From Candidatus Cloacimonadales bacterium (GTDB lineage: Bacteria; Cloacimonadota; Cloacimonadia; Cloacimonadales; JAIOQZ01): DNA of 64,000 nucleotides. The stretch covers positions 1,760,001 through 1,824,000 of the forward strand of contig OY771587.1 in assembly GCA_963674825.1 (NCBI GenBank), read 5' to 3'. Below the pieces are notes generated by a model, which worked only from the letters and a program-made list of their open reading frames with translations, made no database searches and was not told where the DNA came from. Positions 1-64,000 of this stretch are shown piece after piece; position 1 is the stretch's first letter, and every line of letters begins with the position of its first letter. The translations under genes were made by a program, and so were the position numbers.

Positions 1-2
1 TC

Positions 3-317
3 ACTTTCCTGCTGGGAAGATACGATACCCCCGGACGCATCAAGATCTCCGAAGCACATCTTCGAGCCAATCCCGAGGACGTCCCGCTTCAGCCCAACGT
101 TATCCTAGCCGCCAACGGCGACCCGGAAGTGGGCAAAGTCTATGCTAAGCTGGCCGAACGGGCTCAATCGCATCGGATCAATACCCGCTTATGGGGCGGA
201 TCTCCCACCTCGATCGCTTATGATCTGGCGGCAGCTTCTCTGAACATCGAGCGTCCGATTTCGTGCTGCGAAGCATGCGGAAACGGTGAAGTAAATGTCT
301 TTACGATCACGGATTAG
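3..317 (+). CDS. 5'-truncated CDS; possible C-terminus of a beta-ketoacyl synthase / chain-length-factor-like protein
   Basis: The frame of ORF 129..317 is open back to base 3 (TFLLGRYDTPGRIKISEAHL...) and overlaps the next gene. The product is guessed mainly from the LolA/DUF3261/MMPL context. Confidence 0.4.
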   Translation, partial: TFLLGRYDTPGRIKISEAHLRANPEDVPLQPNVILAANGDPEVGKVYAKLAERAQSHRINTRLWGGSPTSIAYDLAAASLNIERPISCCEACGNGEVNVFTITD

Positions 318-918
318 CCTGTTCTTTTTAGTGCTTGCCATCTCCACGATGGCGGCCGTTACACCGCAGGAGCTTTTCACCCAATTCCAGCAGAACACTG
401 CCCAACGTGCGGCGTTTATGGCCGATTTCGTGCAAATTCGGCATGTCTCGCTATTTATGGACGAGCTGAAGGCTGAGGGAACCTGTTGGTTCGAAAAGCC
501 ATCGAAGCTGCGCTGGGAAGTGACCAGTCCCTATCACAGTGTGCTGATCTACAGCGAAGGCGACATGGTAAGGCTGGAAGAGCGTGACGGCGAATGGCGC
601 GAGCTCGATTCGGGTGCGAAGGACATGATGAGTGCGGTCATGGAGCAGATTTCCGGCTGGATGCAGGGTGAATTCAATGAAGCCTCCACGATGTACGAAA
701 TCTCATACGCAGAGCCGGTCTTGAAGCTGCAACCGCGCAACGAAGAGCTGCGCAACCTGATCCAGGCGATCGAGCTGACCATCGATACCGCGAAGTGGCG
801 CATCACGAATGTCGTAATCCACGAGAATGAAAGCGACTATGTAAGGATAAATTTCATGGATCAGGTCGATAATCCCAGCCTCGATCCATCCCTTTTCGAT
901 CTCGAAGCTCATGAATAA
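295..918 (+). CDS. LolA-family outer-membrane lipoprotein carrier-like protein
   Basis: Signal peptide, then 'ADFVQIRH...AEGTCWFEKPSKLRWEVTSPY', a LolA-type motif, and C-terminal 'LDPSLF'. Confidence 0.8.
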   Translation: MSLRSRISLFFLVLAISTMAAVTPQELFTQFQQNTAQRAAFMADFVQIRHVSLFMDELKAEGTCWFEKPSKLRWEVTSPYHSVLIYSEGDMVRLEERDGEWRELDSGAKDMMSAVMEQISGWMQGEFNEASTMYEISYAEPVLKLQPRNEELRNLIQAIELTIDTAKWRITNVVIHENESDYVRINFMDQVDNPSLDPSLFDLEAHE

Positions 919-1585
919 GATACTTGCGCTCCTCGCTATCTCCATGCTTCTTTTTTCCTGTACGCAGAGCAAGTTTGTCGCTCCCAAAAGCTACGAGAAT
1001 TCCGACCTGAAGCGAAAATACGTCCAGCAGGTGCAGGGACGTTTTCCTGAGGCATTCACATCCCGTCAACGCATCATCCTGCAGGTGATGGGCAAGGAGT
1101 ACGATTTCATCGGATTTCTGGCGGTTCGTGGCGATTCGATCCGCGCGCTTGCGATGAATGAATTCGGCGGCAAAATCTTCGACATCCTCAGCACGGGCAA
1201 GCAATCGAAGCTACTGACGAATGCGGCGAAACTGCCTGCAAAGCCCATCCTCGACGGCGTAGTGGGCGATCTCCGATTGTGTTTTCATCCGCTTCCCAAG
1301 AGCAGCTTCAAGCTCGGATTGAAGGTGCTGAAACCGGTTCTTACTGGCATCGACGACATCGGTGCCATGCGGCTGTTCGAGTTTCCGGCTGAAGACCGCG
1401 ACACCACGCACATCCAGGAGATCCTAAAAGAACGAAAGCTACGTGAGGTTGATATCCGATTTGAGAACGGTAACCCGAAGACCATCGAGATTGTCAATCA
1501 CAAGTGGCATTACAGCATGCATATAACCATTCTCGATGTTAAGCCGGAAGCTCCGGATGCGAAGCTGTTCGAGATCACACCATGA
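911..1585 (+). CDS. Lipoprotein, DUF3261-like
   Basis: Lipobox LLFSC; 'ALAMNEFGGKIF' and 'IVNHKWHYSMHI' resemble DUF3261; lies between the LolA-like and MMPL genes. Confidence 0.55.
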   Translation: MNKILALLAISMLLFSCTQSKFVAPKSYENSDLKRKYVQQVQGRFPEAFTSRQRIILQVMGKEYDFIGFLAVRGDSIRALAMNEFGGKIFDILSTGKQSKLLTNAAKLPAKPILDGVVGDLRLCFHPLPKSSFKLGLKVLKPVLTGIDDIGAMRLFEFPAEDRDTTHIQEILKERKLREVDIRFENGNPKTIEIVNHKWHYSMHITILDVKPEAPDAKLFEITP

Positions 1586-3930
1586 AGCGTAGCGTACTCT
1601 TTCCGATCCTGATTGTGCTGGTAGCACTGCTAGCGTGGTCGGCGTCCGGAATCCGGTTCGACGAAGATGTCATGAACCTGCTTCCCGACCGCGATCGCGA
1701 GATCGGCAGGCTTCGCAGCCTCTTGCAGCAATTCGGTTTCTCGAATCGTGCGCTCTTTCTCGTAGAATCGGACAGTCCAAATTTTGCGGCAGCCGACAGT
1801 CTCGCCAACCACCTGAAGGAAACGAATCTTTTCACCGATATCCAGGCTCAGTGGAGCTTATTACAGTTGCAGGATGCAATCAAATTCATGCAGGCTCATC
1901 GCGTCGCCATGATGAACGAGAAGGATATGCGGCAGGTGCGTGAGCGATTCGAACGACAGTCCATCGAGCACCGTCTTCTGGCTTGGAAGAAGCAGCTTAC
2001 CCTCTCGTTCGATCCCTTCATGGCACGAACCATGGCGAGCGATCCCTTGGGACTCGATTCTCTCCTGACCGCGAAGCTGCAATCCATGCAATCTTCCGGT
2101 ATCGTTGTGAAAAACGGCTGGCTGATCACACCGCAAGGCAACGGCATCCTCATCACCGCGCAGCCGAAGAGCAGCGGAACCGACCGTACTGCGTCGATCC
2201 AAATGGTGGAGACGATGAATCGCGTGTTGCAGAAGATGCAGCGGCAGTTCCCGGATGTACGTGTACACTGGATTACGGGGCATCGGTTCACCTATGAGAA
2301 CTCCAGCCGCATCCAGCATGATGTCTCGCTGACCGTCACCATATCGCTGATCATGATTGTATTGCTTTCCGTTCTGGCCTATCGCAGGCCCTATTTCATC
2401 CTTCTGACGCTGGTTCCGGCGTTGTTCGGATCGCTTGCGGCGCTGGGCGTCACCAGGCTATTCATCCCCAAAATATCGGCTGTAATCGCGGGTACCGGCG
2501 CTATGCTGATCGGTATTGCGGTCGATTACGGTATCCATATTCTGTATCACATCGATGGCGAAGCGAGTATCGAACGAAGGCGCATCGACGAGCTTGTCCG
2601 GCACTTGAGAAAACCGTTATTCCTTGGCGCGGGAACGACCCTTGCAGCCTTCCTGGCGCTGCAATTCAGCATCCTGCCGGTATATCGACATCTCGGTGTC
2701 TTTGTGGGAATCGGCATCGTCGCGTCGGCGCTGTTCTCGGTCTATGCGCTTCCTCTGCTGGTCAGAACAGGCAGCAAAGTTGCCCGTAAGCCACTTATCG
2801 ACCTCGAGTCCGCTTTCGGCGCGTTCTTCCGGCTATCCAATCGCTTAGGCAGAAGATTGTTGATCCCGGCTGTCTTGATCTCGCTCTTGGTGTTGCCCGG
2901 ATTTCTTCATGTCCGCTTCGAGGGTGATCTGCAATCGTTGAACGCCACCTCGAAGGAACTTGCGCATGACTGGCAATTGATCCAGGATCGCTTCTCCGGC
3001 GTGATGCCCTCGACCCTGGCAGCGTTTTCACGTGAAACATCGCAGCAAGCCCTGGAGGTGAACCAGGTCATGATGGCTTATCTCGATTCGTTGCAAGCAT
3101 CTGGAGACATCCAGTCCTACCGATCAATTGCACCGCTGATGCCTTCAGCGGAAACGCAGAATCGTAATATCCTGCGCTGGCACATGTTCTTTAACGACCG
3201 CGAATTGATGCGTATCCGCGCTGATCTCGAATCGGTGTGCCGGGAGCAACGCATCCGCTACGAGACCTTCGAGCCGTTCCTTGCCTCGCTGGAGAGATCG
3301 AGCCCGTCGTATGGCTTCGAGGATATCGATTCCGCGCTGCTCAAGCAGATGATATCGGGGTATCTGGTGGATGATACGGTGATTACGGGTATCGATGCGG
3401 GTGATGATCCGGGCAGGGTCGAGACGATTCTGCGTGCACGATTCGATGACGTGATGGTCTATAACGGCGAAGTTTTCATCGGCAAGGTGACACGGACAAT
3501 CTATCACGAGCTGGCCAAGATCAGCCTTGCAGCGCTTGTCTGCGTGACGATCGTGATCATGGTTTTTGGCCGCAGGAAAGGCCGTTCGCTGCTGCTGCTC
3601 GTTCCGCTCGTGTTGACGCTCTACTGGACGTTCGGTATTCTCGGTGCGCTGGGGATCGCGGTCAACCTTATCAACTGCATCGTCTCGATATTTATCTTCG
3701 GGCTGGTAATCGATTACTGCATTTTCCTGGCGGAATCAAGCGAGAGCCGCACACGCTCAAGCGGTGCGATTCTGGTATCGGCTCTCACAACCATGTCCGC
3801 ACTGGGTTCTCTCGTGCTGGCCAGTCACCCGGCATTACACTCGCTTGGACTCACCGCGTTGATCGGTATCCTGAGCGGACTTATCGCTGTGTTCCTTCTG
3901 GTGCCGGTGCTTTTCCGTCAATCCGCTTAG
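1582..3930 (+). CDS. MMPL/RND-family lipid exporter
   Basis: 782 aa with two TM bundles, 'GIAVDYGIH' and 'GLVIDYCIF' motifs, and two large periplasmic loops. Confidence 0.85.
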   Translation: MKRSVLFPILIVLVALLAWSASGIRFDEDVMNLLPDRDREIGRLRSLLQQFGFSNRALFLVESDSPNFAAADSLANHLKETNLFTDIQAQWSLLQLQDAIKFMQAHRVAMMNEKDMRQVRERFERQSIEHRLLAWKKQLTLSFDPFMARTMASDPLGLDSLLTAKLQSMQSSGIVVKNGWLITPQGNGILITAQPKSSGTDRTASIQMVETMNRVLQKMQRQFPDVRVHWITGHRFTYENSSRIQHDVSLTVTISLIMIVLLSVLAYRRPYFILLTLVPALFGSLAALGVTRLFIPKISAVIAGTGAMLIGIAVDYGIHILYHIDGEASIERRRIDELVRHLRKPLFLGAGTTLAAFLALQFSILPVYRHLGVFVGIGIVASALFSVYALPLLVRTGSKVARKPLIDLESAFGAFFRLSNRLGRRLLIPAVLISLLVLPGFLHVRFEGDLQSLNATSKELAHDWQLIQDRFSGVMPSTLAAFSRETSQQALEVNQVMMAYLDSLQASGDIQSYRSIAPLMPSAETQNRNILRWHMFFNDRELMRIRADLESVCREQRIRYETFEPFLASLERSSPSYGFEDIDSALLKQMISGYLVDDTVITGIDAGDDPGRVETILRARFDDVMVYNGEVFIGKVTRTIYHELAKISLAALVCVTIVIMVFGRRKGRSLLLLVPLVLTLYWTFGILGALGIAVNLINCIVSIFIFGLVIDYCIFLAESSESRTRSSGAILVSALTTMSALGSLVLASHPALHSLGLTALIGILSGLIAVFLLVPVLFRQSA

Positions 3931-5168
3931 AACTGCGTTACGGCCATTGGTGGTTTCGTCTCCACGAACAGCCTTCTGAGAATCTCGTCCGACTTTCCGC
4001 TTTGCTTGCCGCATAGGCCATATTCCAGGCACTGATCCAACGTAATCGATCCGATCATAAGCGATGAAAAGCTCTGTACGCTCATCTCGATTGTTGCATC
4101 GACACCGCGTTCTTTCGAGATCGCGGGAACACCTTTCTCCCAACGGATCGTGAAGCGGGTTTTGGCCTTGGGCAGGAAGTCGTCCTCGATGCGGAATCGA
4201 ACAGCGCAATCGACTTCGTTCCAGGGACGTTCCAAAATGGCCTTAGGTGCGTCGAGTACACGGTACATGAAGCCCATACCGGTCTGGTAGGTCTCATGGT
4301 AAACAGGCATCACCAGTTCGCGGCTGGTGTGCCGCGGATCGGCCATGAGGTGCAGCATGCTGTCGTCGAACAGAGGTAACTGAAACTCGTTGACCTGATC
4401 GAGCTGCGACTGCATGAGGCCCAGCATTCCCTTGAGCGCTTCGGTGTTCTCATAGAGCAGCTCGAAGGCTCTGGCGTTATTGGTTAGCGGGTTCTTTCCA
4501 ACCTTCTCGAAGTTGAAGATGCAATAACCGGTAAGTTTGCGTCCCTTGCGGTAGCCGATCCAGCGGATAACAGGATTTTTCAGGTCTTTCTCAAAGTCTG
4601 CTTTCTGTTTCCTGATCATGCCGTGACGCTGCTCCAGGATTCGTTCATAGCAGCCTTGAACAGCCTGAAGATTGTCGATCGAGAGGAATTCTACGTTTTT
4701 ACGCAGATCAGACGCGGGAAGCTGCTCGGGCTTGAGCTTGAAGAAGCGCAAAATGATTCCGTGACCGTAGCCCATCTTATAGTAGAAATCGGGACGGAAG
4801 GGGTAGAGGATCGAGAAGGATACGCCCTTTTTCTGACCGTGTTCGTGAAACCAGCTCAGCAGATCGCGTGCGACTTTCTGTTTCTTGTGCAGCAAATCGA
4901 CCGCGACCAGGCCTATTCCCACGGTGGGGATGATCTTGCCGTGGTAGTTCATCTCGAAATCGAAGATGCGCATACCGCCCAGTAGTTCATTATCTTCGAA
5001 GAGAGCATAGATCTGTTTGTGTGGGTATTCATGCTGCTCTTTGATCAGCATCTCGCGGAAACGTCTGCGCTTTTCCGGTTCGTCGATTGTCCAGCCTGGA
5101 TAGGCGTTGCGGCTGATTCCCTCGAATTGCTCTATCTCGCTATCGACCAGTTTGCGTATCTCTCTCAT
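3927..5168 (-). CDS. Eis-like GNAT acetyltransferase with SCP2-like C-terminal domain
   Basis: 'GIGLVAVDLLHKKQKVARDLL', 'SILYPFRPDFYYKMGYG', 'MYRVLD', 'IEDDFLP'. Confidence 0.85.
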   Translation of the reverse strand: MREIRKLVDSEIEQFEGISRNAYPGWTIDEPEKRRRFREMLIKEQHEYPHKQIYALFEDNELLGGMRIFDFEMNYHGKIIPTVGIGLVAVDLLHKKQKVARDLLSWFHEHGQKKGVSFSILYPFRPDFYYKMGYGHGIILRFFKLKPEQLPASDLRKNVEFLSIDNLQAVQGCYERILEQRHGMIRKQKADFEKDLKNPVIRWIGYRKGRKLTGYCIFNFEKVGKNPLTNNARAFELLYENTEALKGMLGLMQSQLDQVNEFQLPLFDDSMLHLMADPRHTSRELVMPVYHETYQTGMGFMYRVLDAPKAILERPWNEVDCAVRFRIEDDFLPKAKTRFTIRWEKGVPAISKERGVDATIEMSVQSFSSLMIGSITLDQCLEYGLCGKQSGKSDEILRRLFVETKPPMAVTQF

Positions 5169-5263
5169 GTTGCTACCGTCCTTTTGTTGATGCCCTGTTC
5201 CGTGTTGAGAGAAATCTACGCTTCCGGTCGATGGCTGTAAAGAACTTTTTCGGATAGCTGCAA

Positions 5264-6789
5264 CTACTTCATCATGATCATCTTTCTCACGAAAGAATGA
5301 CCGGCGCTTGTCATACGATAGAAATAGACGCCGCTGGAAGCCTCTTTTCCTGATAAATCTTTTCCATCCCAGATGACTTCATGTACGCCGGCAGGCTGCA
5401 TTGATTCGACAAGCTTGCGAACCATCCGTCCTCTCAGGTCGTAAATTGTGATTTCGACCGGCCCATCCTGGTTGAGCGAATAGATAATCGTCGTGGTCGG
5501 ATTGAACGGATTCGGATAGTTGGAAAGGAGATTCGTAGCGCTTGGCGGAATATCATCGTCGTTGGTCGGAGTCGATTCGACGGTGATCAGGAACGTATCG
5601 CTGCATGAATCGACGCCGTCACTGGCAATTACGGTTACCTCCGTCTGGCCGGACCAGTCTTGCTGGCAATTGATCCAGAGCGCGTCGCCGTCAAGTTGCA
5701 GATTGATGTCTTGGGTGTTGTAGTCGATCGAATAGGAGAGCTGATCCGCGTCGTCATCGGCGAAATATGCGGTCAGATCCAGATCGACAGCCGGGCAATT
5801 GATCTCCAGTGTGAGATCTTCGAAGGGCTGGTAAATGTAGGGCTCGCCATCACGGTCGATGATCGAAATACCTGTTGTCGCATGGCGTTCCGGAGCGTTC
5901 CAGTCTTCGTAGGCATAGGTCGATTCCACAAGCAAGCCTTCTCCGATGACAATGGAAAAGTCAGTTTCTGGAGCTTCTACATCATATTTTTCCAACTATC
6001 ATCTCCCCAACGAACTACCGACGTCACACCTTCGCCGATATCTGTGGCAAGCTCGCTGGCAAGCGTCAGGTCGCTACGATTCATGGGGACAGTCAATGGC
6101 GTATACGTATTCGCTGCAATATTATAGCTGAATGGTTCAAATATAACGCCATGCGTAATCCAGGTCACATCATATTCTTCTTCGTTCACTACCATTAGAG
6201 AAGCACCAACTTGCAGCTCAAAATCCGTTGAGGGAAATCCTTTAATATAATGTTGCCACCCATATTCCCATGTGGAGATGCATATATTGCCTTCATCAAT
6301 ATCTTCCGCGAGATCGGAAGCGTAAACAAAATCGTTTTCGAACGGAAGCGAGATAAGGCTCATATTGTTCGCCTCAATTACAAACCGATACGAGCCGCAA
6401 ATTTGGCTGGGATCACTGTCCTCACCATTCTGGTATGCGACCACGGTGAAGAATTTCATCTGGTACTCGTCGATAGCGGGATAGACAAACTCATTGTTGG
6501 CGATCATCGCTTTCAGGACATACGGCCCATACGGGAAGATAGATGTATAGAGCTTGTAGTGCGTTGCACCGGATACTTCATCCCATGAAAGGAGCGCACT
6601 ATTGTCCTGAACATCGATCGAAATCCCGGCAGGAGGATTGATCAAAGGCTCGCTAGTGCCACGATCTTTCACGACAGGAAAGCCGCTATCGTTGATTCTT
6701 TCGATATAGAAAGAATTGGAATTCTCGAGCGCGACTATGCAGTTGGTCACTGCCAGTATAAAAAGAAATACCAGTACAGCGAGTCTCAT
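5264..6789 (-). pseudogene. Secreted protein with FlgD/Por-type C-terminal tail, split by a 1-base frameshift (ORFs 5977..6789 and 5264..5995)
   Basis: The upstream ORF has the signal peptide and the downstream ORF has the 'NYPNPFNPTTTI...GVYFYRM' tail. One extra base in the T5 run at 5987-5991 fuses them and restores an internal repeat. Confidence 0.7.
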
Positions 6790-7162
6790 GTCAATCTCCT
6801 ATAACGTATTACCTGAAGCGGTTGAAACTGTTCTTAGTCAGAACCCAACGTCAGATATAAATCTAGGTCATCTTAAGGATGATTCATTAGTTTGTAAATC
6901 TTTTTATTGAGGGGAATAACATTAAATGTTGGAAATCATGTGAGGTGGAGAACATTTTCCTTGCAAAGAAAAACGAAATGGTCTCTTTGAGTTCAGACGC
7001 ATGGAAAAGTATGAAATTAGGCATGTGGTTTTTCTGCGTGAAAATATTTCATACTGTGAAATAAATTTCTTGGAATAAATGAAAATTCCGATATATTGTA
7101 TCGTGAATGGGTGACTCGAAAGATGAAGCTCCACTGAATTGCAATGTAAGGAAATTAGATAA

Positions 7163-7954
7163 ATGCCAGAACTGCCGGAAGTTGAGACAATCGCGCGGGG
7201 ATTGAGAGAGAGAATCATCGGGCGTGAACTGGAACGAATCGAATCGTACCGCGAGGGAACGATTCGGAGCGATCGGACCCAATGCAGCGGAACAGTCGAG
7301 CGGATCGACCGGCGTGGGAAGTATATCCTTATCCGGCTTTCGAGCGAGACGACGATTACGGTACATCTGGGTATGACAGGAAAGCTTGTTTTCGCCGATT
7401 CGCTTCCGAAAGATAACCCTCATCTGCGCGCAAGCATACATTTTCGGGATGGTAGTCTGGTGCTGTTTATCGATCCTCGAACCTTCGGATATCTTTTCGT
7501 CGGTCTTACAGGCAGTGATATCAATGGGGTAGGCAATTTAGGGCCTGAACCACTGAGTAAATCGTTTGACAGGAAACATCTTCGTGCCATATTTTCGAAA
7601 AGGAAAGCGCCCGTGAAGAACCTGCTGATGAATCAGCAATTGATCGCGGGTTTAGGTAATATCTACGCTTGCGAAGCGTTATTCCATAGTGGGATTCATC
7701 CGGAAAGGCCGGCATACAGTCTGACGGATGCAGAGATCGGCAAGCTGGTCAAGGCGATCAGGGATGTGCTGAATGAAGCGCTCGAAAAGAACGGAACCAG
7801 CATCTCCGATTTCAGGAGCGTGGAAGACAAAACCGGTGAATTCCAGGATTTCCTGCGGGTTTACGGCAAAAAGAGCTGCAAATGCGGGACAGGGATTCAA
7901 CGGATCCGGCAGGCGGGGCGCTCGACATATTTCTGCCCGAAATGTCAAAAATGA
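7163..7954 (+). CDS. mutM: Formamidopyrimidine-DNA glycosylase
   Basis: N-terminal MPELPEVE, RRGKY, HLGMTG, GLGNIYACE, and C-terminal zinc finger 'RSTYFCPKCQ'. Confidence 0.97.
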   Translation: MPELPEVETIARGLRERIIGRELERIESYREGTIRSDRTQCSGTVERIDRRGKYILIRLSSETTITVHLGMTGKLVFADSLPKDNPHLRASIHFRDGSLVLFIDPRTFGYLFVGLTGSDINGVGNLGPEPLSKSFDRKHLRAIFSKRKAPVKNLLMNQQLIAGLGNIYACEALFHSGIHPERPAYSLTDAEIGKLVKAIRDVLNEALEKNGTSISDFRSVEDKTGEFQDFLRVYGKKSCKCGTGIQRIRQAGRSTYFCPKCQK

Positions 7955-7968
7955 GAAAGGAGCTATAA

Positions 7969-9144
7969 ATGAAGGCTGTAAAAATCAAAGAAGGAATCTA
8001 TTGGGTTGGTGTGGTCGACTGGGATCTGCGGAATTTCCATGGCTACCTTACGCAACGTGGATCTACATACAACGCATATCTGATTATCGACGAAAAGATC
8101 ACCCTCATCGACAATGTTAAATACTATCTCGCAGACGAATTGCTGGCTCGCATCAGCAGCGTCATTGATCCTTCCAAGATCGACATCATTGTCCAAAATC
8201 ACATCGAGATGGATCACTCCAGCTCGCTACCGATGGTCAAGAAAGTAGCTCCCAATGCAAAGATTTACGCCTCTCCGAAAGGCGTGGAAGGTCTTCCCAA
8301 GCACTATAAAGCGGATTGGGAATATGTCACCGTCAAGACAGGTGACACCCTCAACCTCGGAAAACGCACTTTGCATTTCGTACAGACTCCGATGGTCCAC
8401 TGGCCGGACAACATGGTTTCCTACTGCCCGGAAGAGAGAATCCTTTTCTCAAACGACGCATTCGGCCAGCACATTGCATCGTCGGAACGCTTCGACGACG
8501 AATATCCCTTCAACATCGTCATGGAAGAAGCGATGAAATACTATGCCAACATCGTCCTTCCCTACGGCAAGCAGGTTCAGAAAGCACTGGAGGTGGTCGG
8601 CGGACTCGATATCGATACCATTTGCCCGAGCCACGGTATTATCTGGCGCAAGTACATCCCGCAGATCGTTGAGAAGTACGTGAAATGGTCTGCAAACAAA
8701 ACCGACGACAAAGCTTTGATCATTTACGACACCATGTGGAAATCGACGGAAACGATGGCGAAAGCGATCCAGTCTGTGTTCGAAGATGCTGGAATCCACA
8801 TTTGCATGTGCAATCTTCAACACAACCATATCTCGGATATCATGACGCACCTGACCACCGCGAAATACATCTGCGTCGGCTCGCCTACGCTGAATAACAA
8901 CATGCTACCAACCGTCGCCGCCTTCCTCACTTACATGAAGGGACTGGCACCGAAGGATCGCTATGGCATGGCGTTCGGATCGTATGGATGGGGTGGGCAG
9001 AGCATCGGCCTCGTGCACGATGTCCTGGAATCCTGCGGATTCAAGATGATGGATATGCAACGTCTCCAGTACATCCCGGACGAAAAAGCGCTGGAAGAAA
9101 TGAAACAGAAGATCCGCGAGAGTTTGAACGAAACTCGCGCGTAA
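7969..9144 (+). CDS. fprA: Flavodiiron protein (FprA/NorV type)
   Basis: 'GSTYNAYLI', 'HIEMDHSS', 'HWPDNM', 'FSNDAFGQH', plus flavodoxin domain 'FGSYGWGG'. Confidence 0.93.
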   Translation: MKAVKIKEGIYWVGVVDWDLRNFHGYLTQRGSTYNAYLIIDEKITLIDNVKYYLADELLARISSVIDPSKIDIIVQNHIEMDHSSSLPMVKKVAPNAKIYASPKGVEGLPKHYKADWEYVTVKTGDTLNLGKRTLHFVQTPMVHWPDNMVSYCPEERILFSNDAFGQHIASSERFDDEYPFNIVMEEAMKYYANIVLPYGKQVQKALEVVGGLDIDTICPSHGIIWRKYIPQIVEKYVKWSANKTDDKALIIYDTMWKSTETMAKAIQSVFEDAGIHICMCNLQHNHISDIMTHLTTAKYICVGSPTLNNNMLPTVAAFLTYMKGLAPKDRYGMAFGSYGWGGQSIGLVHDVLESCGFKMMDMQRLQYIPDEKALEEMKQKIRESLNETRA

Positions 9145-9199
9145 TATATCGTGTAATAACGTGTTGAAACAATAAAAGGATAAGACAGAAGGAGGAAAC

Positions 9200-9709
9200 A
9201 TGATTTCCGAAAAACTGCAAGATGCAATAAACGTACAGATCAACAAGGAACTGTATTCGGAGTACTTATACTTCTCGATGGCCGCCTGGTTTTCTTCGAT
9301 GAATCTCACGGGATTTGAGAACTTTTTCATCGTGCAGGCGCAGGAAGAACATTTTCATGTCATGAAATTCTACAACTACCTCAACGAACGTGGTGGCCGT
9401 GTAATCCTGGACAAGATCGAGAAGCCGCAGGTCGATTTCGATTCCGCGGAGGAGATCTTCGATCTCTCCCTGAAGCACGAGCAGTTCATCACCAAGTCGA
9501 TCAACGAGCTGATGGATGTGGCGATCGCCGAGAACGACCATGCCGCACGCAGCTTCCTGAACTGGTATGTTGACGAGCAAGTGGAGGAGGAGAGCTCGAT
9601 GGAGAATATCCTCAGCCAGCTCAAGATTATCGATGGCAAAGGCCACGGCATGCTTATGCTGGATCGTGAGCTTGCAGCCAGAGTCTATACTCCGCCGACA
9701 ACAGCTTAG
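9200..9709 (+). CDS. ftnA: Non-heme ferritin
   Basis: 'QINKELYSEYLY', 'QAQEEHFH', 'WYVDEQVEEE'; RBS aggagg upstream. Confidence 0.93.
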   Translation: MISEKLQDAINVQINKELYSEYLYFSMAAWFSSMNLTGFENFFIVQAQEEHFHVMKFYNYLNERGGRVILDKIEKPQVDFDSAEEIFDLSLKHEQFITKSINELMDVAIAENDHAARSFLNWYVDEQVEEESSMENILSQLKIIDGKGHGMLMLDRELAARVYTPPTTA

Positions 9710-9751
9710 TAACCAATCGAGTCTGCTCGATACAAACATAGGAGATAGCTT

Positions 9752-10138
9752 ATGACACAGCTTAGAGATATTTATTACTGCGAAGTATGCGGTAATGTAG
9801 TAGCGATTCGCAACGAAGGCGCGGAAGCGCTTGTCTGCTGCGGACAGCCGATGAAGAAACTGGAAGAGCAATCGCAAGACGCCAGCACTGAAAAGCACGT
9901 CCCGTACGTGAAAGAAGTAGAAGGTGGCGTTCTGGTAAAGGTTGGCAAGGAAACCGCGCACCCGATGCTCGAAAAACACTATATCAAGTTCATCGAAGTT
10001 CAGCTGAAAGACCGCGTATGCGTCGCGGAACTGAAGCCGGGCGACGCTCCCGAAGCGTTCTTCCCTGTGAAGAAAGCCGACATCATCAAGGCGCGCGAGT
10101 GGTGCAACGTCCACGGTCTCTGGAAATACGAAATCTAA
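9752..10138 (+). CDS. dfx: Desulfoferrodoxin (2Fe superoxide reductase)
   Basis: 'YCEVCGNVV...LVCCGQPM', 'EKHVP', 'HPM..KHYI', 'CNVHGLW'. Confidence 0.93.
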
Positions 10139-10161
10139 AGAATATAGAAGGAGAAAGTTGG

Positions 10162-10749
10162 ATGGAATTCAAGAATTCAAAAACTGCTGAAAATTTGATG
10201 AAAGCGTTTGCAGGTGAGTCACAGGCTCGCATGCGCTACACGTACTACGCAAAAGCCGCGGAGAAAGAAGGTTTTCTGCAAATTGCGAATATCTTCATCG
10301 AAACGGCAGAGAACGAGAAAGAACACGCCAAGCTGTTCTTCAAAAAGCTGATCGAGCACGGTCTTAACGGTGACGGTGTCGTAATCAACGGCGCTGGTTA
10401 TCCTGTTGGCCTCGACGACACGATGAAGAATCTGGAATGGGCCGCGAACGGCGAGAACGAGGAATGGACAGACCTCTATCCTACATTCGCGAAAATCGCG
10501 GAAGAGGAAGGCTTCAAGGATGTCGCATCCGTTTTCCGTCTTGTCGCGCAGGTTGAGGTTCGTCACGAAAATCGCTTCCGCAAACTGCTGGCGAACGTGA
10601 AGAATCACGAGGTTTTCAAGAAAGACGGCAAAGTCTTCTGGAAATGCCTCAACTGCGGTCATATCGTCGAATCGATCGAAGCACCGGAAAAATGCCCGGT
10701 TTGCTTGCATCCCAAGAAATACTTCGAAGTTTGGATCGAGAATTATTGA
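10162..10749 (+). CDS. rbr: Rubrerythrin
   Basis: Start [12 protein letters not shown] after RBS aaggag; 'AFAGESQA', 'NEKEHA', and C-terminal 'CLNCG...CPVCLHP'. Confidence 0.93.
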
Positions 10750-10779
10750 TCCGGCTCGAGAAATACAGGAGGAACCAAG

Positions 10780-10917
10780 ATGAAATACGTATGTGACGCT
10801 TGTGGATACATCTACGATCCCGAAGAAAACGACAATGTTCAGTTCGCTGACCTTCCCGAAGACTGGGTATGCCCGGAATGCGGCGTTGGCAAGGACATGT
10901 TTAGTCCGCTGGACTAA
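10780..10917 (+). CDS. rub: Rubredoxin (45 aa, not in the ORF track)
   Basis: Translated by hand: [48 protein letters not shown] aggagg. Confidence 0.95.
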
Positions 10918-10927
10918 GTAAGCTATC

Positions 10928-10962
10928 AGCAGCCGTCGGTGAGAGCCGGCGGCTGTTCTTTT
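10928..10962 (+). terminator. Rho-independent terminator of the oxidative-stress operon
   Basis: Hairpin gcagccgtcgg/ccggcggctgt followed by a T-tract. Confidence 0.7.
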
Positions 10963-11105
10963 CAATTGGTTCACGGGCATCCCTGCCTGCATTCACAACA
11001 AAAATATATTTACAGAAATGGCTTACGTGCTGAGATAGATTCCGATCTCTGAGATGCTATTACAAAATTGAATTGATAAGACGAACAATAAAGGAGAAGA
11101 AACCT

Positions 11106-11558
11106 ATGACAACAAAAGAATTCCATGAAGTCATCGATTTCGCCGTGGAACGTGAGAAGGAAGCGGTCCAATTCTACGTAGATCTGCAAGAAGTCGCCAA
11201 GTTTGCTGCACAGAAAGTGATGTTGGGCGAACTCGCCGATATGGAACGCGGTCACATTCGCGTCCTGGAAAGCATTCGTCAGCAGGGTGGAACAGAAAAG
11301 GCCGTTGCCAGCGTTCCCAACCTTCAGATCAGCGAATATCTGGTTCCTGCCAAGCCGACTGCCGAGATGACCTACCAGGATATCATCATCACCGCGATGA
11401 AGCGCGAAGAGAAATCCAAAGCGCTGTATGAGAACCTGGCTTCCAAGATCGACGACGAAGAACTCTCCGCCATGCTGCTTCGCATTGCTGCCGAAGAAGC
11501 TCAGCACAAGCTTCGTTTCGAGAAGATCTACGACGAAGAAATTCTCAAGGATAATTGA
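11106..11558 (+). CDS. Ferritin-like / rubrerythrin diiron-domain protein
   Basis: Duplicated 'E.EA..FY..L...E..H' motifs (EREKEAVQFY...MERGH; REEKSKALY...EEAQH). Confidence 0.8.
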   Translation: MTTKEFHEVIDFAVEREKEAVQFYVDLQEVAKFAAQKVMLGELADMERGHIRVLESIRQQGGTEKAVASVPNLQISEYLVPAKPTAEMTYQDIIITAMKREEKSKALYENLASKIDDEELSAMLLRIAAEEAQHKLRFEKIYDEEILKDN

Positions 11559-11634
11559 ACCAAAGCCATATAATTTATAGCCGGGCATTCGCTTACGTGC
11601 AATGTCCGGCAATTTGCTTATACGGAGGAATCAC

Positions 11635-12141
11635 TTGATTCAGCTCTACACCGGAAACGGAAAAGGAAAAACCACTGCCTCCATCGGTCTCTGTATCCGC
11701 GCACTCGGACGCGGAAAAAAAGTCTGCCTGATACAGTTCATGAAGAAGAACTGGGAATATGGCGAAATCCGTATGCTGAACACTATCCCCGGCATCGACG
11801 TCTTTCAGTTCGGCACCGACAAGCTCATCGACCCGAACAACCCCGCCCCCATCGACTTCGAAGAAGCCGAAAAAGCTTACCGAAAAGCGAAGGAAGTGTT
11901 GGAAGCCGATCATTACGATGTAGTTGTTATCGACGAAATCAACGTAGCGGTCGAATGGAAGCTCCTGCCGATCGAAAAGCAGCTCGAGCTGATGCGGATA
12001 CCCACAGAAGCGGAAATCGTCATGACGGGCCGATATGCGCGTCAGGAGGCGATCGATCGCGCCGACCTCGTAACCGAGATGCGCGAAATTAAGCATTACT
12101 ACGTTCAGGGCATCCCTGCACGTGAGGGAATCGAGCACTGA
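11635..12141 (+). CDS. cobO: Cob(I)yrinic acid a,c-diamide adenosyltransferase
   Basis: 'YTGNGKGKTTASIG', 'QFMK', 'IDEIN', 'MTGR', 'ADLVTEM', 'AREGIE'; probable TTG start after ggagg. Confidence 0.9.
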   Translation: MIQLYTGNGKGKTTASIGLCIRALGRGKKVCLIQFMKKNWEYGEIRMLNTIPGIDVFQFGTDKLIDPNNPAPIDFEEAEKAYRKAKEVLEADHYDVVVIDEINVAVEWKLLPIEKQLELMRIPTEAEIVMTGRYARQEAIDRADLVTEMREIKHYYVQGIPAREGIEH

Positions 12142-13178
12142 TGAGCCAACGCTTTATTCAGCGTCATCTCTATAACAGATCCCCGATCTCTTACCTGCTC
12201 TATCCGTTTTCATTGCTCTACGGGGGCATCCAGACCCTACGCCGCAAGCGCTATCGCATCCATCCGCCGGATGATATCCCCAACGCGCCGAAGATCATCG
12301 GCGTGGGAAACATCGTCTCCGGTGGCAGCGGAAAGACCCCGTTCACCATCTTCCTCGCCGAATACCTGAAAAGCCAGGGAAAGCACCCTGCTATCTGCCT
12401 GCGAGGGTATCGCGGAGGATTCGAGCATGACAACCGCATCATTTCCACGTTCGACGAGATTCTCCCCGAAGCGAAGCAGGCCGGCGACGAGGCTCGGATG
12501 CTGGCGGAAAAGCTTCCCGGCGTACCGGTTGCAGTCGGCGCGGACAGGAGATTATCGATCAAAATGCTGATGCACCGTATGCCGGAAATCGATTGTATTC
12601 TTCTGGACGACTCATTCCAGCACTTGAAGGTGAAGAAAGATGTTATGTTCGTGGTATTCAGCGCAATCGGCGGAGTCGGAAACGGTTTTGTCCTGCCTTC
12701 CGGTATCCTGCGCGAGCCGCTTTCGGCACTGCGTTACGCCGATTGTATTGTGATCAATGGCAGTGGATGGCAACTGCCCTGCGAGACCTTTGGAAAGCCG
12801 GTAGTCCATGGTGAATTTGCCATCGATAAGCTCTACGATTCGAAGGGTACGACGGTTGAATTGAACGGGTTCAGGGATAAGAAAATCCTGCTGATGTCCG
12901 GCATCGGGAATCCATCGTCCTTCGAAAAGACGCTCACCCAAAGCGGCATCGCGTTCGTCGATCACCTCAAGTTCAACGACCACTACGACTATTCTCAGCC
13001 CGGTTTTCTTCCCACGCTGCGCAAAAAGCTTAACGATTCAGGCTGTGATCTGATCCTCACCACGGAGAAAGATTTCTCCAAGCTCTCCGGCCTCGACCTC
13101 TCGGATATTCCACTGGCTGTCGTGGCAGTACGGTTTGAGGTGAAGGAATCCAAGATTCTGGAAAGACTGCTGGGATAA
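12141..13178 (+). CDS. lpxK: Tetraacyldisaccharide 4'-kinase
   Basis: 'VGNIVSGGSGKTP', 'RGYRG', 'AGDEA', 'LDDSFQH', 'LPSGILREP', 'TTEKD'. Confidence 0.93.
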   Translation: MSQRFIQRHLYNRSPISYLLYPFSLLYGGIQTLRRKRYRIHPPDDIPNAPKIIGVGNIVSGGSGKTPFTIFLAEYLKSQGKHPAICLRGYRGGFEHDNRIISTFDEILPEAKQAGDEARMLAEKLPGVPVAVGADRRLSIKMLMHRMPEIDCILLDDSFQHLKVKKDVMFVVFSAIGGVGNGFVLPSGILREPLSALRYADCIVINGSGWQLPCETFGKPVVHGEFAIDKLYDSKGTTVELNGFRDKKILLMSGIGNPSSFEKTLTQSGIAFVDHLKFNDHYDYSQPGFLPTLRKKLNDSGCDLILTTEKDFSKLSGLDLSDIPLAVVAVRFEVKESKILERLLG

Positions 13179-13179
13179 G

Positions 13180-13205
13180 AAAAGGGCAAGCCCGAAGACC
13201 TGCCC
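13180..13205 (-). terminator. Terminator between the convergent lpxK and giant-protein genes
   Basis: Minus strand reads gggcaggtc-ttcg-ggcttgccc-tttt. Confidence 0.7.
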
Positions 13206-13223
13206 CCGTCATTCTTAAACACA

Positions 13224-16200
13224 TTATCTTGTGATTGTTATCTCCGCAGTATCTGCTGTCACCCGATAGAAAAACGTCCCGGTCATTGCTGCGCCTGAAT
13301 CGGTCCACGTCAATTGATTCGTTGAATCGACCAATATCCATCCAGCGTCCGGTGTTTCGGATCGATAGACGTTGTAGCTGTTCGCACCCGTAATCGCATC
13401 CCAGGATAGAACCACATCCGAACCCTCAAGCGTCAATGCGATGTTTTGCGGCGGATCGAGTCCGAGGATATCCGTTGTGAATTGCACCGCCACGCCATAT
13501 GCAATCCCAGCCTCGTTCTGAGCCCAGGCACGCACAAAGTAGGTCGTGCCGGGGGTAAGGCCATTCATCTGGCTTGCGTATGAGCCGGTTTGTGCGCCTT
13601 CGTTGGTGTAGTTGTCCGCTAAGGTCGGAGCTGGGCTTTCGCTCCAGCAAATACCACAATCGATGATATTACACCATCCATCAAAGACGATCTCACCGCC
13701 ACCCATCGCAGAAGTCGGCAGGATGGCTGAAACAGACGAAGTTGCGACATCTGGAACTGCGATACCGTTGCCGGTCAGGTTGACGAATTGTGAATCGATT
13801 TGGGCAGTCGAAAGGATGGCATCATCATCGAAGTCACCGCCACGCCCTGGCGCGAACCGCACGTAGAGCGTAGTTTCAGCCACAATACCGTTTACGGGTT
13901 CCAGGTCTAGTTCCTCGCTGAAAGAGCGATCTCTGGAACGGGTATCCGAAGTTGAAACAACAAATCCGTATGGCATGGAGACATGGATCGGATCGGCCAG
14001 GTTCGTACCGCTGACAGTGAGAGTCTGCGAGCTCGATTGCTCTCCGACAACGATGTTGCCGTAATCGGGCAGTGATGTCACAGATATGGTAAACGACGGC
14101 CCGGGCGCTGTGTCGAACGTGACCTGCGTACCATAGGATGTTCCAGCGCCGTTGGTCGCGTAAGCACGAACGTAATACGTATCGTCCGGATTCAGATTGG
14201 TCAGTTCACTGACGAACGATCCCAGCGATATGTTCTCCGAAGTATGGTCATTCATGATCGTTGGCATGGATGATGTGCTCCAGCAAACGCCAGCAGCGGT
14301 TACCGTGCTGTTGTTGTCCTGAAGTATAATACCACCGGATATAGCTGATGTGCTCGTGATCCCGTTCACTTCGGCGGTATCAACCAGAGGGTAGTCCACT
14401 CCCGTGCCGCTAACTTCTACATACTGGTTATCGAGATTGATACCACAGCAAACGATGTTATCCTCGTACGTAACCAGCTCAGTTGGTTCGAAGCGAACGT
14501 ATATGATGGTCTCTGGAACCTGCTCGTCAATAGGCGTCAGGCTAAGATAATCGGTGAATTCCCGATGTGGGGAAGAGGTGGAGAGGCCGTCGACACGTGT
14601 TCTCCGGCTTTCTTCGGAAGTAAGTGAGATATTGAATCCCGGTGGAGCGTCCAGGATGATATCGCCCATCAGATATTCGCCGCTGACCACGAAGCTCTGC
14701 TCTATTGATTCCTCACCGATAGCCGTTTCTCCGAAATTGCTCAACGGTATGTTGTCGAGGGTCATTTGCGGTACCATAGTAGTAAAGGTTAGTTCATCGC
14801 CATAGAACATACTGGAAGGAACTTCCACAAATGCGCGGCAGTAGTAGTTCCATCCGCCGAAGAGGGCGTTCATCTGCACCTGGAAGGTTCCTATCGAATC
14901 GCTGACCGTGGCATAGGAATCGTCGATGGTCGGGTTCCCCACGCGGTTCCAGCAGAACCCTGCCCGAATCACGTCCTGATTTCCGTTGGAGACGATTGTT
15001 CCAACGCCTGTCGCATAGCCTGCGTGAAGATCAATCACCGAATCGGAGGTGATCTGCGGATCATCGATTGCCCATCCGTAAAGATCGATTGATTCATCGG
15101 AGCCGGCATTGTGTGAGATAACAAGCGGTTCTTCGTTGAAATCACCTGGCTCCGTCGGCTGGAATGCGACTTCGAATGTCCCGGTATTCCAGGGTGAAAT
15201 CGAGAAGGAAATCTGGTTACGATCACGCTGTAATCGGCTGGTCAATTGCCGGCTGTTGCCTGCTTCCGATACACTGTAGTGGGTCGGTGTGGTCATTGTT
15301 CCGGTCAGCGTAATATCGCCTTGATTTTCGATTGTAAACTGTTGTGTCTCGGTTTCGCCTACTTCGATCTGACCAAATCCAAGCCAGGAATCGCTTATGC
15401 TGAGAATGGGCGATCCGATGATCATATCGCACATAACGCTACGAAGCGGCTCAATCCCGTCGTTGCAATCGATCTGGATACCACCCATGTAATAGCCTGC
15501 GATTAGCGTGCTGGAGTCGAAACCGATCGTATAAACATCCGGTGCGCCTCCGGCAGCGATAGAGCCCGTTACTTCGGTCCCGCCATCGAGTATCAACCAT
15601 TGTATGGTGACGGGGGTTCCGGTCAGCAGCACATCGTCGATCATGACTCCGTTTGCCCACAGGTTGTTGTACACCCGGAAGGCAAACTGCACGTTGTGCC
15701 CTTCATACGCCATCAGCGGATAGGTGAGCTGTTGCCAGGACTGTGTCAGGTCATTCTGTGAGAAACTGTCGATGAACGACCATGCGCCACCATCGACAGA
15801 TATCTCGACTCCAAAATCTCCACCATATAAAGGTGGATCGTAGCTCCGAATCCAGAAAGAGAGCTCTGAATCCGAAGATAGTAAAAACTGCGGTGTGATC
15901 AACCGAGCGTCGTTGATATCCCAGTAAACTGCCCGAGCGCAACGAGATCCGGTGTGCGAGACGGTCCAATCTTGATCCCAGGTTGTGCCGTCCGCTGTAT
16001 CCAGCTCCTCGGTGCTCCATCCTTCTGGTGGGAAATCTCCTTCGAAGCTTTCGTCGATAAGGTTATCGCGCTGACGCCCCCACATTTCCACCGTGGCCGT
16101 ATAATTCAGCGTCTGATTACCGGTGTTCGATATTGTAATAGAGCGCGAATCGCTTCCACCAGGTAGGAGCTCGACCTGAATGGATTCAGGATCGGTCACG

Positions 16201-19200
16201 ATTCGCGGCCCGGTGCTGCTTGCGGTGCAGGGTATGTCTACTTCGCCGCCTTCGGCATTGTGCTGGATCACAATGTTGCAATCGTAGTTCATGGCTTCTG
16301 TCGGAATGAAGATGACGTTGTAGAATTGAGAATCCCCGGGAGCTATGGTCTGCTCGACCGTGCTGCGACCCATCGGATGCTGATTTCTCGCTCTGCGACC
16401 GGCACTTTGCATGCCATCTCGCTCAACGGACGGGTAAACATAGAAGCACTCAGGTGCCTGAATATTTACCGACAGGTGCGCATTTCCATTGTTCTCGATG
16501 ATCATCCAGCGTAACTGGCTGTCTCCGAGCTGTACGTTGCCAAAATCGATTGAACTTGGGCTGACGGATATTTCGGGTGCGTCTCCTGTCCAGTGGATAC
16601 GATAATAAGGATCATTATCGTAAGTACTGCTGGTGAAGCTGCCTGATTCGTTGGTAAATGTTATGGATCCCATGTCGGTGTTCTTGGTGACGTTGTAAAG
16701 GCTTCCCCATGTGTTATCCGCGAACTGAGCGCCATCGCAGACGATGATCTGGTTATTGTCGATAGTAACCAGCGTTCCGCCGGGTTCACCTTCCTGGAAC
16801 CAGCAATGGTTGAACGAACAGGTTTCATCGATCAATGCGCCGTTATGGATATTGATTCCATCTGTGTCCATATGCTCGAAAATAGCATATTCCGCGCTGA
16901 TCTTACCGCCGCTGTTGATATCAAACGAGTAATATCCGCCATCAGAGGTTCCAATTGCCGGTCTCTCGCCTGAATCGTATCCATCAAAAACGATTTCACC
17001 ACCGTTCATTACATCGACGGAAGCACCGTCACGGAGTACGATCTCGGAGCTCTGATCGGCAAGCAGCCTGGCGTTATCCTGGATTTCAATGTTGCCCTCG
17101 GTCGAAAGCGTCAGATGATTCAACGAAAGGACTCCTTCGACAATGGAAAGCGTAGCGCTTCTGCTGATATCGAGATCGCTGCCAAGGATTACGGTTGGCC
17201 CATCCACACGATTACGACGCGAAATTGATTTATTGATGAGGATGTCGTTGAAATCACAGTTGCCGACAGCGCTCATCTCAAACGATGCGTCATCCGTTCC
17301 GGCGAAGGTGATGGAGCCGGTGTCGTCAAACCAGCAACAATCAGTATCCATGGTGAAATCACCGTAGAATACATGATCGAGTCCAGTTGAACCATAGTCC
17401 CATGATGAGGTATCGTACATGGCAAGATTTCCGTGTACGATCAGATTGTTGTTGGGGTAGAAATAACTTGAGCTATGCAGTTCGAGGTCGTCCAGTTGGA
17501 TATCATTCTGACTATCCATTATCTGGTCAAAATTGCCGACAAACGATAATCGACTGGGGCCATTTGCCCAGAATCCATGCATATCGTCAACCGTGGAGTT
17601 CAAGTCGGTAAGGTCACCTGCAAGTTCGAGTGTCGGAGCACCATACGAATCCACAATGTCCAGGCAGGATCCGTTTGAAATCGCGATGTCGTTCCCTACG
17701 CTCAACGTGGAATTGGACTTCATATCCAGTTTACCGGAGTAGAGCGAGAGGTCGGACTCGATCGTAACCGCGACATCGTTATCGATGGTGACCGAGATAT
17801 CATCTTCCAGGTCTTTATCGACGATCACATTGTGGAATGTCGCATCACCTCCGATCAGCGATGTTTCGCTACCCTGGAAGACCACTGTACCCGAACCCGG
17901 ATCGAAGCCCATTTCTCCTACGTTGTTGTTCCAGTGACTGGTTACCAGGATATCGTTCGACACCGGCTTGAGGCAACCGCCATTGATGGTTACACCTCCC
18001 GATAGATCGAGGTCAACGAGAATGGTGACATTTCCACTCGTTTTGTTGATCAGGAGATCGTATATCATATTGCCGTTCGCGCAGACAATGTTAACATCAC
18101 CTTCACCAATGAATTCGAGCGTACCACCGCTTGGTTGAAATACACTCGATTCCATAGCATAAAAACCTCGAGAGACTCTGATTGTGCCAGCCCGGATGTT
18201 CTCAACGGCTTGTGAGCTGAATTGCAGTTTCTGATCGGTCAATTCCAGAAGACCGTCTCCCATGCTGATTTCACCAGACCAGAGAATCCAGTTGCCAATA
18301 TACGGTGTATCCATCACAAAGCAGCCCGTGGAGATCGTAACGCTTCCGGTCGAAGCGGTTGTCAGCCCTCCGTGCAGCAGTAGCGATCCATCATTGACTG
18401 TCAGATCGCCATAGATTGAGAAGTCGCCGTCTATCTCGATGGATCCGCAATCAGTACTCATTGTGGAACCGGATGAGAGGATGACATCGCCGAGAAAGTG
18501 GGTTGTCTGGTCTTCCACTGCTTCATACATGATGAACTCAGCCGAGGAAGGCAGCGTGAAATCTCCGGCGATTTCGACGTTCGTATAGGCAAACTGCTTC
18601 AGATTTCCATTGGTGATGGTCAATGTTCCTTCGACGGTCAGATCGGTAAGATGTTCGATACGCATGTGGATGTTGGGAATAGGATCTTTGTCGATTTCAA
18701 CATCGTGAAATACCTCTTCTCCGATGATAGACCCCGTGTACATGCTATTGAAGGTAACCTTACCGCTCCCCTGAACGAATCCTGCAGGCCCCCGGTTTTC
18801 GTACCAGTTGTGCCCGACAAAAATCTCATCGTCGGCATTGGACGCATCCAGGACACCAGTATTGTCGATAGTCAGATTCTGTTTAACCGTCAGGGCGTTA
18901 TGATTGCAACTGAGTTTACCTCCAGTCACCTCTAAGAATCCCTTAACCAGGGTGTCGTTCGATAAATACACCGTGGCGGTGGCAATATCCTTCGAACAGG
19001 TCAGGTTCTGGAAGTAATTGGTCGGATCGAGGTTGATTGCGCATGAACGCGACCCGATCAATTCGAATGTGCCGAGTTCCATCTGGAATGTATTGGGATA
19101 GACGGCTCGAATTCCCCAGCCCAGCCTCACAGAAAGCTCATTCGACTCGAAAGTCGCACTGCTTCCGAACTGCATGCCGTTGTTGGTAATTTCGAAAACA

Positions 19201-22200
19201 CCGCCATAGTAGTTCGTAGTGCCATTAAACGTCTCGTACGTTCCAGTATAGGGTGTATCGATAATGAATGCTCCATCGTAAATCGTGAGATAACCATGCT
19301 CGTTTTCAAGGAAGCTTCCATGTACTGTCAGGTTGCCAAATACTTCCTGTAAGCCACTGGTGGTTAAATCCTGAGTGGTGACATCCGCATCTTCTTCGAC
19401 AACAAAAAATCCGCCATACTTCGTATCGATCTCACCCGCGACATCGATGGTTGCGTCTCGGGTGTAAAACGTGCTGTTATCGTTGACGATCAAATCTCCT
19501 GTGGCGTTCAGGTAGCTGGAGAAGGTCTCTCCCATTGTGCAGCTCGCGTTGTCTTTATGCATCACCACCGTGCCGATTTGCGCGGTTGGTTCATAGAGTC
19601 CGAGGATCGCATCTTCATCACCTTCGAACCACACTTCGCATTCGGAAGCGATCTGGGCCGATGTTCCGGCATTGAAATACCAGTTGCGTTCCACGTGAAA
19701 CGCTCCGTCGAGGATGGTACATCCGGAAGTGCTATACCATTGCACTGTTTTGCCGACGTTGAGGATGTCGTCTTCGTCGTCCATGTAGATGCCTGAAGTA
19801 ACAACGAGGTTATCGTCCAGATTGACGGTAGCATGGTTGAGCTCCAGGAGTCCGTCCTGAACGTAAAGATTACCCTGGATATTGGTGTCTTGATCCAGAA
19901 TGATGCGGTCGATGCGGTCATCGCGCAGGCCATTCTGGCGAGTAGTGGAGGCTTTATTGATGCGAAGATGATTGAACCAGCTGTTGTCGGTGGTGTGGCA
20001 ATACGCTGTACCAGAGCCGTAAAGTTCTACTTCGCCACCACTGAGCTGGAAGCCCTCACGCTCCACCTTGAAATCACCGCTGGTACGAATGACGCCACCG
20101 GTCATGTTTTCACCCAAATAGTGGGACGATGCGCTGATAAGGATGCCATTATCCTTGAAATCGAGCACTCCGCCTTCGATATAAACGGTTATCCCATTGG
20201 TGTAAGCCCATTCACTTGGGTAGTCGTAGCCACCGTATATGTTGAAGTTTCCATCGTAGAGCCAGATGCTGGCATCCAGATCGACGTACTCCGAGGGAGA
20301 GGTTCCCTGATGCAGGTCGATGATGCCGCCATTCAATATCCAGCTTCCTTCCACGCGAGTATCGGCAAGATCATTAGCGGTAAATGAACCGCCATACACA
20401 TCGATCGTCCCGGCGGTGTATAGGAAGCTATCGCAGGTAACGGAGCTACTCGGCCCGATCTTGATGGAGCCGCCTTCCGATTTGTGCAGATGCAATGTTC
20501 CAAAGCCATCTTCGTCGATATACTGATCATTTCCGCTGCCTATCAGTTTCACCGTTGAGCCAGTGCCGATAAAAGTACCAGCATTGTTTGCCCAACCGCC
20601 CTGAAGGTCTATTGTATGCCCGTTCGCATCAAGTGTACCGCCGTCGATGCTCAGATAGAAAATACTCGCATCGCTGCCCAGGGATAGGGTTGCATTATTG
20701 TGGATAATCAAGCCGCACAGGATGTCCGATGCTTGTACGTTCATGGTGCGAGTACCGGAGTTCACGCAATGAATCTCTCCCATATCGAAGCGAAAACCAC
20801 CGTGCGACACGATATTGCCATCGATCTCGATAGGATGTTCGTTCAGTACGCGGAACTGAGCGCCGTATGCAACCTCGAAATCGCCCTTAATCATCAGCTC
20901 TGCTTCAGAATCAGATGAGAAGACGACTTCTTCGTTCGAGGTTTTGTCGATATACAGATTCTTGAAATAGACGTATTCGGACTGGATGCTAAGTAAGACC
21001 GATTCAGATCCGACAAATTGAAAATCGCTATCGTTCAGGTTCGCAATACCGCCGTCATACACCGTATAACTGCCGGCAACGGATACCGTTGTGCTTGCGG
21101 TGTCGGTTAGGTGCCCGGTCTCGTAAACGCGCACATGGCCGTTGAAATTGGTTGTCGCGGCATTATCCGTGAGTGTCATGTTACCGTGAATATGTGCGGT
21201 GCCGTTGATCTCAATGGTTCCATTGGCCACGGTGAGTGTTGCGCCGTCTTCAATCGTAAGGCTCCTTGTTCTGGCAAGGATTCCTCCGCTTATTACGGGT
21301 GAATTGGGGGTTCCGGCCGGGATAACAACTTCATTCGTTTGATTCGGCACGATGCCGTTACCCCAGTTGGATGGATTGTTCCACGCCGTGCTGACCGTTC
21401 CTGTCCAATTACCGGGATATCCGAAGACAATCCTGTAGCTTGCCGAGGCATATCGATTCGACCACACGCAGAGGCCGTAATTATCCAGTTGAGAGATCGT
21501 CACAGTGATTTCCTCATCGCCGCCATTCCCGTTCGAGTTACCGACACTGATTGCCTCACCCATCGCCCGGTAATATCCTCCATTTTGAGATGAATAGAGC
21601 GCAAATCCCAGGTCGGCAGTGCCTGAAAAGATGTCGAGCTTGATGGTATATACTCCCGGCGACAGAGTAACATCCCACATTCTGGCTACCTGTCCAGAGC
21701 TCCATGACATTGTCGGACTTGTTCCAACGGTTAGAACATCGTCCTCACCTTCATATTCGACACGACTGGCGTCCGTACCGCTGGAACAGAATACTTCTGC
21801 GCCGAATTCGTTGTAAGGAAGGTGATTTCGGTCAATTGCGATGAGGTTAACAGGTGTAGCGTAATTGCTGGTTTTTAGCGGTGATTCGAAATCATCGCTG
21901 TCATAGAGGCGAACACCGCATTGGGGCAGATCTGTGCCTTTTCTCGCGGCAATGACAGCCCAGTAGCTTTCAGGTTGCGTGAAGGTAAAGAAATCGGAAT
22001 AGCGATCGGTCAGCTGTGATGTCCCACTGCCCAGGTCTGTGATACTTCCTCCGCTGTTGATGGTGAAATCACCCTGGCTTCCATCACTGGCGATCATGGT
22101 GCCTTCGCTGTTATATGCTTCAACGCGTATGCGGCACTCGGTGGAATTGATCCCGGATGGGATATGCCAGTTGTAAGCTCCATCATTGGGTGTATTAGCT

Positions 22201-23591
22201 GTGATAAGGTGCCAGTCGTCAGTTACATGGCCGGTACCTGCCTCTGTGTTATACCAGATTTTGGCATAGATTCCCGAAACTACCTGCGTGTTCCATTCGA
22301 TTTTGAACACATCACCCGCAGGCCAGATTTCTGGATTGGTGTTACAGTGCCAGCCTGTACCGCCATAGGGCTTTTCCAATGTCAAATAAACGCCATATGG
22401 GTCATGTGGATGTACCTGGCATACGCGTTCGAAGTCGCTGATAAAGCGATATTGGATAGTATCGTAATTCGGATCGTGAATAGCCACATCATAAGTCACC
22501 GGGTTGTAGCCCATTGCAACGATCGAATGCCCTGGGATGCTGACATGCGACGGATAGCCCTGGTTGACCTCGTTCGCGATCTCGTCGAACATGTCGCCAT
22601 AATCCCATAGGTATTCCCACCAGATGTAGTTATTATACACCCAGCAGTCGTATCCATTATCCTCGATTACCTCTTCGATACCGTCATCGATATTCCCCTG
22701 CGGAGTGTTACCATCATCGTCTGTTCCCATCGCGTCGGCAAACTCTGCGACCAGATTGGGAACATGCCAGTCGTAATGGCCCTGAATATCATCCCACATC
22801 GCCCAGTGATAATCTACCAGATTCGAGTAGTTATCGCGATTAACGCCGTTATAATCCCAATAAGCTCCCAGCATCGCCGCTGAACAGGGAGAACAACCGT
22901 AAACCCACTGATAAAATGGCATCATTTCGTAATTTGGGATGAACGTCCACGCGCGATTGAGTACTGTTCCTTCTCGATACTGCTCCCAGAGAGGTGCGTT
23001 ATCGAATCGACTTGGATTTTCTACCAGTTCAGCAGTTTCTTGCAGAAACTCCTCGTGTGTGAGGACTTTCGGTGGTGGATATGCTTTGACATAATACTCC
23101 TGCTGACCGTCTGATATAACCCACCAACGACTACCATAATTGATATAGATCATCTTCACGATCGTGAATTTGCCACCGATTTTGTCTGCCGCGATGCGCT
23201 CCATCTGGCTACGGTACGCGTAATCGTACGATAGCCCTTCCGAGTAACCCCAGATAACCGGCTTGTCGGTTCGCGCGCCGATTTCCATCTGCCGGAAACG
23301 CTCTTTGTTCCAGTCACTTCCCCAGAGTCCGAGCTGTTCCCGACTGCACAATTGTAGTAATTCGTCACGATCTGGAAATGGCTGATTGACACTGAAATTG
23401 AATTGCCACATGATCAGGTTGTCGTCCCGGTCGTAGCATGGAATGGGATCGTCCATTTCGACGTCTCCCCAAAGTTGTTTCGCGTTTCGCAAGGCAATCT
23501 GTGTCGCTTCCCCCTGACTGATCAATTCAACTTCGGCACAATAGATCCATGCGACTGAGAATAAAAGGAATAAGGATAACATCACTCTCAT
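13224..23591 (-). CDS. Giant secreted protein (~3455 aa): papain-like cysteine peptidase domain, beta-helix-like repeats, Ig-like (choice-of-anchor D), cleaved-adhesin-like (choice-of-anchor J) and FN3 domains
   Basis: Signal peptide MRVMLSLFLLF after RBS ggagg; 'GCSPCSAAM' and 'GHSIVAMGY'; 'WTGTVSTAWNNPSNW'; 'IDFGNV...IENNG'; 'ESFEGDFPPEGW'; 'LTPGTTYFVRAWA'. Confidence 0.75.
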   Translation of the reverse strand: MRVMLSLFLLFSVAWIYCAEVELISQGEATQIALRNAKQLWGDVEMDDPIPCYDRDDNLIMWQFNFSVNQPFPDRDELLQLCSREQLGLWGSDWNKERFRQMEIGARTDKPVIWGYSEGLSYDYAYRSQMERIAADKIGGKFTIVKMIYINYGSRWWVISDGQQEYYVKAYPPPKVLTHEEFLQETAELVENPSRFDNAPLWEQYREGTVLNRAWTFIPNYEMMPFYQWVYGCSPCSAAMLGAYWDYNGVNRDNYSNLVDYHWAMWDDIQGHYDWHVPNLVAEFADAMGTDDDGNTPQGNIDDGIEEVIEDNGYDCWVYNNYIWWEYLWDYGDMFDEIANEVNQGYPSHVSIPGHSIVAMGYNPVTYDVAIHDPNYDTIQYRFISDFERVCQVHPHDPYGVYLTLEKPYGGTGWHCNTNPEIWPAGDVFKIEWNTQVVSGIYAKIWYNTEAGTGHVTDDWHLITANTPNDGAYNWHIPSGINSTECRIRVEAYNSEGTMIASDGSQGDFTINSGGSITDLGSGTSQLTDRYSDFFTFTQPESYWAVIAARKGTDLPQCGVRLYDSDDFESPLKTSNYATPVNLIAIDRNHLPYNEFGAEVFCSSGTDASRVEYEGEDDVLTVGTSPTMSWSSGQVARMWDVTLSPGVYTIKLDIFSGTADLGFALYSSQNGGYYRAMGEAISVGNSNGNGGDEEITVTISQLDNYGLCVWSNRYASASYRIVFGYPGNWTGTVSTAWNNPSNWGNGIVPNQTNEVVIPAGTPNSPVISGGILARTRSLTIEDGATLTVANGTIEINGTAHIHGNMTLTDNAATTNFNGHVRVYETGHLTDTASTTVSVAGSYTVYDGGIANLNDSDFQFVGSESVLLSIQSEYVYFKNLYIDKTSNEEVVFSSDSEAELMIKGDFEVAYGAQFRVLNEHPIEIDGNIVSHGGFRFDMGEIHCVNSGTRTMNVQASDILCGLIIHNNATLSLGSDASIFYLSIDGGTLDANGHTIDLQGGWANNAGTFIGTGSTVKLIGSGNDQYIDEDGFGTLHLHKSEGGSIKIGPSSSVTCDSFLYTAGTIDVYGGSFTANDLADTRVEGSWILNGGIIDLHQGTSPSEYVDLDASIWLYDGNFNIYGGYDYPSEWAYTNGITVYIEGGVLDFKDNGILISASSHYLGENMTGGVIRTSGDFKVEREGFQLSGGEVELYGSGTAYCHTTDNSWFNHLRINKASTTRQNGLRDDRIDRIILDQDTNIQGNLYVQDGLLELNHATVNLDDNLVVTSGIYMDDEDDILNVGKTVQWYSTSGCTILDGAFHVERNWYFNAGTSAQIASECEVWFEGDEDAILGLYEPTAQIGTVVMHKDNASCTMGETFSSYLNATGDLIVNDNSTFYTRDATIDVAGEIDTKYGGFFVVEEDADVTTQDLTTSGLQEVFGNLTVHGSFLENEHGYLTIYDGAFIIDTPYTGTYETFNGTTNYYGGVFEITNNGMQFGSSATFESNELSVRLGWGIRAVYPNTFQMELGTFELIGSRSCAINLDPTNYFQNLTCSKDIATATVYLSNDTLVKGFLEVTGGKLSCNHNALTVKQNLTIDNTGVLDASNADDEIFVGHNWYENRGPAGFVQGSGKVTFNSMYTGSIIGEEVFHDVEIDKDPIPNIHMRIEHLTDLTVEGTLTITNGNLKQFAYTNVEIAGDFTLPSSAEFIMYEAVEDQTTHFLGDVILSSGSTMSTDCGSIEIDGDFSIYGDLTVNDGSLLLHGGLTTASTGSVTISTGCFVMDTPYIGNWILWSGEISMGDGLLELTDQKLQFSSQAVENIRAGTIRVSRGFYAMESSVFQPSGGTLEFIGEGDVNIVCANGNMIYDLLINKTSGNVTILVDLDLSGGVTINGGCLKPVSNDILVTSHWNNNVGEMGFDPGSGTVVFQGSETSLIGGDATFHNVIVDKDLEDDISVTIDNDVAVTIESDLSLYSGKLDMKSNSTLSVGNDIAISNGSCLDIVDSYGAPTLELAGDLTDLNSTVDDMHGFWANGPSRLSFVGNFDQIMDSQNDIQLDDLELHSSSYFYPNNNLIVHGNLAMYDTSSWDYGSTGLDHVFYGDFTMDTDCCWFDDTGSITFAGTDDASFEMSAVGNCDFNDILINKSISRRNRVDGPTVILGSDLDISRSATLSIVEGVLSLNHLTLSTEGNIEIQDNARLLADQSSEIVLRDGASVDVMNGGEIVFDGYDSGERPAIGTSDGGYYSFDINSGGKISAEYAIFEHMDTDGINIHNGALIDETCSFNHCWFQEGEPGGTLVTIDNNQIIVCDGAQFADNTWGSLYNVTKNTDMGSITFTNESGSFTSSTYDNDPYYRIHWTGDAPEISVSPSSIDFGNVQLGDSQLRWMIIENNGNAHLSVNIQAPECFYVYPSVERDGMQSAGRRARNQHPMGRSTVEQTIAPGDSQFYNVIFIPTEAMNYDCNIVIQHNAEGGEVDIPCTASSTGPRIVTDPESIQVELLPGGSDSRSITISNTGNQTLNYTATVEMWGRQRDNLIDESFEGDFPPEGWSTEELDTADGTTWDQDWTVSHTGSRCARAVYWDINDARLITPQFLLSSDSELSFWIRSYDPPLYGGDFGVEISVDGGAWSFIDSFSQNDLTQSWQQLTYPLMAYEGHNVQFAFRVYNNLWANGVMIDDVLLTGTPVTIQWLILDGGTEVTGSIAAGGAPDVYTIGFDSSTLIAGYYMGGIQIDCNDGIEPLRSVMCDMIIGSPILSISDSWLGFGQIEVGETETQQFTIENQGDITLTGTMTTPTHYSVSEAGNSRQLTSRLQRDRNQISFSISPWNTGTFEVAFQPTEPGDFNEEPLVISHNAGSDESIDLYGWAIDDPQITSDSVIDLHAGYATGVGTIVSNGNQDVIRAGFCWNRVGNPTIDDSYATVSDSIGTFQVQMNALFGGWNYYCRAFVEVPSSMFYGDELTFTTMVPQMTLDNIPLSNFGETAIGEESIEQSFVVSGEYLMGDIILDAPPGFNISLTSEESRRTRVDGLSTSSPHREFTDYLSLTPIDEQVPETIIYVRFEPTELVTYEDNIVCCGINLDNQYVEVSGTGVDYPLVDTAEVNGITSTSAISGGIILQDNNSTVTAAGVCWSTSSMPTIMNDHTSENISLGSFVSELTNLNPDDTYYVRAYATNGAGTSYGTQVTFDTAPGPSFTISVTSLPDYGNIVVGEQSSSQTLTVSGTNLADPIHVSMPYGFVVSTSDTRSRDRSFSEELDLEPVNGIVAETTLYVRFAPGRGGDFDDDAILSTAQIDSQFVNLTGNGIAVPDVATSSVSAILPTSAMGGGEIVFDGWCNIIDCGICWSESPAPTLADNYTNEGAQTGSYASQMNGLTPGTTYFVRAWAQNEAGIAYGVAVQFTTDILGLDPPQNIALTLEGSDVVLSWDAITGANSYNVYRSETPDAGWILVDSTNQLTWTDSGAAMTGTFFYRVTADTAEITITR

Positions 23592-23891
23592 GGTTCCTCC
23601 TGGTAATGGTAACAGAGACTTATGACTACGTCCGCCTGGCGGCACAGTAATCACATTAAAACGTTATGAAGATGATCAACGCGTCGTATAATACAGATTC
23701 GGTACGAGTTTGATTACAATTGCTGTATTGAGATATCCCGGCGCTGCAAACATAATCGCCTCCGGACGATGATGAATACGATTCAATAGTGCGCGCGGAT
23801 TGATGTCTATCTTTTTTTTGCAGAGATGAATACCAATATTTCTTCGGAAGCCCGAACACTGATTATGAGGGGATTCTGGCAGTATGTCCCG

Positions 23892-24698
23892 CTATTTCTT
23901 CTCACCTACAATTATATAGCTCATCGGAAGGATTCCATTATTAGCCCGGTCGGCCATCAAGTCGGAGATATCTTGTGGGTATTCGTTGAATTCGAGGATG
24001 TTGATGCCGCTTCTGATGATCGCGTTGATGATCGTGGAAAGAGTATGTGAAAATTCAAAGTTCTTCTCCGATTGATAAGTGACGCCCCCCACGTAATCGA
24101 TACCGGTGTCATATTCCCATGCACCATCGTGAAAATAAGGTCGAACCGGCTCCATCGGGTGCCCGGGTATGTATTCGGGTTCGTCTTCGAAAGCGAGTGT
24201 ACAGCCGATGGGGTGCGATTCGTAAACAATGAGCTTGCCTCCAGGCTTGAGCAATCCGGAAACAATCTCGAACAGGCGCTTCATGTCCGGAAGCCAGCAA
24301 AGCGCACCGATAGAGATGTATAGCATGTCAGCCGGTTGCCACTGGTTAGGATCGATGTCGTATGCGTCGCTCTGTACAAATTCGGCGTTGGCACCAGCGG
24401 CGATCGCATAGGTTCGTGCCTCTTCGATAAAAGCGTCCGCGATATCGAAGCCCAAACCCGATGTTGCGCCCATATTGATCATTGAGAGAACTTCACGGCC
24501 ATTGTTGCACATCAACTGGATCACGCGCTTACCTTCAAGCCCGATTTCTTTTAGCCTGGCTGTTATCAGCGAATCAAGTGTGGAATAGCTTGGCTGCTCG
24601 AATTCCTTTGCCAAATCGATTGTTCGTCCACGGGTGTGATAGGGTTGTACCTCATTCCAGGCTTTTCGGTTTGATTGCGTAAATTTGCGTATATCCAC
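23892..24698 (-). CDS. Class I SAM-dependent methyltransferase
   Basis: 'VIQLMCNNGRE...GLGFDIA', 'GALCWLPD', 'LKPGGKLIVYESHP'; probable GTG start after ggaggt. Confidence 0.85.
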   Translation of the reverse strand: MDIRKFTQSNRKAWNEVQPYHTRGRTIDLAKEFEQPSYSTLDSLITARLKEIGLEGKRVIQLMCNNGREVLSMINMGATSGLGFDIADAFIEEARTYAIAAGANAEFVQSDAYDIDPNQWQPADMLYISIGALCWLPDMKRLFEIVSGLLKPGGKLIVYESHPIGCTLAFEDEPEYIPGHPMEPVRPYFHDGAWEYDTGIDYVGGVTYQSEKNFEFSHTLSTIINAIIRSGINILEFNEYPQDISDLMADRANNGILPMSYIIVGEKK

Positions 24699-24821
24699 AG
24701 ACACCTCCATCAGGATACCATGGAAGCAGAATGCTATCGGCTCAGTCAAGATTTTCATGATGAAAGTGTGTAATATTCTTAATAGTATATGGTTATGCTG
24801 ATGGATAATACAGGGGGTAGC

Positions 24822-26189
24822 ATGAAGAAGGTGCTTGGATTTCTGTTTCTTCTGGCAATTTTACACATCGAATCGATTTCACTTCCCATTCAGCCGGATG
24901 GTACACTTCCAGCCGATATGGTACATCCGCAGATAATTGATCGGACAGAAAAGCTGGGCATTGTATTTCAGAACTGTACCACACCATCGATGATCGGCTA
25001 CAACCTCGATCCAACAATCCGGTACGAATCGGAGGTATGGGATTCATGCGGCAGATTCACACGATGCACTCTTATGTCCACCATAGATAAATCCACCGTT
25101 TCCTGGTACTTTCTTGATGGAAAATGGGTCAGTCCACTGGTTGCGAAGACGGATACTTGGAGCAAGATGGACAGTCGCTATTTCAGGTTTATTTGCAATC
25201 GGCCGGGTGAAATGTCAGAGAAGGGCATGGCTTCACTGGATGGTTTCATCGAACGGACGGCAGAACACCTCGGGATAACAGCAGATGAGCTTGCAACCCT
25301 TGAGCACGAGAAGATCCTCTACTATCTTTGCGATTCGGTGGAATCCGTGCAAGATCTGACTGGCAACAGTACGCGTGGTGTTTACATTCTCGCCGAGAGC
25401 GCGATTGTGAGCTACTTGCCCTGTCATTATCACGAGGTTAGCCACCTGCTGGTGAATTTCAAGCTGAAATCGGTACCAATTTACACGAATCCATTCCTGC
25501 AGGAAGGAATCGCGACCTGCCTCGGTGGGAGAGCCGGAAAGACTTCAGACGTGATCCTCTCCATGGGGGCATTCTTGGTCAATGAAGGAATGATCGACCT
25601 GAATACGGTTTCCGACGGTTCGCTGTTCTACTCGATCGACGCCTCGTTGACCTACCCGGCTTCAGCACTATACCATTCTCAATATCTACTCGACCACACA
25701 ATACAGGAATACCTCGATCTCTATCGCCTATACAGTGGTAACGATCCGGTAACGCGCCTGTCGAAGGTGCCGGTAACGCTTTTCGCTTCGCCCGATAAAA
25801 ACTTGCTGAATGAGACGATCATCTTCCCTGAAGCTGACGGAATCACACCACTGGCTTCGGATGAAAAGTACAAGATCGAATCGGATACTATTATCTGCAA
25901 GCCGGGCTGGCTGTTGATATCGTCCGGTCAGTGGGAAGCGCCTGAAGAATCACGGTTGTTCGAGGAGTATTTTCCCGAAAGGCAGTATATGGGCGAGGAA
26001 TTTGCGGTAAAAGTCTCCCCAGAAGAAGTGATGGTCTATGATTTCTATACCGGCACGATCATCGCTGCGTATATTGCCAGCCTGGACCCAATGCAAAGAG
26101 TGATTCCTGATATCGACGGAGCGTATGCGTTCAGTTTTTCGTCAGGTATAATGCCCGATACGCTTGCTTCTGTGCAGTGGAGTGAGTAA
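24822..26189 (+). CDS. Secreted hypothetical protein with gluzincin-like HExxH motif
   Basis: Signal peptide; 'YHEVSHLL' followed by 'FLQEGIAT'. Confidence 0.55.
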   Translation: MKKVLGFLFLLAILHIESISLPIQPDGTLPADMVHPQIIDRTEKLGIVFQNCTTPSMIGYNLDPTIRYESEVWDSCGRFTRCTLMSTIDKSTVSWYFLDGKWVSPLVAKTDTWSKMDSRYFRFICNRPGEMSEKGMASLDGFIERTAEHLGITADELATLEHEKILYYLCDSVESVQDLTGNSTRGVYILAESAIVSYLPCHYHEVSHLLVNFKLKSVPIYTNPFLQEGIATCLGGRAGKTSDVILSMGAFLVNEGMIDLNTVSDGSLFYSIDASLTYPASALYHSQYLLDHTIQEYLDLYRLYSGNDPVTRLSKVPVTLFASPDKNLLNETIIFPEADGITPLASDEKYKIESDTIICKPGWLLISSGQWEAPEESRLFEEYFPERQYMGEEFAVKVSPEEVMVYDFYTGTIIAAYIASLDPMQRVIPDIDGAYAFSFSSGIMPDTLASVQWSE

Positions 26190-26191
26190 GG

Positions 26192-29100
26192 TTATGTCTT
26201 CGGTTTCTGTTCCAGTGTTTCTTTGACGCGAGTAGCGAGTGCGTGCAGAGAGAACGGTTTCTGGAGGAAATTGATGTTGTCTTCCAGGATTCCCTGCTTA
26301 TTAATCACATTTGCAGTATAACCGGACATGAAGAGGTATTTCATATTGTGGTTACGGGCTGCCAGATGCTTTGCCAGATCATTTCCATTCATTTCCGGCA
26401 TGATGACATCGGTAACCAGCAGGTCGATCTCGTAATGATATCGGTCCGCAATTTGGATCGCTTCTTTCGGGTCCTGAGCGGTAATGACGTTGTATCCCAG
26501 TCGCTCGAGCATGATGCGTCCCATCCTCAAGATGGCAGGTTCGTCATCGACCATCAGGATTCTCTCCGATTTTCCTGCGGGTAGATCCCTGCCGATCCCA
26601 ATTTGATCTTCCGACAGCTTTTCAATTTGAGCCGGGAAGTAGATATGGAATGAAGTACCGTGCCCTATCTCGCTATATACAGCAATATGACCGTGATTTT
26701 GCATCACAATACCGTAAACGGTAGCAAGACCAAGGCCTGTTCCTTCACCAACGTCCTTGGTCGTGAAGAAAGGCTCGAAAATCTGCTGAACGGTTGTTTC
26801 ATCCATTCCATGGCCCGAATCGGTTATGGTGAGCATTACATACTGACCAGGCTTGCATCCGGTTGCCCTTTCACAATAAACCTCATCGAGCTCTATATTG
26901 GCTGTTTCAATAGTAATGCTGCCAATGTCGTCGATTGCATCACGAGCGTTTACGGCCAGGTTGGCCAGAATTTGCGCGAGTTGTGCGGGGTCGATTCGGA
27001 TCGTCGAAACGTCAGTACCGGGTAGCCAGAGCAGGTCAATACTTTCGCCGATCATGCGCCGCAGCATCTTGAGCATGCCATCAACGGTATGGTTGATATC
27101 AAGGATTTTCGGAGAAGCTGTTTGTTTACGGGCAAATGCGAGTAATTGACGGGTAAGATCTGCTGAATGCTGCGCTGCATGCTGGATTTCGCGGACGCTA
27201 TCGGCCAGTTCCCTGTTTTCCTTCGTTTCGTCGAGAATGAGCTCGGAATGACCGAGAATTACAAGCAGCATGTTGTTGAAATCGTGCGCAATACCCCCTG
27301 CAAGCCGCCCAACGCTTTCCATTTTCTGTGATTGCATGAACTGTCGTTCGAGTTCGAGCTCGCGGGTAATGTCGCGCTTCACGGCAACGAAGTTAGTTAT
27401 CTTCCCGGTTTTGTCCCGAACCGGTGAAATCGTGGCTTCCTCAGTATAGAGTGAGCCATCTTTCTTCTTGTTGATGAATCTGCCCTTCCAGATAGCCCCA
27501 CTGGCGATTGTATGCCATAGGTTATCATAGAATTCTTTATCATGCTCACCGCTCTTCAGCACGTTCGGGTTTTTTCCGATTGCTTCTTCGCGAGAATAGC
27601 CGGTTACCTCCTCAAAGGCTGGATTGACATACCCAATAATGCCGTACTGGTCTGTAATTACGACCGTTTCGCCAGCCTGCTCGATAGCTGCTATCAGCCT
27701 TTCGCGCTCAGCTTCGGCTTTTTTTGCTTCAGTCACATCACGAGCAATTCCTACATAACTGATCGGCTTACCGTTTTTATCCCTGATACGGGCTGCCGTG
27801 GATACATTCCACCGATATGTGCCATCCTTGTGTAGCACGCGGTATTCGACACTTTCCATTTGATCATCGGTCATCACTGCTTTTTTCAATAAGTCAAGGC
27901 AGATAGGAACATCATCCGGGTGAACATAGGGTACAAACGGTTTCCCGATTGCCTCTTCAGCCGGTTCACCAATAAACTGCTTCCAATTCGGAGAGATGTA
28001 GGTGAAGATACCGTTTTCATCCAGTGCGTACACGATATCATTGGCGTTTTCCACAAACGAACGAAAACGCTCTTCGCTTTTGCGGAGCTCTTCTTCGGCA
28101 AGCTTTCCTTCCGTGATATCAGTGGTGAGAATAACAACCCTCTCAACTTCACCCCGGTCGTTTTTTATACCGCTGAAATGCTGACTGAGAAAGCGCTTTT
28201 TACCTGAGAGGGATCTTTTCCCGGTTGTTTGAATTTCCGGTACATAGTAGGTACCGCCTTCACTATACACACGACGAACATTCTGCTGGTGTTCGGATAG
28301 ATACTCATCGCGATCACCGAACATCAGGTGGTCACGTGGTTTCAAATCTTCCTGCAAACGTTCGGGAGTCATTTCCCAGATATCCAACCAGGCCTGATTG
28401 TAAAAAATAAGTTGTCCTGTCGTGCTGCGAACGGAAATCCCAATCGGAGAGTGCTCGATAACTGTTTGTGCAAGCACTTCGCTTTGACGGACTGCTCTCT
28501 CGGCTTTTTTCCGTTCTGATAGATCCCGGCAGAAAGTAATGAATTGTCCCCCCTGTTCATTCATGAAAGAGATCGAGAGTTCAACAGGGACGATACTTCC
28601 ATCTTTTCTTTTATGGATCGATTCGAAGATTTCAGAACCGTTTCGGATAATACGCCGGGCTCTTTCCATTATCATATCATAATCGTCTCCGACTTCAATA
28701 TCTTCCAGCCTCATGGTGAGGATTTCCTCTCGACGGTAGCCTGTCATTTCACAATAGGCGTCGTTTACTTCGATCAGACGTCCTTGAAGGTCAGATATTA
28801 AAAAGCCATCAACGGTAGTATGAATGATGCTATTAAGGTACTCCTCACGTCGGCGTAGCGCTTGCTCCATTTCCTTTCGTTCGGTGATATCATAATTGAT
28901 ACCGGTCATACGGTATGCTTCGCCGTCTTTTCCACGTAACGCAATGCCAATCCCTTTCAGGTAACGAATTGCTCCAATGGATGTAATAATGCGGAACTCG
29001 ATATCAAGCGGCATCTCTTTAAGCTTGGCTTCTTCGATTCGTGCCATCACTGCCTCAATATCGCCAGGATGAACATGGCGATGCCAAGCTTCAAAAGTGC

Positions 29101-30439
29101 TTTCGAATTGGTCAGGGGGCATGTCGTACAGCTCGTACATTCGTTTATCCCAAACCAGGTTGTTTTGTTTGACGTCTAGGTCCCATACACCGATGTTTGC
29201 AGCAGTCGCAGCAAGCTCGAAGCGCTCATTTAATCGTGCAATTGTCTCAGCATTTTTTTCTTTCTCCGTGATATCTTCTATTATGGACGCAAATTGACCG
29301 GGTGCTGGTCTGAATACACTTATCTGGAAATACTTATCTTTCTCGTGATGATACTCAATAAACTGTCTGGATATACCGGTTATTGCAATCTCGGCATATT
29401 TCTCAATAAATTTCGGATCGATTGTAGGGAAAATATCGGTTACGTTCTTTCCGATAATGTCATTCACCATTATACCGGTAATCTTCTCAAAAGCGGGATT
29501 GGCAGCAAGAAACCTGTAATCAACGGGTTTTCCACTTTCATCGATGATGATTTCCTGAAGAATGAATCCATTGAGCATCTGATTGAACAATGTTGTGTAT
29601 TTTTCTTCCGCCTTGTGGCGATCGGTAGTATCTGTTGTGAAGCCCATGAAGCGATTTTCGTTCAGCCGTACTGTTGCAATGCGCCACCATCTGATTTCGC
29701 CGTCTTTCCGCTTATATTGCATTTCTTCAACAGCATAACCTTCTTTGACGACATGCTTAAAATGATCGAATGGATTTTTATCTGCTCCCTTGTGGACAAA
29801 CAATCTTAGACTCACACCAATCAGCTCGTCTTCTTGATAACCCGTCATCATGCATGCTGCTGTATTGACTTTGACGAGATTTCCCTGCTCATCTACAATC
29901 AAAACCCCATGAGGGGCGTTGTCGAAGTAGCTCCGGAGTGTTTCTTCCCGCTCTTTCAACGCAAACTCGCTGTGCTTGCGTTCTGTAATATCCCGAACAA
30001 TTGCCCATAAGAAATCAGGATTGCCCTTGATGTCATAGCCGACGTATGATTGCATTTCCACTGGTACGAGATAGCCTTTTTTGTGAATATATTCTTTCTC
30101 GTAAAGGTCGGAGTAGCCAACCTTGGCGAGACGATTCGCCCCAATTTCCTCAATTTCCCATTTGCGCCATTTCTCGACAGTCAACACGCTTGTTTCCCCG
30201 ATTTGCTTCAGCTCAGCAATGGTATAGCCAAGCATATCGCAAAACGCCTGATTGGCGTCAATAATTCGCCGATTCATATCGATCACAACGATTCCGTCGC
30301 GACTGCGGTCGAAAAACTCACGCATCTGGGGAGCCATCACAGCAGATGTTTTGGTCTTCAGCTCTTGCTTGAGTTGCTCAATCTGCTCTTCGAGCTCGCG
30401 ACAGCGATTTTCGAGATTGGTTTTATCATTGTGTTTCAT
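26192..30439 (-). CDS. Multi-PAS hybrid sensor histidine kinase / response regulator
   Basis: About 8 PAS/PAC units ending in D(I/T/L/V)(T/S)(E/D); 'GGIAHDFNNML'; 'FEPFFTTKDVGEGTGLGL'; C-terminal receiver domain. Confidence 0.93.
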   Translation of the reverse strand: MKHNDKTNLENRCRELEEQIEQLKQELKTKTSAVMAPQMREFFDRSRDGIVVIDMNRRIIDANQAFCDMLGYTIAELKQIGETSVLTVEKWRKWEIEEIGANRLAKVGYSDLYEKEYIHKKGYLVPVEMQSYVGYDIKGNPDFLWAIVRDITERKHSEFALKEREETLRSYFDNAPHGVLIVDEQGNLVKVNTAACMMTGYQEDELIGVSLRLFVHKGADKNPFDHFKHVVKEGYAVEEMQYKRKDGEIRWWRIATVRLNENRFMGFTTDTTDRHKAEEKYTTLFNQMLNGFILQEIIIDESGKPVDYRFLAANPAFEKITGIMVNDIIGKNVTDIFPTIDPKFIEKYAEIAITGISRQFIEYHHEKDKYFQISVFRPAPGQFASIIEDITEKEKNAETIARLNERFELAATAANIGVWDLDVKQNNLVWDKRMYELYDMPPDQFESTFEAWHRHVHPGDIEAVMARIEEAKLKEMPLDIEFRIITSIGAIRYLKGIGIALRGKDGEAYRMTGINYDITERKEMEQALRRREEYLNSIIHTTVDGFLISDLQGRLIEVNDAYCEMTGYRREEILTMRLEDIEVGDDYDMIMERARRIIRNGSEIFESIHKRKDGSIVPVELSISFMNEQGGQFITFCRDLSERKKAERAVRQSEVLAQTVIEHSPIGISVRSTTGQLIFYNQAWLDIWEMTPERLQEDLKPRDHLMFGDRDEYLSEHQQNVRRVYSEGGTYYVPEIQTTGKRSLSGKKRFLSQHFSGIKNDRGEVERVVILTTDITEGKLAEEELRKSEERFRSFVENANDIVYALDENGIFTYISPNWKQFIGEPAEEAIGKPFVPYVHPDDVPICLDLLKKAVMTDDQMESVEYRVLHKDGTYRWNVSTAARIRDKNGKPISYVGIARDVTEAKKAEAERERLIAAIEQAGETVVITDQYGIIGYVNPAFEEVTGYSREEAIGKNPNVLKSGEHDKEFYDNLWHTIASGAIWKGRFINKKKDGSLYTEEATISPVRDKTGKITNFVAVKRDITRELELERQFMQSQKMESVGRLAGGIAHDFNNMLLVILGHSELILDETKENRELADSVREIQHAAQHSADLTRQLLAFARKQTASPKILDINHTVDGMLKMLRRMIGESIDLLWLPGTDVSTIRIDPAQLAQILANLAVNARDAIDDIGSITIETANIELDEVYCERATGCKPGQYVMLTITDSGHGMDETTVQQIFEPFFTTKDVGEGTGLGLATVYGIVMQNHGHIAVYSEIGHGTSFHIYFPAQIEKLSEDQIGIGRDLPAGKSERILMVDDEPAILRMGRIMLERLGYNVITAQDPKEAIQIADRYHYEIDLLVTDVIMPEMNGNDLAKHLAARNHNMKYLFMSGYTANVINKQGILEDNINFLQKPFSLHALATRVKETLEQKPKT

Positions 30440-30602
30440 ATATTTGAATCCTTGGCGATATTCCACTAAATATATAATACTGGTCGAGTATAGCAATTGT
30501 CAATTTATTCATTGAAGCTCAGCAGGAGAAATCAATTCATGAAGAACTCCGTTTGCTGATACTGAAAAATTACATTGACGACTGAAGTTTAAGTAATTAT
30601 GA

Positions 30603-32727
<2,125 letters not shown>

Positions 32728-32742
32728 CCAAAGGAACTCATT

Positions 32743-33432
32743 ATGGCAAACCGAAAGAAAAAAATCACGCGTAACTACCTCATGCATCCCGAGGGATCCG
32801 TACTCATCACAACCGGCGACACAAAGGTTATCTGTACAGCGACGGTCACAGAGGGCGTGCCTTCGTTTCTGCGTGAAAGCGGTCAGGGGTGGATCACTGC
32901 CGAATACGGTATGCTGCCCAGAAGCACGAATGTGCGCAACAACCGTCCCGGGCCGACAAAGAAGGCAAATGGTCGTTCATCCGAAATCCAACGTCTTATC
33001 GGTCGTTCGCTGCGTGCGGCTGTCGATATGACCAAGATAGCCGATTACACTATTCAGATCGATTGTGATGTCATCCAGGCCGATGGCGGCACCAGAACAG
33101 CGGCGATTACCGGTGCCTGCGTTGCCATGCAGGACGCCTTCACGTGGATGATAGAGCAGGGTAAAATCATGGATAACCCAATACGTGAGATGGTCGCGGC
33201 GATCAGCGTGGGTATCGTAAAGGGCGAGCTGGTGGTCGATCTCGACTACGAAGAGGATTCCAACGCTGATGTGGATATGAATGTGGTGATGACCGAGTCT
33301 GGCAAATTCATAGAGATTCAGGCGACGGGTGAGAAGGATACTTTTACGCTCGAACAACATATCGAGCTTCTGCAGCTTGCTAAAGATGGAATCATCGAGC
33401 TGATCGAATTACAGAAGAAGGCGTTGAAATAG
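32743..33432 (+). CDS. rph: Ribonuclease PH
   Basis: '[14 protein letters not shown]', '[11 protein letters not shown]', '[12 protein letters not shown]'. Confidence 0.96.
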
Positions 33433-33439
33433 TCTATAA

Positions 33440-35458
33440 TCAGGGATGCAACGTTCTGTGCAGGATTTGCGAGATCGCGACCCAGTCGAGCGGTTTTTCG
33501 ATCACCGCGTTGGCGACTCCCTGCAGGTTCGGCAGCTGCTCGTAATAGGCAGTGATGATGAACACGGGAATATTAGGGAAGAACTGACGCAGCTCGTTGA
33601 TGAGCTGCACACCGTCCATATTCGGCATGGCATAGTCGAGCAGTATAGCGTCGATCGTAGCGCCTTGGTCCTTGATGAACTGCATCGCCTGAGTTGAGTC
33701 CTGGTATGTAATCAATTCATAGTTATAGCTTTCCAGCATGAGCTTGCCGATGGCGAGGATCGATTCTTCATCATCGATAAGTAGCAATCTCTCCCCTTCG
33801 CCTTGGATGGGCTCGAGGCTGGCTTGAATCTCATCTTTATCACGGCTATCGGTACTTGGAAAATCGACAATTACCTTTGTGCCTTCATCCACGACGCTCT
33901 CGATCTCAATTGTCCCTTTGAGCTCTTTTACGATACCATAGACAATCGCGAGTCCGAGTCCGCTTCGTTCTTTCAGTTCGCTGGTGGTGAAGAACGGATC
34001 GAAAATCTTTGGCTTGATCTCATCCGAAATACCGCATCCTGTATCGGATACAACGATCCTGACCTGGCGCTTGTCGTTGCCTGAACGCTCAAGTAAGATC
34101 CTCATAGTTCCTTCTTCTTTCATCGCCTGACAGGCGTTTCCCATAAGGTTGATCAGAAGTTGCTGTATCTGCACAGGATCGGCGAAAATTGCAGGTACGT
34201 TATCGTCGATCTCTACGATGATATCGATCCCGGAAGGGATGTTTTTCTTGAACTGCTTCACCGTTTTTCCGATGAGACCCGATATAGCGATAGCCTGCGG
34301 ATTAAGCTCGACTTGCCGGCTGAAGGTCAACACTTGTCGGACTAACTCTTTTGCCTTGTCGCCAGACTCGAGAATCGATTGGATATAGGTTTCTCGATCG
34401 GGATGGATTCGCGCCAATTCGGCGTAACCCATCAAGGATGAGAGGATGTTGTTGAAATCGTGCGCAATGCCGCTGGCGAGAGCTTCCATTGCTTCGAGCT
34501 TTTGGACGTTGTAGAGCTTCTCGCGTGCCTTACGCATCTCGCCTTCGAATTCCTTTTGCCGCGTGATATCCTGTACGATGCAGAAGATGTAAGTATAACC
34601 GTTGAAGGCAACAGATGTCAGGAATACGTTCACGTTACGAGTATCGCCGTTAGCAAGCTTATTCACACTTGGGAAAGACCGAACGTTATTGCCGTCGATG
34701 CTTCGAATAGAGGCGATCATCTCGTCTTCGGAGGAGATGTTGATCTCTGTGAAACGCATACCCTGAAGCTTTTTAATCGGGTATCCGTAGAATTCGGCTG
34801 CGCCGAGGCTTGCATCAACGATTTTCCCGTTATTGGGATTGATCAGAAGGATGATGGCGTGGTTGAATTCCAATAGCGAGTGATAGAACCGACTGCTTTC
34901 CTCCAGTTTTCTGCGCTGCTCATCAAGAATCATATTGGATGAGATTGTCTGCTCAATAGAAAGAGCAAGCAGCTGGAACGTAGCTTTGAACTTCCGGTAG
35001 CCTTCTTGTGATGATAGCACCGGCATTTTTCCTACAGCGTTAGCGTATGCACCGGGATCGAAGCCGTGGCGCTTTGCCATGCGTTCGACATTCTTCCAGT
35101 CAGGTTCTTCGAAGGTGAATCCACAGGCAATCAGCATACCGATCGGGCCGTTCGAAGTGGCGATTGCGTTGAAAAGGACGGGATACCCGAAAGGTGACAG
35201 TGGTTCGGCGAATTTATCGTCGTTGCTTGGCGCAGTCATTTCTTCAGACCATTCACGGATAAAGCCGATTCCTGCTGGATGTTCGAGATGAAACACGTCA
35301 CAAATATTGTCTCGAATTGATCGTAATAGCAATTCACCCGATGGAGAAACGAGCATGACCTGGACCCCGGTCGCTTCCTGGAAATGGTCCGCCAACTTCT
35401 GTAAGATTGCTGTATCAAGCTCCATGCCTTGTTCCTTCTTGATTTCTGTCACATACAA
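33440..35458 (-). CDS. Hybrid histidine kinase with PocR-like sensor, PAS and receiver domains
   Basis: N-terminal 'LQKLADHFQEATGV...ICDVFH' (PocR-like); 'GIAHDFNNIL'; HATPase; receiver 'LLDYAMPNMDG'. Confidence 0.88.
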   Translation of the reverse strand: MYVTEIKKEQGMELDTAILQKLADHFQEATGVQVMLVSPSGELLLRSIRDNICDVFHLEHPAGIGFIREWSEEMTAPSNDDKFAEPLSPFGYPVLFNAIATSNGPIGMLIACGFTFEEPDWKNVERMAKRHGFDPGAYANAVGKMPVLSSQEGYRKFKATFQLLALSIEQTISSNMILDEQRRKLEESSRFYHSLLEFNHAIILLINPNNGKIVDASLGAAEFYGYPIKKLQGMRFTEINISSEDEMIASIRSIDGNNVRSFPSVNKLANGDTRNVNVFLTSVAFNGYTYIFCIVQDITRQKEFEGEMRKAREKLYNVQKLEAMEALASGIAHDFNNILSSLMGYAELARIHPDRETYIQSILESGDKAKELVRQVLTFSRQVELNPQAIAISGLIGKTVKQFKKNIPSGIDIIVEIDDNVPAIFADPVQIQQLLINLMGNACQAMKEEGTMRILLERSGNDKRQVRIVVSDTGCGISDEIKPKIFDPFFTTSELKERSGLGLAIVYGIVKELKGTIEIESVVDEGTKVIVDFPSTDSRDKDEIQASLEPIQGEGERLLLIDDEESILAIGKLMLESYNYELITYQDSTQAMQFIKDQGATIDAILLDYAMPNMDGVQLINELRQFFPNIPVFIITAYYEQLPNLQGVANAVIEKPLDWVAISQILHRTLHP

Positions 35459-35761
35459 TAACCGATCTTTTCTTGTGTGTCAATGATTTCCTTTGTTTTT
35501 TTTCACGGACAGTGTTCATCCGAAGGACAGAAAATCAGTAATTATGTAAATAGTTGTGTTTGCGTAAAATCTGGCTATTATAACATCGATGCACGGGTTG
35601 GCTGAGATGGACGTTGAGGTGTGCGCAAGAGATATTTACAGAATCAGCCTGAAGAACTCTATTTTACCTTCTGGCAGGCCGATAAAACCCTTCGGGGTCA
35701 ATAAATAGATTGACGAAACATCCCGTTCGGAAATTTTGTATTCTGGGAATAAGGAGTTATC

Positions 35762-36436
35762 GTGATAAAACAGATAATTATTGTAATGATCGTTGCGCTG
35801 ATACTCGTATCATGTGCGGGAACCAAGGCAGAAAAGCAGGTTTCATTCCTGATGCCGGTTTTGCAACGAGCAATCACCGCTACCGTTCAGCCGACAGGGA
35901 ACCTGATGTTTTTCCAGGCAACCCTCAAGGTGGATCGTAACGCATTCAAGGATTCGGAAACCGGTCGTTTCCTGATCAACCAATATATGTATATTGAAAG
36001 TGTCGAGATCAATGGCAGAAAAGTGGAACCCCAGGAAGTCCTGAAGATTTACCGTGAGGATTTCGATAAGAGTCTTTCGCCGGACGACTGGCTTCGCATC
36101 GGTAAATATGCACGTCTTTACAGTATCGATTTCTCGGATATCCGCAGCAGCGCTCCGGTGAATGTCGAGATCAAGTACAACCTTAAGCTCAACGACATGC
36201 TCGAGACGATCAGCGTCACGAACGACGAGATTGTTCTGGATGGCGGCGGGTTCTGGTATCCTTCAACATTACAAGAGGATATACCGACTTACATCGAAGT
36301 GGTCGCACCCAGCTATTTCGAAATCACGAGCGCTGATGGCGATGGTAGCGTGGAAGAACTTGACAAGAATCTCAATCGTACAGTTTTTGATTTCTCGTCC
36401 TTGGATCAACCGATTTTGATTGAGGGATACCGGTAG
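35762..36436 (+). CDS. Hypothetical lipoprotein
   Basis: Lipobox LVSC; RBS aaggag before a GTG start. Confidence 0.65.
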   Translation: MIKQIIIVMIVALILVSCAGTKAEKQVSFLMPVLQRAITATVQPTGNLMFFQATLKVDRNAFKDSETGRFLINQYMYIESVEINGRKVEPQEVLKIYREDFDKSLSPDDWLRIGKYARLYSIDFSDIRSSAPVNVEIKYNLKLNDMLETISVTNDEIVLDGGGFWYPSTLQEDIPTYIEVVAPSYFEITSADGDGSVEELDKNLNRTVFDFSSLDQPILIEGYR

Positions 36437-36455
36437 ATCTTTTTCCGATTATGAT

Positions 36456-36531
36456 GCTGAAATAGCTCAGTTGGTAGAGCAGCTGATTCGTAATCAGCAG
36501 GTCGGGGGTTCGAATCCCCCTTTTAGCTCCA
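36456..36531 (+). tRNA. tRNA-Thr(CGT)
   Basis: gctgaaatagctcagttggtagagcagctgattCGTaatcagcaggtcgggggttcgaatcccccttttagctCCA; 76 nt cloverleaf with encoded CCA. Confidence 0.96.
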
Positions 36532-36564
36532 CGATAGAAGGGCAGCCAAAGCCCGTTATAAAAA

Positions 36565-36592
36565 GCTCCGAAGCGATTCGGAGCCTTTTTTT
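36565..36592 (+). terminator. Terminator after the tRNA
   Basis: gctccgaa-gcga-ttcggagc followed by T7. Confidence 0.8.
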
Positions 36593-36733
36593 ATATCGTT
36601 TCTTCCTGTTAATATATACCTCGATTTTTGCCGATTTTCGTCCCATCTTCCGCCTCTGCGTCCCAAATACGTCCCAAATTTTCTGGACATTTTTCCATTC
36701 GAGAACAAACATAACCCCAACAAGGAGGATTAT

Positions 36734-37906
36734 ATGTCCAGGCGATATATCGATATCCAAAAGCTGGTACAGGGAGTTAATGACCGGAATCAGGTAAAGC
36801 TTCGACTACGCAAAGGCAAAGACCGCTATGCGGTATATTACGACTTCTTCGCAAAGGACCCAAATGGAAAGAGTAAGCGCGTGAAGGGGAGGATTGCTCA
36901 CCTCAAATTCTTCGGGGATCGCGAGCATTGCCATGAAGATGCCGAAACACTTCGAGAGGTTGAAGTGTTTATTCAGATTTTGGAGAAGAGATTGTTTTCA
37001 CAAGCTAGCGGTGTCCCCCTGCCCAAGGAAGACAGGGCGATCGATTTTCTCGCTTTTGCCAGGAACGAATATGATAAGCGATGTGAGAAAGCCAAAAATC
37101 AAGGTATCAAGCCGGATAGGAATTATCGGATTACGATCGAGAAGGTGGAGGCATTTCTGGGTGGGAAGAAACTACTCAATATCCACAGCATCGATAATAA
37201 ATTCTGTTCCGATTTTCGTGACTACCTCTGCGGTTTGAAGATCACGAATAACACTGCTCATCATTATTTCGGGGCATTCAAGGCATTTCTCGGACAAGCG
37301 GTCCAGAAGGGGCACCTGCAATACAATCCTGCCAACGGGATCAAGATCAAGTTCCCAGAGCCGAAAAAGGACTTCCTTACCCAGGAGGAGTTGCAAGCCC
37401 TTAACGACAGCAATATAGAATACACACAAATCAGAAACGCCTTCCTCTTCGCGTGCTACACTGGGCTACGGAAGGGCGATATCCTTAACCTCCAAGTCAA
37501 AGATGTTAATGGGGACACAATACAGGTCATCCAGAAGAAGACTGGCAAAATGGTCAGCATTCCTATAGCGGAGACCGCCAGAAAGATTATCGAGAATCAT
37601 ATGCAGTATCTCTCCAGCCAGAAGACTGGTGTTTCGCTGTCTCCCGACAGTAAGTTTTTTTCGCTGCCGTCGAATAGCCGCCTAGGGAAGAGATTGCAGG
37701 CTTGGGCAGAAAGTGCCGGAGTCGAAAAGAAGGTGACCTACCATACCTCACGCCACACCTTTGGAACTCTGCTGGTAAAATCGGGTGTAGATATTTATCG
37801 CGTGAAGGAACTCATGGGTCATCGAGATGTGCGGACGACTCAGGTCTATGCCAAGCTCTCGCATGAAGATTTGCAAAAATCCGTCGAAAAACTTCCCGTG
37901 CTATAA
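36734..37906 (+). CDS. int: Tyrosine recombinase / site-specific integrase
   Basis: 'FLFACYTGLRKGDI', 'HTSRHTFGT', 'MGHRDVRTTQVYAK' (R-H-R-H-Y); SAM-like middle domain. Confidence 0.95.
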   Translation: MSRRYIDIQKLVQGVNDRNQVKLRLRKGKDRYAVYYDFFAKDPNGKSKRVKGRIAHLKFFGDREHCHEDAETLREVEVFIQILEKRLFSQASGVPLPKEDRAIDFLAFARNEYDKRCEKAKNQGIKPDRNYRITIEKVEAFLGGKKLLNIHSIDNKFCSDFRDYLCGLKITNNTAHHYFGAFKAFLGQAVQKGHLQYNPANGIKIKFPEPKKDFLTQEELQALNDSNIEYTQIRNAFLFACYTGLRKGDILNLQVKDVNGDTIQVIQKKTGKMVSIPIAETARKIIENHMQYLSSQKTGVSLSPDSKFFSLPSNSRLGKRLQAWAESAGVEKKVTYHTSRHTFGTLLVKSGVDIYRVKELMGHRDVRTTQVYAKLSHEDLQKSVEKLPVL

Positions 37907-38066
37907 GATCAATCATATCATCCGCTTAGCTTCATTCAATCTCCTGACAACGAATATATACGTATTTCTGGTATCCATCAATCAAAAAACATTGACAGTA
38001 ATCGATCATTGAAGTATGTATTTTGGTAAAATAGAAACCTGGATAATATCTAGTAGTTAGGAGAAT

Positions 38067-38519
38067 ATGATGAATGAAGGTTCAGAGGGGAAGACTGTCC
38101 ACGAAGGCGAAGTCCAGGACATCGAACCCACATCGCCAATAATGTCACTGCTACCGGCGACGAAAATATATGCAAGGACTGTGCTGGAGCGTATCCTGAT
38201 AAAGCGGTACCTCGTGGAGTACACCAAGCCAATCATGAATGCCCTGGAGAAACTCGCTAAACCCAAATACATAGGCATTGATGGGCTGGCCAAGATGTTG
38301 GGCGTCTCGAAGTCGACAGCATATAAAATCAGCGCGAGCGGAGAACTGCCACGCTATCGGGCGAACGGCAAGATCGTACGTTTCGCCAGAGCGGATGTCA
38401 TCGCCTACATGGAGAAGAACCGCATCAAGTCGAATGACGAGATAGAACTCGAGGCGAACTCCTATCTTGAGAATGCCGGATCCCGATCAGGGAACAGACC
38501 CGCCGTAAGACACAACTGA
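38067..38519 (+). CDS. Excisionase-family helix-turn-helix protein
   Basis: 'YIGIDGLAKMLGVSKSTAYKISASGELPRYR...IVRFARADVIAYM' (HTH_17-like). The true start may be further downstream. Confidence 0.8.
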   Translation: MMNEGSEGKTVHEGEVQDIEPTSPIMSLLPATKIYARTVLERILIKRYLVEYTKPIMNALEKLAKPKYIGIDGLAKMLGVSKSTAYKISASGELPRYRANGKIVRFARADVIAYMEKNRIKSNDEIELEANSYLENAGSRSGNRPAVRHN

Positions 38520-38980
38520 TCATAACGATCGTAACAACGATATCCATCAACAAGAAAACCCAACTCGGAATATATGACTAAGACGCTGTCATAGCGTGTT
38601 GCCATCGTTCCTTTCACCCGTGTCCTATGAAGGATACAACATCGTCCGCCGGAATCATATGAGCTCTACGGCAGTTACCGACAAGGGCTCTCTGCATTGA
38701 GAATGATACCGAGCAAATGGCTCCGTTCGACGATATCCTGTGGCACTTGGAGAAGGTCGCTGATCATAGAAGGCATCCTGGGAAACTTGGGAAGAAGGCA
38801 TCGGACCTGTAACTAAGTCTGAGGGGAACCGTACCTGAGCGTAAAAAGGGGACGCATCCATTCTCGGCCTTTCTACAGTATGATGCTCTATTGGGCGAAA
38901 ACAATGTCCGTGCCATCTATAATATATCGATCCAATAGGCTAATACCGTATGATACGGTTCTTGCCATGAAGGAGGATAA

Positions 38981-39133
38981 ATGGAAGACATAACGATCGC
39001 TAATTATTTGAATGCAGCGGGGTTCTTATGCTCATCGACACCGACACAGAATGTGATAACATCTCTTCAGTTGGCGGAGAGTGACAAGAGCGTTATAATC
39101 TCATTGCCTGACGATGAAGGGAAAGAGAAATGA
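38981..39133 (+). CDS. Small hypothetical protein (50 aa)
   Basis: RBS aaggagg, then MEDITIANYLNAAGFLCS...GKEK; the stop overlaps the next start (ATGA). Confidence 0.5.
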   Translation: MEDITIANYLNAAGFLCSSTPTQNVITSLQLAESDKSVIISLPDDEGKEK

Positions 39134-40734
39134 AGAAGGGGAAACAGCGTCCGCTACGGCCTCCGCTAATTCTTGTATCCGTTGCTGGATATGCCGATGC
39201 CGTTGGGATAACGCGTTCTGCGGCATATAATAGGCTTTCTCAAGCCGGGAGCCGGTCACTTGGGAATGGGCAGGCTGTCATATCGGAAGCGTCCGAGTAT
39301 TTTCCCGAGCTTGCATCTTTGATACGCCACGGAAGAAAGGGCGAGTATGTTTTCTTGACTGAAAGCGGACTGAATGTAGACAGATTCTTAACTGAAAGTG
39401 TACAGAGAGTGGACGGAAACTTGACTGAAAATCCTGGCGTAGCCCAAGAACGCAGGCATAGCCCCGCATTGCCAGATTACACTGACGATACTGAAAGCGG
39501 ACTGAATGTGGACGGAATCTTGAATGAAAGTGGTCTAACGCAGGACTGTTCAGAAACAGTATCAATCTCCTCAACTGACACTCACCTCGAAGTCGCGAGT
39601 AGCCTCCTATCCCTTCAGCCCAAGAACACCACCGTGCGGGATATCGTTGCGAAATCGGCCCTTATAGGGCCGTTTCTTGCCAGACTAGTGATACCGGACA
39701 AGAAGGCCATCGACCAAGCCTCCAGCGCTGGATATGTGCGCCTGTATCGAAAGCTGCTCCATAACGGCGTGTTCGAGAATCCTGGCGTCCTGAAGATGAT
39801 GGTGGCGCTATTGCTCTCTGCGGACTCTTCGGGGAAGTGCCGTGTGTGTGACAGTTTGCTTCGTTTAGGGGACGCTGAAGACGAGTTCCGAATGGCCTCT
39901 ATCATGCTGGCTGTTCTCGAGTTGGAGTATGGCGTGATCCGCTTGTACCGAGAGGATGACGAGCTTATGTGTGAGATCATCAAGTGGCGCAATTATCAGT
40001 CTCCGGGCAATGCCGGCCGTAGCGTATTCCGTGACATTCGGAACCCGGAAAACGTTATCCGCAGCATAGGAGAGAACGAGGGCAATTCCCTCACGTGTGC
40101 GCCCGATACCACCAGAGAAATAGAGATAGAGAGAAAAGAAAAATTTCCTTACGGGAATACAAAGAAAGTTTTGGTCGACGATGATGATCTCCTCGGTAAC
40201 ATCGAAGACAGTAAAGACGTTCCACCTACCGTCGAGCCTCATGAAACAGAGAGAGCAGTGGCTGTGAACGAGAACACCCCAAAAGGGGATACTGATCCCA
40301 CACTATATATAAATAAATATAATAGCGCTCCAGAAACAGGGGAAAAATACGAGCCATCATCACCACTTAGTGTTCCCATTGTGTCACTCATATCTAACAA
40401 AGGGGTACACAAGGGTAAAGTCGAGGGATACTATGATGACCTATCCGATATCACAGGGAAAGGAAGGTCTACTCCAGCATCTGAGCTACCTCCGAAACGC
40501 AGAAAATTTATCCTGCAAGCTAATGCGCTATATGACATTTACAGGACTAGGATAGGCACCAATGGGTCGAGGAAGGAGGTCGTGAAGAGAGCGGCCATTT
40601 TGTTAGAGGAATATTCCTACGTAGAAATATTAGAGGCCATAGCGAATTATGAGGGTGATATTTCCATCATCGGTACCCCCATAGCGCCCTTTTCGTTTAT
40701 CTGGCATAATCACCGCCAACACAAAATGATTTGA
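39130..40734 (+). CDS. Putative phage-type replication initiator / replisome-organizer-like protein
   Basis: N-terminal HTH-like segment 'YADAVGITRSAAYNRL'; 'GYVRLYRKLLHNGVFENP..LKMMVALLLSA...IIKWRNYQ' resembles phage replisome-organizer N-domains. Confidence 0.5.
   Translation: MKKGKQRPLRPPLILVSVAGYADAVGITRSAAYNRLSQAGSRSLGNGQAVISEASEYFPELASLIRHGRKGEYVFLTESGLNVDRFLTESVQRVDGNLTENPGVAQERRHSPALPDYTDDTESGLNVDGILNESGLTQDCSETVSISSTDTHLEVASSLLSLQPKNTTVRDIVAKSALIGPFLARLVIPDKKAIDQASSAGYVRLYRKLLHNGVFENPGVLKMMVALLLSADSSGKCRVCDSLLRLGDAEDEFRMASIMLAVLELEYGVIRLYREDDELMCEIIKWRNYQSPGNAGRSVFRDIRNPENVIRSIGENEGNSLTCAPDTTREIEIERKEKFPYGNTKKVLVDDDDLLGNIEDSKDVPPTVEPHETERAVAVNENTPKGDTDPTLYINKYNSAPETGEKYEPSSPLSVPIVSLISNKGVHKGKVEGYYDDLSDITGKGRSTPASELPPKRRKFILQANALYDIYRTRIGTNGSRKEVVKRAAILLEEYSYVEILEAIANYEGDISIIGTPIAPFSFIWHNHRQHKMI
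39354..39535 (+). repeat. Imperfect 33-bp direct repeats inside the rep-like gene
   Basis: cttgactgaaagcggactgaatgtagacagatt (39354), cttaactgaaagtgtacagagagtggacggaaa (39387), cttgactgaaa (39420), actgaaagcggactgaatgtggacggaat-cttgaatgaaagtgg (39490). Confidence 0.8.
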
Positions 40735-40798
40735 CACATCTTTATCACGCATAACATTCTTGTTGCAAATTTTCACATACTCCTCACTGGAGGCTACG

Positions 40799-42178
40799 AT
40801 GATGCGAAGGCGACAACATTTCTTGGCGATTTTCCTGCTATTGGCGGCGTTCATGCCCCTCAGCGCGACGATTCTCTTCCACGACAATTTCCAACGCTCC
40901 GACGGCGATATCGGAAACGGCTGGACGGAAATCGGCTCTAATGCCGCCACGATCGACGACGGCGAGATGCTGATCACCGCTGCGGGTGGATCGGGTGTTT
41001 ATCGCGATTTCCCGGCACTCACAGACGGTACCGTCAGCGTGCAGTACGACTGGAAGGTCGAATCGCTCTCCGGCTCATTCCTCATCTATCCGCTGGAAAC
41101 CAGCGCCTATCTGCTCATCACCGCTACCGGCGATCTCTACTACGACCTCAGCGGCAACTTCGTTACGCCCGTGCTCATCGGCAGCATCACGCTTGACCAG
41201 TGGCACACCTTCCGCATGGACATCGACCTCGACTCCGACACCTTCAGCATCTGGCTGGACGATTCGCCCCTCATAGAAGATATCTCAGGCAACAGCATCG
41301 CCTCTTTCAGCAAGTGGAAATTCGTTTCTTCCATGATCGGTGCAGCGACTATGCGCATCGACGAATTCATCGTCAGCAACGGCAGCTTCAGCGACATCGT
41401 TTGCGGTCCGGTAACGCTCGACAACCAGCTTCCCACCATCGCCGTCACATCGCCCAACGGCGGCGAGGAATGGTATTTCGGCGACACCCACGACATCCAG
41501 TGGACCGCCTCCGACGACCACCTCGGAGAATCGCCTATCCATCTTTCGTGGTCGAGTAACGGCGGTGCTGATTACACCGATCTCACCGACACCGACAACA
41601 GCGGTTCCTGGGCATGGACACTGCCCACCGTTCTGACCGAATCCGGCTTGGTGAAAGCCGTCGCGACCGACGCCTTCGGCAATGCCAGCGAGGACATCAG
41701 CGACAGTCCCTTCGCCATCGGTTACGTTCCGCCAGCCCAGCCGCAGAATCTTGTTATCGACGTCTCGGACGGGCAGAATGCTGTCCTCAGCTGGCAGCCG
41801 GTCACCACCACTATCTACGGCACGCCCCTAACGCCCGACTGCTACATCATCCGCTACAGCGGCATGCCGCAGAGCGACGATGTGCCCTACTTCTTCCTCG
41901 GCATCTCCTCCGACAGCACCTTCACCCACCCGAACGTCGTCGAATTCAGCGACTTCATGTTCTATCAGGTGGCGGCATGGGTGGATCACGAGGACAGGCT
42001 GGCAGAATTGCTGGAGGTTTTGAGGGAGCCCTCATCCCCCGACCCCTTCTCCCACAGGTGGGAGAAAGGGAACAGTGATGATTATTGCTACCCCATGTTA
42101 TCGCGCGAACCCATCACGTGGGAGGAGCTGTTGAAGACGGTTGAACAAGCGAAGAAACGCCCGGGAGGTGACAAATGA
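40799..42178 (+). CDS. Secreted protein with lectin-like N-domain, Ig-like 'SPNGGE' domain and FN3-like domain
   Basis: Signal peptide MMRRRQHFLAIFLLL; 'VTSPNGGEEW'; 'PPAQPQNL..VLSWQPV'. Confidence 0.65.
   Translation: MMRRRQHFLAIFLLLAAFMPLSATILFHDNFQRSDGDIGNGWTEIGSNAATIDDGEMLITAAGGSGVYRDFPALTDGTVSVQYDWKVESLSGSFLIYPLETSAYLLITATGDLYYDLSGNFVTPVLIGSITLDQWHTFRMDIDLDSDTFSIWLDDSPLIEDISGNSIASFSKWKFVSSMIGAATMRIDEFIVSNGSFSDIVCGPVTLDNQLPTIAVTSPNGGEEWYFGDTHDIQWTASDDHLGESPIHLSWSSNGGADYTDLTDTDNSGSWAWTLPTVLTESGLVKAVATDAFGNASEDISDSPFAIGYVPPAQPQNLVIDVSDGQNAVLSWQPVTTTIYGTPLTPDCYIIRYSGMPQSDDVPYFFLGISSDSTFTHPNVVEFSDFMFYQVAAWVDHEDRLAELLEVLREPSSPDPFSHRWEKGNSDDYCYPMLSREPITWEELLKTVEQAKKRPGGDK
42029..42070 (+). repeat. 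REP-like palindromic element inside a CDS
   Basis: ccctcatcccccgaccccttctcccacaggtgggagaaaggg; related copies at 44631-44670, 52320-52356 and 52386-52422. Confidence 0.7.
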
Positions 42179-44478
42179 GACGGCTGCAACTTACCCTCGT
42201 CCTGATCGTCGCGATCGGCTTGCTGATGGCTGCAGAACCCGTCACGACCAACCTTCAGGTCAGCCAGCGCACCGACGGCTCGATGCTCGTGGATATCACC
42301 TACGACCTTGCCGACACGGATTCCGACAGCCTCGAAGTCACGCTCGAAGTATCCTCCGACGGTGGACAGACCTACGACATCACGCCCAGTCCCGCAGCGC
42401 TTTCCGGCGACATCGGCGAAGGCATTACGCCCGGCACCGGCAAAACCATCGTTTGGGATATCGGCGCGGAAGGGATCGTCTTCAACGGCGAGCAGTTCTA
42501 TTTTCATCTGAGTGCGGAGGATGGAACACCACCCGGAATGGTGTTCGTACCTGCCGGAAACTTCATGATGGGTGATACACATGGAATCGGTGGTGACCAC
42601 GAGCTTCCTGTGCATCCAGTCAATTTGGATGCGTATTATATTGGCATGTATGAAGTAACTCAAGCTCAATGGATAGAAATCATGGGAAGCATCCCTCTAT
42701 CTACCTATGGCGTTGATGATTCGTATCCGGTCTATTGCGTTAGTTCCTTCGCAGTGATGAAATATTGTAACCGCCGAAGCATCACCGAGGGATTAGAGCC
42801 TGCTTACAGCGTTGGCGGCTCAACTGATCCATCAGTTTGGGGACCGGTACCGACATCCTATAATGAGACATGGAACGCCGCTATATGTGACAGGGCTGCT
42901 GACGGTTATCGGTTGCCCACTCAGGCAGAATGGGAATACGCCGCAAGAGGAGCAACCAATGATCCCGACAATATTTATTCCGGGAGTGATACGATTGGTG
43001 ATGTAGCATGGTGGTCTGGTAACAGCGCTCCGGGAGGTGTTAAAACTGTGGGGACGAAAGATCCCAATGGAATTGGCATTTACGACATGACAGGAAATGT
43101 TTGGGAATGGTGCTGGGACTGGTGGAGCTCGACGTATTATCAGGAATGCTATAATCAAGGCAGTGTGACGAATCCATGTGAGTCAACAGGAGATGTTCGT
43201 GTTGGTGTCGGTGGTTGTTGGGCTTCGGGAGAATCCACATCAAGGGTCACACACTTTGGAAGTGGGCAGCCCTACGGAGGTCCTCCCGGAATGGGAGATT
43301 ATGGTGGAGCTGGATTTAGGGTGGCCCGTTCCGCTCCTGGCTGGGGAGAGAACAACGCACCCGAACAACCTTCCAATCCTACGCCAGCAGACGATGCCAT
43401 GAGCGTAGAGCTTACGCCTACCCTGCAATGGTCGTGCAGCGATGCAGATGGAGACGCCCTCACCTACAACGTATATTTTGGAACCTCGGAAGACCTCACG
43501 GAAGCGGATATCGTCGCCACAGCCATATCCGATACGTTCTTCACCACCTCGGAGCTGGAAGAAGGCACCACCTACTACTGGAAGGTCGTCGCCAGCGACG
43601 GTACGTGGATCAATGTCAGCCCGGTGTGGAGCTTCACAACGATCGATTATCCCGATATGGTGCTTGTCCCTGCAGGAACCTTCCAGATGGGACGCACTGA
43701 TGTTGCGGAACCAGTGCATACTGTGAATCTTGATTCGTTTTACATCGGAACCAACGAGGTAACCCATCAAGAGGTGATCGATGTGTATAACTGGGCGTAT
43801 CAGCAAGAGTATATAAATTGTTCCAGTACAGCGGTGATAAATGCGATCGGAAGCCAACAGGAACAATTTCTGACCCTTGATAACGAGGACTCCACCATCG
43901 ACTGGAACGGGAGTCAGCTTGTTTTCAGTAGTGGGGCTTATGCGACCGATCCTCAATGTCCTTGCATTGTGATATCCTGGTATGGGGCTGCTGCCTATTG
44001 TAACTATTTGAGCATACAGGAAGGGCTAACGCCTTGTTATGATCTCACCACCTGGAGCTGTAACTGGGACGGTGACGGCTATCGCCTACCGACTGAGGCT
44101 GAATGGGAATATGCTGCACGTGGAGCAACAAATGTCCCTGATTATCTGTATGCTGGCAGTGATAACATAGGAAATACGGCATGGTACTATAGCAACTCCG
44201 ATTTCTATACTCATCAAGTTGGTCTGAAGAACCTTAATGGAATCGGTACACGTGACCAAAGTGGTAATGTATGGGAATGGTGCTGGGATAGGTATGGCGA
44301 CTATTCCTCTGGAGCACAGACAAACCCGACAGGAGCTCAAACTGGCGATTATCGTATTCTTCGAGGTGGCAGCTTCAGTAATGAACCCGAATTCTGTGAA
44401 GTAGCCTATCGCTATTATATCTATCAATCTGGAGCTGATGGTGTCGTAGGTTTCCGCCTTGCAAGGAACGCGGAATAG
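42175..44478 (+). CDS. Secreted protein with two formylglycine-generating-enzyme (FGE-sulfatase/CLec-fold) domains separated by an FN3-like domain
   Basis: Two copies of 'V.VPAG.F.MG...EVT...GYRLPT.AEWEYAARG...GNVWEWCWD...GFR.AR'. Confidence 0.88.
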   Translation: MRRLQLTLVLIVAIGLLMAAEPVTTNLQVSQRTDGSMLVDITYDLADTDSDSLEVTLEVSSDGGQTYDITPSPAALSGDIGEGITPGTGKTIVWDIGAEGIVFNGEQFYFHLSAEDGTPPGMVFVPAGNFMMGDTHGIGGDHELPVHPVNLDAYYIGMYEVTQAQWIEIMGSIPLSTYGVDDSYPVYCVSSFAVMKYCNRRSITEGLEPAYSVGGSTDPSVWGPVPTSYNETWNAAICDRAADGYRLPTQAEWEYAARGATNDPDNIYSGSDTIGDVAWWSGNSAPGGVKTVGTKDPNGIGIYDMTGNVWEWCWDWWSSTYYQECYNQGSVTNPCESTGDVRVGVGGCWASGESTSRVTHFGSGQPYGGPPGMGDYGGAGFRVARSAPGWGENNAPEQPSNPTPADDAMSVELTPTLQWSCSDADGDALTYNVYFGTSEDLTEADIVATAISDTFFTTSELEEGTTYYWKVVASDGTWINVSPVWSFTTIDYPDMVLVPAGTFQMGRTDVAEPVHTVNLDSFYIGTNEVTHQEVIDVYNWAYQQEYINCSSTAVINAIGSQQEQFLTLDNEDSTIDWNGSQLVFSSGAYATDPQCPCIVISWYGAAAYCNYLSIQEGLTPCYDLTTWSCNWDGDGYRLPTEAEWEYAARGATNVPDYLYAGSDNIGNTAWYYSNSDFYTHQVGLKNLNGIGTRDQSGNVWEWCWDRYGDYSSGAQTNPTGAQTGDYRILRGGSFSNEPEFCEVAYRYYIYQSGADGVVGFRLARNAE

Positions 44479-44572
44479 GGATTGTCGGAAGCTGTGAGTT
44501 TTACCGCAGGCAACAACTCGAATCCCTCAAGAGAATTTCAGGATTAGCAAGATTTACAGGATGGGTAGAGAA

Positions 44573-44670
44573 ACCCCCTTTAGTTCCCCCTTGTCAGGGG
44601 GATGAGTGATCGCAGACGTTGCTCTCTGCTCCCTTCCTCTTCGAGCGAAGGGGAAGGGCTGGGGATGGGG
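44573..44670. repeat. Cluster of REP-like palindromes
   Basis: tcccccttgtcaggggga hairpin and cccttcctcttcgagcgaaggggaagggctggggatgggg. Confidence 0.6.
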
Positions 44671-44727
44671 TTTCCCCGTGCGTTTCCTCTGGAAATGCGT
44701 CATAAGATAGTGTAGAATAATACACAT

Positions 44728-44752
44728 GCCCTGCTTCGGCGGGGCTTTTTTT
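44728..44752 (+). terminator. Terminator-like hairpin directly upstream of the Rad52/Sak gene
   Basis: gccctgc-ttcg-gcggggc followed by T7. Confidence 0.7.
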
Positions 44753-44775
44753 GTGACCAAACCAAGGAGGAAATC

Positions 44776-45582
44776 ATGTGTACAATCGAGATTCAAAAAG
44801 GGCTGAGCGCACCATTCCCGAGCACGGACATCGAGTTCCGGGTCTGCCGCGTATCGCAACGAACGAAGAAAGCCAACGTGCTGGCGTATATCACGGCACG
44901 GGGCATCATGCGCAGGCTGGACAAGGTCTTCGGTATCGACGGCTGGCGAGACGAATACGAGGTGCTGGACAGCGGTGTCAAATGCCGTCTGTCGGTGCGC
45001 CTGGACGATGCGTGGATCACAAAGGAAGACGTCGCGCAGTTCACCCAGATCGAAGCGCTCAAGGGAGCGTTCTCGGACTCGCTCAAGCGTGCCGGAGTCA
45101 AGTTCGGCATCGGTCGATATCTGTACGACCTGCCGGATTATTGGATTGATGTACTGCCCGAACGTCCACCCAAGAGCGACCGCAAAGCCCACTACCACAA
45201 CTCCGATAACGTCACCGGCTGGTGGCTGGAACCCGTCCTTCCCGACTGGGCATTGCCGGAAAAGGATCATATCGATGATAAGGTCGATGGCAAGCTGATG
45301 GTAAAGCTGGACGACATGCTCGACCGGCAGCTCTTGACCGAATCCAAGCACGGGCATTTCGTGTCGATGTTGTCGTCATCGCAGACATCGGACGCCCGAA
45401 AGAAGCTCATCCGCACGCAGCTTGAACTGATCGAGCTGTGGGAGACGAACGTCCTCAACCACCCCACCATGCCGCAAGCACAGAAACGCGAGCTCTATCT
45501 GGCTGCCCTCAGCGCGACATCGAAAAACGCGCCGTCGGTACGCAAGCTCTTGCAGGAAAGCGGAGCAGAGGAGGCGGCATGA
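44776..45582 (+). CDS. Rad52/Rad22-family (Sak-like) single-strand annealing protein
   Basis: 'LSAPFPSTDIEFRV', 'LAYITARGIMRRLDKVFG', 'KGAFSDSLKRAGVKFGIGRYLY'. Confidence 0.88.
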   Translation: MCTIEIQKGLSAPFPSTDIEFRVCRVSQRTKKANVLAYITARGIMRRLDKVFGIDGWRDEYEVLDSGVKCRLSVRLDDAWITKEDVAQFTQIEALKGAFSDSLKRAGVKFGIGRYLYDLPDYWIDVLPERPPKSDRKAHYHNSDNVTGWWLEPVLPDWALPEKDHIDDKVDGKLMVKLDDMLDRQLLTESKHGHFVSMLSSSQTSDARKKLIRTQLELIELWETNVLNHPTMPQAQKRELYLAALSATSKNAPSVRKLLQESGAEEAA

Positions 45583-46460
45583 ACCTCACGAATCAACACG
45601 GTTTGCCGGACATGCTGGTGCGCGCCATCGAAAGCAACTGGTACTCCGGCGAAGGCGAGAAGCGTTTTGCCTCCGTGACCCAGCTCTTGAAGCCGACCAA
45701 GCAGCTCATCCTGGAGAAACGCCACGCCCGAGCCCTCAAACAGGACGCCAGCGACATGATCTGGTCGTTGATGGGTTCTGCGATGCACAAAGTGATTGAA
45801 GCTGCTGAGGACGCTAATTCGCTCTCTGAGGAAAGATTGCGCGTTGAGATCGACGATGCAGTCATCACCGGCGGGGTCGATTTCTATGAGGACGGCATGA
45901 TCTCCGATTTCAAGTTTACCGGCGTATGGAACCATGGCCGGGCGTCGCGCATCGCCGAGTGGGAAAAGCAGCTCAACATGTACGCCTACCTCTATCGACA
46001 GCATGGCTTTCCGGTCGAGAAGCTTCAGGTCGTCGCCATCTATCGCGATTGGAATCGCGCCCGGTGCGAGAACGACACCGACTATCCCGAGCAGGTTGAG
46101 ACCATCGATATCCCGCTATGGGACGACGAAAAAACGCGCGCCTTTATCGCATCGCGCATCGAAGATATCCGGCAGGCGATGCAGTTCCCGGATGATTTCA
46201 TTCCACCTTGCACCGCCGCAGAACGATGGCAATCCGAGCCGCAATGCGCGGTCTATAAGACCGGTGGCAAGCGTGCTCTGCGCGTATTCCCGACCATGCA
46301 GGAAGCGAAGGATTTTCTCGCCAGTCACAAAGACGCCGCCAACCTTCATATCGTCACCCGCGAGGACACGCCCAAACGGTGCATGAACTACTGTGCCGTC
46401 AATCAGTTCTGCCACTTCTACCGCGATGTTCTCGCCCTACCCATCCCCAAAACCGCATAG
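45579..46460 (+). CDS. PD-(D/E)XK nuclease (Cas4/RecB-like phage exonuclease)
   Basis: 'GSAMHKVIE', 'ITGGVD', 'ISDFKFT', 'QLNMYAYL', C-terminal 'RCMNYCAVNQFC'. Confidence 0.8.
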   Translation: MNLTNQHGLPDMLVRAIESNWYSGEGEKRFASVTQLLKPTKQLILEKRHARALKQDASDMIWSLMGSAMHKVIEAAEDANSLSEERLRVEIDDAVITGGVDFYEDGMISDFKFTGVWNHGRASRIAEWEKQLNMYAYLYRQHGFPVEKLQVVAIYRDWNRARCENDTDYPEQVETIDIPLWDDEKTRAFIASRIEDIRQAMQFPDDFIPPCTAAERWQSEPQCAVYKTGGKRALRVFPTMQEAKDFLASHKDAANLHIVTREDTPKRCMNYCAVNQFCHFYRDVLALPIPKTA

Positions 46461-46468
46461 GAGGAAAC

Positions 46469-46573
46469 ATGCGAATCCCCAAAGAAGTCATTTCCATCGC
46501 TCTGGAAGCCGTAAAGATGATCATCGATGCTGCTATTGGCAAGAAGGATGAGAAGGCAGTTAAATCTAAGTAG
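46469..46573 (+). CDS. Small hypothetical protein (34 aa)
   Basis: RBS aggagg, then MRIPKEVISIALEAVKMIIDAAIGKKDEKAVKSK, followed by a terminator hairpin. Confidence 0.55.
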   Translation: MRIPKEVISIALEAVKMIIDAAIGKKDEKAVKSK

Positions 46574-46599
46574 AGGCGGAGTTATCTCCGCCTTTTTTT
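46574..46599 (+). terminator. Rho-independent terminator
   Basis: aggcggag-ttat-ctccgcct followed by a T-tract. Confidence 0.75.
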
Positions 46600-46610
46600 A
46601 CGAGGTAAAC

Positions 46611-47339
46611 ATGAACCACCCCACCATCACCATCCCCGATATCCTCCGTAGTATCGACCGTAACGGCAGCGTTTACGATGTCGCATGGCGATATAATCAC
46701 ACCGTGCAGTCGGGAAGCTCGCGCGCAATTATGAACCATCTGGACGAGGAGACCGTCGTCTATGCGTACGCCCACAACCCGGGAAACGGCATCGTAATCT
46801 TCGGCAAGAAGAAAGGCGTGATCGCGTATTCGGTCGTGTTTTCGGGCTATCCGAACGCCAAGGCTGGCACGAACTGTGTCTGGTGTCGATTGCCTACCAT
46901 GACCGCGCTGGAGTTGATACGAGAAAGTGTCTGGGAACAATCGCATGTAACCGAGGGCGTCGAGTACGAGAAGGCGGAACGCTGTTTTCAATGGCCCTTG
47001 CTGGCGAAAGGGACGTTGCGCTATATCTGCTCATCGTATCGCAGCAGCAGGGTCAGCGAGATCAAGCCATCGGATGCAGAGCTGAGTGTCCGGCGGCTTC
47101 GGTCGGGACGCCTGCGGATCGAGATCAACGGCTATTTCTGTCCATGTGCGGAGATCGCCCGAGCGCTGAGCTTCCTGCAGGAGAACGATCCGTCGAAGAT
47201 GATGGTTTCGGATCTACCACAGGTCAGTAGCTGGCGCAGCGTCATTGCCATCGAAGACCTGCCGGAAAAACTCATGCCCGAGATCATCGTGCAGGGCGTT
47301 GCCGAGACCATGAAACAAACACGGGAGAGCCATTACTGA
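46611..47339 (+). CDS. Hypothetical protein
   Basis: RBS gaggt, then MNHPTITIP; no recognisable motif. Confidence 0.55.
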   Translation: MNHPTITIPDILRSIDRNGSVYDVAWRYNHTVQSGSSRAIMNHLDEETVVYAYAHNPGNGIVIFGKKKGVIAYSVVFSGYPNAKAGTNCVWCRLPTMTALELIRESVWEQSHVTEGVEYEKAERCFQWPLLAKGTLRYICSSYRSSRVSEIKPSDAELSVRRLRSGRLRIEINGYFCPCAEIARALSFLQENDPSKMMVSDLPQVSSWRSVIAIEDLPEKLMPEIIVQGVAETMKQTRESHY

Positions 47340-47455
47340 CTCTCCCGCCATTGATCCGTTAGATCTTTGTAGAAAGCATATATCCACTTTCGCTATTTCG
47401 CTTTGCGAAAGGCTTTCGTTCGATGATTTTGTTTCCGATAAATCGGAAGCCAAAA

Positions 47456-50400
47456 TTACTTCAGCATGAGCATTTTCTTCACACCAATGGACTTGCCATT
47501 GACCTTCAGACGATAGAAATAAACACCGGACGAGACTTGTCGTCCTGTTTCATTGACGCCATGCCATTCGACTTTGTGGTTACCTCGCGGATAATCGTCA
47601 TCCACGAGCTTCTTGACCCGCTGGCCCTTAATGTTGTAGATGTCCATCTCAACTTTGCTCTCCTCCGGTACGGAGAAGCAGATCGTCGTGGTCGGGTTGA
47701 ACGGATTGGGGTAATTTATCGATAGCACTGGTACGGCTGGCACTTGTTCTTCAATCTGGGATTTATCTTCAAATCCATTTAAAACCATGAGATCATTACG
47801 ATGTCTTCTCATACGTGCCAGGTAGTCATTTAGTGACTCTGGTTTAAGCTCTGGATGCTTTGTCACAACAGCAGCTCTACTTCCCTCTAATTCAGACAGG
47901 ATATGGATTGTTTCGATCTCCATTTCCGTATAAATGGTATCTTGAGCAGTCTCAGCATCTTCTAATCGCTCAATGACAATATCAGCTGCTGCCTGAAAGT
48001 TTTTAAGCTGTATTTCGCATTTCTTGATGTAGTTTTCAAGGACGTCTTCGAATGCCTTATATTCTTCAGATGTCATAAAGTCAGGAACATCACCGATCAG
48101 TGATGAATATAGAGATTTTAGCTCAGAAAAATCACCGCACAAGAGGATTGTTAGGCTATAGCTTTTATCCACAGCGAATTCCCATAACTTAATCTCTTCT
48201 TCCATGCGATCAGAAGTAATTGCACGGAAGAATGTTAAGGCATTTTGAAGATTTCCATCCAGCTCTTCTTGGCATGCATATTCAAAGCGATTGTTATAGT
48301 TGCCTATGGATGTTATATTGGCATTAGGATCTCTAAAATCTGCGATGAGGTACGGCTGAAGAGATATATCTAGCCCGTTGGATTGGATATCAACAAAAAC
48401 GGGATCAATGGAAGGATCACTCCAGTAGTTATAGTTAGCAAAGATCGTTGTCGCACTGGCATCAGAGACATTAATGCCAAGCTCGAAATCATAGCGATTC
48501 TCATAAAAATCATTGTGTCCTTCGTTTAGGTATATGTTTGATGCTAAAATGCCTGGGGCATCCAAGCCTATATGTGCCCAATGTACATCAAAGATGTTAT
48601 TTGCGGCATATGAACAATCTAAATAGGAGTTGTTGAGCGTGCCAATTCCATATGAATAATCGAATCCGTAATCATCGGTATGAAACACGCTATTCACTAT
48701 TCGAGGCGACGAATCCAATAAACACAAAGCTACTCGATTGTTAGTGAAGTTACACCGCGCAATTGCCGGCTCAAGATTGTTAGTATCTCCACCACTCCTC
48801 GATATTGTGTTCAAACATGAAACACCTTTTAAGAGATTCCCGAATTCACAGTCGCTAATAAAGAATCCCATATATTCAACGTTAATGCCTTCACTATTAC
48901 ACGCAGTACCCGTTCCCCCTGTAAATGTGCAATTGGTAATCTCCGCTTTTCCCGCTGTACCAGTCAGAGAAATCCCTTCTGTACATTGCGAAAACGCGCA
49001 ATGGTTGACATTTATCGTCGCCGCAAGGTTTGAAGCCAGTATTACACCTATATTAATACTCTCGAAGTTTGTATATTCTATATCGAGAATACCGCTATAA
49101 TTACCCTGACTACGGGCACTGATTCCTGTTGCTGAAGAACCGTTAGTGAATTCGGTTGGTGCATCTACTGTACCCGATACATACACGGATGGAGAGCCTT
49201 CTTGTCCTTCTTCGCACATAATACCACAACTACCTTCAGAGAGTTCAAACTGGCAGCTAGTAACATTAACAACCACGGCTGATGTCGGATATACTGCACT
49301 ATTGCTGAAATCGGAGAATTCAGTGCTGCTGATATCAAGCGTCCCGCCGTTTACAAGGATGCACCTGCTATGGTCTTGAAATGAGGAATTATCGATAGTT
49401 ACGGAACCGGAATGCTGGACAATTCCCATCGAGTTTTCAATAAAACTGACATTATCAAGGCTAACGGAGCCATCATTGATTGTAAGTCCCGTTCCAAATC
49501 CTTGAATAGTGAAGTTCCATCCACCGATGTATGCATCAGCATTACATACAACACCTTGATTTTGTGTCGAGCTGCTTGTGAGCGATCCGTCATGAAGCAA
49601 AACGTTCGCACCATCTCCATCGATCTGAATACTTGATCCAGCACGAGCGTAATTCTTTCCGGAAATCTCAAGATATCCGCCCTGCTCGACCGTTATCGTT
49701 ACACCAGCGCCTAGTGTAACAAAACCGAGAAGCCTCAAATGTGCGCCGGAATGAACCGTAACATCGTCGTAAATGTATGCATTCCTGATTTGATTGGAGC
49801 CGGTGATATCCGTAGGTACAAATTGTTCCAGCTTTAGCAACATAGCTTCCCCAGGGCCGATCTCTATCTCGGCAGTAGCAGTGCGGTTCTCCTGGTTATT
49901 GGTTATTGGGTACACAGTCTCATCATACAGGTCAATCAGGTGATAGTTATCCGATGAGAAGTCGCTTGTGAATGTTAAACTAACGACCTGTGGCTCCGCT
50001 TCTACGAATGCTTCATCGGTGTTGTCGTAGCTTATTATTGCTCCGTTAGGGTAAGCATTTGGGTTGCCATCACCATAATGGTATATTGAGTAATCCTTCA
50101 ATGGGAAATTACCCCTCCGATTCACCAGCATGAAGTAGTCACTCGTGTTATCGTTGTAGATGGAGCATTCCACATAACCTTGATAACCTTCTTGGTATTC
50201 GTCAGCAGTACCTACATTATGCCATCCGATTCCGGTAGGATCATATGCTGTCATGGTAACACCGGAAACAGCATCTGTAACAAGATCGGTACACGTTGTT
50301 GGATTAGGCATCAACGTGAAAGTTCTATCTTCGTCCGAATCCTCCTCACTGGCATCACTCCAATTCAAGCTCCGAATGATTGGGCCGATGATTTGCATTT

Positions 50401-52246
50401 CGGCATGCGCTGCCTGAACCGCATAGTATTGATTGGATGGATCATAGCCCGAACTAAGGCTACGGCATCGCATCAGCGCTTCGTGATAATGTTTGTCTCC
50501 AAGTCGTTCTCCGGTTTCTGGATCAATTCTATACTCGTCGTCATGCAGTTCACAGTCATCAAAGGTTGGATAGTCCGAGGCCGCAGATGAAACCATGTCG
50601 TCTCTATTATAGGCTGTTTCGAAAACGTAGTAAAAAATACCATCAACATGATAGCACAAAGGCATGTACGACAGAACCTGCTGCGTCTTCGAAGGCGGAA
50701 GGATGCCATTCCATGCCGGCGGATTGTCATCATCCCAAAGAATACCTCCCCATGACTGAACAGCTGGGTAGAAGTTGATCTGTTCATCATCACAATATTT
50801 TCTGTATTCAGAGTACATTTTCCCCATCATGTTCAACCGTAGCTGGAGGTCTTCGTTAGTATGTGTAATATCCTGATTGAAGTCGGTATCCCAGCATGCT
50901 CCACAGGTGCTGGGATAGTACTGCGATATGATATTGTCCGTCTCACCGAGGTATCTGAATGCTTTCGAGATTAGGTGAAGATCGCTCAGATCATGATTGT
51001 TGTATTTGAATGCATCCCACATGCCGTGGTTGGTGAATGAAGTATGCAGGGTAACTTCTGGGTGATTTTCCCTTGCGATTCGGTTCACTTCCTTGAATGC
51101 CAGATACTGTGAGGGGCTTATCTCACACAATGCTGAATAACGGGAATACCCCTCGTTGAAGGCTGCGGTTAGATCATCGTATATTGTACTATTGGGATAA
51201 CTACCAGGATCCTCTAATTCCAGCATGTGATCGCCCTTGATACCCACATTATCGATCTCGAGCGGCCCGTTGTCGCAGTACCAGACAACGGGGCATAGAT
51301 TAAAGAAGCTATCGCGATGTTCGATATATACTTCCCATCCATCTGTACATTGAGCCTCTATATCGCCGTAGTTTACCTGAAATTCAAATGTGACGTATTG
51401 ATAATCGTCTTCATCCATATTGCCCCAATCCTCGGCGTCGATGTAGACCCAATCCCCATCAACAAAGTAACCGCCCTGATCGTCGCGGTAAATCGTTATT
51501 GGAACTGTTTTATACTCAAAGAAGTAGCCGCTTATCGGTTTGGGACGGCAATACAATACCTTTGCGCCTACCCTACAGATATTTTCACTTAACTCGTATT
51601 CAGTCAGATCAGTCTTCATCCTGTAGCTGAGGACAAAAAACTGATTAGGGTCGTACTGACCATCGTCATCTTCACGTCTGTCGATCTGCGCATACAAATG
51701 TTCGGCAGTGCCCTTGGCTTCATCATACCATGGACTTCTGTAGTAGTCAACGGCATAGCCGGCATCATCAACAGATTCAGTAAGGGAAATAACCTTGAAT
51801 GGAAGGGATCCATTCTCATCTGAGATATATCCTGCTTCCTGACCAAAATTATTGGTTACTTGATACCACTTCAACTCGTCTGGCCCTGAAGCAGGTCTTT
51901 CATCATCAGTCATGAAACCATCAACAATATACTCTGCTTGATACTCGACATAATTGAAGTAAGTTGGAGCAATTACGCGCTCATCGTCAATAACCGGCTC
52001 GATGCCGTGATTCTTGAATATAATGGCATCAGCGGGGGCTACTTCAACAGCACAATTGTAATGTGCGGCTTCCATGTATCCTGCGATATCTTCCGCTACC
52101 TGTGCTTGAGTTTGATTTGTTAAAATCTGGTCACGTAGTTGAATGTAATGCGTTTTCGTTCCGATAATGAATTCATCCGTTCCTACCGCATAAGCCGTTA
52201 CCATGATGCACCCAAGCATCATTAACACCATGATTCTTCGTAACAT
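47456..52246 (-). CDS. Large secreted protein with parallel beta-helix region and FlgD/Por-type C-terminal tail
   Basis: Signal peptide; repeated 'I.NC.F' beta-helix motifs; 'NYPNPFNPTTTI...SGVYFYRL...KKMLMLK'. Confidence 0.8.
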   Translation of the reverse strand: MLRRIMVLMMLGCIMVTAYAVGTDEFIIGTKTHYIQLRDQILTNQTQAQVAEDIAGYMEAAHYNCAVEVAPADAIIFKNHGIEPVIDDERVIAPTYFNYVEYQAEYIVDGFMTDDERPASGPDELKWYQVTNNFGQEAGYISDENGSLPFKVISLTESVDDAGYAVDYYRSPWYDEAKGTAEHLYAQIDRREDDDGQYDPNQFFVLSYRMKTDLTEYELSENICRVGAKVLYCRPKPISGYFFEYKTVPITIYRDDQGGYFVDGDWVYIDAEDWGNMDEDDYQYVTFEFQVNYGDIEAQCTDGWEVYIEHRDSFFNLCPVVWYCDNGPLEIDNVGIKGDHMLELEDPGSYPNSTIYDDLTAAFNEGYSRYSALCEISPSQYLAFKEVNRIARENHPEVTLHTSFTNHGMWDAFKYNNHDLSDLHLISKAFRYLGETDNIISQYYPSTCGACWDTDFNQDITHTNEDLQLRLNMMGKMYSEYRKYCDDEQINFYPAVQSWGGILWDDDNPPAWNGILPPSKTQQVLSYMPLCYHVDGIFYYVFETAYNRDDMVSSAASDYPTFDDCELHDDEYRIDPETGERLGDKHYHEALMRCRSLSSGYDPSNQYYAVQAAHAEMQIIGPIIRSLNWSDASEEDSDEDRTFTLMPNPTTCTDLVTDAVSGVTMTAYDPTGIGWHNVGTADEYQEGYQGYVECSIYNDNTSDYFMLVNRRGNFPLKDYSIYHYGDGNPNAYPNGAIISYDNTDEAFVEAEPQVVSLTFTSDFSSDNYHLIDLYDETVYPITNNQENRTATAEIEIGPGEAMLLKLEQFVPTDITGSNQIRNAYIYDDVTVHSGAHLRLLGFVTLGAGVTITVEQGGYLEISGKNYARAGSSIQIDGDGANVLLHDGSLTSSSTQNQGVVCNADAYIGGWNFTIQGFGTGLTINDGSVSLDNVSFIENSMGIVQHSGSVTIDNSSFQDHSRCILVNGGTLDISSTEFSDFSNSAVYPTSAVVVNVTSCQFELSEGSCGIMCEEGQEGSPSVYVSGTVDAPTEFTNGSSATGISARSQGNYSGILDIEYTNFESINIGVILASNLAATINVNHCAFSQCTEGISLTGTAGKAEITNCTFTGGTGTACNSEGINVEYMGFFISDCEFGNLLKGVSCLNTISRSGGDTNNLEPAIARCNFTNNRVALCLLDSSPRIVNSVFHTDDYGFDYSYGIGTLNNSYLDCSYAANNIFDVHWAHIGLDAPGILASNIYLNEGHNDFYENRYDFELGINVSDASATTIFANYNYWSDPSIDPVFVDIQSNGLDISLQPYLIADFRDPNANITSIGNYNNRFEYACQEELDGNLQNALTFFRAITSDRMEEEIKLWEFAVDKSYSLTILLCGDFSELKSLYSSLIGDVPDFMTSEEYKAFEDVLENYIKKCEIQLKNFQAAADIVIERLEDAETAQDTIYTEMEIETIHILSELEGSRAAVVTKHPELKPESLNDYLARMRRHRNDLMVLNGFEDKSQIEEQVPAVPVLSINYPNPFNPTTTICFSVPEESKVEMDIYNIKGQRVKKLVDDDYPRGNHKVEWHGVNETGRQVSSGVYFYRLKVNGKSIGVKKMLMLK

Positions 52247-52319
52247 AAGAGACCTCCTGCTTCGTGATTTATTACAGACAAAGTCTGCTATTTCAGTTCA
52301 ATGGTGCTTTCCTAGGATG

Positions 52320-52422
52320 CCCTCATCCCCCGCCTTCTCCCACAAGTGGGCGAAGGAGCAAAGAGGAATCGCCATTCTGCGTGTACCCTCTTCCCGCTTG
52401 CGGGAGAGGGACAGGGTGAGGG
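52320..52422. repeat. Inverted pair of REP-like palindromes
   Basis: ccctcatcccccgccttctcccacaagtgggcgaagg ... ccctcttcccgcttgcgggagagggacagggtgaggg. Confidence 0.7.
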
Positions 52423-52425
52423 TTT

Positions 52426-54027
52426 CTATTTCAACAAGGTAACCTTCTGTGTTCTGAGCGTCCTATCTCCTGCATTCAGTTTACAGAAATAGACCCCACT
52501 GGCGAAATCTCCGGCATTCCAGGTGATGGTCTCTTGTGTTGTTCTTATGGGAATGGTTTCTATTTTCTGCCCTTTGGCATTAAATATCTCGATATGTAAG
52601 TCTTTGTAATTCTGATCGGTAGCAATCTCGAACGACACCTCCGGATTGAACGGATTGGGGTAGGCATTGAACGTGATATCCGCCGGTGGCACGGTCTCGT
52701 CGTCAATCGGTGTCGGATCTTGTTCAACTAATCCGGCATGGCCGCCATAGACATAGACATCGCCATAGTTGTTTGGATTATCCCAGTTCTGCCCCCAAGC
52801 CCCCACAGCAATGTCATCGAATCCATCATTATTGAAATCTCCGACAGCGCTGGGACCATAACCATAATGCCCATCGAATTCATCGTAATCCTTTGTTCCG
52901 TTCTGATTACCGAGATAGAAATAAAGGCATCCCCCATATTCCGTTGGATAAGTATCAACGTAGTCAATCTTCTGGTCTCCGTTAATATCTCCTACTGCTG
53001 GTCTGAAAAAATTGTATGTCTCAATATACGTATATCGATCCCAATCGATCGTTTCACCGCCTCGCCACAAACGGGTACCAAGGGCAGTGAATTCTTCGTC
53101 GATATCATAATAGGTGAATGCAAAATCGTCATATCCATCTCCATCCCAGTCGCCTGCAGGTGTAAGCTCATACCAATTTGAAGTACCATATGTACGTCTT
53201 TCATAATCGAGCGATGCATCCGGGATCGTGTCCTGTATGGTTCCGCCCCAGAAGAAGCGATCATAGTGATAGTACGTATTGGTTCCATCGGTATTATCAA
53301 CATAATCCCCCTCGTAATAATAGCTGAAATCATCGTAGCCGTCATTGTTCACGTCACCAAGTCCTCGGAATCCACGTCCATTATGCGTATAGATGCTGTC
53401 AACAAACACCACCTTCTCGAAGCTGCCACCGTAGATGATCGAGTAGGTGAGATGGTTGCTTTTTTCCTCCGTTACCCCCGCGTCGTCGTACCCGTCGCCG
53501 TTGATGTCGCCCAGGGGGTGGAGATCGATGTTTGAAAATGAAGAGGGAGACTCCCAGATGTAATCTATAAGTGAATCTCCTATTGTATTGCCCATGAGTA
53601 TATTATGATAGTAATGGTAAGTGTTGTCAATCTCTCGATACGCACTAATAAACGATAAATCATCGCAACCGTCTCCGTTTAAATCTCCGATACCATTTAG
53701 ATGCATTACCTGATAAATTCTGTTATATGTTGTTGTATCTATATCTGCCGTATAAGTTACATCAGGGGATTCACTCAGTCCTTCATCAGAACCGTAATAG
53801 ATATAGAGCTTGCCCCTGATACTCTCATTATTTTCATCATAAAGGAATCGATAAGCTGTCACCGCCAGATCATCAATGTTGTCTCCATTGAAATCGAGTG
53901 CGACAACATTCTTTCCGAAACTGTCATTTGCTTGCTCGCCGTGTTGCTGCCATACAATATCGAGCTGGTTGTTGGCAATTAAAAGAACGCTAATAGTGAG
54001 TAAGATGGCTATACAAAGGTATCGCAT
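52426..54027 (-). CDS. Secreted FG-GAP-repeat (integrin-like beta-propeller) protein with Por-type C-terminal tail
   Basis: Repeated 'GD.NGDG.DD' motifs; 'AYPNPFNP...SGVYFCKL'; start MRYLCIA after RBS ggagg. Confidence 0.85.
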   Translation of the reverse strand: MRYLCIAILLTISVLLIANNQLDIVWQQHGEQANDSFGKNVVALDFNGDNIDDLAVTAYRFLYDENNESIRGKLYIYYGSDEGLSESPDVTYTADIDTTTYNRIYQVMHLNGIGDLNGDGCDDLSFISAYREIDNTYHYYHNILMGNTIGDSLIDYIWESPSSFSNIDLHPLGDINGDGYDDAGVTEEKSNHLTYSIIYGGSFEKVVFVDSIYTHNGRGFRGLGDVNNDGYDDFSYYYEGDYVDNTDGTNTYYHYDRFFWGGTIQDTIPDASLDYERRTYGTSNWYELTPAGDWDGDGYDDFAFTYYDIDEEFTALGTRLWRGGETIDWDRYTYIETYNFFRPAVGDINGDQKIDYVDTYPTEYGGCLYFYLGNQNGTKDYDEFDGHYGYGPSAVGDFNNDGFDDIAVGAWGQNWDNPNNYGDVYVYGGHAGLVEQDPTPIDDETVPPADITFNAYPNPFNPEVSFEIATDQNYKDLHIEIFNAKGQKIETIPIRTTQETITWNAGDFASGVYFCKLNAGDRTLRTQKVTLLK

Positions 54028-54231
54028 GGTACCCTCCCATAAATTTTTCTGAATCCCTCTGTACAGAATTTTGATAATCATTCGGCTATAGTCAAGATTT
54101 TTATTGTGTACATCCGCGATTTTAATAGCAATCTTAGTGTAATGCATAGCCAGAAAGTATATAATCCATTTATAACATTATAAATTCATTAAATTACATA
54201 CTCCCCCAACAAGACCATCAAGGAGAAAATC

Positions 54232-55233
54232 ATGAAAGCATCTCAATTGAAAGAAACGCTGGCGTATGCCATCAAGAACAAGCTGCCCGTGCTGATCAAG
54301 GGCGCGCCTGGAACCGGCAAGAGCGATCTGGTGGCGCAAGCATGCCATGAAGCCGGAGCCGACCTCATTATCAGTCATCCCGTGGTGTCCGATCCGACCG
54401 ACTACAAAGGACTGCCATTCCCTGTTGCGGACAAGGACGAAGCCACCTTTCTGCCCTTCGGCGATCTACTAAGGTTAATCCGCGCCGAGAAACCTACCGT
54501 GTTCTTTCTGGACGATCTTGGACAGGCACCCGCAAGCGTTCAGAGTGCTGTCATGCAGCTGATCTTGGCGCGTCGGGTCAATGGGCACAGCGTGTCGGAG
54601 CATGTCGTGTTTCTGGCGGCAACCAACCGTCGCGAGGACAAAGCAGGTGTGATGGGTATCCTGGAGCCGGTGAAGAGTCGTTTTGCCGCGATTGTCGAGC
54701 TGGAGGTGGACGTCGATGACTGGGTTACGTGGGCGTTCCGCGAGGAAATGCCGGCGGAGTTGATCGCCTTCATCCGCTACCGACCGCATCTGCTCCACGA
54801 CTTCAAACCTACCGCCGATATCGTCAACACGCCCTCTCCTCGAACCGTCGCATATGTGGGCACGATGATGAAGAATGGTTTACCCGAAGACCTGACCTAC
54901 GAGCTGATCGCTGGCGCTGCTGGAGAAGGTTTTGCGACGGAACTCATCGGCTTCCTGAACATTTTCAGGGACTTGCCGGATATCCCGACGTTGATCAAGA
55001 ACCCCGAGAAAGCTGTCGTACCTGAAGAGCTATCGCTGTTATTTGCCATCTGCGGCGCGTTGGTACAGCAGGCGAATCGCAAGAACTTCGGGCATATCCT
55101 GTCCTATGCGGAGCGCATCCCACCGGAGTTTCAGGTGCTGCTGGTCAACGATGCTCAGCGTCGAAATCAAGCGCTCTCGTCCTGTCCCGCCTTCGCCCAG
55201 TGGGCAATCGATCACTACGATATCGTTTTCTAG
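54232..55233 (+). CDS. MoxR-like AAA+ ATPase
   Basis: Walker A 'GAPGTGKS', Walker B 'FFLDD', 'AATNR', 'SRF', 'PSPRT'. Confidence 0.85.
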   Translation: MKASQLKETLAYAIKNKLPVLIKGAPGTGKSDLVAQACHEAGADLIISHPVVSDPTDYKGLPFPVADKDEATFLPFGDLLRLIRAEKPTVFFLDDLGQAPASVQSAVMQLILARRVNGHSVSEHVVFLAATNRREDKAGVMGILEPVKSRFAAIVELEVDVDDWVTWAFREEMPAELIAFIRYRPHLLHDFKPTADIVNTPSPRTVAYVGTMMKNGLPEDLTYELIAGAAGEGFATELIGFLNIFRDLPDIPTLIKNPEKAVVPEELSLLFAICGALVQQANRKNFGHILSYAERIPPEFQVLLVNDAQRRNQALSSCPAFAQWAIDHYDIVF

Positions 55234-55374
55234 CACCCCCTTGATAAAGTGTAGGTTTTCGGAACGGAAACCTGAATCTCTCAACAGGGATTAAGGGGGA
55301 TTCCCCTTTTCTTTAATCGCCTTCATAAACACACAAACCACTATCCAAACATTAATTACAACAAGGAGACCACT

Positions 55375-56232
55375 ATGCCTATCCAAAACAAAGCCATGAT
55401 CGCCCACCTGCATATCTCGACGTGGACTGCGCGAAAATTCGACCGCCGTGTGACCCGCGAGATCGAGGACAACTACGCTGCCAGCAACTCCGGTCGTTAC
55501 AACAAGATACTCATCGCGACCGAGTACCTGGGCAAAATCCAGAAGATCGCCTCCGCAGCCCGTGCCTACCACTATGAAAACACCCTGCCCTGGATGGACA
55601 ACGGCGGACGACTGCTTCCCACCGCCAATTACTTCACCTATGTTCAGCAGATGGACGAATACCGCGCCGAGTTTCTGCGTGAGGTGAACGCCTTTCTGGA
55701 CAGCTATCCCGACTACCAGCAGGAAGCGAGAAACCGCCTCAACGGGATGTACTCCATCGAGGATTACCCTGACATCGATCGTCTGCGACAGAAGTACGCT
55801 TTCTCCGTTCGCATGGCGCCGATCGCTGACGCGGAAGATTTTCGTGTGAGTCTGAATGACGAAGACGTCAAAGCCATCCGTGAGGACTATCGCAAGCAAC
55901 TCGAAGACGGACTGCGTGAAGCACACCAAGACCTGTGGAAACGGTTGCATGGGGTGGTCGGTCACATGCTGGAGCGGCTTTCGACTGCCGATGCGAGGTT
56001 CAAGAATAGCCTGGTCGAGAACATCCGCGATATCTGCCGACTGATGCCCAAGCTCAATATCACCGAAGACCCGCTACTCGACCAGATGGTGGATGAAATC
56101 AAGCAGAAGCTGACCATCCACGCGCCGGAGGTACTACGCAATGACCCGGAAATCCGCAGCGATACGGCTTTGGCAGCGAAACAGATCATCGAGAAGATGC
56201 GGCATTATGCGCCCCTTCGGGAGGCGTCATGA
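55375..56232 (+). CDS. Conserved mobile-element protein (DUF3150-like) between the AAA and vWA genes
   Basis: 'HISTWTARKFD', 'YENTLPWMDNGGRLLP', 'KLNITEDP'. The family call is from recall and position. Confidence 0.5.
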   Translation: MPIQNKAMIAHLHISTWTARKFDRRVTREIEDNYAASNSGRYNKILIATEYLGKIQKIASAARAYHYENTLPWMDNGGRLLPTANYFTYVQQMDEYRAEFLREVNAFLDSYPDYQQEARNRLNGMYSIEDYPDIDRLRQKYAFSVRMAPIADAEDFRVSLNDEDVKAIREDYRKQLEDGLREAHQDLWKRLHGVVGHMLERLSTADARFKNSLVENIRDICRLMPKLNITEDPLLDQMVDEIKQKLTIHAPEVLRNDPEIRSDTALAAKQIIEKMRHYAPLREAS

Positions 56233-57341
56233 ACGCGCGGGAAAAGCTGATCAAGGCAAGGGCGGGTCTGGTTTTGGGTTCGCCCTTTTTCGCAAGTATC
56301 GCGCTCCATCTGAAGCTCGTCGAGGACGCCACCTGCGAGACCGCCTATACCGACTCGGTCGTACTGGGTTATAGCCCGTCTTTCATCGACGAACTGACTC
56401 TGGCGGAGACCAAAGCGCTGATCTGTCACGAGGTGATGCATGTCGCCATGCTGCACGCCTTCCGCAGAAAGAACCGCGATCATCAGATGTGGAACGTAGC
56501 CTGCGACTACGCCATCAATCCCGTGATCGACAAAACCGGGATGCTGTTGCCCGATGGCGCACTCTTCCATCATCAGTACGACAATATGGAAGCAGAAGCG
56601 ATCTATGCAAGGTTGCAGCAAGATAAGACGAGGAAACGACACCAGAAGCCATCCTTCGGTGAGGTGCGGGACTACAAACCCAAGCCCGGTGACCTGCCCA
56701 TGCCACAGCAGATGCAGAACACGAAGATACAAGTCTCGCAAGCCATGACAACCGCCAGAATGCAAGGAAAGTTGCCCCAAGACATGGAGCGCACGATCAA
56801 CGAAATCCTTCAGCCGCAGCTGCCCTGGAAAGAAATCCTGAGTCGTTTCATCACCCAAAACTCCCGAAACGACTACCGATGGAAACAACCCAACGGCAGA
56901 TATCTGCATGCGGGGCTATACCTGCCAACGCTATCAGCCCCATCGCTCGGAACCATTGCTGTCCTGATCGATACCAGCGGCTCCGTCAACCAGACGGAAC
57001 TCGATCTATTCGCCTCAGAGCTGAAATCCATCCTCGCATCCTACCCCGACACAACCATCCACGTCGCCTACGTCGATAGCCACGTAGCCCACCACCACGA
57101 CCTCGCCCTCCACGATTTCCATCTCGAAGCCCAAGGCGGAGGTGGCACCGACTACCGACCCGGTTTCGCCCACATCGAAGATAACTTGATCAACCCCTCC
57201 TGCATCCTCTACTTCACCGACGGCTACTGCGACGCCTTCCCCGATTCATGCGATACTCCAACCCTGTGGATCGTGACGGAACGGCAACGTTTCTCGCCGC
57301 CGTTTGGAGAGGTCGTATATTTGAAGAATGACCAACGATAA
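56229..57341 (+). CDS. DUF2201-type metallopeptidase / vWA protein
   Basis: 'CHEVMHVAMLH', 'WNVACDYAIN', MIDAS 'IDTSGS', 'GGGGTDY', 'YFTDGY'. Confidence 0.88.
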   Translation: MNAREKLIKARAGLVLGSPFFASIALHLKLVEDATCETAYTDSVVLGYSPSFIDELTLAETKALICHEVMHVAMLHAFRRKNRDHQMWNVACDYAINPVIDKTGMLLPDGALFHHQYDNMEAEAIYARLQQDKTRKRHQKPSFGEVRDYKPKPGDLPMPQQMQNTKIQVSQAMTTARMQGKLPQDMERTINEILQPQLPWKEILSRFITQNSRNDYRWKQPNGRYLHAGLYLPTLSAPSLGTIAVLIDTSGSVNQTELDLFASELKSILASYPDTTIHVAYVDSHVAHHHDLALHDFHLEAQGGGGTDYRPGFAHIEDNLINPSCILYFTDGYCDAFPDSCDTPTLWIVTERQRFSPPFGEVVYLKNDQR

Positions 57342-57369
57342 AGGCAGGAGAATACCCTCTGCCTTTTTT
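57341..57369 (+). terminator. Terminator separating the AAA-vWA operon from the cas operon
   Basis: aaggcag...ctgcctt followed by a T-tract. Confidence 0.6.
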
Positions 57370-57545
57370 AGCTATCAGTGCAATTTGCTTGACATTGCGT
57401 AATGGAGCTTATTGATATGGCAAGTATGATTCAGCGCTTTGTCCAAAATGTAAGTATCTTGTTATTTCGGCATGTGCCATGCCTTATATAGCTATAGCAT
57501 CCCTACGAACATAATGAGCCTCAATGCACTAGTAAGGAGACGCCT

Positions 57546-58868
57546 ATGTGCTCTAACGATCAACGCTATAATCTTCTCGATGAGAAATGGTTACCTGTCC
57601 TGACACTTCGTGGAAAGAATGAAAAGCTTGGCATCATCGAAACGCTCGAACAGGCGGCTTCAATCCGCCAAATCGCCCCCAGCAACCCCATGGACCGGTT
57701 CGCGGTCTTCCGGTTTTTGCTGGCTGTGTGCTATTGGTGCGCGGATCGGACAAAGATGCCATTCTCCAAAAATGGTTCTAAGATACCGAGTGAGTGGATC
57801 ATTTTCCTTGAAAGGCGGCGTGATTGCTTTAATCTGCTGGGGGATGGGAAGAGGTTTTATCAATCTAAGAATGGGCATGAGCAATCAATAACCTACTTGA
57901 TTCATGAACTCCCATCAGGTACAAACCATGAGTTTATCAGGCATGTTTGTGATGATCGCTCAGGTTTATGTCCGGCATGTTGCGCACTTGGATTGATTCG
58001 ATTACCTGTATTCACGACAAGCGGTGGAAGAGGCTATTCACCGGGAATCAATGGCACTCCCCCATTGTACATGATTTCTTGGGGTTATAATCTGTATGAA
58101 TTGCTTCGAGCAAATTGGAGAATATCTGATAGCATTGGCCCTCCTTCATGGGATCCCGGCATTCAAGCAAGCATTTCATCAGAAGATATTCCATTACTGG
58201 CAGGATTAACCTCACTTCCTCGATATGTTTGGCTGAAGGAACCAGATCGTGACGAGAATACCGGTATTTGTTCTTTTTGCGGTATACGAACCGATAAACT
58301 TATATCACATTGCGAATACAGTCCGGTAGCAGGAGTTTTCTCCGAGAGTTGGAAAGATCCTTACATCATCGATATCAGTACATCATCGAAACGCAAATCG
58401 CTCATGGTATATAATCTGAAATCCCCAGGCAAGTTCACATTCGATAGAAGGACAAATGAACAACTACCGATGACCCCATCTTGTAATAAGATGTTACTCA
58501 TTGGTTTCTGTGCCGATAAAGCTGAAAACGTTGATGTCTGGGAAAAAACCATTACTCTGTCGTCATCATCCTCTGAGGAAGAAATGGGATCTGTCTGGAA
58601 CATAGCAGCAAGAGAAATCACGAAGAAAGTCAAAGCTCCATTCATTCTTCAAAAAGCAAGACCTCACGTCGAGCAGCTGGTCGCGAATCACATGACCGAC
58701 CTGCTATCGGGCAACGGAAATTACACCTGGGATGACGCCGCGAACGAATACGCACCGTTCATGGAAGCTGCGGCCGAATCGCTCACACCGGATGTGACAA
58801 TCAGGGATGCCCGAAAGCGCAGGGAGATCACACAGGTACGTCCCAAGCTCCCGAAGGAGGACAAGTAA
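57546..58868 (+). CDS. cas8e: Type I-E Cascade large subunit Cas8e (Cse1/CasA), short (440 aa)
   Basis: 'YNLLDEKWLPV', 'FNLLGDGKRFYQ', 'LCPACCALGL', 'GGRGYSPGING', 'WKDPY'; first gene of the operon. Confidence 0.88.
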   Translation: MCSNDQRYNLLDEKWLPVLTLRGKNEKLGIIETLEQAASIRQIAPSNPMDRFAVFRFLLAVCYWCADRTKMPFSKNGSKIPSEWIIFLERRRDCFNLLGDGKRFYQSKNGHEQSITYLIHELPSGTNHEFIRHVCDDRSGLCPACCALGLIRLPVFTTSGGRGYSPGINGTPPLYMISWGYNLYELLRANWRISDSIGPPSWDPGIQASISSEDIPLLAGLTSLPRYVWLKEPDRDENTGICSFCGIRTDKLISHCEYSPVAGVFSESWKDPYIIDISTSSKRKSLMVYNLKSPGKFTFDRRTNEQLPMTPSCNKMLLIGFCADKAENVDVWEKTITLSSSSSEEEMGSVWNIAAREITKKVKAPFILQKARPHVEQLVANHMTDLLSGNGNYTWDDAANEYAPFMEAAAESLTPDVTIRDARKRREITQVRPKLPKEDK

Positions 58869-58869
58869 G

Positions 58870-59358
58870 ATGGCAAGTATCAGCACCTATCGTTTCATCA
58901 TCAACCTTTCGAAGCTCAAATCGGGCGAGCTCAGTCTCCTGCGCACCCACGCCGATCAGGGCCTCGACGAGAGCCTGCAAGGTTTCGATATCTTTACCGG
59001 CATCTGGTGGCCACTCAGGCAGAAGAATCAGCGTGCTCCACGCCGAAGCGTGGCGTGGCTTGTCTGCAAGCTCTACGCCGTCGCACCATTGCCTTTCGAA
59101 AAGGGCGAACACATCATGACGCTCCTTGCCAAGCGACGAAAACAGTTGGATAACGATAAAAGAGATCGTTTCGACAAGCGCGTCGATGAAATGCTCGTGC
59201 AGTCGCTCGATACCATCGAGCCTCATCTTCGGTGGGCCTTGCGAGAGATCGCAAAGCTCGGGTCTCTCGACTGGGCACAGCTTACCGATGATCTTTCCAT
59301 CTGGGAAAGACAGACCACCCGACAAAAATGGATCAACCAATACATCATTCAGCAATAA
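58870..59358 (+). CDS. cas11: Type I-E small subunit Cas11 (Cse2/CasB)
   Basis: ~160-aa helical protein between cas8e and cas7; 'GELSLLR', 'LDWAQLTDDLSIW...QKW'. Confidence 0.8.
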   Translation: MASISTYRFIINLSKLKSGELSLLRTHADQGLDESLQGFDIFTGIWWPLRQKNQRAPRRSVAWLVCKLYAVAPLPFEKGEHIMTLLAKRRKQLDNDKRDRFDKRVDEMLVQSLDTIEPHLRWALREIAKLGSLDWAQLTDDLSIWERQTTRQKWINQYIIQQ

Positions 59359-59370
59359 CAGGAGGAACCC

Positions 59371-60501
59371 ATGCTTATCGAGATTCACGCTATCCAGAAC
59401 CACGCCCCAAGCAACCTCAACCGCGACGACCTCGGCGCACCCAAGACAACCATGTTCGGCGGCTACCTCAGAAGCCGTATCTCCAGCCAATGCCTCAAAC
59501 GTAGTATCCGCACCAGTGACCAATTCAAAGACCTGCTCGGTGGTGTAAGAACCCGCAGGTTGGTACAACTGATAGAAGATCAAATCGAAGGCACGGATGA
59601 TATCAAGACCAAGGTAAGGAAACGTGCGCTCAAAGTGCTCGACAAACTCAATATCGCAGGGAAGAAAGACGAAAGCTCCATGCTGGTTTATACAACCAAA
59701 GACGCTATCTCGAAAATGGCGACAATGTTACTTGAATACCAGGGGGACGAGAAAGACGTAGATGAAGTCTTCAAGGATCAATTCGTTACCCTGATCTCTT
59801 CGAGCACTGCCGTTCCAGATATGGCGCTATGCGGTCGAATGCTGGAGCCGACCGGCGATATCTGGAAGCATAGGAACAACACTGTCGAAGCTGCCCTGCA
59901 AGCCGCGCACGCGATATCGACCCATGAAGCGCGTCCAGAGATCGATTACTACGTCGCAGCAGATGATGTGAAAGGTAAAGACGCGGGGGCAGGATTCGTC
60001 GATGAAGCCCTCTATTCATCCTCTTGCTTCTACAAGTACTTCTCCATCGACTGGGATCAGCTTGTTGGCAATCTTGGCGGTCAGGTCGATCTGGCGGCGC
60101 ACACAGTCGGCGCGTTCATCCGTGCCATGGCGCTGACAACACCGAGCGGTAAACAGAACAGCTATGCCGCGCACAATCCACCGGATGGTATTCTCGTCGT
60201 AATCAAGAAGGATAACAAGACGCCCATCAGCTACGCCAACGCCTTCGTGAAGCCGGTCAGACCCGGTCAGCGAGACCTGGTGGAAGAAAGCATCGCGCAA
60301 CTGGCGCAGTATGTCTCCGAGCTCGATGAAGGCTTCGGTATACAGGCAGAGCGATACTGGTTCTCGCCGGGTAAACGTTACGAATTCAAGAATATGGACT
60401 GCCTTAGCAACTTTGACCAGTTCATCACGGCAATCATGAAAGAGATGGGCTTTGACTGGCAGGATGTCCAGAAAGCGATCGTGGCGGTTCATGATGCGTG
60501 A
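59371..60501 (+). CDS. cas7: Type I-E backbone Cas7 (Cse4/CasC)
   Basis: 'IEIHAIQNHAPSNLNRDDLGAPKT', 'RISSQCLKR', 'AHAISTH', 'PSGKQNSYA'. Confidence 0.96.
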   Translation: MLIEIHAIQNHAPSNLNRDDLGAPKTTMFGGYLRSRISSQCLKRSIRTSDQFKDLLGGVRTRRLVQLIEDQIEGTDDIKTKVRKRALKVLDKLNIAGKKDESSMLVYTTKDAISKMATMLLEYQGDEKDVDEVFKDQFVTLISSSTAVPDMALCGRMLEPTGDIWKHRNNTVEAALQAAHAISTHEARPEIDYYVAADDVKGKDAGAGFVDEALYSSSCFYKYFSIDWDQLVGNLGGQVDLAAHTVGAFIRAMALTTPSGKQNSYAAHNPPDGILVVIKKDNKTPISYANAFVKPVRPGQRDLVEESIAQLAQYVSELDEGFGIQAERYWFSPGKRYEFKNMDCLSNFDQFITAIMKEMGFDWQDVQKAIVAVHDA

Positions 60502-61624
60502 CAACACCCTGTTCCTGCGTCTGGAAGGACCGATGCAGGCGTGGGGAAGCCATGAATCGAAGTTCGTGATCCGGCGCACGAAGGAAGCGCCCACCAAGTC
60601 CGGCGTTATCGGCATGCTCTGCGCCGCGATGGGTCTATCTCGTCTGGAAGCGCAAGACGGCTGGCTCGAAAGGCTATCGGAACTCGAAATGGGCGTGCGC
60701 ATCGATCGCCCCGGCATCCGCTGGTGGGACTGGCATACCGTGGGTGCGGGCATGAAGATGGCAACGGCTGAAGGCGGCAAGAAAGACGGCCCCATGCTCA
60801 CCCGTCGCGAATACCTCTGCGACGCGAGTTTCCTGGTAGCGCTTCGGGATGGCGAAGACCTGATCGATACCCTGTCATCCGCACTCGAAAATCCCGTCTG
60901 GGCGCTATTCCTGGGCCGCAAGAACTGCCCGATGTCGCGACCGGTCAACGAGCACGGCACAAGTAGGTTCGGTTCGCTCGAAGAAGCCCTCGCATCGATC
61001 CCGTGGCCAAGAAGGCATGAAACCTTTATCCAGAAACCGGATCACCTCGACCTGATCCTCGACTGGCGCCCCACCGAAGATCAGCCCGAAGCTCCCGGAA
61101 GAGCCGAAGTCTGGTACGACGTTCCCTTCACCTTCGATCCTCCGTCGCACAGACCGCGTTTTGTCGTTCGATCGTCGATGATTGTCGGCGAAAACGGCGA
61201 TGTGAAGCGCAGTAATGTGATACAGGGCGTAAAAGGCGCATACTCTTCAGAACGCCCCCGCGCCAACTACCAGAATACCGAGTTCCGCAAGAAACGCGCA
61301 GAACGCCTGGAGCAGGATCAAGGTCGCTGCACCTTCTGTGGTTCACCGGCTTCCACGGTCCAGCACATTACCTATCGACGTGCCGGTGGTAATGAATCGC
61401 CCGACGACCTGAAGTCACTGTGCCGTCTCTGCCACGACGCTATCACCATGCTCGAATACGGCGCCAACATGGGCATCGATCGCATCGATCCCACCGATGA
61501 GAAATGGCGTGAGCGTATCCTCGAAAAACGCGCCGAGATCGTGAAATTCCGCAGCAAGAAGACCCGTGATCGCAGATTCAAGGAAAAGGAGGGCGATGAT
61601 GTACCTGTCACAACTACTGATTGA
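60491..61624 (+). CDS. cas5: Cas5e (CasD) fused to a C-terminal HNH endonuclease
   Basis: N-terminal 'LRLEGPMQAWG...PTKSGVIGMLCAAMG...RREYLCDASF...LFLGRKNC'; C-terminal 'RCTFCG...VQHITY...DLKSLCRLCH'. Confidence 0.92.
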   Translation: MMRDNTLFLRLEGPMQAWGSHESKFVIRRTKEAPTKSGVIGMLCAAMGLSRLEAQDGWLERLSELEMGVRIDRPGIRWWDWHTVGAGMKMATAEGGKKDGPMLTRREYLCDASFLVALRDGEDLIDTLSSALENPVWALFLGRKNCPMSRPVNEHGTSRFGSLEEALASIPWPRRHETFIQKPDHLDLILDWRPTEDQPEAPGRAEVWYDVPFTFDPPSHRPRFVVRSSMIVGENGDVKRSNVIQGVKGAYSSERPRANYQNTEFRKKRAERLEQDQGRCTFCGSPASTVQHITYRRAGGNESPDDLKSLCRLCHDAITMLEYGANMGIDRIDPTDEKWRERILEKRAEIVKFRSKKTRDRRFKEKEGDDVPVTTTD

Positions 61625-62336
61625 CACAGGCGGTAATCCCGATCGACCGCGTCCGGGAAGGATGTGGCTCAACAACATCTATCACGTCCACCAGCGGCTC
61701 TCGATGGCGTTCGGCAAAAAGGAAGATCATAATGCCATATTCCTATTCCGCATCGACAACAACATCAGTTCCGACGGCTCGCGCGCGATGATTCTGGTGC
61801 AATCGGAGGAAAAGCCGGATTGGGACCAGGCCTTCCATAACGCGCCTGATTTCCTCGCATTTCCACCGGAATGCAAACCCTACGAGCCTGTCTTTCAGAA
61901 AGGCGATATCCTGCGCTACCGGCTGCTGGCGAATCCCACGAAGAAGATCACGGTGAATCGCAAGAATGTGGATGGTGTGTGGATCGACTGTGAACCACGG
62001 AAAATACGCGTTTCGGTGGGTTACGATATTCAAATGCCCAATGAACTGGATGAAAGGCACAAGGAATGGCTTGAAAGGCAGGCAATGCATAGCGGTTTCG
62101 TCATCAAGAACTTCGAGCTACAACGCCTTTTCCGGGTCGTTGGCTACAGGCCGAATGGTGTTTCAACCAAAAGTGGAAGCTGGAACCTCGACAAGCAGCG
62201 ACTCACCTTCAACGCAGCATTGATGGAAGGAGTCCTCGAAGTCACCGATCCGAGCCAATTCATGGATACGATTCGCAAAGGCATCGGCTCGGCGAAGTCG
62301 TTCGGGTTCGGGCTGCTGTCTGTTATCCGGAGGTAG
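61596..62336 (+). CDS. cas6e: Type I-E crRNA-processing endoribonuclease Cas6e (Cse3/CasE)
   Basis: 'MYLSQL', 'YHVHQRL', 'LRYRLLANPTKK', Gly-rich loop 'GIGSAKSFGFGLLS'. Confidence 0.93.
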   Translation: MMYLSQLLIDTGGNPDRPRPGRMWLNNIYHVHQRLSMAFGKKEDHNAIFLFRIDNNISSDGSRAMILVQSEEKPDWDQAFHNAPDFLAFPPECKPYEPVFQKGDILRYRLLANPTKKITVNRKNVDGVWIDCEPRKIRVSVGYDIQMPNELDERHKEWLERQAMHSGFVIKNFELQRLFRVVGYRPNGVSTKSGSWNLDKQRLTFNAALMEGVLEVTDPSQFMDTIRKGIGSAKSFGFGLLSVIRR

Positions 62337-62346
62337 GAGGCGATCC

Positions 62347-63300
62347 ATGCTGACAAAGGATTATCACGAAGTCCCCAAGGTCCGTGACAAATGGAGCTGG
62401 CTCTACATAGAGCACGGCATCATCGACCGGGAAGACAAGGCCATCGCCGTACACGACCTTCGCGGATTGACGCCCGTTCCTTGCGACAACCTTTCCGTGT
62501 TGCTGCTTGGCCCGGGAACGAGTATCACGCATGCCGCAATAACGACTCTGGCAGACTGTGGATGCCTGGTCGTGTGGAGTGGTGAGCAAGGCGTAAGATT
62601 CTATGCATCGGGAAGCGGTGCAACCAGGAAGGCTTCTCATCTTCTCCGCCAAGTGAAACTCTGGGCGAACGAGTCTTCCCGACTGTACGTCGTACGCAGA
62701 ATGTACGAATTCCGCTTCCCCGAGAAACCGGACCCATCACTGACGCTGGAGCAGATCAGGGGTATGGAAGGCGTAAGGGTTCGTGACGCTTATTTCAATG
62801 CCTCACGCGATACTGGTGTTCCATGGAATGGGCGTAACTACGACCGACGAGACTGGAAGAATGCCGACCCGGTAAATAAAGCGCTATCCGTGGCGAATTC
62901 CTGCCTCTACGGGATATCTCACGCGGCGATAGTGGCTGCCGGATATTCCCCCGCGATCGGATTTGTGCATACCGGGAAGCAGCTATCGTTCGTTTACGAC
63001 GTCGCTGACCTGTACAAGACGGAATTGACGATACCCCTGGCTTTCCAGACCGTTGCCGAAGTGGATAGAAACCTCAACCGCGAGGTGCGCATCCGATGCC
63101 GGGACATGTTCCATAGGCATGGACTCCTCAAACGGATCGTGAAAGATATTCACGGCATCTTAGGCGCTACGCCACCCGAGGATGCCGATGACGACTTCGA
63201 CGCGGATCCGGCAAAACCCGGTGGATTATGGGACCCTGTAACCGGTGAATGTGCCGGCGGTGTTTCCTACGGCGAGGGTGGTGATAAGGAGGAAGAATGA
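62347..63300 (+). CDS. cas1: Type I-E Cas1
   Basis: '[13 protein letters not shown]', 'GEQGVRFYA', '[12 protein letters not shown]', '[11 protein letters not shown]'. Confidence 0.97.
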
Positions 63301-63581
63301 ACGTCATGATTCTCGAGAAGGTGCCTGTCTCACTCAGAGGAGAGCTGACTCGCTGGCTGCTGGAGGTGAAGGCAGGTGTGTTTGTCGGTAATGTCTCCGC
63401 CATGGTGCGCGACCGGCTATGGAAGAAAGTATGCGGTGGTTCCAAAGGCGGCGCTTGCATGATGCTGTGGTCAACGAACAACGAACAGGGTTTTCGTGTT
63501 GACTTCTGGGGTGCCAATAGTAGAATCGTCACAGATTGGGAGGGACTTAAGCTATTGACAAAGCCCTCGAAGCCCGATTAA
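63297..63581 (+). CDS. cas2: Type I-E Cas2
   Basis: '[33 protein letters not shown]', 'NNEQGF', 'DWEGLKL'. Confidence 0.95.
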
Positions 63582-63588
63582 ATCAAGA

Positions 63589-64000
63589 GTATTCCCCACG
63601 CATGTGGGGGTGAACCGTCCTCGCCAGACACTATTCTATAATTGGTTCTGTATTCCCCACGCATGTGGGGGTGAACCGGAGGTATGATATGGCAGGATAT
63701 CTTGGATACGTATTCCCCACGCATGTGGGGGTGAACCGGTCCGATACATCGAACACCACTCCGAACTATTGTATTCCCCACGCATGTGGGGGTGAACCGA
63801 GGTGAAACTCGTTGTGAAGGCAGGAATTGAAGTATTCCCCACGCATGTGGGGGTGAACCGTTGCGCGGTCAGGAATTAAGCCGTGACGTATCGTATTCCC
63901 CACGCATGTGGGGGTGAACCGTCGGCCACCGTGCTGTCCCCAACGCTGTTGTAGTATTCCCCACGCATGTGGGGGTGAACCGAGGGCATCCTGAAGATTA
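63589..64000 (+). CRISPR. Type I-E CRISPR array, 7 identical 29-bp repeats, continues past the window edge
   Basis: GTATTCCCCACGCATGTGGGGGTGAACCG at 63589, 63650, 63710, 63771, 63832, 63893 and 63954; spacers of 32, 31, 32, 32, 32 and 32 bp plus a partial one. Confidence 0.99.

Follow-up and report, generated by a model that had tools for sequence, protein, structure and literature searches.

How does a type I-E CRISPR-Cas locus that carries cas1, cas2 and an array interfere with invading DNA when no cas3 accompanies it? The question is raised by the 3' end of the window, that is, the whole 64,000-nucleotide stretch of Candidatus Cloacimonadales DNA analysed here. We put the probability at roughly 0.88 that the locus is a complete type I-E2 CRISPR-Cas system (HNH-Cascade), in which interference would proceed without Cas3. 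Systems of this type are already published, and the present copy is an ordinary new relative of a known kind. The variant was described by Altae-Tran (2023; PMC10910872), the name I-E2 comes from Makarova (2025; PMC12669027), and the structure of the HNH-Cascade of Ca. Cloacimonetes bacterium ADurb.Bin088 has been reported (PDB 8YB6 and related; Liu 2025, PMC11794572). Experiments in E. coli, in vitro and in human cells have demonstrated that a Cas5-HNH Cascade interferes without Cas3, and cryo-EM has yielded its structure; because Cas3-free interference is thus established, this copy changes nothing at the system level. The question that it makes testable is I-E2 spacer acquisition without Cas3 priming, with a leader that apparently lies inside cas2.

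Gene content and the Cas5-HNH protein

The order cas8e-cas11-cas7-cas5HNH-cas6e-cas1-cas2-array of a preliminary description, all on the + strand, and the cas coordinates were borne out by profile matches and by seven unbroken frames. The relevant features are as follows.

54232..57341, + strand: AAA ATPase, DUF3150-like and DUF2201 metallopeptidase/vWA genes, island backbone and not cas (Pfam; PHROGs 1297, 1314)
57341..57370, + strand: hairpin and T run after the vWA gene, possible terminator (fold -11.7 kcal/mol)
57546..58868, + strand: cas8e, large subunit, 440 aa (PF09481, E 3.5e-28)
58870..59358, + strand: cas11e/cse2, 162 aa (TIGR02548 above cut-off; 8YB6 Cas11, E 3.2e-29)
59371..60501, + strand: cas7e, backbone, 376 aa (TIGR01869, 261 bits; 8YB6 Cas7, E 3.2e-118)
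60494..61624, + strand: cas5e-HNH fusion, 376 aa (TIGR01868, 144 bits; PF01844 above cut-off, residues 279-317)
61599..62336, + strand: cas6e, crRNA-processing nuclease, 245 aa (TIGR01907 above cut-off; 8YB6 Cas6, E 8e-61)
62347..63300, + strand: cas1e integrase, 317 aa (TIGR03638, 385.6 bits against a cut-off of 215.6)
63297..63581, + strand: cas2e, 94 aa, whose last 45 bases probably double as array leader (TIGR01873 above cut-off)
63589..64000, + strand: CRISPR array, first 7 of 18 29-nt repeats, spacers of 31-32 nt

The vWA/DUF2201 gene ends at 57341, which leaves 204 bp before cas8e where about 200 had been estimated, and PADLOC matched none of the backbone genes at 54232..57341. The terminator described there is the weakest item: a hairpin with a T run does fold (z -2.27; 5 of 200 shuffles fold equally well), but the consensus terminator scan made no call at 57341-57370. 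A sigma-70 scan called no promoter upstream of cas8e. In a single sample with two public runs, contigs span 57207-62309 and 62285-63438 with zero letter differences; these may come from the source sample, and they speak only against assembly error.

Six of the Cas proteins score above the NCBIfam I-E cut-offs, the exception being Cas8e, which lies below that of TIGR02547 (59.9 bits against 70.05) and above that of Pfam (99 bits against 24.7). The adaptation genes, cas1e and cas2e, are indeed intact as first described, both being unbroken and among the six. Cas1e has the Glu, His and Asp motifs of Cas1, which are catalytic in the E. coli protein. For all five effector subunits the best PDB match is the 8YB6 complex, Cas8e included (8YB6 Cas8, E 5.7e-79, covering 8YB6 residues 81 to 509). 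By residue reading, Cas11 retains W47, R50 and Q54, the equivalents of which are partners of the HNH linker (PMC11794572).

The Cas5-HNH protein is encoded in a single frame, with PF09704 at residues 5-214, PF01844 at 279-317 and the HNH domain occupying about the last 120 residues at the C-terminus. Its top PDB match is the Cas5-HNH of 8YB6 (E 1e-127), and the alignment to chain A spans the HNH domain. Two CxxC pairs (279/282 and 310/313) are present, and H291, D305 and H314 align with the catalytic H310, D324 and H333 of the tested protein, in which cutting is lost upon either the H310A or the D324A change (PMC11794572). Y278 and Q309 of the tested protein are also conserved, T306 is replaced by Ser, and several residues of the HNH-Cas6 interface are changed (e.g. 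H295 to Gln and K302 to Gly). A query of viral_contigs with the HNH domain found no relative.

Related loci with the same gene order, as far as their contigs reach, number 21, and 18 of them have full cas1 and cas2; the presence of both genes is the family norm. One of these loci, L061, encodes a Cas5-HNH that is 98% identical to the tested protein (9 of 382 positions differ from the PDB chain).

The array and the carrier island

The 7 identical repeats with differing spacers seen in the window are part of a longer array, which extends to window-equivalent position 64653 and in which 18 of 18 repeats are identical and 17 of 17 spacers unique (16 of 32 nt, one of 31 nt). Repeats are spaced by 60-61 nt within the window, and each can form a hairpin of 7 bp closed by a loop of 4 nt. 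The array ends in a 32-nt stretch that lacks a terminal repeat, so its far end is probably cut off. None of its spacers is common to the arrays of 19 other loci.

Mapping of the spacers to phage and plasmid databases, as had been proposed, gave neither a protospacer nor a PAM. Against 50,697 phage records the array yielded three chance-level pieces only; the 15 plasmid matches listed, of 416, were repeat matches; and a comparison with 232 genomes of the phylum produced, besides repeat matches, two pieces of 27 nt that overlap repeats. Exact stretches of 21-24 nt, taken from 4 of the 20 spacers for viral_contigs and from one for metagenome_contigs, had no match. When 320 pooled I-E spacers from 20 loci and the type II spacers of this genome were compared with the genome and all fetched loci, no match outside arrays had fewer than 7 mismatches. 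A 19-nt self match of spacer 2 was set aside as chance, as it has 7 mismatches over the full length.

The intactness of the locus suggests an expressed copy that defends its host; a look-up of RNA data listed none with the locus, which tells in neither direction. It is nevertheless conceivable, if improbable, that this I-E2 locus looks intact but is silent or dying, recent island cargo that is unexpressed or no longer adapting while a Cas9 system does the work. Such a Cas9 system, with 31 repeats, is present in the genome, as are two small remnants of similar loci; two of three same-genus loci are decayed (L046 is missing most of cas1, L051 is interrupted by an insertion sequence), and the missing terminal repeat and the lack of a promoter call point the same way. 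Against this stand seven whole frames with catalytic residues kept, 18 identical repeats and spacers common to no relative. The whole frames, kept residues and identical repeats also uphold the initial view that this is not a decayed locus.

In weighing the identification as a complete I-E2 system, we counted against it the absence of a protospacer in the databases searched and of a promoter call, the probably cut array end, the same-genus decay, the two remnants in this genome, the changes at the HNH-Cas6 interface and the approximately 36% identity of Cas8e to that of L061.

The locus is carried on a 44.8-kb island integrated at tRNA-Thr. Two features of the window define its left side.

36456..36531, + strand: tRNA-Thr(cgt), left attachment site of the island (ARAGORN)
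36734..37906, + strand: tyrosine integrase of the island (PF00589, PF13102; phrog_1)

The mobility of the island, which encodes a tyrosine integrase as well as a serine recombinase, the only recombinases among the scanned proteins, might suggest a CAST-like Cascade that guides the integration of its own island and does not cut invaders. This reading is very unlikely and largely refuted. The island ends in a 53-bp exact repeat of the 3' part of tRNA-Thr, 44.8 kb downstream and outside the window, which is the mark of an ordinary integrase insertion. At full length, the 20 spacers match nothing in the genome, the tRNA and the att sites included. The nuclease site and cas1-cas2 are intact, both of which most known CASTs lack. 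No TnsB, TnsC or Mu-type transposase was found among the scanned island proteins, which cover small ORFs only in part, in keeping with the earlier view that this is no transposon-guiding Cascade. The TniQ profile PF06527 had no match here, nor in any control genome. The serine recombinase has a weak match, on its resolvase domain, to a transposase-labelled PHROG.

Absence of Cas3 and the proposed mechanism

The host genome is a 3.89-Mb single contig, 99.57% complete, and being closed it makes the absence of Cas3 firmer than in fragmented assemblies. Five profiles (TIGR01587, PF18019, TIGR01596, PF22590 and NF007248) found no Cas3 anywhere in it, including the region past the array, so that the check first named as one that could refute the reading came out negative. 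With TIGR01587 the best score was 48 bits, under the cut-off of 102; PF18019 and TIGR01596 gave nothing above cut-off and NF007248 no match, while the one PF22590 match above cut-off is RecG. The six helicase matches in the genome (RecG, Mfd, a DbpA-type DEAD-box protein, an MrfA-like protein, SNF2 and Shango SngC) all fit another, non-Cas3 family better, and the best HD match is an HDOD protein. None of the genome-wide helicase or HD matches falls inside the window, and Pfam assigned no helicase or HD family to 29 of the 32 ORFs of at least 200 aa in 1-50000 (the other three being overlapping shadow frames, left out) or to one further ORF. The original observation that the window contains no Cas3 thus stands. 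As for controls, canonical I-E Cas3 of the phylum scores 207-210 bits with TIGR01587 and 477-495 with NF007248, the E. coli control falls below cut-off with both, and PF18019 and TIGR01596 controls exceed it in 5 of 14 genomes; the absence is argued from these two working profiles and from the in-phylum positive control. The Cas3 helicase-nuclease that marks a canonical type I-E system is missing. Marginal PF18019 matches were seen in two relatives (G054 and G117).

That interference should need a helicase or nuclease in trans, either a too-divergent Cas3 or the Shango helicase, is the least credible alternative: 'most' and not all Cas5-HNH examples lack cas3, some keeping remnants (PMC10910872), and a true, unlinked Cas3 occurs in one of 14 related genomes, but here the five profiles find none, every helicase fits another family better, and the homolog cuts DNA when purified alone (PMC10910872).

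For the preferred reading, a complete I-E2 system, the following mechanism is proposed. Cas1-Cas2 would insert 32-nt spacers at the cas2-proximal repeat, and Cas6e would release 61-nt crRNAs from the array transcript by cleaving at each repeat hairpin. The Cascade would consist of Cas8e, Cas11, six Cas7, Cas5-HNH and Cas6e; once the PAM has been read and an R-loop formed, the HNH domain of Cas5 would cut both strands a few bases past the PAM-distal end, and with two-strand cutting by HNH no Cas3 would be needed. By the example of the homolog, the cuts would fall 3-4 bp past the protospacer on the target strand and 8 bp past it on the other. Work on the homolog, the closest characterised system, has shown experimentally that HNH replaces Cas3, and has documented crRNA loading, plasmid interference in E. 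coli, two-strand cutting, a need for the HNH residues and collateral ssDNA cutting (PMC10910872; PMC11794572). By analogy, an HNH-for-Cas3 function of the present locus is supported. Of the initial proposal of an active immune system in which HNH replaces Cas3, the second half therefore stands, on the homolog experiments and the missing cas3, while 'active' is an extrapolation from intactness.

How spacers would be acquired is suggested by the cas2-array junction. Only 7 bp separate the cas2 stop from repeat 1. Of 20 relatives, 15 have a distance of at most 15 bp, while it is 86-87 bp in the two related Cas3-bearing I-E loci of the phylum that served as control. Within 60 bp upstream of repeat 1, four of six four-fold silent sites are conserved in at least 8 of 10 sequences, compared with 2 of 58 in the rest of cas1 and cas2; the conserved ones lie 23-44 bp from the repeat. 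The short gap and the conserved silent sites in the cas2 tail indicate that the leader probably lies inside cas2. Variant repeats never occupy the first three array positions. We hold the odds to be even that most I-E2 loci, this one included, do without a separate leader, the Cas1-Cas2 signals residing in the last ~45 coding bases of cas2 and spacers being added without Cas3; priming by a clean HNH break is perhaps involved, which is pure conjecture. If true, cas1-cas2 and a repeat would make a very compact, self-contained recorder. None of the papers listed in a literature search studies I-E2 spacer acquisition; the supplement of PMC10910872 may already show cas1-cas2 and the short junction.

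Comparison with known systems

The closest known system is the I-E2 of ADurb.Bin088, from the same phylum, with which the locus shares five effector genes, HNH on the C-terminus of Cas5, the His-Asp-His residues, 32-nt spacers, a 61-nt unit and the lack of cas3. Identities to L061, the near-identical relative of the tested system, are 36% for Cas8, 38% for Cas11, 50% for Cas7, 52% for the Cas5 part, 61% for the HNH part and 45% for Cas6. Unlike the 8YB6 protein, Cas5-HNH lacks an insert of ~20 residues after position 94, and cas2 lies 7 bp from the first repeat, against 50 bp in L061. The PAM may also differ. Being an ortholog at moderate distance (~36% identity in Cas8), and perhaps one with a different PAM, this copy is of modest use for tool mining.

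Like the Cas3-less CASTs (I-F3, I-B2 and I-E CAST varieties), it is a Cascade without Cas3 on a mobile element; unlike them, it has an intact Cas5 nuclease, cas1-cas2 and tRNA insertion by a tyrosine integrase, with no self-targeting spacer and no transposase seen. With canonical I-E of the same phylum (L079 and L080) it shares the Cas8e, Cas11, Cas7e, Cas5e, Cas6e, Cas1e and Cas2e families and a 29-nt hairpin repeat. Those loci carry a Cas3 of 857-899 aa just upstream, a Cas5 without HNH and an AT-rich leader of 86-87 bp, whereas here Cas3 is missing, HNH is attached to Cas5 and the array follows cas2 at a distance of just 7 bp. Finally, the I-F4 HNH-Cascade (Cas8-HNH, Selenomonas) resembles the present system in that an HNH domain within Cascade takes the place of Cas3 and breaks the DNA precisely (PMC10910872); I-F4 is built from I-F subunits with HNH on Cas8, the present system from I-E subunits with HNH on Cas5.

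Anatomy and setting of the locus

The genome that holds the window is a single contig of 3,893,010 bases and is 99.57% complete. At the right-hand end of the window lie:

57546-63581, + strand: cas8e, cas11, cas7e, cas5e, cas6e, cas1e and cas2e, seven unbroken frames
from 63589: CRISPR array 1, with seven identical 29-nt repeats inside the window

Six of the seven Cas proteins passed the NCBIfam type I-E cut-offs; the exception, Cas8e, scored 59.9 bits against a TIGR02547 cut-off of 70.05 and passed Pfam PF09481. The Cas5 frame encodes 376 amino acids, with an HNH domain above the Pfam cut-off at residues 279-317. Followed to its far end, where the sequence past the last repeat continues without another, array 1 comprises 18 identical repeats, each folding into a 7-bp stem, and 17 spacers, all different (32 nt in 16, 31 nt in one). 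The gene order, intact adaptation genes, identical repeats and differing spacers reported in the preliminary description thus hold over the whole locus. Its terminator after the vWA gene stands in part: a hairpin 3' of this gene is plausible by fold, yet a consensus terminator scan made no call there. Contigs from two runs of one sample matched 57207-62309 and 62285-63438 with zero differences, which speaks only against assembly error because the runs are possibly the source data. The public sequencing runs X2 and X3 each hold one contig (at window 63584 and 63767) with a spacer-like end beside the repeat of array 1; this end matches none of the genome's 20 spacers, and a different strain or species sharing the repeat may be its source. 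G+C is 46% in cas8e (57546-58868) versus 55% in cas11 to cas2 and in the upstream trio of AAA ATPase, DUF3150-like and DUF2201/vWA genes, a composition compatible with separate acquisition of cas8e.

A tRNA gene, a tyrosine integrase and an exact 53-bp repeat of the 3' part of tRNA-Thr, 44.8 kb downstream, place the locus on a tRNA-inserted island that extends over these 44.8 kb, from window 36456 to genome position 1841373. Its features include:

36456-36531: tRNA-Thr(cgt) gene, upstream of the tyrosine integrase
39130-40734: 534-aa protein with no family match
44776-45582: Rad52/Erf-like annealing protein
45438-46460: phage-type exonuclease

The Rad52-like and exonuclease genes and the trio form the island backbone; several large secreted proteins are also encoded, and a serine recombinase adjoins the right end. 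In two same-genus genomes this 3' sequence of the tRNA likewise occurs, some 25 kb ahead of the locus.

The genome holds a second CRISPR system 170 kb away, with Cas9 (1025 aa), cas1, cas2 and an array in which a 36-nt repeat occurs 31 times. In the stretch L013 are found:

L013 3786-9541: complete Shango system (SngA, SngB, SngC), located immediately upstream of Cas9 and its array
L013 10973-17420 (contig 1995972-2002419): Cas9 system

The trio (window 54232-57341) lies ahead of the HNH-Cascade. A second, broken copy (L013 9645-10679, in pieces 85-90% identical) stands directly before the Cas9 locus, which places the two CRISPR systems at one and the same position of a related mobile backbone. 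At contig 1837673-1838063 (L001 14674-15064), 180 nt duplicating the 3' end of cas2 (94% identical) are followed by a second array inside the island, 13.2 kb past array 1, with four repeats, the last with one change, and three spacers, none in array 1. To judge by its sequence, this stretch is what remains of a second I-E2 locus (the Cas5-HNH variant of type I-E), whose crRNAs, if transcribed, could be loaded into the same Cascade. At contig 1974546-1974703 (L002 9547-9704), a 125-nt stretch 92% identical to the 3' end of cas6e reads past the cas1 start codon directly into one variant repeat; in this remnant cas1, cas2 and every spacer are missing. Elsewhere (L007 187-2874, near contig 389600), an 896-aa MrfA/HRQ1-type helicase carries an HNH domain inserted ahead of its zinc-binding domain, with no array nearby.

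The junction of cas2 and array

The stop codon of cas2 and repeat 1 are only 7 bp apart. This distance is at most 15 bp in 15 of 20 related loci and 47-59 bp in the other five; it is 86-87 bp in two canonical, Cas3-bearing I-E loci of the same phylum (L079 and L080), whose AT content over the last 60 bp ahead of the repeat is 73-75%, versus 55% over the same span at the present locus. Variant repeats occur in 7 of 17 arrays and never at the first three positions, so the cas2-side end is still the growing end. Ten short-junction cas2 genes were compared (the present one and nine of the same order, the three same-genus loci being excluded as too close). Of the six four-fold silent sites in the 60 bp next to repeat 1, four were conserved in at least eight sequences; over the rest of cas1 and cas2 this was so at 2 of 58. 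According to one preprint (bioRxiv 10.1101/2023.05.26.542337), integration by the I-E integrase of E. coli depends on an IHF site together with a motif some 50 bp ahead of the repeat, a position that would fall inside cas2 here. The genome has two HU/IHF-family genes, both below the IHF cut-offs. Short junction, conserved silent sites and motif distance together point to a leader within the cas2 coding tail, to which we give an even chance because the counts are low, the sequences are related to one another, the 60-bp stretch was picked post hoc and the two control loci are related. A literature search listed no study of I-E2 adaptation or of such a short junction, which the supplements of PMC10910872 may show.

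Search for Cas3 and probable activity of the locus

The reported lack of Cas3 was borne out beyond the window: a cognate I-E cas3 was looked for past array 1 and elsewhere in the genome and was not found, five profiles revealing no Cas3 and the helicase matches being assigned to other families. The 20 kb beyond array 1 encode no Cas3 but a TPR/sigma-54 activator, a 3160-aa protein, a RhuM-family gene and a serine recombinase. Genome-wide, TIGR01587 gave six matches (top 48 bits, cut-off 102), PF18019 and TIGR01596 nothing above cut-off, NF007248 no match, and PF22590 a single match above cut-off, RecG. By Pfam and PADLOC, the six helicase matches are RecG, Mfd, a DbpA-type DEAD box protein, an MrfA-like protein, SNF2 and Shango SngC. 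Of the HD matches, the top one is an HDOD protein; five further TIGR01596 matches are weaker. The E. coli control was poorly detected by TIGR01587 and NF007248, and an in-phylum control was therefore added. In L079 and L080, Cas3 genes of 857 and 899 aa directly upstream of Cascade reach 207-210 bits with TIGR01587 and 477-495 bits with NF007248, so a Cas3 of this kind would have shown up.

Cas5-HNH was matched in 22 of 232 phylum genomes: the present one, 14 with Cas5-HNH, three with plain Cas5e and four with the HNH piece only. A one-genome-per-species scan gave nine loci (Ca. Cloacimonadales, Phycisphaerae, Sumerlaeia, Pirellulales, Chthonomonas, Planctomycetaceae), and removal of three duplicates (L054, L056, L057) left a set of 21. 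Gene order is identical in all 21 as far as contigs extend. Full cas1 and cas2 are present in 18, most of cas1 is deleted in two and a contig end truncates one; cas1, cas2 and an intact array are thus not unusual among relatives. TIGR01587 found Cas3 in one of 14 related genomes (four of them <90% complete or >5% contaminated), on a contig other than that of the HNH locus; PF18019 exceeded its cut-off in that genome and, marginally, in two others. Cas3 was not among 21 selected long ORFs of related loci. Among the 20 loci whose HNH domain is whole, the second catalytic position is occupied by Asp 13 times, by Glu six times and by His once; the locus with His (L058 8780-9133) adjoins two arrays of 12 and about 21 repeats. 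In the same-genus locus L045 (4882-11127), Cas1 and Cas2 are 95% and Cas11 and Cas5-HNH 86% identical to the window proteins, versus only 47% for Cas8, 66% for Cas7 and 68% for Cas6; Cas8 of L046 reaches 91%. This mosaic suggests subunit swapping, which perhaps brings a change of PAM. Nearly all of cas1 is gone from L046 (6193-6524), and L051 (6100-10603), interrupted by an integrase-core (IS-type) gene, lacks cas8, cas11, cas7 and most of cas1.

We consider the locus an active I-E2 system, with a probability of about 0.88. That it is a silent one is improbable, though several observations favour this reading: no protospacer was found for array 1 in 50,697 phage records, among the 15 plasmid matches listed of 416 or in 232 phylum genomes, for exact 21-24 nt stretches of four of the 20 spacers in viral contigs and of one in metagenome contigs, or for the spacers in the genome itself; a sigma-70 scan called no promoter upstream of cas8e, sister loci are decayed and the genome holds two remnants of similar loci. 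Guidance of integration by Cascade is very unlikely, since no spacer has a full-length match to the att sites or anywhere else in the genome and no transposase occurs among the island proteins scanned; a TniQ profile search gave no match in this genome or in control genomes and is uninformative. Less likely still is interference that relies on a trans-acting helicase.

Comparison with known HNH-Cascades

For an active I-E2 system, the array transcript would be processed by Cas6e, PAM-flanked targets would be bound by Cascade, and the HNH domain on Cas5 would cleave the two strands close to the PAM-distal end. The window carries the anatomy and residues of an HNH-Cascade; its cutting chemistry would follow by analogy with the homolog, and we infer that the locus is expressed and protects its host. 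The proposal that HNH replaces Cas3 is supported by the Cas3 search, the retained HNH residues and the published chemistry.

The system has already been described. Altae-Tran et al. (2023; PMC10910872) present a five-gene I-E-related system, cas3 being absent from most examples, with PAM-dependent interference and 32-nt spacers. They report that DNA is cut 3-4 bp and 8 bp past the protospacer, that ssDNA is cleaved collaterally and that indels arise in human cells; HNH inactivation abolished interference, cutting, collateral activity and indels. In Makarova et al. (2025; PMC12669027), the Cas5-HNH variant is I-E2, with Cas3 typically missing, and a commentary (PMC11822464) agrees on both points. 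Liu et al. (2025; PMC11794572) name H310, D324 and H333, report no cutting with H310A or D324A, and demonstrate a requirement for W46, R49 and Q53 of Cas11.

All five effector subunits of the window have the Ca. Cloacimonetes HNH-Cascade (PDB 8YB6) as best PDB match (E values: Cas5-HNH 1e-127, Cas7 3e-118, Cas8 6e-79, Cas6 8e-61, Cas11 3e-29). The Cas5-HNH of L061, a locus that likewise has cas1, cas2 and an array, is identical to the PDB chain except at 9 of 382 positions. H291, D305 and H314 of the window Cas5-HNH correspond to H310, D324 and H333 of the tested protein, and W47, R50 and Q54 of its Cas11 to W46, R49 and Q53. Y278 and Q309 of the tested Cas5-HNH are also retained, whereas T306 is replaced by Ser and some Cas6-facing residues are changed.

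Follow-up and report, generated by a model that had tools for sequence, protein, structure and literature searches.

The cas operon towards the downstream end of the DNA stretch analysed here (64,000 nt from a Candidatus Cloacimonadales bacterium, GCA_963674825.1, OY771587.1:1760001-1824000; hereafter, the window) raises the question of whether its type I-E Cascade carries a nuclease of its own and dispenses with Cas3, as the initial annotation had proposed from the length and C-terminal motifs of Cas5. The genes follow the order cas8e-cas11-cas7-cas5HNH-cas6-cas1-cas2 and are followed, 7 nt past the cas2e stop codon, by an array of 18 repeats (Table 1). For all five Cascade subunits, the best solved match is a chain of PDB 8YB6, in agreement with the proposed membership in the Cas5-HNH class; Cas8e passes the Pfam cut-off but falls below that of TIGR02547 (59.9 versus 70.05).

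Table 1. Features of the cas locus, in window coordinates
Feature	Position	Strand	Matches and remarks
cas8e (Cse1), 440 aa	57546..58868	+	PF09481 E 3.5e-28; 8yb6_J E 5.7e-79
Low-GC block inside cas8, residues ~101-376, 828 bp	57846..58673	+	apparently exchanged between species
cas11 (Cse2), 162 aa	58870..59358	+	PF09485; 8yb6_K E 3.2e-29
cas7, 376 aa	59371..60501	+	TIGR01869 over cut-off; 8yb6_D E 3.2e-118
cas5-HNH fusion, 377 aa	60491..61624	+	single open frame; Pfam and fold search
Cas5e core, residues 5-214	60506..61135	+	PF09704 (Cas_Cas5d) E 3.8e-39; TIGR01868 over cut-off
HNH domain with flanking helices, residues 263-362	61280..61579	+	
G283 in place of K302 (Cas6 contact in solved protein)	61340..61342	+	K in 118/119 relatives
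Catalytic His291 (= H310)	61364..61366	+	H in 119/119 relatives
cas6e, 245 aa, HNH-Cascade type	61599..62336	+	TIGR01907 over cut-off; 8yb6_B E 8e-61; N-terminal D-R-P motif kept
9-aa Cas6 loop	61713..61739	+	solved Cas6: 25 aa carrying H50/F51/K53
cas1e, 317 aa	62347..63300	+	TIGR03638 E 1.1e-115
cas2e, 94 aa	63297..63581	+	TIGR01873
CRISPR array, first 7 of 18 repeats	63589..63982	+	continues to window coordinate 64653

An intact Cas5-HNH fusion

The cas5 frame starts with an ATG at 60491; an alternative ATG at 60494 yields a 376-aa form (P0001), which provides the residue numbers used here. As the annotation had it, a Cas5e of ~377 aa continues in one frame into the HNH part, with no stop across 60491-61624: the Cas5e core is followed by a linker, a zinc-binding HNH domain and an 8-residue tail that overlaps the start of cas6. 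The C-terminal peptide quoted there recurs letter for letter, as do the motif positions, namely C279/C282 (61328-61339), H291 (61364-61366) and C310-H314 (61421-61435). Residues 279-317 match the HNH profile PF01844 (E 7.6e-06, 26.4 bits against a cut-off of 21.4), and in a fold search the same part also matches the HNH protein of phage GVE2 (5h0m; rmsd 2.3 over 82 columns, probability 1.00, E 0.022). The zinc-binding HNH signature thus stands as a domain, but not in the letters of its triad, which read H-D-H rather than H-N-H.

Aligned with published Cas5-HNH, the protein matches 8yb6_A over its full length (E 1e-127, 53-55% identity), and the active-site and zinc residues coincide. Its AlphaFold2 model (mean pLDDT 80) retrieves full-length Cas5-HNH chains of 53-55% identity as the top five matches of the fold search; the rmsd to these chains, 17-19 A, is what would be expected of a flexibly linked domain. 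The fusion is not an assembly slip: in runs X1 and X2, positions 57300-62309 are spanned by a single 5103-nt contig free of differences and gaps. The two runs come from one sample, possibly the source, and were compared as contigs rather than raw reads; neither a stop nor a frameshift separates Cas5 from the HNH part in the spanning contigs.

Assignment to variant I-E2

By its sequence and gene content, we assign the locus to an immune system of the type I-E variant I-E2 (Cas5-HNH) lacking Cas3, a class that has already been described, examined by mutagenesis and solved in several cryo-EM structures. In the available sections of the respective papers, the class is reported by Altae-Tran 2023 (PMC10910872) and the variant, typically without Cas3, is named I-E2 (Makarova 2025, PMC12669027); for the Cas5-HNH Cascade from Ca. 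Cloacimonetes bacterium ADurb.Bin088, structures are deposited as PDB 8YB6, 8YHA, 8ZLU, 8ZM3, 8ZP7 and 9JXS. The locus combines a Cas5-HNH in a single frame and the I-E gene set with the active site, 32-nt spacers and the absence of cas3. In the host genome, which is one contig and 99.57% complete, PF18019, TIGR01596 and TIGR01587 gave no cas3 match over cut-off, with controls detected, in line with the claim of a Cascade without Cas3. A fourth, unspecific model, PF22590, had an over-cut-off match that is RecG, and two sub-cut-off matches that were checked are an Lhr-like helicase and an HDIG protein. By these models, the helicase-nuclease of canonical type I-E was not found in this genome.

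The earlier suggestion of a possible new ortholog also stands, the protein being a full-length ortholog of ADurb.Bin088 Cas5-HNH at 53-55% identity. The two systems share the five Cascade genes, the C-terminal HNH on Cas5 and the lack of cas3, as well as the H-D-H triad, a Q before the catalytic His, four Cys, 32-nt spacers and the contact residues of Cas11 and of the N-terminal part of Cas6. By contrast, K302, H295 and T306 of the solved protein are replaced here by G, Q and S, respectively; the Cas6 loop has 9 rather than 25 aa; Cas8 has 440 aa compared to 535 aa deposited, with the alignment starting at deposited residue 81; and the C-terminal tail of Cas5-HNH overlapping cas6 is a feature of the present locus. 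According to the accessible text of Altae-Tran 2023 (PMC10910872), the ADurb.Bin088 system depends on a PAM and cuts downstream of the protospacer, at 3-4 bp on the target strand and at 8 bp on the non-target strand, leaving 3' overhangs, and cleaves ssDNA collaterally; that of Liu 2025 (PMC11794572) describes one Cas11, with the HNH in place of the second Cas11, and a target strand that is cut first.

Canonical type I-E systems of E. coli and T. fusca resemble the locus in gene order, hairpin repeat, AAG flank and a Cas6 loop of the same length, but need Cas3, have two Cas11 and a Cas5 of 224-254 aa without a nuclease. Another Cascade with a built-in HNH is the type I-F4 Cas8-HNH Cascade of Selenomonas sp., reportedly studied by Hirano in 2024. 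There, too, the HNH replaces Cas3, and it cuts both strands PAM-distally (PMC11822464); however, it resides on Cas8 of an I-F complex and reportedly leaves 5' overhangs, as opposed to the 3' overhangs given for Cas5-HNH in the available part of Altae-Tran 2023 (PMC10910872). Type I-F4 does not describe the present locus, in which Cas8 matches Cse1 only and the HNH match lies on Cas5.

Distribution of the family

A search for relatives of Cas5-HNH returned 4501 candidates, 1750 of which passed E 0.001; the best 119 non-self clusters are 58-84% identical over 94-100% of the length. With 119 clusters or more at no less than 58% identity, the family is not scarce. In a scan of metagenome contigs with one relative (P0004), 264 of 357 stretches were confirmed, and 80 of these were kept. 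Within the phylum, 18 genomes in a sample of 232, many of them incomplete, match the family alignment, with 14 full-length fusions, one fragment and 3 plain Cas5; among the type I-E systems detected in the phylum, I-E2 predominates. The class had been called known but rare: it is indeed known, but with 14 fusions among 232 genomes of the phylum, rarity holds only relative to cultured bacteria. The gene is present in all three other genomes of the genus, intact in two (84-86% identity) and broken in the third, G002. In one sister locus (L005, about 6182-6237), cas1 is largely deleted between cas6 and cas2, with the Cascade genes and an 8-repeat array remaining; L010 carries a similar cas1 deletion.

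Active site and selection

Adding 19 to a residue number here gives the published number in the solved ADurb.Bin088 Cas5-HNH. The catalytic residues H291, D305 and H314 correspond to H310, D324 and H333, the zinc ligands C279/C282/C310/C313 to C298/C301/C329/C332, and Q290 and Y259 to Q309 and Y278. H291, Q290, H314, C279, C282, C310 and Y259 are invariant in the 119 relatives, whereas the position of D305 is D in 89, E in 29 and Q in 1; published T306 is S here, as in 7 of the 119 relatives, 103 having T. In the sections of Liu 2025 (PMC11794572) that are available, cleavage by the solved system is abolished in H310A, D324A and Cys mutants and nearly abolished in Y278, T306 and Q309 mutants. 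Judging from the alignment, the catalytic and zinc residues tested in print are all kept in the present protein.

In a simple Nei-Gojobori count against two sister genomes, dN/dS of the HNH codons 263-362 is 0.11 and 0.08, and that of the Cas5 core is higher (0.24 and 0.17, respectively); relative to these two genomes, the HNH domain is under purifying selection. In a motif scan, the site taken for D324 is A in two other family members (L024 and L092), and the second residue ahead of their catalytic His is G; their Cas5-HNH may be inactive, or the scan may have been shifted by an indel.

The contact between Cas6 and the HNH domain

Of the published contacts that hold the HNH domain, those on the Cas11 side are kept and those on the Cas6 side are partly lost. 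Cas11 retains W47/R50/Q54, equivalent to W46/R49/Q53, the mutation of which abolished activity in the solved system according to the accessible text of Liu 2025 (PMC11794572). Likewise kept are D15/R16/P17, R33 and N81 of Cas6 (published D16/R17/P18, R34 and N98) and E270, M319, R339, V350 and F352 of the HNH (published E289, M338, R358, V369 and F371). Missing are K302 and H295, replaced by G and Q, and Cas6 H50/F51/K53. In the solved structure, K302 stacks on Cas6 F51 in what the same portion of Liu 2025 (PMC11794572) names a cation-pi contact, and some mutations of the HNH-Cas6 interface lower cleavage.

We surveyed the Cas6 loop in 82 sequences, i.e. the window and 81 loci, which left 74 distinct ones once duplicates and one fragment were dropped. 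The great majority (69) combine a loop of 25-59 aa with K; three have 9 aa and G, and two (L006 and L062) have 10-11 aa and K. The 9-aa loop with G characterizes all three intact copies of this genus, and among the 119 relatives of Cas5-HNH the G occurs only in the 84% identical sister P0002; in 11 genomes of the phylum, another 12 orthologs without exception combine K with a loop of 25-26 aa. In a quick Cas5 tree of 79 rows, rooted at the midpoint and with a careful search unfinished, the genus groups together (SH-aLRT support 100%) and sits on a long stem; three changes are needed on this tree for the pattern of loop and K302, and a single origin is compatible with it. Strict covariation between the loop and K302 was rejected, with K kept in two of the five short-loop loci. 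The sequences compared are best described by a single K302-to-G event in one clade, together with a loop that can shorten while K stays, the simplest reading being that loss of the loop was followed by relaxed constraint on the K302 position. E. coli Cas6e aligns gap-free, albeit weakly (E 0.18), over the same 9-aa loop, and G after CxxC is common in HNH zinc knuckles.

A prediction of the complex between Cas6 and the HNH, with Cas7 and Cas11 absent from the model, scored 0.77 against 0.00 for the best of 3 controls, the runs agreeing in at least 76% of contacts and the partners having pLDDT of at least 76; the mark used is reached by 116 of 157 solved pairs and by 2 of 215 mismatched pairs. 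The predicted interface joins Cas6 residues 3-7, 56-66, 83-93, 106, 241 and 243 to HNH residues 264, 268, 287-290, 311-328 and 348-359. It takes in the catalytic face, unlike the published arrangement, in which the catalytic cleft faces Cas11 according to a review, and it lacks equivalents of the published Cas6 contacts R33, R34, Q97, N98 and W217. Since a like complex is already solved and its interface is not reproduced, the prediction is not counted as support for docking. Among the papers listed in literature searches, none dealt with a loop-less Cas6 in I-E2; the figures of Liu 2025, and Zhang et al. 2024 (Mol Cell), may already show the weight of the loop.

Arrays and spacer targets

The main array consists of 18 identical 29-nt repeats, each with a 7-bp hairpin, and all but one of its 17 spacers are 32 nt long, the remaining one being 31 nt. 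A second array of 4 repeats, supported by contigs, lies 13 kb beyond the first (L001, about 14170-14570; genome 1837673-1838063) and is preceded by the 3' part of a cas2 gene. The differences of this part from the main cas2 lie in its first half and seem to be synonymous; over the last ~90 nt, the two are identical. This identity in front of both arrays suggests that the leader may lie inside cas2. A single array split by an insertion was ruled out because a cas2 end of its own precedes the second array; a promoter within cas2 was likewise discarded, with one consensus site at 63499-63526 but 4 sites found where 5.3 are expected by chance. Between the two arrays (L001 4457-13939), a 3160-aa secreted-looking protein is encoded behind a TPR/sigma-54-type regulator, both recognized by eye. 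Another copy of the system has left a deletion relic elsewhere (L002, about 6547-6704; genome 1974546-1974703), where a 125-nt copy of the 3' end of cas6 (92% identity) is immediately followed by a solo repeat that differs at 2 positions.

Spacer 17, just beyond the window end, matches the sister genome G002 in 32 of 32 positions, and the target is preceded by 5'-AAG. It lies in a prophage with transposase, DNA transposition protein, terminase, portal and tape measure genes, a combination that points to a Mu-like prophage. The cas locus of G002 is itself broken, with IS-like and reverse-transcriptase-like frames (by eye) and a cas5 remnant that stops just before the catalytic His. The match is consistent with a phage that this immune system once encountered and that now resides in a relative which has lost the system, although a single match does not prove the cause. 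On the strength of this one perfect match, the PAM is probably 5'-AAG, which is also the consensus PAM of E. coli type I-E. The Mu-like prophage with its AAG flank would be a natural target for an I-E2 system.

Further protospacers were found neither in viral_contigs, for the 2 of 20 spacers tried and with no relative of the target gene there, nor among 232 genomes of the phylum, with 2 candidates scored per genome; the collection 'phages' gave only a chance match (E 0.3). Outside the arrays, the genome has no match to any of its own spacers at fewer than 7 mismatches. The label 'self-cutting' given to this Cascade is therefore apt in the sense of self-sufficient, i.e. having its own nuclease, but not in that of targeting its own genome. 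No spacer is common to our array and the sister arrays examined, which points to ongoing acquisition.

A low-GC block within cas8

An internal segment of cas8 has a GC content of 42.5% compared to 54.5% in the rest of cas8-cas6 and is 97.3% identical to its counterpart in the sister L005 (22 differences in 828), as opposed to 84.5% elsewhere. Counting third codon positions alone, the lowest number of differences from L005 in a window of 270 sites is 10, a value reached by 0 of 5000 shuffles (mean 57), which ignore autocorrelation; the GC3 gap between cas5 and cas8 is 0.21, the maximum in 47 other family loci measured being 0.17. Per 100 nt, the block shares only about 45-65% identity with L004, whereas its flanks share 75-92%; the L004 block has a different glycine-loop motif, and parts of cas7 and cas6 are also divergent there. 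From these three genomes, the segment looks like an internal cassette recently exchanged between species. Its donor was not among the matches obtained, the best non-self ones being 31-48% identical, and among the papers listed in the literature searches none described such an exchange in I-E2.

The glycine-rich loop within the block presumably contacts the PAM, by analogy with E. coli Cse1. A PAM switch through the cas8 swap is not supported: two spacers of L004, with its other cas8 block, match the same G002 prophage, where the flanks are AAG and AAA, but either match has 8 mismatches, a weak signal from 44 spacers scanned. Moreover, the sequence that flanks a spacer at its acquisition bears the mark of Cas1-Cas2, not of Cas8.

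Mechanism and alternative readings

In all likelihood, the locus is an active Cas3-less I-E2 immune system that works as its solved ortholog does; it is by this orthology that cleavage, and the position-defined cut foreseen in the annotation, can be inferred for the present copy. Cas6 would cut the array transcript into 61-nt crRNAs and remain on the 3' hairpin, and the complex would assemble from Cas8, one Cas11, six Cas7, Cas5-HNH and Cas6. Once Cas8 reads the PAM, here probably 5'-AAG, and the R-loop forms, the HNH, on its long linker, would occupy the PAM-distal place that belongs to the second Cas11 in other Cascades. From there it would nick first the target and next the non-target strand, a few bases past the protospacer, producing a staggered break instead of processive degradation. 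What is new lies in small quirks of the lineage (the Cas6 loop with G283, and the cas8 block) and in one natural phage target; the class is unchanged. With subunits a little smaller than those of most relatives, the copy is an ortholog that also represents a naturally occurring mutant of the interface between HNH and Cas6.

How much this mutant matters is where readings diverge. Most likely, loss of the Cas6 loop together with K302-to-G pared down a single contact patch at tolerable cost, and Cas11 along with the Cas6 contacts that remain would still hold the HNH. A variant with a less tightly tethered HNH, in which the cut position, efficiency or collateral ssDNA cleavage differs clearly from the solved system, seems improbable. 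The named contact of K302 with F51, the long loop with K in nearly all other Cas6 surveyed (including the 12 further orthologs of the phylum) and the confinement of the 9-aa loop with G to the intact copies of a well-supported, long-stemmed clade would agree with it; yet the pairing of loop and G is one event in one lineage without repeated covariation, L006 and L062 keep K beside a short loop, E. coli Cas6e has the same loop length in a weak alignment, a G is commonplace at this site of the zinc knuckle, and the catalytic core is unchanged. A broader proposal, which we consider doubtful though somewhat less so, is that the genus carries a re-built I-E2 Cascade, with the HNH, deprived of the clamping Cas6 loop and of its own matching lysine, tethered differently (shifting the cut site or strengthening collateral activity) and a PAM-side cas8 block traded between species, which would change the PAM range or anti-CRISPR exposure without touching the nuclease. 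If true, nature would have tested here how the cut depends on HNH docking, and tools built on HNH-Cascade would gain a template for exchanging specificity.

A decaying or binding-only Cascade, in which the HNH is a relic and the complex silences instead of cutting, might be suspected from the wrecked copy in the sister genome, the relics of other copies in the host (the cas6 end with the solo repeat and the cas2 end with the 4-repeat array) and the presence of a Cas9 system that could take over defence. However, intact catalytic and zinc residues, the low dN/dS of the HNH, 18 identical repeats and spacers not shared with the sister arrays examined make this very unlikely. Hardly any weight attaches to an assembly or annotation artefact, or to an ordinary Cascade using a Cas3 encoded elsewhere: although the best supporting runs may be the source sample and no other support was found, one contig spans the gene without differences, the 119 other full-length fusions are independent orthologs that already refute the artefact, and the near-complete host genome lacks cas3.

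Neighbourhood and other defence loci

Directly upstream of the I-E2 operon (window 54232-57341) lies a module encoding an AAA ATPase, a DUF3150 protein and a DUF2201 (vWA/metallopeptidase) protein, which adjoins the I-E2 locus in sister genomes too. About 11 kb upstream of the cas operon (window 44776-46460), there are phage- or mobile-element-like frames that resemble, by eye, a Rad52-type annealing protein and a PD-(D/E)xK nuclease. The host genome also carries a type II CRISPR system with a compact Cas9 of 1025 aa, an NMENI-type cas1, cas2 and an array (L130 5973-10385, array to about 12400; genome from 1995972), so that immunity does not depend on I-E2 alone. A deleted second copy of the AAA ATPase-DUF3150-DUF2201 module is found directly upstream of this Cas9 locus (genome 1994662-1995654). 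The locus also has as neighbours an Lhr-like helicase and, from a match under cut-off, a BrxD-like ATP-binding protein (L130 1397-4538), which suggests a defence island around Cas9.
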